The position numbers were made by a program, and so were the translations under genes. From positions 42,203,290-42,244,518 of the forward strand of contig NC_068987.1 in the NCBI RefSeq assembly GCF_001194135.2: DNA of 41,229 nucleotides, given 5' to 3'. The DNA comes from Octopus bimaculoides. Lineage: Eukaryota. The notes under the pieces are model-generated. The model did not search any database, was not told where the DNA came from, and saw only the letters and a program-made list of their open reading frames with translations. This document shows positions 1 through 41,229 of this stretch, piece by piece; position 1 is the stretch's first letter, and every line of letters begins with the position of its first letter.

Positions 1-1356
1 AGAGGGAGCCTCGATCGGCGTTCGTGCCCTTTTCGAACGGGGCTGCGGTCAGGACAAGACGTGTTAAGCGACGGTCTAGGTTTGGGAAGGTTTGGGAGAA
101 GCAGCTGCTATACCTGGTGTACCTTGGGTCGGGGCAAGCTTCAAGGATCGGATACCGCAAGACGGACTTGCAGTCGAGGAAAGGAAAACCGAGGTAAGGC
201 GATTACATCTACTCGTACGCACACACCACACGGAGGACATCATTTCTCAGGTCTACTCCCTCCACGACGGTATGGTGGATAGGGTATGCCATCAAAATGA
301 CCTCACAGACTCATTTCCCATCACTGGGGGTCTGCTAGAAATAGCAGCCAAATCTTTGGAAGTGAGCTACATTGAATGCACTCAAAAAAATCCTATGGAA
401 AAAAATTATTTAACACCAAAGTTATGAATGGGTCTTTTACAAAATATTTACTGTCTTTTAAAGTCATTTTTCACCTTAAAATATTTTTTAAATATGCCAA
501 AAAATTTTTGTAATGGTATTCACTTGAAAATAGTTTTAAAAATATTGTACAAACAAATTACATTTTTGAAATCACATTCACTTAAAAATATTTCTAAATG
601 ATTAAAATGCTGTGTTTAACAAAAGTGAAAATAGAAACATTTACTGTAAAAAAAATTGTATTGTTTCGTTGTCAAGTCACTGTGCCTAATCGAAAAGTAA
701 GTTTTTCCCCTTTCAGGATTAAATTATTTTTGGAATGTTTTTGGATTATGCACCATTTTGGGTATTTATACCCCGCAAACTCCTAATATCTCAAAAATGC
801 TTGTCTGATTTACATGAAACTTGTTTTATTCTGTTCGTATTAACATTTCAAGGGAAACTTAATTCATAGTATTTTCCCATTATGTGCCAGTTTGGCTGGG
901 AAACATTGCAAGTACGCAAGATTCAAGCTGACTTTTAATGTATCATAGATATACACACACATATCAAATACATATATATATGTATGTATGTATGTATATA
1001 TATATATATTACCTACAATGCATCATTATATTCATACATAAGCACACACACTGAGCTGTTTGTTCATCAGATACTTATTGCTCAAAGATAAATTTGATGG
1101 GGGTTTTTTTTCCTAGGTTTACTATTTTAACAGATAGGAGCATTATTATCTGTAACCTTAGAAAGCAAACTTGAGTAGCTCAACAGAAATAACTTTTAGG
1201 TATATCCTAATCTTGAAAGTGCTCATTATTATAGAATATTGGAATACGTGAGAATAACAGAATATCTCCTTCACACACATATTTTTACATATAAAATTGC
1301 ATTGTTATAATTTTAATTAATAGCTTCACAAATATTCATCTATTTATTAGATAGAA

Positions 1357-1389
<33 letters not shown>

Positions 1390-2011
1390 NNNNNNNNNNN
1401 NNNNNNNNNNNNNNNNNNNNNNNNNNNNNNNNNNNNNNNNNNNNNNNNNNNNNNNNNNNNNNNNNNNNNNNNNNNNNNNNNNNNNNNNNNNNNNNNNNNN
1501 NNNNNNNNNNNNNNNNNNNNNNNNNNNNNNNNNNNNNNNNNNNNNNNNNNNNNNNNNNNNNNNNNNNNNNNNNNNNNNNNNNNNNNNNNNNNNNNNNNNN
1601 NNNNNNNNNNNNNNNNNNNNNNNNNNNNNNNNNNNNNNNNNNNNNNNNNNNNNNNNNNNNNNNNNNNNNNNNNNNNNNNNNNNNNNNNNNNNNNNNNNNN
1701 NNNNNNNNNNNNNNNNNNNNNNNNNNNNNNNNNNNNNNNNNNNNNNNNNNNNNNNNNNNNNNNNNNNNNNNNNNNNNNNNNNNNNNNNNNNNNNNNNNNN
1801 NNNNNNNNNNNNNNNNNNNNNNNNNNNNNNNNNNNNNNNNNNNNNNNNNNNNNNNNNNNNNNNNNNNNNNNNNNNNNNNNNNNNNNNNNNNNNNNNNNNN
1901 NNNNNNNNNNNNNNNNNNNNNNNNNNNNNNNNNNNNNNNNNNNNNNNNNNNNNNNNNNNNNNNNNNNNNNNNNNNNNNNNNNNNNNNNNNNNNNNNNNNN
2001 NNNNNNNNNNN
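1390..2011. other. Assembly gap (N run)
   Basis: Run of N flanked on the left by (TA)n. Confidence 0.99.
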
Positions 2012-2088
2012 GGTTGGCGTTAGAAAGAACATCCAGCTGTAGAAACACTGCTAGCTTTAAAGAAAAAAAACCTGTTTTAGTGATTCAA

Positions 2089-2160
2089 AAAGGAATGATG
2101 TTTCATCAGGACAATGCACGACCCCACACTGTAAAGATCACATCACAAAAGATTGAAGAT
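2089..2160 (+). mobile_element. Mariner transposase fragment
   Basis: Translates to KGMMFHQDNARPHTVKITSQKIE; HQDNARPH is the mariner second catalytic Asp motif. Confidence 0.7.
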
Positions 2161-2619
2161 TGCGTGTGTGTGTGTGTGTGTGTGTGTGTATCTCCTCTGT
2201 ACTCATGATTAGTCCTGTCCTTACTGCCCCACTTAAGTGAATCATACAGACTAAAAGGCAAAATGCTTGTGACCTTGAGATACCTGTTGATGATACAGAA
2301 GTGTTTCCAGCATTGTGATGGACTCAAAAGAGCTTACAGAACCTCAGAGTAACTGCTGTGGTTTCTGCATGGGGCAAAGCATCTCTGTTATTTATTTCCC
2401 CTTTTGACTTATGAAACTTCATAATGTACCTTGATAGCTCTAGACAATATGTAACTGCTTGTGTTGATATATATACAAATACATATGTCCAAGTTGTGCA
2501 CATATATATGTGCATCATTGTGTGCATGTGTGTGAATGTATATGTGTGTTTATGTGTGTGTGTTGACATTTATGTGTATATGTGTGTGAATATATTCATG
2601 TGTATGTATATATATAGCG

Positions 2620-5600
2620 AGAATTTACAAAAAAAACCCAAAAGACGAAGATGGGTGTGTAAAGAACAAACAGATGTATTAGTTTAACGCTTGGGAAGTG
2701 AGAAAGTCTTTTAAGTTTTGAGCCTATGTTCTTCGACAGAAAGGAACACAGAAATAAATAGGGAGAGAAAATAGAAAGAGGTATAGTGGCTAGTGATCTA
2801 GCATGGCGAATGCCGGACAGTGGGGGTCACTCAGGAGAGCTAGGAAGAAGGGGAGATAATAAAGTAGTGGTGATCCCAAAATAAAGGTGCGCGTGCGTGT
2901 GCATGTGAGAGCATGTATGTGCAGGAGCATGCATGTGGAAGGGGGCTGGTGACATTGACGTGTGTTCATGTGCAGGTGTCTGGACGATGGTGTTGTGTGG
3001 TGGTGTTGGGGTGTGGGGGAGGCAAGAATGGGGGAAACAAGGGTTAGGTCTAAGGGATGGGGTCGGAGTGGCATGTGATGTATAGGGATAGTGGGTTGGA
3101 ATGTGTATGGGTGGGGTAACGAGGGAGTGGGTGACGATGAAGGGAGAGGGTGGAAGGGAGAAGGTGGGTAGGAGTGAAGAGAAGTAGGTGCCAGAGCAAG
3201 AGAGGAGAGGTGGGTGGAGGAAGTAAGTGTGAGAGGAAGAGAGGAGAGAGGAGGAGGGTTAGATGAAGAGAGAATGAGAGTTGAGCCCATGTGGCGCAAA
3301 GGAGCAAAGAGAAAAGATTGATCCCTGCTCATGGCAATGATGGGAGTCCAGATGGCCCCTGCGCAAGGACAGTCTGAACACAGATAGGTATTGTAAAGAG
3401 TGACTGGTAGAGTAAAAATGGCGTGAAACCGGAGTGTCGTTGCCAAATTGGATGTCTTGGAGGTGTTCCACGAACCATTCAGCCGTTTGACCGATGTATA
3501 GAGAAGGGTAGAGAGAACAGGAGATGCAGTAGATGACGTTGCTAGAAGTGCAGGTCAAGGAGGCAGTGATATGACAGGGTCAGTGATGGGTGCTTGTGAA
3601 GAGGTTGGTGCTAGAGAGATAAGGGCAAGTGTAGCAGTGTGGGTGGGAGCGGGGAAACGAGCCAGGTTGGGAGGTTGGGTTAGGGAAGAAGTTGTGGACC
3701 AAGAGGTCTTGTAGGTTGTGGGCTTGTTTGAAGGAGGGGAGAGTCAGTTAGGGAAGAAGTGCGAAGTGGAGGGGTTGGACTGCAGTCGCCTGAAGGCTCG
3801 GAGAATGGTGTGTTGGAGAGGTAGGGTGGTGGGGTGGTAGGTGAGGGGAAACGGGTGACGGCAAGGTGGGTGCATGCGGTGAGAGCAGATGCATGGTCCA
3901 TGGAATGTGCTCTGACAAGGGCAGTGTGGATAGTGGTGAGGGGATATTCACGTAGGATGAAGTGGCAAGCCATGAGTTGAAACTGAGTCTCACAGTCATG
4001 ATTGTCACTGCAAAGCCTGCGTAGATGGAGGAATTGGGAATAGGGGATGGAGAGCTTGGTGTGTTTAGGGTGGGAGGAGGAGAAATTGAGGTATGAGTGT
4101 GAGTCTGTGCGTTTGTAGTGGATGGAGGTGGTGAGAGTGGAGTGATAAATGCTGAGTGAAATGTCGAGAAAGGTGACTGAGGTGTCGGAAATAGTGCAGG
4201 AGAAGTGGAGGGCAGACGGAAAGATTTGACAAAAGAGAGGAAAGAGTTTAGATGTTCGCAGGAGAGTGAGGTTGCACCGATACAGTTTGTCAATATAATG
4301 ACCATATAGTTCAGGAGTGGGACCAATGAAACTTGAGAATATTTGGGCCTCAATGTAGCCAATAAACAAGTCCGCATAGTTGGGGCCCATTCTCATTCCC
4401 ATGGCCACTCCCGAGAACTGCTGGTAAAAATCACCCACGAATGAGAAGTTGTTAAGTGAGGACAAGTTCTGCCAGACGAAGGAGTGTGGACGTGTCAGGT
4501 TGGTGGTTGGGATGAAGGTCAAGAAAATGCTGGAGTGCATGCAGCCCCTTGTGGTGAAGGATCACCGTGTATAAACTCTTGATGTCAAGAGTGAAAAGAA
4601 GTTTAGAGGGGCCAAGAGGGAAGGAGAAAGAGTTGAACAAACGAAGAGCATGGTTGGTATCATGGATGTGAGAGGGCAGGAAAGCCACTAGGAGGCAAGG
4701 ACACAGTCAAGATATCTGGAGATGAGTTCGGTGGGGCAGTTGCGGGCAGAGACGATGGGGTAACCAGGGTTGTTAGGTTTGTGGATGTTGGGGAGGAAGT
4801 AAATCGTGGAAGTATGAGGGGTGTGGACAATGAGGTTAGAGGCGGTGGGGGGAGACGGGAGGAGGAGATGAGGTTATGGATAGTGGAGGACAGTCTGTTG
4901 GTAGCTGGGCGTGGGGTTGGAGGGCAGTAGAAGGAGATGTCTTGAAGTTGGCGGAGAGTTTCCACGTTGTAGAGGTCCGCGTACCACACCACCATGGCTC
5001 CACATTTGTCGGCCGGTTTTATGATGATGTCCATGTGGCGTTGGAGACATCGAAAGGCTGAGAGTTCAGCTGGAGAGATGTTCAGATATCGGGGATGCTG
5101 TGAAAAGTCAAACCGGTCCACAGCATGCTGGCAGGTACTCACAAACAGATCAACTGCTTGTAACTGGCCAGGAGCTGGCATCCACTGGGATGGTCGGCGG
5201 CCCAGGTCACTGAAGCAGTCTTCCTCATTAGATGCAAGTGGAGTGTCGCAGAAAAGTGTACACAACCTAACACAGTGCACAAAGCTGTGGATATCGGCAC
5301 AAGTCCGAAATTCATTGCTGGATGGAGTGAGGGGGATGAAGAGCAGACCCCCTACCGAGGAGGGAGTCCTCCACCTCAGAGAGGGGAAGATCTGGAGGAA
5401 TGGTAACAACAGACTGAAGTGGAGAAGTGGGTGGATGGGACAGAAGTAGGTGGGGTGGTGGAAAGTTGGGAGGGGAGATGAGGGTTATGTGGGTGGGGGG
5501 TTTGGAGGGATGGCGGGGTTTAGTGAGGATGGGAGCGTATCAGGGAGGGAGAGAGGTAGGGGAGGACTTGGGGTAGTGACATCAGCTGTGATGGAATGGA

Positions 5601-6450
5601 GGAGTGAGTGGAGTTTACATTGTTTGGTGTGAGCGAGAAATTGATGAAAGAGATGATTTAAATGAATTATGTAACGTAAAATTGTGTTAGCATGGGAGGG
5701 TGACTGAGAGGTGAAGAAGATGGAAAAAGCCAGAGGGAGAAGGTGGTTGATGGTGTGTATTTTGGAGAGATTAGAACAAATGGTGGCATGCATAAGGCGG
5801 TAGGATGTAGTGCAGATTATGTGTAGGATGGTTGAAGGAGAGTGGGGTGGAAATGGAGGCGGAAACCTCTAGGGATGAGGCGGTGATGAAGGCAGTGACT
5901 GAGAAATGAAAGGTGACTGCAGAAGCGTGTTTTTTTGAGGAGGAGGGAGTATAAAGTTGAAAGCAGTGGAAAGGAAGTGTGGAAAGGTGGTTTTTAGGTG
6001 GTGGTGAAGGTGGAGGAGAAAAGGTTTGTAATTGGGCATGATTGAAAAATGAGAAGAAAAGAGAGAGAAAGGAGAAAAAAGGAAAAAAAGAGGGGGGAGA
6101 GAGAAAGGCAATAGAGAAGTGAGGAGGAAAAATTCAAAACATGTGGGGAGAAGGCATGAGGAGAAAAAATGCAAATGGCATGAGGAGAAAAAAAATACAA
6201 GAGGTGAGAGGAGAAGAAAAAATAAAAACAAGGAGAGAAAGAAGGAGGAAGAAGAAACAAAGAGAAAGGGGAAGAAAGGGAAAAGAAAAGACAAAACGGA
6301 AAAAGAAAGGGAGGGAGGGAGAGGCAAGGTAACAAGTGTGGACTGAGAGAAGCAACAGTAGGAAAAAGCAGAAAGTACAAAAAGGTTTAGAAAAGTTCAA
6401 AAGGTTCAAATGTTGTGGTGTATTGGAGTGATTTCTCATCAAAGGAAGAG
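2620..6450 (-). mobile_element. Penelope-like retroelement (Neptune-like), near full length, frameshifted
   Basis: Minus-strand ORF pieces in order: IIIKPADKCGAMVVW, FTLDIKSLY, YQQFSGVAMGMRMGPNYADLF...YGHYID (RT), FLDISL..IHYKRTDSHSYLNFSSSHP (thumb), TCTSSNVIYCISCSLYPSLYIGQT..HL..PVSRHF (Cys-containing GIY-YIG endonuclease). Probable ATG at 6039. Confidence 0.9.
2708..2743 (-). ncRNA. Degenerate minimal hammerhead-like motif at the PLE 3' end
   Basis: Minus strand reads CTTT-CTGTCGA-A-GAAC-ATAG-GCTC-AAAA-CTT-A-AAAG: type I hammerhead layout with several core and stem mutations. Confidence 0.5.
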
Positions 6451-6499
6451 TTCAGTGTAATCCATGGGTAGGAGAGGTGCAGCTGAAGTGTAGGAGAGT

Positions 6500-6700
6500 A
6501 GAAGAAAGTCCAGGGAAAATAATCCAAGCATCAATTTCAGTCTTCTGCTTCCCATCACTCATGATTATGATCCCAAGATTCTTAAATTTTTCCACTTGTC
6601 TCAGTGATGTTGTACTGATATGCTGAGTGCACAGGGAAGACTTTCTTGAGAGGACCAGTATCTCAGTCCTCAGACCCAGCACTCAGCATCAGACCCATTC
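6500..6700 (-). mobile_element. Decayed RTE-type LINE fragment
   Basis: LRQVEKFKNLGIIIMSDGKQKTEIDAWI resembles the RTE RT motif VEKFKYLG..DG....EID.RI. Confidence 0.45.
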
Positions 6701-7929
6701 AATATATGCAAGAGATGAGCCAAGAATCCCCATGTCATTTGCAAATATTAGTCAACTAATCCTACACCCACAGATAATGATACTACTTCCAAAATGGTTG
6801 CACATATCAATCCAGTTCTTAAACATTAGGAAGAGTAGAGGCAACTGCATGTACCTCTGCCAAAGTCCAACACCCATATTCAACTTTGCACCATCTACCT
6901 GAGCACACACATTTGGTCATTCATAAATGGATTTCATGGCAACCAGGAGTAGCCTGTCAATCCTAAACTTCTGCAAAACCCCCCAATGTATGATGTACTT
7001 GCAATATCTACACTGGGCCTTCTTTCAGTCTAAGCTTCTGGTGGTAAACACTCTTGCCAGTGCAAATATAGTTGGCACCACACCTGAATAGTAGAATTTC
7101 TACTCTCCATCCAAATCTATGCTGCTAGAGCCACAGAACCTTGTAGAGGAAACACCAGTTGTATGTAGCTGGTAGCATTTGGCCTCCTCCACTAGCTCCT
7201 CGCTCCTTACCCATAAGAGTTGTGACATTCCAATTTCCAATCACTTGGACTTGATGTGTGGTCTTGGGGCATGCATTCTTTTTACTCCCACCTCATGTCT
7301 CCCAGGACAGCTTACTGGCTTATTGCTGGTTGTTCTGGCATTGGATAGAGAGTGCAATATATTTTTCTGCTGGATCCTTCAACCTAAGATCTAAACATGC
7401 TCCTTGTTAATCCCCGAACCCTTTTCCCATTGTTTGTGGTGGTTTTATTTATGCCAGGCACCATACTGGCATTTGTATAGAATCCGCGAATCCATTATAT
7501 GAAATGAATTTAAATCCTACTTTGCATCCATTCTAGGTCGATAAAGGGAAGTACGAGCAACGTTCTAAAATTGTTAAAACGATTATACCCTGTCTCATAA
7601 TTCCCGATATTATACTATCAGAATTCGCAATATATAATGCGAAAGAATAATAATTTTTTATGTATGTTTTGTTTTTTAAATTCGGTTTCTAATTATGTTG
7701 AAAAATGATAAAACAAAAAAAAAAATTTTTAATAAAACATCGTATACATAAAGAGCTGGATACATCTATATCTGTGTGTATGTATCTTTTTGTTGTTTTT
7801 ATTACATACATTTATGTGTGTGTGTGTGTGTGTTGTCTATAATGTTTTTGTTATATATGTATACACATGCATACATATAGGTGAGTGAGATTGTATATGC
7901 GTGCTGCATAATAGCGGCTTATTGCGTAG

Positions 7930-8111
7930 TGGTTGATAAGGAGGAAGTAATGTTGGCGGGACATTTTTCGCTCAACACCGCTATAAGAAGCCATCACTGA
8001 ACAATTTATAGTGGCACTTAATGACGACTCAACAGGATTGGATTCATTTTGTAAAACAATAATTATTTTATAAATAATATTCTAAACCAAACCCAGTCGG
8101 AAAATGAGCTG
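7930..8111 (+). promoter_or_regulatory. Candidate CpG-rich promoter / non-coding first exon of the zyg-11 gene
   Basis: Non-repetitive, relatively CpG-rich sequence ending at a consensus donor CTG|GTAAGT (GT at 8112). The start coordinate is a guess. Confidence 0.35.
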
Positions 8112-8936
8112 GTAAGTGAAGTGGGGAAAATAAGATATTTAAATTATTTTGATAATTTTTTCCCCAAGTTGTAATTTTATTATTTACTATTGTTGATTTT
8201 CTTTTAAAAACAGTTTATCTGCTGTGTGAGCAAATCTTCCAATCAGCTGTTATGTAACGTCGCTTTAATAATGATAATAATTTCTAACATAGTTACAAGG
8301 CCTGAGATTTGGTAATGATTTCTTACATTGGCACACGGCCACGATTTTGGGAGGAGGGAGTATATGATATTTAATCGATGCTAACCTAATACTTGACTGT
8401 TACATATGTCATTGATGACTGAGGGTTGGTAAGGAAAGGCGACCCCAGCGAGACTTTAAAAAGAGAAAGAAGACAGAGACATACTTAATTGACTAAATGC
8501 ATCATCGACTACGAAGAAAGCTATTGAAAAACTAATTTCTTTGTGTAGGCCGTTAAAGATACAAATAGTCTTATGTAAAATAACAAGAATAAATCAACCA
8601 ACCACACGATTTCAGCCATTCTCTCTCTCTCACTTTCCCTCTCTGTAATTATAGCATGTTGTAGCAATTGTAAATGACAAATATGTGTGTGTATGTATGT
8701 ATATATATATATAGGTGTGTGCTTTGATGCGATACACTTTAGCAAATTTTTTTTTATTCGGGTCCGGTAAAACATCCCACTCCAAAATTCTTGTTATATT
8801 AACTGTAATCGAAGCAAGGACAGGCTAGATTGTTGTGGAATGGAGTCGTATAATATGTAATAAAGACAAAACCAAATGTTGATATTTTGATATTCTGTTA
8901 AGAAGCTGCTGTGATTGCTTCTAAGTTGAGGGGTAG

Positions 8937-8979
<43 letters not shown>

Positions 8980-10371
8980 TAACTGAATTTATTAAATGCG
9001 CAGGCTGTTTTTCTCTCGTGCATTTTTATTCTGTACAATAAATACAAACTTCCAACAAACAAGATATGATCCCACTTCTTGATTTTTTTATTTATTTATT
9101 GTCTAATTTTTCTGAAAACCTTATCTTCACATATCTCTTAATTAATCACAAGATTCATGCATAAGTAAAAACAATTGCCGTTATTATAACCAGTCAAGTG
9201 CTGGCATCGATTATATCCCTCCCCCTACAACCAATATTCAATGTTTGGCTTTATGTTTCTATTAGAATATCTTAATCATTATGTTAGGTCTCATTATAAA
9301 GACGATTGACTTAAGGGTTTCAGGTATCTTGTAATTCGTAACTTGATGTTTTGGTTTCAAATTGCACAGCCGTCAACTGACATTGTCTTTTAGGCAATTT
9401 AGGGTCGATAAAATAAGTGTCGTCAACTATAGTAGGTTCGATCATATCGTCTAAACCCTGTTCTTGCATCCAAGAATTCAATATATTCGAACGATGTCGG
9501 ATATTGACTTTTACATATTCTGCTAATTTCCCGTGACAAAATGTGTGTGATACTGAGGTGGATTTAATCGACATAAAACTTAACTTTAATAAAGCCCAAA
9601 TGTCTATTTTAAGCAACTGGAAATTTTCTCTTTATTATTATCGCTAAGACGTAAAGAGACATCGTAAACGACAGTTCGATTCCTATCGATGTTCATCAAA
9701 CACATACATATTCACACACATACACACACACACGTGTATAAGACGTTCTTGAAAACATTATATGCTAAAATCAAGGGACTCAATACATAGTCAAAAATTA
9801 TCTTAAGATGGTTGACAATGACTTCGAACTTTCACTAAAATTTGGCTTTTCAAATTGTTCCATTTAAGACAGGATAAACAAAAATTTGATTGTCACTTAT
9901 AATGATTCACTTAGGTGTATGACTATCACTAAAAAAAATCATTGGTTAGTTGTTTCCATTCATTACATCGCTGTATACTACATCTTTCTTTGACGCAGCC
10001 ACAAACACGCGTGTCTATTGACACTGAAATACACGTACATTCTCTAACGATACTCTCACTCTCGCGCGCAGTCTCTATTGACAAGCACACAAATTCTATA
10101 TTCACACGCGCACACACCTCTATTGACACAGGCACACACTCATACACGCTTCTTTACTGGTGCAGTTACACACCCTGCTTGTAACACAGGCACACGCCTC
10201 TATCGTCTATTGACGCTGACACACAGACACACATCTTTTGTCAATGCAAACACACGCATACATCTCTGTTGAGATACACTCTCCTCTACTGTTAGTAACA
10301 CACACACACACACGCATTTCTCCGTTGGTGCTTACACTCATTTTTTTGTTGGTACTTATACATACACGTAG

Positions 10372-11505
10372 GGGCTGGCGTGACTATGAGGTAGGAAGCA
10401 TGCTTCGCAACTGCATGGTTCCATGTTCAGTCCCACTGTGTGGCTCCTTGGTCAAGTGTCTTGTAAGTGGATTTGATAGACGGAAACTGAAAGAAGCTCG
10501 TTGTATATATATTATCATCATCATTTTCATTTAGCGTATGTTGTACATGCTGGCATTGGTTGGATGGTTTGACCAGGGTTAGTAAGCTGAGGGGCTGCAT
10601 CAGACTCCAGTCTGATTTGGCAAAGTTTCTACGGCTGGATGCCCTTCCTGATACCAACCACTCCGAGAGTGTAATGGGTGCTTTTACATGCCACCGGCAT
10701 AGGTGCCAGTTTGTGTGACACCAGTATCTACCACAACTATGATTTCACTTGACTTGATGGGTGCTTCTCAAGCACAGCATATTGCCAAAGGCCCAGTGCT
10801 TGAAAGGTACTTTTTACGTGCCACTGGCATGGGTGCTAGTTGCGTGACACCAGCATTGACCATATTGCCTCGGTGAGGTCCAACGCTTGAAATGTGCTTC
10901 TTATGTGCCAGTTACATGACACTGACAAAAGTCACAGCTATGATTTCACTTGACTTGACAGGTCTTCTCAAGTACAGCATATCGCCAAAGGTTTCAGTTA
11001 CTAGTCATTGCCTCTGTGAGGCCCAATGTTTGAAGATCATGCTTCACCACCTCATCTCATGTCTTCTTAGGTCTCCCTTTTTCACAGCTTCCTTCCACTT
11101 GTAGAGCTTAGCTCTTATTCACACAACTGCCCACATCCATATGCATCACATTTCCATACCAATTCAGTTGTCTCGCTTGCACATCACATCTGATGCAGCT
11201 TATGCTCAGCTTTTCTCACAAGATACCTACATGCACACTGACATTGCACATTCTGTGAAGCATACTAGCTTAATTTCTTTCAATTGCACATCCAGTGTTA
11301 GTGTTTGTCCCCACATCACTGCTTGACAACCAGTGTTGGTGTGTTTCTGTCTATGTAACTTAGTGGTTCAGCAAAAAAGACTGATAGAATAAGTACCAGG
11401 TTGAAAAAATAATTCCCTTGGTCGAGTTGTTTGACTAAAAACCTTTCAAGGTGGTACTCCAGCATGGCTGCAGTCAAATGACCGAAAGAAGTAAAAGAAT
11501 AAATG
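10372..11505 (+). mobile_element. tRNA-derived SINE split by an RTE insertion
   Basis: Head (GTTCAGTCCCACTG...GACGGAAACTGAAAGAAGC) at 10372-10505; 3' half (CTTGACAACC..GTAACTTAGTGGTTC..GATAGAATAAGTAC..GCAGTCAAATGAC) resumes at ~11301. Same family as 21134-21470. Confidence 0.75.
10510..11300 (-). mobile_element. 5'-truncated RTE LINE 3' end
   Basis: (CAT)n tail, the CATGCTGGCAT..GGATGCCCTTCCT 3'UTR shared with 39831-40550, and a decayed RT C-terminus. Confidence 0.7.
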
Positions 11506-11639
11506 AATATGTGCACTTTTCCAGGTGCTTTGCCCATGGCGTTTGTCCTCGGAGAGAGGTGGGCATTGATGTAGTTGATGTTCCTCTTAAACTACTGAAA
11601 ATTGTAGGCAAAGCATCAGCTAAATGGGAATTTCCAGAG

Positions 11640-12250
11640 GGTTGATATTCTAATAAAGAAGAATTGGTTATGTTGACAGGGAGAACATAATATGGGTGAT
11701 GTAAGGAGGAAAGGCAAGCCTGCTCCAAGGATTTGAGCCCACTTTAGTAATAGTAAATGAGAAAATGTAAGGGCCAAATAACAGAGTGTGTTGGAGAGTA
11801 ACTCCATGATGGTCATGTGGCCATTTCAAGATGTGGTCTTGAATATCTGTATTTGCAGTAGCATTGTCCCAGGTACAGAAGCAATATTCCATTATTGGTT
11901 TCAATTGATCCCTATAGACAGTTAGCAGCTGTTGGGAGCTGGAGTATTTTCTGAAGAAGTGTTTGTGATGTTGAGTATGTGCATTCACTTAGAAGTGTCA
12001 TACTTTAATCTGGTCTTATAACTACTGTATGCTACACTGTGTTATGCAGTGGTTTAGCACATGGAATACATTGAAGCAATTGAAACATGTTACATCTTCA
12101 CTTGGTGAACTTTGTAGAGGGTTAGCAGTTGTAGGTTGAAATATTTTCTGGTCTTGAAGGGGAAGACCTGTCTTAGGGATGCAGTTTTTGCTGTGTATGA
12201 AATCACCAGGAAAGTTCATCAATGATTATGTGGCCTTTGAAGGTTTTAGT
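11640..12250 (-). mobile_element. Decayed CR1-group LINE RT C-terminal fragment
   Basis: QLLTVYRDQLKPIMEYCFCTWD resembles LL.LYKA.IRP.MEYC..IW. Confidence 0.55.
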
Positions 12251-12461
12251 TGTGTGTTGTAGCCCCCAAATAGAAGTAGTGTGATACAAGTGTAAAGTAA
12301 AGACTCCACCCTGTTTGATCATGATTGGGAACAAGTCCAGGTAAGGCTGTTTATTGAAGACCAGCTGTTGCCCATGCATACCAGCCTCCCCTCCCCACAC
12401 CACCGATATTATCCAAGGGAAAGGTAAAGGCCAATACAGCTTGGCACCAGTGACATCACAA

Positions 12462-12606
12462 CTCATTTCTACAGCTGAGTGAACTGGAGCAATGTGAAAT
12501 AAAGTGTCTTACTGAAGAACACAACACACAACCTAGTCTGGGAATTGAACTCACTACCTTATGATTGTGAGCCCGACAGTCTAACCATTGAACCATGTGC
12601 CTTCGC
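12462..12606 (-). mobile_element. tRNA-derived SINE (second family)
   Basis: Minus strand has A-box-like GGTTCAATGGTTAG and B-box-like GAGTTCAATTCC, then GTGTTGTG..AAGACACTTTATTTCAC..GCTCCAG. Confidence 0.65.
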
Positions 12607-13158
12607 AAGTATATTTCCACTGATATTGATCCAAACAATTCTGTATGTAGTAGATCTTCACTGTCACTTTAACACCACTAGCTGGCCTTCAGTGCCACAG
12701 TGATGTGCACTTTTTGTGAGAATTTCGACCAGGTTTTTAGCCTGGGAGTGACACAGTATTTTGATAAAATGCTTCATACTGCACCTTCCTTTGCAGAGTG
12801 CCACATTTCATGTTTGTTAGAAGGTACAAGTGGAAATGATCTTTTAGTGGAAGCCTGCTGTCAGATACAACAAACACCTAGCCCAGGTAACAGTTCAGGA
12901 AATTGCTGAACCTATTGGTAAGCCTATGCCCAGCTACTGACTTCTAGCTGGGCTACTTACTAGGATTGAAAAAATGATCAACAATACTCCATTAAAGTAA
13001 AGATTGTTTGTCAACTTAACATGGCAGTCCTGGTTTAGGACGAATGTTGTGTAATTTAGCCCCAGGAGACGTCATCTCCAGCTGGCTTTACAACACAATC
13101 TGCGTCCTTATATTTTCAAACAAGGGAATCTAGCACCCCCACTCAGCTCAAAGCAATA

Positions 13159-13203
13159 TCTGTGTATCGCGATTTCCGGGTTATTTCCCTTCATCAGTAC
13201 AGA
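13159..13203 (-). ncRNA. Minimal type I hammerhead ribozyme
   Basis: Minus strand reads TCTGTA-CTGATGA-A-GGG-AAATAA-CCC-G-GAA-ATCGCGAT-A-CACAGA: full catalytic core, stem II GGG/CCC, palindromic stem III, stem I TCTGT/ACAGA. Confidence 0.8.
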
Positions 13204-13614
13204 ATAATTGTTCGGCTGCCAAATTCCCGTTTGAAATATATAATTTTCAAAGTGACAGCTAGTCACTGATCTATAAATTAGAAAATTACTTTTTTAAAAT
13301 CTCAACGAGAGATATTCAGCAACAGTACTTTGTATGCCAACATAACATGGCAGTCCTGGTTTAGGACGAATGTTACTGTAATTTAGCCCCAGGAGATATC
13401 GTCTCCAGCTGGCTATACAACACGATCTGTGTCCTTATATTTTCGAACAAGGGAATCTAGCACCCCAACTCAGCTCAAAACAATATCTGTGTATTGCATT
13501 GTGAGATTAAAAAATAGTAATTTTCTAGTTTGTAGATCAGTGACTAGTTGTCACTTTGAAAATTATATATTTCAAACGGGAATTTGGCAGCGCCACCTCT
13601 AGCTGAACAATTAT

Positions 13615-13660
13615 TCTGTGCTGATGAAGGGAAATACACATGGAAATCGTGATACACAGA
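13615..13660 (+). ncRNA. Second hammerhead copy (stem II disrupted)
   Basis: TCTGTG-CTGATGA-AGGGAAATACACATG-GAA-ATCGTGAT-A-CACAGA: perfect 6-bp stem I and intact core, but the CCC strand of stem II is lost. Confidence 0.65.
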
Positions 13661-14634
13661 TATTGTTTTGAGCTGAGTGGGGGTGCTAGATTCCCTTGTT
13701 CGAAAATATAAGGACACAGATCATGTCATGTAGCCAGCTGGAGATGATGTCACCTGGGGCTAAATTACACAACATTCGTCCTAAACCAGGACTGCCATGT
13801 TAGGTTGGCAAACAATCTTTACTACAAAGTACTGTTGCTGAATATCTCTCATTGTGAGATTTAAAAATAGTAATTTTCTAATACTCTATTGAATTGTGGT
13901 TCTCCCCAACCACCAGTTTTGGAGATTCTACACTCATTGTGAGTGGTGCACATCCTCCATTGTCACATCTTCACCATCTTCTCTCTCCTTTCTTTTGTCT
14001 CTTTTTCTTCTCTTTCTCTCCTACTGAGGTAGCTGTTTATCTTCTTTACTTCAAGATGTCTATATCTCTCCCTCTACTTATACTCCTCTTAAGTGGCACA
14101 AAGCCACCTTCCTGAATACTACTCCCTTCGTTGAAGAATTTTGTAAGTTGTTTGACCTCATTGCTGTTGGTGCCATGTAAAAGCACCCAGTCTACACTGA
14201 AGTGGTTGGCATTAGGAATGTAAAAACCATGTCAAAGCAGAAGCAGACAGTAGAACTTAGTGCAGTCTTCTGACTTGTCAGCTCCTGTCAAACCATCCAG
14301 TTCATAGAAGGCAGGCACTGATAATAATGAAGGAGTTACTTTTATAATTTTAAAAATATTTAGAGTAATTTTTGAAGTTTGTTCAGTAAAATGTAGAAAA
14401 CAAAAATATAAAGCATAAATAAATCGAAACTTAATGTAAAGACAATTACACAGTTGTGTTGGTTATTATGTGATGGTTATTAATTGCTGGCAATAATACC
14501 AGTTTAACTTGGAGATAAATTTACAAATGTTTGTATATTCTAATGATATCAGTCTTCACTTTGGTAGTTTTCATTGTTTCTTTCTAATTTTTGTTTGTTT
14601 CTTGCTTCTAATTTTTCAGTTTTTACTAGGCACC

Positions 14635-15485
14635 ATGTATGATACTCCAAACAGCCTCCAAGACTGTTGCGTTGATTTTATTTGTGACAACATTGGAAAC
14701 TTGTGCCAGGTACAACCTGGAGTGGAAAAAAGCAACCGGAAGCTTGTATTCAAAGACCCTGATGTTTGTTTCCATGGAAAATTATCTGAACAAATTCTGC
14801 AGAGTTTGTGTGAAAAGGGTAAGCTAAATGATGAAACATTAAGTTTATTTGACCCAAGTGTTTCTATCTTGAAACGAGTGTCAATTCGCGATGCTCAGCT
14901 CACAACAAAAGGCCTACGGATATTAAAGTCACATAAAATATCTGAACTGGAAATAACTGGTTTGAAATCAGTAGCTGTAAATGATGTTATTGGCTGTCTT
15001 GGAGAGTGGACACTTTCTAACTTGCGAATGTTGAATGTAAGTAATAGTACTTTTATTAGTAGCAACAAGTATTGTGTGGTCATATCATTGGCAAAACTTC
15101 AAAACTTACAAAGCCTCAATGTTAGTAACACAGAATTTAATAAACATGGACTTGAAATAATAGTTGAAGAGTTACCTACTCTTGAAAGTCTTGACATATC
15201 AGGTACACCTATCAATGACATTTCTCCATTAAGAAAATGCAAAGATCGGTTACGTTGCTTGTCTATGTACAATTTGCGGGCATCGCATAATGACGAGTTA
15301 GTGTCGATATTATGTGAATTATCCAAACTGACCCACCTCGATGTATCTGATAGTGATGCACAGACATTTGTCAACACACAGACACGATTTAGAATACAAG
15401 AACTGCTTGTGCGTAAAACCTGTCTACCAAATTTAACCTCTTTAGATATATCTGGGAAAGAAGAAATATCTGAAGTGATATTATT
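14635..15485 (+). CDS. zyg11: Protein zyg-11 homolog (ZYG11B-like), first coding exon (LRR region)
   Basis: gcaccATG after a pyrimidine-rich acceptor. MYDTPNSLQDCCVDFI (BC-box-like SL..C...I), LESLDISGTPINDISPLRKCKDRL, LTHLDVSD and LPNLTSLDISG match ZYG11 from memory. Donor TT|GTAAGT, phase 2. Confidence 0.93.
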
Positions 15486-16219
15486 GTAAGTATTGCAGCT
15501 TTTCTTTTATTTCAGTTATTGTGAGTTTTTTTGTTTAGTAATTTATTCCATATTGCCAATGAAACATACTGTATATGTAGAGGATATATAGCAATTGATG
15601 GAACACCATCATTTGATTATCTAGATTCAGTTATTCAATGAACTGAATTACCTACTGTTGAACTAACTTGTAAGTGGCTGAGCATTCCATAGACACATGA
15701 GCCCATAATATAATTCTGAAGTACAATCAGTGTGACATAGTGTTATAGAATGGCTATAGCTTTTCAATTACTGGTACAATCTTTCTTACAGGCTCCTATA
15801 CAATGTTTGTATACCCAATTTCTCTCACAAAGAATGGATTGACCTAAGACTATAGAAAATTACATTTGCCCAAGGTCAGATATAATAACAAGAATTTGCA
15901 GACAGAATTACATAAGATGACAGTCAAAGGAAAGGTGTTGTGTTTATAGGCCATTCAACTCTTACCTTTGTGGAAAAAGACAACACATGTTAAAGCTATG
16001 ATGATGGTATTCCAATTTGTGTTGAGTGATCCAAGGTGCATAATTACTGACTGAAAAGGGTTTAAGTTTCAAAATTTGTCATGAACATTATAATGATTTT
16101 ATTCAATGCATCTGTAAGTAATAATATTTCTGAGGAGAGTATTGAAGACAAGCTACAGTAGTTTAGTAATTTTGACATTGTTGGTACTGGAAAAAGTCTA
16201 CCACCAACACTTCATTGAG

Positions 16220-16760
16220 TTCATGGCTCAACAGCCAGAGAGCTGCACCAGGTTCCAGTCTGATTTGGCTTGGTTTCTATGGCTTGATGCCCTTCCTAAT
16301 GCCAACCACTTTACAGTGTGTGCTGGGTGCTTTTAATGTGGTACTGACATTGGTGTTTTTATGTGTACCAGCATGAGTGCTTTTTATATGGTATTGGTAT
16401 AGGGCTCTTGCAAGCCAATCATTTTCAGCAGTGGGAGCAGCATTAACACTTCTCGTGTGGAGGAAGGGCCATCTTGAGTACAGCAAGGTGCCACATATCT
16501 TGGTCTCTTTGTCATCTCCTCCATAAGGTTCAGTGTCCTGAGGTTATCCTTCAGTACTTCATACCATGTCTTCCTGGGTCTCCCTCTTCAATGAGTTCCA
16601 TCCACTTTGTGAAGCTGTTGATATCCATCTGCATCACATGACCAAATTAGTGCAATCTTCTCTCTTGCACACTGCATCCAATTCCTCTTATGCCTAACTT
16701 TTCTCTTAACACACTAGCTCTTTGTTGCACATGTACGCTTACATTGCACATCCAGCAGAG
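16220..16760 (-). mobile_element. Decayed RTE 3' end
   Basis: GATGCCCTTCCTAATGCCAACCAC 3'UTR and GTCTTCCTGGGTCTCCCTCT (GRPRKTW antisense). Confidence 0.6.
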
Positions 16761-18399
16761 TGATATTACAGAATTTATTTTGACAATACTAAAATCAAGA
16801 CTATATTTGTGTGTGTGTGTGTATAGTTAACTGAACTTACTCACTATATTACTGGTACAATAATCATCATCGTCATTATCATCATTTGCCCCTTTTTCTA
16901 TATTTGGTTTATATGGACAAGTCTTCTCTAATACTGCATCATGTCATCCTTCATATGCAACACATGTTAATAGTTGTTCAGTCTTCTGTTTTCCATACTG
17001 TTTTTATCTTCACTTCATTTATGCTCTGTCATTCATACACATTAAGATTACTCATCGAGCAGAGCTTGCTTGCCTTGTTTCAATTCATTCTTCACATATC
17101 CGCCACAACCATGCTCTTCACTCATGAACTCAGCTTTTTAAACTAATTACTCTTCTTAACTTTACTCTGGCTTCTATGCTTTTGCAGCACTTAACTCCAA
17201 AGCTGATTAGGTTATCAAGGTAAAAGAAACTGTTAATTATTTTTAGCCAGCTTTTTGGGCATTTAAGAGGTTTCTCATCTACACTCCTTTTTTTGTACCG
17301 CCATCAATCACCTTCTCCCTAGCATATTCCAATTTCCTTCATCTTCCCTATCTCCAAACTGAGATTCACCACTGACAACACCTCCACCCATATTCGCCAA
17401 TCACTTCTATCCCCACTTCTAACCATCTATCACTCTCCCTTCACATTTTCCTGAACTTACCCACCCTTCTCAATCCTCTTTCCATATTCTTTCTTATATC
17501 CACGTTTTTGTACCTTGAGAGTACATCCCCTCATCCCCACTGTTTTTTCTCCCTTTCAAGTTGGGAAAGCCATGTATCTCCTCTACAGGAAGACACCTGT
17601 CCCCCCCCCCCCATCACAGCTTACTCTCTCTACATCTGGCATAAAGTCATCTCCCTCAATACTGCTGTCCCACTCAATTGAAGGGCTTTTTTTTCATCTT
17701 GGAGTTTAATAGTAACTTCATTAGTGCTGGTGTTATGATTGAAGTACTCAGTACTGGTATTAGGAAAAGCATCCAGCTGCAGAAACTAATGTCTGCCAAA
17801 GCAGACATTAGAGCTCAATTCAGTCCTCTGACTTATCAGATCCTGTTGTACTGTTCAGCCCATACCATCATGGAAGCCTGACATTAAATGATGATGATAG
17901 TGCCCTTACTGTTAATTGTTTATGTGTACTTGCTGTTAATGGAGTCTTCTATCAACTAGTGCACCTCTTGTGCACCCATAGTTTACATAGAATGGTTTAC
18001 ATTGATTGCACAGTATAGAGATCTTATTACCCATTGTTGACAGTGGTTATACAGAATACAGATCTTGACTCCTTATCTGAATATTAAGTATGACCTCCTA
18101 CTATAATCCTTTTCCTCTTGCTAAAACTTTTGTTAGGTAATTGAGATGCTAGTATCTTAATTCTAGACTTGGCTTCCATTTTAGAAAACCTCTAATTTTT
18201 CAAAATATTCAGCTATGAAAACTAGGCTATGAGCATACAAAAGTTTACTCGGACAACTGGTCTTAAAGTCCTCTGTTATTTTTTACTGGTTTAAAATTAG
18301 CTGTACTCATTGCCTTTGTAGGCTCTCCAAAATCTATGAGGCGGGCACAGTTAAGGTTACTCTTGAACATTTGCGAGCATATAGCTGCAGGGAGGAAAT

Positions 18400-19650
18400 T
18401 CCAGAGTTAGGAAGAACTGACTGTAGTGTTTAGTGTGAGATGGGGGTTGAATGAACACTACATAAATGATGAAGGAAGGAGAGATGAATGGAATGCATTG
18501 AGAGTGACTGAGTGGAGGTGGTATGAGAGCAGCTAGCTCCAAAGGAACAGAAGACACTAGTAGTGGTAGGAAAACCACAGTATGTCTCTGGCAGAGAGTT
18601 TGGAGTCTGTAAGTGGTGTTGTGCCAATCACTTGAATGCAGGCTAGCATATCTCTCTGTGTTGCAGATGTGGAAACAGTACCATTGTTGGTCTTATTTGA
18701 CCTTTGGAAAAGGTTACTAGTTAAGGGCTGAAATTTTTTCTGGTTTTGAAGAGGAAGATAAGTTTTTCTGATGCTGTTTTAGTTATCTTGAAGACATGTA
18801 TTCTTCAGGAGAGATCCTCAATGATGGGTTCCATTTGAAAACTAGTCATGTTTGGGTTGTGGTAATGTTTTATTAATATGTGTAATGGTTGGAAAACAAG
18901 ATTGGTATGACTCCATTAGCAGATGTTTTATGGATTTTCTGTATAGCACCTGGGCTGATTCAGTATGAGGTGCCTGGGTTGCATATAGATGATGCTGGTT
19001 GCTGGAAGTTGGGGAAGAATGAAGAGTAAAATCATATTTGTAAGAATGAGTTGGTGTTAATTGACTGGAAGAAGGTTTTTGATGGAGGAAAGAGTGCAGA
19101 GGACAGGAGTGAACCTTGGGGAACACCAGAGTAGATACAGTGACATTTGTAGATAGCTCAATCAACACACTGCAATGGTATAATCTGACAAAGATAAGAA
19201 ATGGATGGGGCTCATAGACAGACATTTTTTTAAGATTTACATGCCAGGCAAAAGCTTCACTGGCAACAAGGATAATAACAGTTTTTACCAAATTTTGTGA
19301 GCACAAGAGCCTGCTGGTGATTGAGGAAAGAGAGTGAGTCCCCAGTAGATCTGGCTTTATGAAAGCTATATAGAGGTGGTCATCAAGGAAGTTAAGAATT
19401 TCATGTTATTGGGAAATGTTAACACCTGGTGTCTATCAACTTTGAGGCATTGGATGTTAGTAGGGCCAGAGAAATAGGCTTTCTCAACTCCAGCACATTT
19501 TTAAAGATCAAGGATATATACCTAGAGAGCGGTGGTGAGAGAGAGAGAGACAATTTGGTTTGAGTACAGGTTAGCACTGATATCCCTTGATGGATGTTGT
19601 CAGGATTGGTGACCTTGTTAGTTGGAAGTGACAGGCAAGAATACTTGGGT
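18400..19650 (-). mobile_element. Decayed CR1-group LINE reverse transcriptase
   Basis: Frameshifted motifs in RT order: VTNPDNI (K..GPD.I), KARSTGDSL, EAF.WH, a GVPQGS-like stretch and PTHSYKYDFTLH (YADD region). Confidence 0.6.
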
Positions 19651-21133
19651 GGGACCTAATATACAGGAGGGATCCAGAAAACTGAAATACAAAGGAGAAA
19701 CCTGGAGAACTGTAATGAACAAGTGGTATATGGAGAATTGTATAAAAAAGCACAAGAAACCTGGACACAGTGGGTTACTGGGTAGACATAGGTAAAGACA
19801 AGCCTTCCAAAATGTATAGATTTTCCAAAAACAATATGCAGTTCAGCAACAACAAAAAACTTATGCTTATATCTTTATATATCCAATAATTTTTTATGAG
19901 CATTCAAATTTAATAAAAAGCAGGCAAATTTCGTTTGAAAATAATGAGCTAAATATTTATTGAGAATTTGAGAAAAAGTATGTATTACTAATTTTTAATG
20001 ACAAAAATTTATTTTAAACTTCATAACTGCTAGTAATTTCATACTTACAGCCTAAAACAGGTCAATTTTAATAGTCTTGTTAGTTTTTTTTAGATTGTGA
20101 GGCTCTTTCGGTAGGATTTGTTGGGGAAATCTGTTGAGAAATCAAGAAAATTATGCATTTTTAGGAATATTATTCAAATGCAAGTGTAAAAATAACTCGC
20201 AAATCTAGCGAACCTCAGTACAACACCGTATATTATTCTGTAAGCTCACAGTAAAAGCTTTCAGAAAAACACAAGTTTTAGTTTTGGAACTCTTCCAGTT
20301 TTAAAGGTACAAAGTGTGAGAAAATTTAGCTTGCAACTAGAGCACTTCATAATTTGGAAACTTGGAGTTTGCATTTTATATATATAAAAAAAAAATTAAT
20401 TGATTCAACCAATGTTGAACTAGCATACTCAATCTATGACAAATGCACTCAAATACATCCACTTTGAAAATCTGGAGTCAAAAGAAACAATGTTTAATGG
20501 AACCCCAAAAGCTGCAACAATTTTTGTATCCACTAGTTTTCATCCTTAAACTTAAATATCAAAAATTCACAAATGATCTTTCAGAAATCAGACAAGATTG
20601 ATGTCACACATATTTCACCTGCCTATTGAATGAAGCAATCACTTTTAATTCAAAAGAGTATTTTTGCATATAGGAAATACCCCATCTGACTTAAATACTT
20701 GCTCTGCAACAAAAAATTTAACATTTATTATTATGTACCAAGAAAACCTATATTTTGGAAAATTAACATCCATACCCTACAAAACCATTCAGAGGAAGAA
20801 AACATTGAGTTCAGCGGTGGTGTTATAATAATCACTCAGATGTGAAATAACAAAACAAACTTACATCAATTTCCATTTCTGCCATATTTTTATTGCAGTA
20901 ACAGGTCAAATGTCCTTTATACAACATTTTTTGTAGTCAGGCCACCTTTTTCAACCTTTTGAATTTTTTTCATCAAGTACATAAATTCATTATCCTCTAA
21001 CTCAACTACAATGCATCTTGGGAAATGAAAAATTTTTATGATGTTTCTGTCTATAATTTCTATGTTGAACCTAAATAAACTTACTTGATTCCAAATCAAC
21101 AACTTTTGTCAAACTGTATAATGCTTCTCTTTT

Positions 21134-21470
21134 GGGTCCAGTCCCACTCCGTGGCACCTTGGGCAAGTGTCTTTTACTATAGCCTCAGGCTGACCAAAGC
21201 CTTGTGAGTGGATTTGGTAGACGGAAACTGAAAGAAGCCCAACGTATATATATGTGTGTGCGCGTGTGTGTGAGTGTTTGTATGTCTGTGTTTGTCCTCC
21301 CCAACATCGCTTGACAACCGATGCTGGTGTGTTTACGTCCCCGTAACTTAGTGGTTCAGCAAAAGAGACCGATAGAATAAGTACTAGGCTTACAAAGAAT
21401 AAGTTTGACTAAAGGTGGTGCTCCAGCATAGCCACAGTCAAATGACTGAAACAAATAAAAGAACAAAAGA
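21134..21470 (+). mobile_element. tRNA-derived SINE, 5'-truncated, well conserved
   Basis: CAGTCCCACT..GTGGCACCTTGGGCAAGTGTC..GGAAACTGAAAGAAGCCC, internal (TG)n, ..GATAGAATAAGTACTAGGC..CAGTCAAATGACTGAAAC. Confidence 0.85.
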
Positions 21471-22249
21471 AATTCAAAATGCATGTAAAACATGTCTTTT
21501 GTAATTTCTAAATTTCATTCAATAATAAAGTACAAGCTATTCCATTTGCTAGCTTTCTAAATAGATTACTAATACAGTGAATTCATACAGTATTTATCAA
21601 ACAGATTGGTTTCCTTTTATGTATTATTTAAACGATTAAGATAATGTTAATCCCATTCAGTTGTTAATAAAGATGCAATTGTGTAAAGTTCATAATGTAT
21701 ATGATTTTATACCAATTTCAGCATAAAAATATAATGTAACTGTTGATATTTATTTAAAAGGACCATAATCTCAAATCTTATTTTTGTGATGCGGATGGAT
21801 GAGGACAGTTGCATAAAGAAGTGCCAATCTCTTAAAGTAGAGGGAAGTTGTGGAAGAGGAAGACCCAGAAAGACATGGAAGGTGGTTGGCATTAAGAAGG
21901 GCATCCAGCTGTAGAAATCATGCCAAAACAGACTATGGAACCCAGTGCTGCCCCTGGCCTTGCCAGCTTCTGTCAAGCTATCCAACCCATGCCAGCATGG
22001 AAAACGAACATTAACTGATGATGATGATTGACATTTTCAATACCACTTGAAAATTCATCTGTTTAGGGCTCAAAAATGGATTCCTTGATAAATTTTACTT
22101 TCAAAAACATGCACCTGTTTAGCTTTTAGTAATAGCTTTTTATTTTCTAGAATATTCAAGTTGATTGTGGATGTCTGTGAAATGGCCCTTTTGGCCCACA
22201 GTGCTGCAGAACTGCAATAAACAAGAGGGTCATTGAGAATTTTAATAAA

Positions 22250-22550
22250 CAAAAGGAACCTCAAGAACTGTAATAATAAGAGGGGCCTGCAGGACTGTAA
22301 CAATAAGAGGGATCTGGAAAACTGTAATAAACAGGATGGATTTGGAAAGCTAATATAGAGGAGGGACCTGGAGAACTAATAAACAACAGAGATATAGATA
22401 ACTGTAGTAAACAGGAGGGATGTAGAAAACTGTTATAAACAGGAGGCACCTGCAAAACTAATAATAAGAGGAATCTGGAGAACTGTCATATAGAGGAAGA
22501 ACTGGAGAAATGTAATAAAAAGAGGGACCTGCAGAATTATATGATAGACG
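22250..22550. repeat. Degenerate ~27-bp minisatellite (~11 units)
   Basis: Units like AGGAGGGACCTGGAGAACTGTAATAAAC; related units at 19660-19770. Confidence 0.8.
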
Positions 22551-22569
22551 AGAAGAATCTAACAACCTT

Positions 22570-23480
22570 ATAATAAACTGACTGAAGCTGAATCCCAACA
22601 AACAGCTACATGTACACTTAATAAATGTGAGATCTAGTAGCTTGCTCTTTCTGAAGTTGTCTGACTTTGACAACTACATTGATATATTCCATTCTGGCTG
22701 TCTTGTCTGAGCTATTTTTTCATTAACTCTTTCCACCACTTTCATGACGTCCATTTTGGTACATCTGTAGTTACTCCTTTTCACAACATCCCTATTGCTC
22801 ATATAGAAGTTGATTATGGTGCTTTTGCAACCATCATTGTAGTTAACAATTCCTTGTACTCCCTGATTGACGACTGTATATCCTACTTTGTCAAATATTT
22901 TCAGTTTATTGTTACCTGTCACTGACCACGCTGTTGCTTTTTTCTTTTATCTCTGCTTCTTTGCTTTTGTACCTCTGTTTTCTATACCGTTCTTCCACCA
23001 TGTTATTCTCAGCCTGGTCGGAATCTTGCTTCATCCACAGATCTGGTTGGGAGCTCTCAGCAAGTTATCTTTTAGAAACAGTTCACTGTCATAGTTATCC
23101 ATCTCTTTTTTAAACTTAAATATCACAGAAGCCCTTTCAGCTCCCATACCATTTTTGTCCAGTTTGTGTACTGAGTCTAGATTTGTCTAACTCTTATCCT
23201 GATATCTTAGTTACCAGTCTATGTAGATAGATTTTCTTTACATTAGGGAAGTATTGAATATTCACTGGTTTCAGTCCCATTTCCTGGTGAGTATAAAGTC
23301 TATTTGACTTTACATGTTTGCCTGATTTGTAGGCAGGCAGGTAGCTGACCAGCTTTCAGAAATTTGTATTACAGTTGTGTTAGGTCAGTTGCATCACAAA
23401 ACTCTGGAAGCCTCTTTGATCCCTTCTTCATTCTTTATAGCATACTCATACTTCTATGTACATATGGTTACCTAATCTAA
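22570..23480 (-). mobile_element. Probable LINE ORF1 end / endonuclease start, decayed
   Basis: LWMKQD..EERYRK..EIKEK..AWSVTGNNKL followed by INFYMSNRDVVKR, resembling the ORF1 C-terminus and APE N-terminus of CR1-group LINEs. Confidence 0.35.
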
Positions 23481-23559
23481 TGTTGTTCCCAGATGTGATA
23501 ACAAGATTGTTGTCATCTATTACACTGGGGAATAGTTTTGCAAACATTTAAGTGGTCTT

Positions 23560-24120
23560 GCTTTTTACAATTAGTCCTCCCTAATCTGATGGTGCTGGGC
23601 TCAGAAATGTCCTTTGGAATTTTCTATCATGTCAAGTTTTTTGTTAAACAGACATTCATTTTTTTACTAAAAAATGTCAATTTTGTCATTAAATGTAATA
23701 CTGAAATAACAGAAACCAAATAGTGCTTTTTTATTGTTTATTTATTAACAAATATATTACACAAAATGTTTAATTTACACATCTTAGAATAGATTTAAAT
23801 ACACATTTACACCCATGTTGCAGCCCAGTGCTTGAAAACTGGTTAACAAGGTCTGCACAAGATCTTCATAATTTGATGGCTTCTTATTTCCAAGGAAATC
23901 AGATACAACTGCAGCAAAAGCATTCCATGCTTCTTTTTCAGTGCCAGATATGGTCTCCAAAATCAACTCATTCTGCAATAGTCATCTAATATGTGGCCCA
24001 TCAAATACACCAACCTTAATTTTCTCACAAGACAAAACAGGAAACTTTGTGCTTAAGTATTTGAAGCAGTCACTGTCTGTGTTTGAACACATGTTTTGCA
24101 CCCTGTATGATGTCCCCAGG
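23560..24120 (-). mobile_element. DNA transposon transposase fragment (family tentatively Sola2-like)
   Basis: CFKYLSTKFPVLSCEKIKVGVFDGPHIR*LLQNE..EKEAWNAFAAVVSDFLGNKKPSNYEDLV..LGCNM: a recognisable transposase block; the superfamily name is uncertain. Confidence 0.65.
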
Positions 24121-27100
24121 CTTTGTCTTGTCACTTCATGCTAAAGTAAGTAAGTAAGGAAGTAAGGTAAGCTTTCTTCACAAAATCTGTGATTTTGTTT
24201 CACTACCTAATCCAGAAATAAGCAGAAGACACTGGAGCTGTTTTTACATTCTCTTCTTTCACAACTGGCCATATTTCTGAAACACAAAACATATTCAAGC
24301 CAGTTATCACTTGAGAAAAGCATTTTCAGAATAGTCAACAGTTATAAAGTAAGCAAATGCAGATTTGTGATGGCAAAGTTCCATAAAGAGCATATATACC
24401 ATGAAGTTCTTTTTACAATTCTTTGACCATGCTTGACAAAAAGTGACCTTGATCCATATGACCTTACAATTAAAACATTAAGAGCACATTGAAAATACCA
24501 ATTTTCATAAGAAACAGTTAAAAGTTCAACAAAACCTATCTCATCTAGTTTGCAATGATAATCACACTAAATTAAGTGGAGCGCGGGCAAATCTGCAGAC
24601 TAATTCTGCAAATATGAGACATGTATGGTGTCAAGGCCCCCAAAATATGTTGTTTCTTAACATTTAATTGTATAAAGGACATTTCTGTCATTATCATGAC
24701 ATTTGAAACTTGTCAAGTTGAAAATAGTGAAAGTTGCTCAAGTTTGATACTTTTTATTTACTCGAGATACTTAAATCATGACTTTTGTTTTCACTTTTGT
24801 ATTTGTATTTACTTGAAATGACTTGAAAAACTATGTTTTCAAAGTTATGCCAAGCTCCATACATGGGTTCACATTTGATGAAGTCAAATTAGAAATGGTA
24901 ACAATACCAAAAATTTTGTAAAATGGACATCTGAGTTCATGAAAAGTCTTGACATGATAGATCAAAATGGATTTCATTTTTGAAATCAGTACCCCAGAAT
25001 TAGTTGGAAATATGTCTATAATATCAGACAACAAAAACCCTATTCCCCAGTGTTATTGAACCCTAATTTATAATTATTTCTCTGTTAACAATATACTTCA
25101 CCCACTTAAGAGTTGTTATCTATGCAAAAGAATTTGTATGTTGGTTCTTTACCTCTAAGTTGTCTGTTGAGGTACCTCGTGTACATAGCACATATATCTA
25201 CATACCTCTGTTGTAATATCTCTATTCTCCAGATCTTTCTTGCCTCATATGTTGGCATGCTGCATGATAGTTCTCTGCTTCATGGTGGTAGTAAAAGTGG
25301 TGGTTGGTGGGATGTGGGATGTTCATTTGCATACTGAATGGAAGAAAGTTATGGGGCTCATTATTGTGCATAGCACCAACGTGGTTAAGTTTTAGTCATG
25401 TACAAGCAGTTAAAGTTGTGATTGAATTTTTGTGGTTGGATGCCCTTCCTATTACTAATTATCTTACAGCATGGACTAGATGCATTTTATTATGCCACTA
25501 TTTCTACTGAGGAAGTCTGTTGAGAGTGAGATGTTCTCACTGTACTGTACAAGTCTTTATTAATTTCATTCATATGATTAGAGTAGAACCCCTGAGATTC
25601 ATCATCATCATTTAATGTTGGTTTTCCATGCTGGCATGAGTTGGATGGCTAGGCAGAAGACTGCACTAGGCTTCAGTGTCTCTTTTGGCATGGTTTTTTT
25701 ATGGCTGGATGCCCTTCCTAACACCAACCATCCCACAGTGAACTGAGTGCTTTTTACATGGCACCAGCACAGGCAAAGTCAGTTTTGGCATGGTTTTTAC
25801 GGCTAGATGCCCTTCCACATGCCAACCAATTTACAGTGTGGACTAGATGCTTTTTTACATGGCATCAGCACTGGCAGGATCACCAAATAACTTGCAAGTC
25901 AAAAATCTTTTAAGAGGGGAGGAGGCATTGGAGGAGGAGATCTTGTGCCAGTTGATGAAAGGTTACAGTGTAACAGAGACAGAAACAAGTGTCTTGCTGT
26001 AGAGGAGGTACATGGTTACCCAGTCAGAGAGAGAGAGAGAGATGAAGAATGAGGACAGAAACAGCTGTGTTGCTGTAGAGGAGATACATGGTTACTTAAC
26101 CAGAGTGAGAGAGTGGAAGACTGCCAGAGAGAGGAGGAGAGAGATGTTGGCAACATGCTAGGGCATACTCTCTAGGAATGAGGATAAGAATATAAATGGG
26201 ATGGTAGAGTAGAACAAGAGAGTTAGATGTTGGTGAAGTGCTCAGCTATACCCTCAAAGTACGGGGTCAGAATATGAACGGCAGGGCATTGCCAAAGGTG
26301 AGTGAGTAGAGAGTAGAGATTTCACATGAATGCAAAGAGTGTGGAGGTGAGGAATGCAGTGTCTGGTGAGACCTAGGTCTATAGAGGGGTCAAGGACAGG
26401 ATTGGGGAGCGAGGGATTAGCATAGTGCATGAAAAGAGGAAATGTGAGGAAGAGAAGAGATGTAGTTTGGTTTGTTGGGGTAGGGTTTGTGAAAAGTTTT
26501 ACTGTTATAAATAACAATTACATACTTGGGTCAACTAAATTGACTCTGACCATCACCATTTGAAACCTTATATTCTAAGTTTGCTTCATTAATCTATTTG
26601 ATAAAAGATTTTAAAAAATAGAATTTTATTTAGATTAGTGTGTTGAAACTGACTGATTGGCCAGTGAAAATGTATATACACTGCTCTTTTCACTTAATTG
26701 TTAGTTTTTCTATACATTTTACTATATTTAAAAAAATAAATTGGTTTCTGATTGTCTGTTCCATAACACAGAATTATGACAGTTGGTTGATGTATAAACC
26801 TCAAAGACTGTGCAGCAACAAATTACCAGTAGGTTTCCAAACTTGTAGAGTGCAAATCTGATGACATGGAAATCTGCTGTTTATTAAATGATGTTCTCTC
26901 AACCACTCTCTTCAATCTTTACCTTCTTTATATCTGCAAAACATGCAGCTTCATATGCAGTTGGCATTAAAGTTACATAATTCCACCATTCCCAATATAT
27001 AATGGCACACAATTATAACTCTACATCAACCACCTCACTCACTGAACTTTACCATTACCAAATATTTCATTTCCCTCACCAGCATTGCTGCAAAGCATAA

Positions 27101-27340
27101 AATACACCCGACTGTTACACTAAGTACTAATATATTATTCATTTAGTATGAACATTCAATACATACTGTTATGAATATACAATATATACAGAAGACTATA
27201 ATGTTGTGAATTATGTCCAACATTCATATCACATAGCTAAGATGTGACAGACTCCCCACTCCTCAATGAAGCCTAAATAGAGTGAGTACTCTCACTTGTC
27301 ATATTTGGACAGAACAGACTGAGTAACCTCCTCTACAGCA

Positions 27341-27650
27341 ACAGATTAAATATAGATCAGATCTGCACAAGCCCCCACAACTCATATCTGCATAATAAAT
27401 CATAATTTGCAAACAATAGATTTAATGTAGATTATCACATCACTTTGTACAAGGTCCCCAACTCTTCTTATCTACCACAAATCACAATATGCAAGATAGA
27501 TTAAATGTAGATTATCAGTTTATCAGTTCTGCACATGGCAACTCCTATTCCATATCTGCCCAATTTCACAATATATCACCATCTGCAAACAATAGATTAA
27601 CTATAGATTATCAGTTCTGCACAAGGCCACCCCTAACCTGCCACAAATCA
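27341..27650. repeat. Degenerate tandem repeat, ~4 units of ~80-95 bp
   Basis: Recurring TAGATT(A/T)AA..TAGATTATCA..TCTGCACAAGG..CCACAAATCAC. Confidence 0.7.
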
Positions 27651-28707
27651 CTATAAAATAATACATTTTACATAATAACAAGCTACACATGGGTGACATT
27701 TATAGTTAGCCTATACCATGAAAAAAATCAAAATCATTGATGAAGGAACACCACCTGGACATGCAAAAGCACAATTTGGTTTTACAGTAACTTGCAATCT
27801 TCACTATGCCTGCTGCTACTTTTAACTCCTCCACTCTACATACCTAGACACATCTTAGAACACTATTGTAACACCATCTTAAATTCATGCTCCCTACAAC
27901 CTAATCCTGGCAAACTGAGAAAACATACACACTAAGTATAACTGAAGAATAGGTAACTTTAGTACCCCAGGCACTGTTGTGGGATGCATTTCATCTGAAA
28001 TAAATGCCAAACAGCTATTGTTGTGTTCTTACTTCTCACACCTCTGTTCTGACCATAACCAAATCTTACAGACAGAAAAAACTGGACAACACAAGAAATA
28101 CAACACACTCTGCCACCTCATGCGCTACATTAGTTACTGCAATGAAAATGTAGTCCTAGATATACTGTAGTTAAAACAGACTAAAGAGTATGATTGGGAC
28201 ATCTTCAATTGTAGGTTGGTTGAACCAAAGCTGACTTGGGCTTAAGCAACTGAATATTGGAGTATGCAGTGTAGGATATTTGGAATGTTAAATCTGTGGA
28301 TCATATTTAAATGTTTGATCAACTGCTCATCTACTGTAGGTTTGCTTGAGAAGGGTTGATCAGACATGTGCACATCAAATAACAGCAATGTTATTGTGTT
28401 TTCTATCCTTGAGCATAACTTTCTACTCTACTTCCCTTAAATTATCCATGCACTTTGCAGGCTCTCTTAGACTAGTGAAATTTATGTCTACATAAAAAAG
28501 TGTGTGCAATAGTGTTGCAAAAGGCTACAATTTTGGATAAGGATTGTGAGAAGTGCTTAATGCAGGATCTGGGAAGTATGGTTGATTTTGTGTCAAGAGT
28601 TAATGCAGTTTTGTAGCTTACAGGAGTAGAAGGAGTAAAGTAGATGGAATAGAAATATGTCGTGTTTGTGGTTGAAGTTTGTTGGGGATCAATTAGACAG
28701 TTTTCTT

Positions 28708-28738
<31 letters not shown>

Positions 28739-29068
28739 ATATATATATAAATATCATCATCATCATTGTTTAACGTCCGCTTTCCATGCTAGCATGGGTT
28801 GGATGATTTGACTGAGGACTGGTGAACCAGATAGCTACACCAGGCTCCTATCTGCCTGTCTATCTATCTATCTGCTTACACATCTTCCATTGTCGCCAAA
28901 GCCTCACCCCAAAAAAACCAAAAAGACAAAACAATGTTCTGTTATAAACAAAACACCTGTTTTATATAAATAAGCAAGATTTCTGTATTTTCACAGAGTT
29001 ATATTTGACAAGTTCAAAAGACGAACGAAAGCGCTAATATATGTATAAAATAAATAAAAGAAGTTATT

Positions 29069-29624
29069 NNNNNNNNNNNNNNNNNNNNNNNNNNNNNNNN
29101 NNNNNNNNNNNNNNNNNNNNNNNNNNNNNNNNNNNNNNNNNNNNNNNNNNNNNNNNNNNNNNNNNNNNNNNNNNNNNNNNNNNNNNNNNNNNNNNNNNNN
29201 NNNNNNNNNNNNNNNNNNNNNNNNNNNNNNNNNNNNNNNNNNNNNNNNNNNNNNNNNNNNNNNNNNNNNNNNNNNNNNNNNNNNNNNNNNNNNNNNNNNN
29301 NNNNNNNNNNNNNNNNNNNNNNNNNNNNNNNNNNNNNNNNNNNNNNNNNNNNNNNNNNNNNNNNNNNNNNNNNNNNNNNNNNNNNNNNNNNNNNNNNNNN
29401 NNNNNNNNNNNNNNNNNNNNNNNNNNNNNNNNNNNNNNNNNNNNNNNNNNNNNNNNNNNNNNNNNNNNNNNNNNNNNNNNNNNNNNNNNNNNNNNNNNNN
29501 NNNNNNNNNNNNNNNNNNNNNNNNNNNNNNNNNNNNNNNNNNNNNNNNNNNNNNNNNNNNNNNNNNNNNNNNNNNNNNNNNNNNNNNNNNNNNNNNNNNN
29601 NNNNNNNNNNNNNNNNNNNNNNNN
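29069..29624. other. Assembly gap (N run)
   Basis: Run of N. Confidence 0.99.
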
Positions 29625-30100
29625 GTGTCCAAAAAAGGAAAGGTACACATAAGTGGGCTGGCTACACCCCTGGCAGAGGCCTTGGATTTAGGTCTCACTT
29701 GGCTTGCTGGGTCTTCTCACGCACAGCATATTTCCAAAGGTCTTGGTCAGAAGTCATCGCCTCAGTAAGGTCCAATGTTCGAAGGTCTTGCCTCACCACC
29801 TCATCCCAGGTCTTCCTGGGCCTACCTCTTCCACAGGTTCCTTCAACTGTTAGGGTCTGGCACTTTTTCACGCAGCTATCCTCGTCCATTCTCACCACAT
29901 GTCTATACCAGCGCAATCGTTTCTCTTGCACACTACAGCTGATGCTTCTTATGTTCAACTTTTCTCTCAAGATACTTACACTCTGTCGGGTATGCACACT
30001 GGCATTACTCATCCATCGGAGCATGCTGGCTTCATTCCTTGCGAGCTTAAGCATGTCCTCAGCAGTCACAGCCCATGTTTCACTGCCATGTAGCATGGCT
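29625..30100 (-). mobile_element. RTE LINE RT C-terminal fragment
   Basis: MLHGSETWAVT..RNEASMLRWM..RLRWYRHVVRM..GRGRPRKTW. The (CAT)n-tailed 3'UTR at 28755-28850 may be its end across the gap. Confidence 0.9.
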
Positions 30101-30229
30101 AGGATAAAATCCTTTTAAGAGCAATGATGTAATCTATATGACATTTAGCATTTCTGGATGACTTTATAACTTCTAAAATTGCAGAAGAATTCACCGGTTG
30201 GCAGTTTAGCTTACAGGGTAGAGCACCCC

Positions 30230-30329
30230 NNNNNNNNNNNNNNNNNNNNNNNNNNNNNNNNNNNNNNNNNNNNNNNNNNNNNNNNNNNNNNNNNNNNNNN
30301 NNNNNNNNNNNNNNNNNNNNNNNNNNNNN
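30230..30329. other. Assembly gap (100 N)
   Basis: Run of N followed by (TG)n. Confidence 0.99.
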
Positions 30330-30372
<43 letters not shown>

Positions 30373-31535
30373 GCAGCAACAGCAGTACCATCTCATGTAT
30401 GTGGGTAGAGGGTTTGATCAGGATTGAAGAGTTTCTGTTCTCTAAAAAGGAATCATAGTCTTTTGGTCTATATTATTTATGCAAGTTTATCTTAAGGTAT
30501 CATCAGAGATTGTGATATCTAGTACTTGTAGGAGATTATCATGGTTTGTTGTTCATGACAAAAGTGAGATACAAAACGGTTTCCTTGAAGCTTGTCTTAC
30601 ATATGTGTTTGGTGAATGATATCTTAGAATAAATGTATTTTCCAGTGTAAGGATTTTGTTTCCTTGTTGAAAACCTTTCATTTGAATTACATTGATAATG
30701 TTCTGAAACAAAAATAAAAGCTATGGATATAGGCCATGGCTACATCCACCCATAGTATTTATGTTTTTCTTTGAGGAAGCCCATAGTGTAACTGTAGGTC
30801 ATCATCCTCATTTTTACGTCTTTTTTTCTTTGCTGTCATGGTTGGACAAGACTTAGTTGCAGCTATGTAAGGCCAGATACTCTTCCTGTCTTCAACCCTT
30901 ACTTGTTTCTAAGTAAGATATTTATTCCCTTGATCTTTCACATTGACACTACCCAAATGGTGAAATTGTTTTAATGCTTTAAGCAGTTAAACATTACTCT
31001 ACTTTATAACACACACACACACACACACACACTCACATATATGACTCCCTTTCCATTGGATTTCATATTTTACTAGAACGATGGAATAAGTTGGGTGGTA
31101 TCTCAGCATGGGTGCAGTCTAAAGGTTGAGAGCAGTAAAAGAATTTAAAAAGCTTCCATTTACCTCTGCAGTTTTGTGCTTATGTGATCTTCTCATTAAA
31201 AAAGATGATGCTTTAAGATTTGTTTTAAGTATCTATCCAAATGTGAAAATTTGAAGATTCATTCAACCTGCAAAAATATGGAACATTATATTTTGAATGG
31301 GTAGTGGGAGAAAACAAAGAATTCTTTCTTTCTTAAATGGTTTGTTTTGGAAAAAATTTACTTTTCCTTCATATATTATGTGTGACTTACATACATTCAT
31401 ACATACATGCATGCATAAGTATGTACATATGTACCATCATAGAGGTCAACTGTCCTGCTGACGTGAATATCTCTTTGAAAATCAAAGAGAAAGAAGATAA
31501 CTATGGACAACTGCTTTTGAAACCTCCAGCTTCTA

Positions 31536-32749
31536 TCAGGTTGAGTAAAAAGTAAGCAACGTTTTGAACCATGAAGAATTTGTACCAGATTTTTGCAGAG
31601 TTTTGAATATTTTTTAAACATTTTTTTACAATTGCCTGATAATACAGACTTTCCCAAACACATCAATAAATTAACATTGATATTCTCTTCACTGTTGTTA
31701 CAATCATCTGAAATGGAACTGTCAAAATGCAATATTTGAGCAATTTTGCTATTCAACTTCAAAAGAGGATGTAAAGCAGCTGAAACTGTTTGTGATATGA
31801 ACAAAACATTTGGTGAGGAAATGGCCAGTGAGTGATCAGCTTGAAAATGGTTTAAACAATTTCACAGTGCAGATTGTGATTTTTGTGGACGCCCTAATGA
31901 TGGTCAATTAAAGACCATCATTGAAAAAGATCCACGTAAAACCACTTGATAACTGGCAAAAGAACTTCAAGTTAGCCAGAAAACTGCCTGTAACTATTTG
32001 CATGTGATGAGAAAATTAAAAAAGCTCGACAAATTGGTACCACATGATTTGAATGAAAATCAGAAAATGTGCAGATATAAAATTTACTTGTCGCTTCTTC
32101 TCCATAACCAGACGGATCCATTTCTCGACTGTATTGTAACTTGCAATGAAAAGTGGATTCTGTACAATAATAAAAAATGTTCTTTGCAGTGGTTGGACCA
32201 AAATGAAGCACTGAAAACCTTCCCTATAACCCAGCTCTTCAAAAAGAAGGTTATGGTGACTGTTTGGAGGTGTACTATAACATCTTGAAACTTGGAAAAA
32301 CCATTACTGCAGAAACATATTGCCATGAAATTGCCAAAATGGACAAAAAGCTGCCACTCCTCTGTCCCAGATTGGTCAACAGAAGGACCAATCATACTTC
32401 AGGACAATGCTCAAACACATGTTTACTAAGATGCTTCAGAAGTTGAGGGAACTTGGCTATGAAGTTCTTCCCTACCCAGCTTATTCTCCAGACCTTTCTC
32501 CCACTGACGGCCACTTTTTCAAGCACCTTGATGGTTTCCTGTGAGAGATGCTGAAATTGCATTTAAAGAGTTCATCAGCTCCAGAACTTCAGACTTTTAT
32601 GTTACCAGAATAAACAAACTTGTAACTCGTTGGCAAAAATGTGTTGATTGTAATGGTACTTACTTTGATGAATAAAATTTCCGCATTGTTGAAATATATT
32701 GTGATGAATTTCATGTTTCAAAACGTTGCTTACTTTTTACTCAGCCTGA
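31536..32749 (+). mobile_element. Full-length, inactivated mariner transposon
   Basis: ~40-bp TIRs (TCAGGTTGAGTAAAAAGTAAGCAACGTTTTGAA.. / ..TTCAAAACGTTGCTTACTTTTTACTCAGCCTGA) with TA on both sides. Pseudo-transposase 31713-32675 has VPHDLN, IVTCNEKW, QDNA and YSPDLSPTD, with stops and frameshifts. Confidence 0.92.
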
Positions 32750-33049
32750 TATATCCAAATTACAAATTTGCATTTATACCAATAATAATTGGATCACTTA
32801 GTTTTGTAAGTAAATGCATAATTGTCAGTCTGGATAAGCTTAGATTTTCAGAAAAAGATATCAACCAGCTGACTCACACATTACAAATACAATCTGTAAG
32901 TGGAACAGTAAAACTATGCAAGACTTTTCTCAGGCTTAAAATGTAACATTGTTTTCATTATCTACATTCCAAAGATGGAGCTTTGTAACTTTGTTAGAAA
33001 TCAGCACCTTCAGAGAAATAATTTAAATGATTAAATACAGAAGTGACAT

Positions 33050-33053
<4 letters not shown>

Positions 33054-33105
<52 letters not shown>

Positions 33106-33145
33106 GCATGCATGCATTCATTCATTCATTCATTCATTCATTCAT
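33054..33145. repeat. Compound microsatellite (GA)n-(CATG)3-(CATT)n next to a 3' splice site
   Basis: Read directly from the sequence. Confidence 0.95.
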
Positions 33146-33159
33146 TTTTTTCTTTGCAG

Positions 33160-33271
33160 AGAGTTCCTTCAACATCATCCGAAACTGAAATTCCTTGGCC
33201 TTTCTCTTACAGTAGCATGCCAATTTAGTGTGATAGCCTCATCAAAATGTTTACATGGGACTCCTATTGTG
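33160..33271 (+). CDS. zyg11: zyg-11 homolog, second coding exon
   Basis: Acceptor TTTGCAG|A completes the phase-2 codon (TTA). EFLQHHPKLKFLGLSLT matches ZYG11 AFIQQRPSMQFVGL. Donor GTG|GTAAGA, phase 0. Confidence 0.88.
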
Positions 33272-34169
33272 GTAAGAATTTATGAATTGCCATCTCTTTT
33301 TATTTAAGCAAGGTCAGTGAGTGGCAGAATCTACAGAGTGATAGACAAAATGCTTTGTACTATTTAGTTACATTTGTTTTCCATTCTGTGTTTAAATTCC
33401 AACTTTTATCCTTTTAAAGCCATTATAATAAGTAACTCCATCACTTAAATTTATAGCCTTCTACCTATTAGTTTTATGATATTTGAACAGTGTTGTGACA
33501 GATATGGTAGAATGCTAAATGTCTTGATATTTTTTGTCCCATTATACTCTGAATTTAAATTTTAGCAGAACTGATTTCACCTTTCATCATACTCTTATTT
33601 CTACTTAGGGTCTTCATGATACTCATATTTCCACCTACTTCCTGTAGAACAGAGATTCTCAAACTTTTTGCCCCCCCTCCTCCTCATGGCCACATAATGC
33701 CTTCAACGCCCCCACCCCTATTTTTATGTATTAATAAATATTTCATATTTTACTAATTTATATATACTATGAATCATTTGATATTTAATATAATATATAA
33801 TTTGTATACAATACTATAATAATAAATTCATAGCATCCCCCAATCCTCTGCCTTCCTCCCAATGCCTCCTTCTTCTCTACTGCTCCACCACCACTACCCT
33901 CCCCCCTGGACCCTCTCAGCACTCACTGGAGGGTGGGGGGAAAATCATGAGTTGGGGAAGATAGAGGAATGCAGAAGAGTGTAGGGAGGATAGTGACTAG
34001 ATAGTAATGACAATACAGTTGATAAGAGGGAGGGAGAGAGAGAGAGAGAGCGATGACATGGTTGGGTAGGCTGCAGGAGCAGAGAGGTAAGCATAGGGTA
34101 TGGTGAGAGATAATTTACTTCAGTGGGAGGGGAGATGAATCCCTGAAATCAGTACCTTCACCATTTCAT

Positions 34170-35060
34170 TCTGTGTCTTCCTGAGTCTCCCTCTTCCATA
34201 GGTTCCACCACAGTAACCAATTGGCACTTCTTTATACAGCTATCCTCATCTGTATGCATCACATGTCCATATCAGCACTGTCTTCTTTCTTGCGCACCAC
34301 ATTTGATTTCTATTATGTCCAGTTTCTCTCTTAGCACATATTATGCCATTTATCCAGTGGAATGTGCTTACTTCATTTCTTTGAAGTCTTCTCAAGTTCT
34401 CTGCATTTATGGCCCATGTCTCTGCCATACAGCATCACAGTTCAAACACAAACATCATATGCAATCTGCTCTTCACTTTGTGGAAAAGGCCTTCGGCTGC
34501 CAATGGTGAAGGCTTACTAAACTTTTTCCAACCCATTCTTTCCTGTAATATCTCCTTGATAACAAAAGCTATCAACTATCTATCTGGGCAAGCAAGAGAG
34601 TCTGTTTCCAGTGTGTTCATTTTAAGTACTGCTCCAGCATATCTATTACATATGAAGCTTATGTTCTCTGCTTGTCTGTCTGTGATTCCACCATATCTCT
34701 TGTGTGTCCAGAGCTTACATCGAGTATAATGTATGGAGTTTATATTTACTCCTTTTCTGCATATTGAGCAAGGCTATGTCCCTATAGGTACCAGGGTCCT
34801 GTCTTGTTTCCTATTTATTAAAACCTTCATCTTTGCTAAGTTTACCTTAAGACCTCTCAATTCTAGGCTTAGCTTGAATGCTTACAATTACCACTTCAGT
34901 CCCACCAGCCATGAGAACTAGATCATCAGCTTACAAGAATTCTTATGGATAGCCAGTCTATCTGTGATGACTTGTAGGAATTTGATGAATAGGCAGGGAC
35001 TGAAGCTTGATGGACTCCAACTCTCATACTAAATTCATCATTGATGTCGTTCTTGACTCT
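34170..35060 (-). mobile_element. Decayed RTE LINE fragment
   Basis: AETWAINAENLRRLQRNE, plus a YADDL-like stretch near 34920. Confidence 0.65.
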
Positions 35061-35084
35061 CACTTTACTTATTGCATCTTTGTA

Positions 35085-35877
35085 CAGGGTGACCCAAAAT
35101 TTACTTGACCATTTTAAAAGCTAACTTTTTAACAATTATTGTTTTCAATTTTTTTAATTTCAGATTATTGACTTGTAATTCTTAGAAAATAATCATGGAG
35201 AAATTCACAGTGTAGCAATGAGTAAAAGTAATCAAATTTTATCTAAACATCAACGATCAATTGTGCTAATTCAAAGAGCTTACATTTATCATTTTGTGGT
35301 CAGACACCCACTATTTAAACAAGTGATACTCAACTTATTCCAGCAGGGGCTGTGATTGATTTACCACTTGTTAGCAGGCCATTTTCAGAGAGGTCTCACT
35401 ACAACATTCAGCATATACAGTAGAGTATTGATGAAGAGCCTTCAACATCAACCTAAAGGTAGTCCCAGCAGCTTGGCATATCTCAGAGCTCACTACAGAG
35501 GATTCAAAGGATGCTGGATTTATTTCTGCACTAGCAGAGATACCCGGCCTTGCTCGGGATGAAAATGGCATAGATTTTATTGCTTTTCTTGTTTCTGTCA
35601 TGTGACTGCGGCCATGGTGGAGCACCATCGTTCGTCGAAGAAATCAACCACAGGATTTATTCTTTGTAAGCCTAGTACTCATTGTGTCAGTGTCTTTTAC
35701 CAACCGCTAAGTTACGGGAATGTAAACACAGCAACATCAGTTGTCAAGCAATGGTGGGAGTAGAAACCCAAGATACAGGCACACACATATACAAATATAC
35801 ACATATATACGACAGTCTTCTTTCAGTTCCGAGTAAGAAATCCACTCAAGATTTTGTTCAGCCTGAAGCTATAGTAA

Positions 35878-35913
<36 letters not shown>

Positions 35914-37045
35914 TTTCGGTGCGAATAGCTTTATTATAGGGTGGCGTATGTTACAATCCTGTAAATAATAATAATGGTTTGCACCGTCGCTAGAAGAGGA
36001 CTGAACTCATGTTTGCAAATAATAGTAACTTGAAACTTGTTAGAATTTATGGTTTAAAATTATTTTTAATGCAAAAATTCACGTGTTAGGAAGCAACGAA
36101 AAAAAAAAACAAATAGCCAATTCCGGGCATTTTTCACCATGAGGAATCCATTGGTGCGACTCCCAGATTGCTATCTTGTAAGGTGTGGATTTCTATAGAT
36201 GCAACACACACACACACTCACAAACTGAGCTGTATAGATATAGATAAAGTGCCACTAGTGCAGGAACTAAAGCCAGCAGATTATCAGGTATGAGTAGTTA
36301 TGCTGCCCAGATCCAAGAATTGGCAATACAAAAAAATGATTTCTTTCACAACCGTTTTATCGGTGACGAGGCCCCTTTAATCTGAACAGCTTTATCAATA
36401 AACAAAATATCCAATTTGCAGTGACAGAAACCCAAGAATAATCAACCAAATTGAGCTGCACTTTGTAACAATAATGGTTTGGTGTGGGGTAAATGCAGAA
36501 AGAGTTCATGGTCTTTACTTCTTTGAAGATGAAGCAGAAAACACACTAACCATCACAGGAAAAAGGTATCAGGACATGCTAGCACATTTTGTGTGTCCTG
36601 CAGTTGAGAACACCAGAAGTATGATGGGAGCAAGACTCCTGATGATGGAGTTCTTGAGGTAAATTTTTGGAAGGAGGATATTTTCGAGAATCTCTAAATT
36701 CAATTGGCCTTGGTGTAATAGCTCCAGGCATTTTCTTGAGGGGATATCTGAAAGACAGTGCTTACCATGACCAACCTTGAACCACCCAGCAGTTTAAGGC
36801 TAACATCTATGATGAAATGAAAGGAATAAACCAAGAAATGTTAGGAATGGTAATGGAATGCTCTTCAGAAAGAACCTGCCCTTGTCAAGGACAAAATGGT
36901 TGCCATTTGAAGGATGTAATTTTCAAATCAAATTAAAAATGTTTTCCAAGAAGTGTATTTTATTGTTTATAAAATGATATATGTGAATATTTAATAACAG
37001 GGTTGTTATATTTTGAAATGGTCAAGTGTCTTTTGGGCCACCCTG
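35085..37045 (+). mobile_element. Tc1/mariner-superfamily transposon with nested insertions
   Basis: TIRs CAGGGTG(A/G)CCCAAAA..ACTTGACCATTT at both ends with TA flanks (35083-84, 37046-47). Transposase remnants at 36340-36935: GDEAPF, VWCGV..GLYFFE..TITGKRYQDML, FFLRGYLKD, GCHLKDVIF. Confidence 0.85.
35584..35880 (-). mobile_element. tRNA-derived SINE nested in the Tc1-like element
   Basis: Reverse complement of the 21134-21470 family. Confidence 0.8.
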
Positions 37046-37436
37046 TACAAGCCATTTGTCGATATCTAGTCTTCTTAGTGACCACCAGATTACTGTGTGT
37101 GTTGTTCCTTATCAAATACCTTCTCCAATTCAATGAAAGCTGAGAATAATGGTTTACTCTTAGCCAGATATTTCTGCTGCAGTTGCCTCGTTAGAAAGAC
37201 TATTTGTTATACTTCTTCTAGGCATGAAACTAAACTACATCTTAACTAAGTCTACCCTGTCATGAATCAACTATGTTATGACTGTCTCTATGACCTTCAC
37301 AAACTTTTATACTCTTGGAGGAATCTTTGTTAGTAGACATGTATTTGATGAAAAATGAAATTATACCACATCACACATTGACATCTCCTCCTTTAATTCT
37401 TAAAGTTTATTATGATGATGTTGATTTCATTTCAAG

Positions 37437-37577
37437 ATAACAGGTGAAGCCAATGAAATGCAGATATTGGAATCACTTCGAAGGTATATATTGCGAGAGA
37501 AATACATCCAGAAATCACTTTACACATTGTTTAGCTTAACACAGAACTTAGAGAAGCCTCGCCAAGACATCATTAAG
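37437..37577 (+). CDS. zyg11: zyg-11 homolog, third coding exon (gene continues past the window)
   Basis: Acceptor TTTCAAG|ATA, phase 0. ITGEANEMQILESLRRY..SLYTLFSLTQNLEKPRQDIIK matches ZYG11 VSGEANETQIAEALKRY..LFSLT. Donor AAG|GTAAGT. Confidence 0.92.
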
Positions 37578-37616
37578 GTAAGTTGGTTTTCTGCTATGTT
37601 TTCTTTTATGGATACT

Positions 37617-37684
37617 CTTTTTCTTTCTTTCTTTCTTTCTTTCTTTCTTTCATTCTTTCATTCTTTCTTTCTTTCTTTCTTTCT
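37617..37684. repeat. (TTTC)n microsatellite just downstream of the exon 3 donor
   Basis: Read directly from the sequence. Confidence 0.95.
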
Positions 37685-38619
37685 TGTATAAATGCTTTTC
37701 TTAATAGTCTCTGAAGTCCAAGAAAGACAATTTTGTAATTTCTTGTTGAACAGATGATTTATTTATAGTAATTAAATGTTTGTGCTGTACAGGTTCATGG
37801 TGTGCGACATATTGGATGTTGCTGTAATGTATGGATGAACATACTGATATTTATCATCAACCACACCCCATCCCTTGTTCATCATTCACTACATTTATCT
37901 CTGTTCCCATTTCTAATCATTTGTCACCCTCCTCTCACACCCTAATTAACTTCTTCTCCTTCCCGCTGATCCTCTGTCCATATTCCCTTTTGTACTCACC
38001 TCTTTTGAGAATTACTCTGGCACCTTGCCATCACCATCTTTATATCCTCTATAGCAAGAAGCCTGTATTTGTCCCCCTATCACATCTTTCAATACACAAA
38101 ATAAAGTAATCTCCCCATTTGTCATATGCATTCGTACTCAGGTGAGGGACTTTTACTTTTCTTTTCCTGGTACATTCTGTAAAGTGGCTGGCATTAGGAA
38201 AGACACTCAACCATAGAAACCATACCAAAGCTGACAATGTAGCTTGATGCAGGTTTTTGGCTTATCAGATCCTCTCAAAATGTCTAACCATTGCCAGCAT
38301 AGAAAATGGATGTTAAATGATGATCATGTTGATGATGATGATGACAATGAAGACAATGACAAGGAGGATGAGAACAACAACAACGATGACGACAGCAGTA
38401 AACAATACGTAATATTTCCCCATGACCAAGTATATTTTTGCAGAATATTGGAAATGAACAATACAGTGTGTGTGTATATTTGTGTCCCCTTGTCATGATA
38501 CTGTGTGACAACTGTAAATGAATCACACAGTGTCATGACAAGAGACTACAAACATACATACATTTACATATGTACATATATAAATGCATACATACTCACT
38601 CACTCACTCCCTCCTTTCT

Positions 38620-38756
38620 ATTTGCTAAATCCACTCACAAGGCTATGGTTGGCCTGGCAATAAAGTAGAAAACACTTGCCCAAGGTGCCACACAGTGGGA
38701 CTGAACCATGTGGTTGAGAAGTAAACTCTTTAACCAAAGAACTATGCCTGCACCTA
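38620..38756 (-). mobile_element. SINE 5' half
   Basis: AAATCCACTCACAAGGC..ACACTTGCCCAAGGTGCCAC.CAGTGGGACTGAACC is the antisense of the SINE head. Confidence 0.75.
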
Positions 38757-39160
38757 TTCACAAGGTCAGTGATTTAAAACATTGCTGTAGTTCTGCTACA
38801 TTCATTTCATTCCTTGTTTTACACAGTATTTTGTTGGCTGTAGATGTTTAGCACAAATCAAAACATGTTTGTATTGTTAGGTTTATTAACTTGCATCATT
38901 AAAATCTTACAAAAATCAATTTGATTATGAAGTTCAAAGTTAACTGAACCTTCCAACTAGTTATTGGCAAAGATCTCTCTAAACAAACATATCTTAACCA
39001 TTCTTTACCATTACATGTAGAACAGTTTTTATTCAATGAAGTACAATGTCTTACTCAGTCTGGACAGGTTATGCAATCTATGGAGGACATTCAATTATAA
39101 AAATCTAGTTTCAACACCTTGTAAATCTCCCAACTTACATCTGTTCTCTTTCTTCATTCG

Positions 39161-39199
39161 TTTCTGTAGAAGGATGTAGGCTCAAAAGGTGAAAGACTT
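39161..39199 (+). ncRNA. Highly decayed solo copy of the PLE 3'-end hammerhead-like motif
   Basis: TTT-CTGTAGA-A-GGAT-GTAG-GCTC-AAAA-GGT-G-AAAGACTT parallels 2708-2743, and the downstream GTCTTTTGTTTTTT is also similar. Confidence 0.35.
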
Positions 39200-39830
39200 C
39201 TTCCATTTTTCCTTAGCACATTGGTTGTTGTTCCCTCACTTGTCTCTGTCTTTTGTTTTTTGAACCATATATATCATCATCTTTTAATGTCCCTTTTCCA
39301 TGCTGGCATGGGTTGCACAGTTGGAAAGATTCTGATGAAAGATTGTGTCTTCTAACAAGACTCTGCACTGTCTCATAAGGCTAGGACAACCCAAGCATGG
39401 TTGTGTACCAATCTCCATACTCTTGTTCTCCCAGACACATGGTCTCCTAGCTCACGAGATCTCAATCCACTAGACAATTATGTATGGCATATAGTTGAAG
39501 GAGAGGTCAATCAACTTCTCCATAATACCATATAATTTCTCAAATTCACCATAACCAACACTATGTCCAAAACTGATAGGAATCATTGAATAGACATGAT
39601 AAAAGTATTCTCAAGCTTATTTGCACTAGTTCTTGCTCCAATACAGCTTTTATTTGCTGAGCTATGCTTTTTTTCTAAATTCATATAAATGACCTAAAAA
39701 AGATGACACAACCTCTGTGTGTGTGTGTGTGTATAACAATCAATAATATGTACAAAGAAAATCATACATTTATTTTAGACCACAGCTTAAAAATCCAACA
39801 ATTGTTTCAATAGCATTAACGTATACATAC

Positions 39831-41110
39831 ATCATCATCATCATCATCGTTTAACGTCCGCTTTCCATGCTAGCATGGGTTGCACAATTTGACTGAGGAC
39901 TGGCAAGCCAGAAGGCTGCACCAGGCTCCAATCTGATCTGGCAGAGTTTCTACAGCTAGATGCCCTTCCTAACGCCAACCACTCCGAGAGTGTAGTGGGT
40001 GCTTTTACGTGCCACTGGCACAAGGGCCAGTCACACGGTACTGGCAACGGCCACGCTCAAAAAGGTGTTTTTTACGTGCCACCTGCACGGGAGCCAGTCC
40101 AGCGGCACTGGCAACGGCCTCGCTCGAATGATTTTCTAACGCGCCACCAGCAAAAGTACTTGAAAGCAACGCAGGTAACGATTACGCTCAAATGGTGCTA
40201 TTTACGGGCCACTAGCACGGAAGCCAGACAGCTGCTCTGGCAATGAACGTGCTCAACAGTGCTGTTAGTGCTCCACTGGCGCGGTGACCAGTCATCAAAT
40301 ATGGTTCAATTACAATTTCGATTTCACTTACCACAACAGGTCTTCGCAAGCAAAGTTTAGTGTCCAATGAAGGAGAGGTTGGCATGGGTACCAGTCGTCG
40401 GATTCGATTCGATTTCAATTTCAGATTTCAAATTCCAAATTCACTTGCCTCAACAGGTCTTCACAAGCAGAGTTTTTTAGTGTCCACTGAAGTAAAGATA
40501 CAGATTAGTGAGCTGGCTACACTTCTGGCAGAGATCACAGATTATGCTCTCACTTGCCTTGCTGGGTCTTCTCACGTACTGCATATTGCCAAAGGTCCCG
40601 ATCACTGGTCATTGCCTCGGTGAGGCCTAAAGTTCGAAGGTCATGCTTCACCACCTCATCCCAGATCTTCCTGGGTCTATCTCTTCCACAGGTTCCCTTA
40701 ACTGCTAGGGTGTGGCACTTTTTCACACAGCTATCCTCATCCATTCGCACCACATGTCCATACCAGCGCAATCGTCTCTCTTGCACACCACAACTGATGC
40801 TTCTTAGGTCTAACTTTTCTCTCAAGGTACTTACACTCTGTCGAGTATGCACACTTACATTACACATCCATCGGAGCATACTGGCTTCGTTTCTTGCAAG
40901 CTTACACATGTCCTCAGCAGTCACTGACCATGTTTCATTGCCATGTAGCATGGCTGTTCGTACACATGTGTCATACAGACTGCCTTTTACTCTGAGTGAC
41001 AGGCCCTTTGTCACCAGCAGAGGTAAGAGCTCTCTAAACTTTGCCCAGGCTATTCTTATTCTAGCAGCTACACTTTCAATGCCACCCCCTGTTACAAACA
41101 TGGTCACCTA
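39831..41110 (-). mobile_element. RTE LINE 3' portion (RT C-terminus, long 3'UTR, (GAT)n tail)
   Basis: Open 185-aa frame GGGIESVAARIRIAWAKFRELLPLL..MLHGNETW..RRLRWYGHVVRM..RPRKIW; tail at 39831-39849. Confidence 0.92.
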
Positions 41111-41229
41111 GGTAGTGGAAGCTATCAACTACTTCTAGTTTTTCACCCTGGAGTGTGGTAAAGGTTGTTTTCTTCACATTCTCAGTGTTTATTGCTCCTG
41201 AGCATCTGCCACATACAAAAACTATCTTG

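Follow-up and report, generated by a model that had tools for sequence, protein, structure and literature searches.

The window, that is, the whole stretch of 41,229 nt of Octopus bimaculoides DNA that was analysed, contains a non-coding insert of 885 bp at positions 12997–13881. A ZYG11-like exon was recognized at 14509–15489, and the insert lies upstream of it. A decayed Penelope-type reverse-transcriptase remnant was located at about 2790–5800 on the minus strand, 7 kb from the insert; relatives of this remnant carry RVT_1, PF26215 and GIY-YIG domains. LINE reverse-transcriptase fragments were also found in the window. When pseudo-LTRs were sought around the Penelope-like remnant, only microsatellite matches were obtained. 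The insert consists of a minus-strand tandem of 1.5 units and a plus-strand copy of 1.1 units, with a unit length of 327–354 nt (about 340 nt) and a pairwise identity of 91–93%; no longer array is present. The two arms face each other head-to-head, the sense 3' ends of both pointing outward. The features of the insert and its boundaries are listed in the table.

Table. Coordinates of the units, junctions, hammerhead-like motifs and flanking duplication of the insert.
Feature	Position	Strand	Basis and remarks
Target-site duplication (14 bp), left copy, AATACTCCATTAAA	12983..12996		Borders on the point where homology to the other copies ceases
Unit L2, partial, 168 nt	12997..13164	-	Bounded by the hammerhead cleavage site and the outer terminus (sense 3') of the left arm
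Hammerhead-like motif, copy A	13159..13203	-	Descriptor match; predicted cleavage between 13165 and 13164
Unit L1, complete, 327 nt	13165..13491	-	Cleavage site to cleavage site; spans the boundary between copies A and B of the preliminary description
Head-to-head junction of the arms	13492..13500		Position-by-position comparison and alignment
Unit R0, 3' part of a unit, 158 nt	13497..13654	+	Includes a hammerhead motif; 91% identical to L1
Hammerhead-like motif, copy C	13615..13660	+	Boxes and helices I and III kept; predicted cleavage between 13654 and 13655
Unit R1, partial, 227 nt	13655..13881	+	Bounded by the cleavage site and the outer terminus (sense 3') of the right arm
Tail-like extension of the right arm	13823..13881	+	Collinearity of L2 with R1
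Target-site duplication, right copy, AATACTCTATTGAA	13880..13893		Match to the left copy; complement ends ...GAGTATT-3'

When the region was compared with the whole window by blastn, 12979–13304 was found to be the reverse complement of 13502–13837 (339 nt, 87%), and 13277–13494 that of 13652–13882 (88%). The tandem pair 13004–13170 and 13330–13497 was 91% identical with a period of 326–327, and a 31-nt repeat at 13497–13527 occurred again at 13850–13880 (97%). These matches bore out the preliminary description, in which two tandem copies (A and a partial B) were joined to an inverted, circularly permuted copy C with a terminal redundancy of ~30 nt. No further copies of the unit were detected by blastn elsewhere in the 41-kb window.

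Alignment in the cleavage-site register gave identities of 92% for L2 to both L1 and R1, and of 93% for R1 to L1. The unit end-to-start junction was read straight through in R1, and R0 and R1 together closed the circle after about 354 nt; R0 contained a 12-nt insertion (AGCGCCACCTCT). In L1, 12 nt (ACAATCTTTACT) were missing at the same junction, exactly at the terminus of L2. As this gap stops precisely at the left-arm terminus, it hints that the unit had a discrete linear end and was not simply a featureless circle. The right arm extended past the left-arm terminus by 59 nt (47 nt in L1 units), and the last 31 nt of this extension repeated the start of R0. The outer ends of the arms were located at different monomer positions, which indicated that there was no fixed 3' end. 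Because both arms are longer than one unit and run across the unit junction, the template should have been multimeric or circular, as had been proposed from the first reading. The limits of homology at the junction were determined by comparing 13164–13174 with 13491–13501, and 13497–13527 with 13850–13880, position by position. It was found that 2–4 nt (CA/CATT) were common to the left-arm end and the right-arm start. On its inner side the left arm stops 7–8 nt upstream of the cleavage site, within the helix III palindrome, which implies that a linear monomer released by the ribozyme did not serve as the template.

The two copies of the flanking duplication matched at 12 of 14 positions, and both differences were transitions, in agreement with what had been noted before. 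Among 20,000 control pairs from the same window, each consisting of two 40-nt boundary zones separated by 900 nt, 0.5% matched equally well, which corresponded to an empirical P of about 0.005. The first 2–3 nt of the right copy could be assigned to the element or the duplication alike. At the left boundary, the 10 nt beside copy A (CAACAATACT, 12980–12989) resembled CAACAGTACT of the monomer, suggesting some similarity between target and element at this position. An empty site would be expected to carry one AATACTCYATTRAA. The anatomy of the insert together with the flanking duplication amounted to one retro-insertion, and the earlier suggestion of a single insertion event was therefore retained. 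Since insertion the units have drifted by 7–9% pairwise, mostly at CpG sites. A 33-nt run was identical in all three copies; by estimate it was not longer than expected at such divergence (P about 0.3).

Boxes of a type I hammerhead (CUGAUGA, GAAA and UA/AUA) were present in both arms at homologous places and in the right order and spacing, corresponding to the core positions C3-A9 (CUGANGA), G12-A14 plus A15.1 (GAAA) and U16.1-H17. The CTGATGA box was found at 13191–13197 on the minus strand and at 13621–13627 on the plus strand, and GAAA and AUA followed in each. The motif of copy A reads UCUGUA CUGAUGA A-GGG-AAAUAA-CCC-G GAAA UCGCGA UA up to the predicted cleavage point and CACAGA after it. 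Helix I (UCUGUG/CACAGA) has 6 bp in copy C, and 5 bp plus a mismatch at position 2.1 in copy A; helix III is an 8-nt palindrome, AUCGCGAU in copy A and AUCGUGAU in copy C. Both helices agree with those of the canonical type I form, in which helix I is open and of about 6 bp, and helix III is closed, its stem being short and its palindromic loop small (PMC4209133). A canonical helix II, of about 4 bp and closed by G10.1-C11.1, was found in neither copy. That of copy A has three G-C pairs (GGG/CCC) with an A•G next to them in place of the expected G10.1-C11.1, and in copy C, with CCCGG changed to CACAUGG, helix II is absent. The preliminary description had assigned a hammerhead core to each complete monomer; the boxes were indeed present in both, but helix II could be formed only in copy A.

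Copy A was found by a descriptor search and copy C failed. With this descriptor, which was relaxed after the sequence had been inspected, the chance expectation of the motif was 7.6e-4 per monomer (1.08 per Mb), and with a perfect palindromic helix III it fell to 6.8e-6 per monomer (0.0097 per Mb). The hammerhead-like motif in the insert is not a chance match. In the minimum-energy fold of its dimer (-25.1 kcal/mol), copy A formed a double hammerhead whose helix III has 8 bp, and the dimer of the inferred ancestor (G at 2.1, CCCGG, CGCG) also folded as a double hammerhead (-30.9 kcal/mol). The RNA of L1 folded better than 100 of 100 shuffles (z = -3.8), and for the RNA of the circular permutation 13528–13881 a z of -4.4 was obtained.

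In Rfam scans of the window, the region and 86-nt slices, the hammerhead families gave no match at the gathering score, nor at E<=10 over 1.25 kb or on the slices. A custom model, built from only four published retrozyme ribozymes, ranked copy A first in the window (14.3 bits), with an E of 0.0014 within the element and of 0.063 window-wide, the latter being a rough calibration and not significant on its own. Copy C was ranked fifth in the window (11.9 bits, E of 0.0068 within the element), with helix II skipped. Both ribozyme copies are damaged and, with helix II sub-canonical in copy A and lost in copy C, neither is a demonstrably competent ribozyme. Three further signals were rejected. Long-hairpin miRNA models, the sole Rfam matches, were caused by the inverted repeat and are not evidence of a miRNA. 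The second descriptor match, at 6673–6637 on the minus strand beside the Penelope-like remnant, was a plain long hairpin with its core paired and was not regarded as a hammerhead. As a second ribozyme on the opposite strand, GUCCUGGUUUAGGACGAA was discarded because it has no CUGANGA box and a U at position 15.1.

The longest ORFs of the insert comprised 52–57 aa, and the earlier statement that it contains no ORF held. In a six-frame search against 5.8 billion proteins, the only relative obtained was the repeat-derived C-terminal tail of one octopus gene model. It consists of the last 38 residues of Octopus bimaculoides A0A0L8FIX1, which were 82–84% identical to the antisense frame of the unit and include ISVYRDF, covering the cleavage site, helix III and GAAA. 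This was the one copy found outside the insert, at protein level only. A 69-aa antisense ORF, searched against 1.84 billion representatives, matched only the same Octopus bimaculoides tail. Four other protein-search matches were weak and scattered over multiple stretches, and were dismissed. Two conserved blocks (24 and 27 nt) were also used as exact patterns to scan metagenome collections and collections of viral and prokaryote genomes; none matched, which is no surprise for a repeat of animal origin.

No reverse-transcriptase or GIY-YIG endonuclease ORF was found inside 12997–13881 in the ORF list or by the six-frame protein search, so the element is non-autonomous at best. ARAGORN found no tRNA-like head, Rfam found no tRNA, 5S or 7SL sequence, and no poly(A) or A-rich tail was present at the outer ends. 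By blastn, the insert showed no similarity to the Penelope-like remnant in the window, nor to the LINE fragments, including the sequence downstream of the LINE fragment at 40550.

Non-LTR retrozymes are 150–450-bp repeats with type I hammerheads, a GC content below 50% and, where present, duplications of more than 4 bp (PMC7229834). The insert has a non-coding unit in tandem, a GC content of 38% and a duplication of 14 bp, and no LTR, primer-binding site or polypurine tract. Retrozymes of similar size have already been described in the mollusc Mytilus galloprovincialis, a mussel (350–390 bp, PMC7229834). The mussel elements resemble the insert in host phylum, lack of coding capacity, GC content below 50% and RNAs predicted to be highly self-paired, and Penelope-like elements (PLEs) co-occur with both; PLEs are abundant in octopus genomes (PMC13282606, PMC8967140). 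The mussel hammerhead is of type I, with a 6-bp helix I and a CGCG-centred 8-nt palindromic helix III (ACGCGCGU) as in the insert, and the mussel ribozyme GAAACGCGCGUC and the insert GAAAUCGCGAUA follow the same plan (PMC7229834). There were several differences. Outside the core no similarity between the mussel retrozyme and the insert was detectable. Helix II is GUCU/AGAC with G10.1-C11.1 in the mussel, whereas that of the insert is flanked by A•G, and H17 is C in the mussel and A in the insert. The mussel elements form long direct arrays, whereas the pieces of the insert stand in inverted order. Self-cleavage and circular RNA have been demonstrated in the mussel and are putative in the insert.

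The sub-canonical helix II has a counterpart in the axolotl Ax353 hammerhead (PMC7229834), in which three G-C pairs are likewise flanked by a mismatch (U...U; A...G in the insert). The mismatched 10.1-11.1 pair thus occurs in a validated ribozyme. Ax353 also has a palindromic helix III (ACACGUGU) and A17, and is cleaved after GUA, where AUA would be used in the insert. It differs in its vertebrate host, unrelated unit sequence and long arrays. In layout, the boxes, helix I and palindromic helix III of the insert correspond to the validated retrozyme ribozymes of mussel, coral and axolotl. The identification as a retrozyme in the preliminary description was partly supported, by a non-chance motif and the architecture of validated ribozymes, but weakened by the lack of an Rfam match and by a helix II that is sub-canonical in one copy and lost in the other; for a retrozyme family, the support was the one outside copy at protein level.

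In published PLE insertions, a partial tandem is accompanied by an adjacent copy that is inverted and 5'-truncated, and one end carries a tail (PMC8557442). The tail has 30–40 nt (PMC8557442) and reflects two reverse-transcription start sites (PMC8557442, PMC11167929). The purified PLE protein cleaves and extends both strands, uses two internal reverse-transcription start sites and prefers ATT (PMC11167929). On the minus strand of the insert, the inverted copy (13497–13881), the truncated unit and the full unit follow one another. The PLE-like layout that had been pointed out earlier was thus found to match the published signature (PMC8557442, PMC11167929), and the insert shares with PLE insertions the partial tandem, the inverted copy and the one-ended extension (PMC8557442, PMC4209133, PMC11167929). 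An AT-rich target, a nick after ATT and the use of both strands as primers would also be common to them. The hammerhead of PLE pseudo-LTRs needs a dimer (PMC4209133), as is predicted for the insert. The insert differs from PLEs in having a unit of only about 340 nt without a reverse-transcriptase or endonuclease ORF, in an offset of 47–59 nt, which exceeds the 30–40-nt tail, and in a ribozyme with full-size helix I and helix III loop, whereas the PLE form is minimal with a long helix II.

From these results, the insert was interpreted as one old fossil insertion of a non-LTR retrozyme or, equivalently, of a non-autonomous PLE derivative moved by Penelope-like machinery, with a probability of roughly two in three. 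The element at this locus is decayed and most likely inert. We infer that a multimeric or circular repeat RNA was the moving form, and that a Penelope-like enzyme moved it. The hammerhead of its ancestral unit would have been of type I, combining a palindromic helix III and a helix I of 6 bp with a short helix II of G-C pairs; it may have been active only as a dimer in multimeric transcripts and would have yielded unit-length, circularisable RNA. The RNA would have been copied by a Penelope-like reverse transcriptase/GIY-YIG endonuclease at an AT-rich target nicked on both strands, 14 bp apart, each 3'-OH priming a cDNA. For the left arm the primer would have been the top strand (...CCATTAAA-3', the 3' end of the left duplication copy), and for the right arm the bottom strand (...GAGTATT-3'). 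Synthesis would have begun at two monomer positions, 47–59 nt apart. The two cDNAs, each longer than one unit, may then have been joined head-to-head via the 2–4-nt microhomology near the ribozyme, and fill-in would have produced the 14-bp duplication.

It is also conceivable, though unlikely, that the unit represents a pseudo-LTR, the non-coding 3' terminus of an autonomous PLE, in a severely 5'-truncated partial tandem and inverted copy. In its favour, the insert has precisely the architecture reported of PLE insertions (PMC8557442), hammerheads occur in PLE pseudo-LTRs (PMC4209133), PLEs are present in the window as well as abundant in octopus genomes, and the 12-nt gap at the L1 junction, in falling on the outer left-arm terminus, suggests that the element had a discrete end. 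However, L1 is complete from ribozyme to ribozyme, and R0 and R1 also close the circle, indicating that the template was a tandem of short units and not a pseudo-LTR-ORF-pseudo-LTR structure. The six frames revealed no remains of a coding region, the unit showed no similarity to the PLE remnant in the window, and the sizes of helices I and III are canonical, as in retrozymes, and unlike the minimal form of PLEs (PMC4209133, PMC7229834). If retrozymes derive from pseudo-LTRs, this difference is in part a matter of words; a link between retrozymes and PLEs has already been proposed (bioRxiv 10.64898/2026.07.22.740005).

In LINE-1 insertions, twin priming yields a target-site duplication and a head-to-head inversion with junction microhomology. 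The insert resembles a twin-primed LINE-1 in its head-to-head segments with sense 3' ends outward, its microhomology junction and its 14-bp duplication. It might thus be an ordinary LINE-mobilised, SINE-like retroposon that was inverted by twin priming, the hammerhead-like boxes being a non-functional relic or a coincidence, and both the LINE fragments in the window and the lack of an Rfam hammerhead match would fit. Such an origin was nevertheless considered very unlikely. A pol III-derived head and an A-rich, simple-repeat or LINE-derived tail were absent, and the low expectation for a motif with a palindromic helix III speaks against coincidence. Moreover, the arms end at different monomer positions and, unlike those of a twin-primed LINE-1, overlap in monomer coordinates, each exceeding one unit, so that the template must have been multimeric or circular. 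Least likely of all is a structure formed at the DNA level, namely a foldback/MITE-type transposon, an inverted duplication of local origin or dispersed repeats that were wrongly assembled: the inverted arms of 339 nt (87%), the N gaps elsewhere on the scaffold and the tendency of PLE-type repeats to confuse short-read assemblies (PMC8557442) would agree with it, but the termini are not mutual inverted repeats (pairing of the left end falls 59 nt inside the right one), cut-and-paste transposons do not typically leave a 14-bp duplication, one arm is a 1.5-unit tandem, and copies differing by 7–9% in a region without Ns, with a significant flanking duplication, point to a real single insertion.

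Returning to the interpretation as a retrozyme fossil, no mention of hammerheads or retrozymes in octopus was found in the literature searched. A more far-reaching version is possible, but we regard it as rather doubtful: that this is the first recognised cephalopod retrozyme family, represented by a locus with the full integration footprint, and that the ancestral A•G ribozyme was an active dimeric variant missed by covariance models. The dependence of retrozymes on PLEs has so far been argued from co-occurrence and from similarity to pseudo-LTRs, and their integration route is still described as unknown. If this far-reaching version is true, the locus would provide direct structural evidence that multimers or circles of retrozymes are mobilised by Penelope-like reverse transcriptase/GIY-YIG enzymes. 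The footprint would comprise both target strands as primers, two start sites on the RNA, a nick after ATT and arms of more than one unit. A clean insertion with duplication, twin arms and offset starts would thereby link what a Penelope-like enzyme has been shown to do in vitro with a genomic retrozyme. Since the ribozyme variant was undetected by Rfam models, standard annotation would pass over such elements. The locus would add cephalopods to the list of retrozyme hosts. The head-to-head arms, if transcribed, would form a hairpin of about 340 bp, which might plausibly serve as a substrate for RNA editing or small-RNA pathways in octopus.

On comparison of the window with itself, 12979–13304 was found to be the reverse complement of 13502–13837 (339 nt, 87%), and 13277–13494 that of 13652–13882 (88%). 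The same comparison gave a tandem pair (13004–13170 and 13330–13497; 91%, period 326–327) and a 31-nt repeat (13497–13527, again at 13850–13880; 97%), and no further unit-like sequence was found elsewhere in the 41 kb. The tandem and reverse-complement layout proposed in the preliminary description was thereby borne out almost to the base. Identity between units was 91–93%, with CpG to TpG changes accounting for many of the differences. The arms were oriented head-to-head, the sense 3' ends of both facing outwards; the left terminus of the element paired 59 nt inside the right end, so the termini do not form inverted repeats of one another.

Pieces of the element, aligned on the putative ribozyme cleavage site
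Piece	Position	Length	Sense strand
Left arm, leading stretch	before full unit	7 nt	minus
Left arm, full unit (L1)	13491 to 13165	327 nt	minus
Left arm, partial unit (L2)	13164 to 12997	168 nt	minus
Right arm, 3' part (R0)	13497–13654	158 nt	plus
Right arm, 5' part (R1)	13655–13881	227 nt	plus

The limits of unit homology were adjoined by AATACTCCATTAAA (12983–12996) and AATACTCTATTGAA (13880–13893), which matched at 12 of 14 positions. Among 20,000 pairs of 40-nt control zones drawn from the window itself, 0.5% reached at least 12/14, and the two mismatches in 14 were consistent with the 7–9% divergence among units. Because the match was rare in controls and its mismatches fitted the unit divergence, one old insertion is the simplest reading, in line with the single event originally proposed from these flanks.

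The boxes CUGAUGA, GAAA and AUA occurred in both arms at homologous positions. The left-arm motif (copy A, 13159–13203, minus strand) read UCUGUA-CUGAUGA-A-GGG-AAAUAA-CCC-G-GAAA-UCGCGA-UA|CACAGA, with A•G at position 10.1–11.1. In the right-arm motif (copy C, 13615–13660, plus strand), helix I was perfect (6 bp, UCUGUG/CACAGA) and helix II was lost. The two copies seem to have come to differ by decay of an ancestral motif that carried G at 2.1, CCCGG and CGCG. Helix III (AUCGCGAU) was a perfect palindrome of 8 nt, a hallmark of metazoan type I hammerheads active only as dimers (PMC4209133), and the lowest-energy dimer predicted by RNAcofold, both for copy A and for the inferred ancestor, was a double hammerhead. 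In simulated sequence, the relaxed descriptor found 1.08 motifs per Mb (7.6e-4 per monomer), and 0.0097 per Mb (6.8e-6 per monomer) when a perfect palindromic helix III was added; these chance figures are generous, since the descriptor was loosened after the sequence was seen, but the margin is nonetheless large.

The Rfam hammerhead models gave no match in the element, even with 86-nt slices at E ≤ 10. For an independent test, a custom covariance model was made from an alignment of four retrozyme ribozymes whose cleavage sites have been mapped (PMC7229834 supplement), and the window was searched with filters off. Copy A ranked first, aligned full-length (14.3 bits, E 0.063), and copy C fifth, with helix II skipped (11.9 bits); ranks 2–4 were matches to the helix I sequence with the entire core deleted. 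For the element alone, the roughly calibrated E values were 0.0014 (copy A) and 0.0068 (copy C). The same plan is seen in a mussel retrozyme ribozyme (GAAACGCGCGUC) and in axolotl Ax353, with its 3-bp helix II flanked by a U...U mismatch, plus A17. We read the motif as genuinely hammerhead-derived but sub-canonical, with damage by now in each of the two copies. The earlier claim of a hammerhead core in each complete monomer held for the boxes, although helix II was lost from copy C.

The element had been described as lacking an ORF, and its ORFs indeed did not exceed 57 aa. Six-frame translations compared with 5.8 billion proteins gave one real match only, the tail of Octopus bimaculoides A0A0L8FIX1, as did a search of 1.84 billion representatives with a 69-aa ORF. 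Neither a tRNA-like head, which was looked for, nor an A-rich tail was found in the element; together with the short ORFs and non-inverted termini, this disfavoured a coding element, a SINE and a MITE. The A0A0L8FIX1 match, the sole outside copy in the protein-level searches, covered the C-terminal 38 residues, which shared 82–84% identity with the unit read in its antisense frame. It included ISVYRDF, which covers GAAA, helix III and the cleavage site, and it ended short of the CUGAUGA box. The match indicates at least one further locus in the family and makes an octopus the probable host. The CCUGG implied by this copy may be another CpG decay of CCCGG.

The window, part of an animal scaffold, contained N gaps, microsatellites and transposon debris. 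A decayed Penelope-like element at ~2790–5800 (minus) retained reverse transcriptase motifs (YQQFSGVAMG) and a GIY-YIG-like stretch (NVIYCISC...YIGQT) with frameshifts; relatives of this reverse transcriptase have RVT_1, PF26215 and GIY-YIG domains. No pseudo-LTRs of the remnant were detectable, and in the self-comparison it showed no detectable similarity to the unit. With 38–41% G and 11–13% C on the plus strand there, the coding strand is rich in C and poor in G, and it translated to Pro/Ser/Leu/Thr-rich peptides. At 5800–6450 the plus strand was 79% purine, and the composition of 2790–6450 resembles the result of strand-specific hypermutation from T to C in the sense strand. A hairpin at 6610–6700 (minus), whose outer stem had an 11-bp perfect extension, met the relaxed descriptor (CUGAGGA ... 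GAAA ... UU); its core was paired (GAGGAC/GUCCUC) in the minimum-energy fold (z = -3.8) and no Rfam ribozyme matched, and it is probably a plain hairpin rather than a ribozyme. A large open exon for a ZYG11/ZER1-like leucine-rich-repeat protein (14509–15489, plus; Pfam LRR_Zer-1), with best relatives just 68% identical, began ~620 bp downstream of the insertion. Related ORFs at 29695–30096 (minus, adjoining an N gap) and 40550–41107 (minus) resembled C-terminal non-LTR (LINE) reverse transcriptase fragments (…GRGRPRKTWDEVV…), with no match in Pfam. A mariner-type transposase fragment (31998–32288, plus; Pfam Transposase_1, E 9.5e-7) and a minisatellite (22210–22531, ~12 copies of the 28-nt unit AACTGTAATAAACAGGAGGGATCTGGAA, 68% matches) were also present. 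N runs marking assembly gaps (1390–2011, 29069–29624, 30230–30329) produced spurious long X-filled ORFs.

Each arm was longer than one unit and crossed the unit junction, which points to a multimeric or circular RNA template, as previously suggested; the inner end of the left arm lay 7–8 nt upstream of the cleavage site, arguing against a cleaved linear monomer. The outer ends, which would mark the cDNA start points, lay at different monomer positions (offset 59 nt in R units, 47 nt in L units), and the inner ends joined at 13497–13500 with 2–4 nt common to both. This layout agrees with published Penelope-like insertions, in which a partial tandem adjoins an inverted 5'-truncated copy and a tail occurs at one end (PMC8557442), so the parallel drawn in the preliminary description stands. 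A purified Penelope-like protein cuts and extends both target strands, prefers ATT and begins reverse transcription at two internal sites (PMC11167929); the bottom-strand primer of the element would end in ...GAGTATT-3'. Penelope-like elements are abundant in octopus repeat surveys (PMC13282606, PMC8967140), which make no mention of hammerheads or retrozymes. Judged from sequence, the element is, with a probability of about 0.68, a fossil non-autonomous, Penelope-dependent insertion of retrozyme type, a representative of an already known kind. The original retrozyme reading was largely right.

The main rival, an unlikely one, is that the unit is a truncated pseudo-LTR of an autonomous Penelope-like element: the 12-nt gap of L1 at the unit junction ends exactly at the terminus of the left arm, hinting at a discrete unit end, but both arms close the unit after 327–354 nt without a coding remnant. 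LINE twin priming, which we consider improbable, accounts for the inversion and the duplication but leaves the absent tail, the permuted ends and the hammerhead motif unexplained. DNA-level foldback, local duplication or mis-assembly is less probable still, as both the offset termini and the duplication in the flanks speak against it.

In predicted folding, the full unit (z -3.8) and its circular permutation (z -4.4) each beat 100/100 shuffles, with a long imperfect stem continuing helix I; retrozyme RNAs are described as highly self-paired (PMC7229834, PMC7761336). The long hairpin of the arms at 13402–13744 scored against plant miRNA precursor models, and a miRNA gene was rejected there, the MIR2646 match (E 9e-23, far below the gathering score) being an inverted-repeat artefact. 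If transcribed, the locus would give a ~340 bp imperfect double-stranded RNA.
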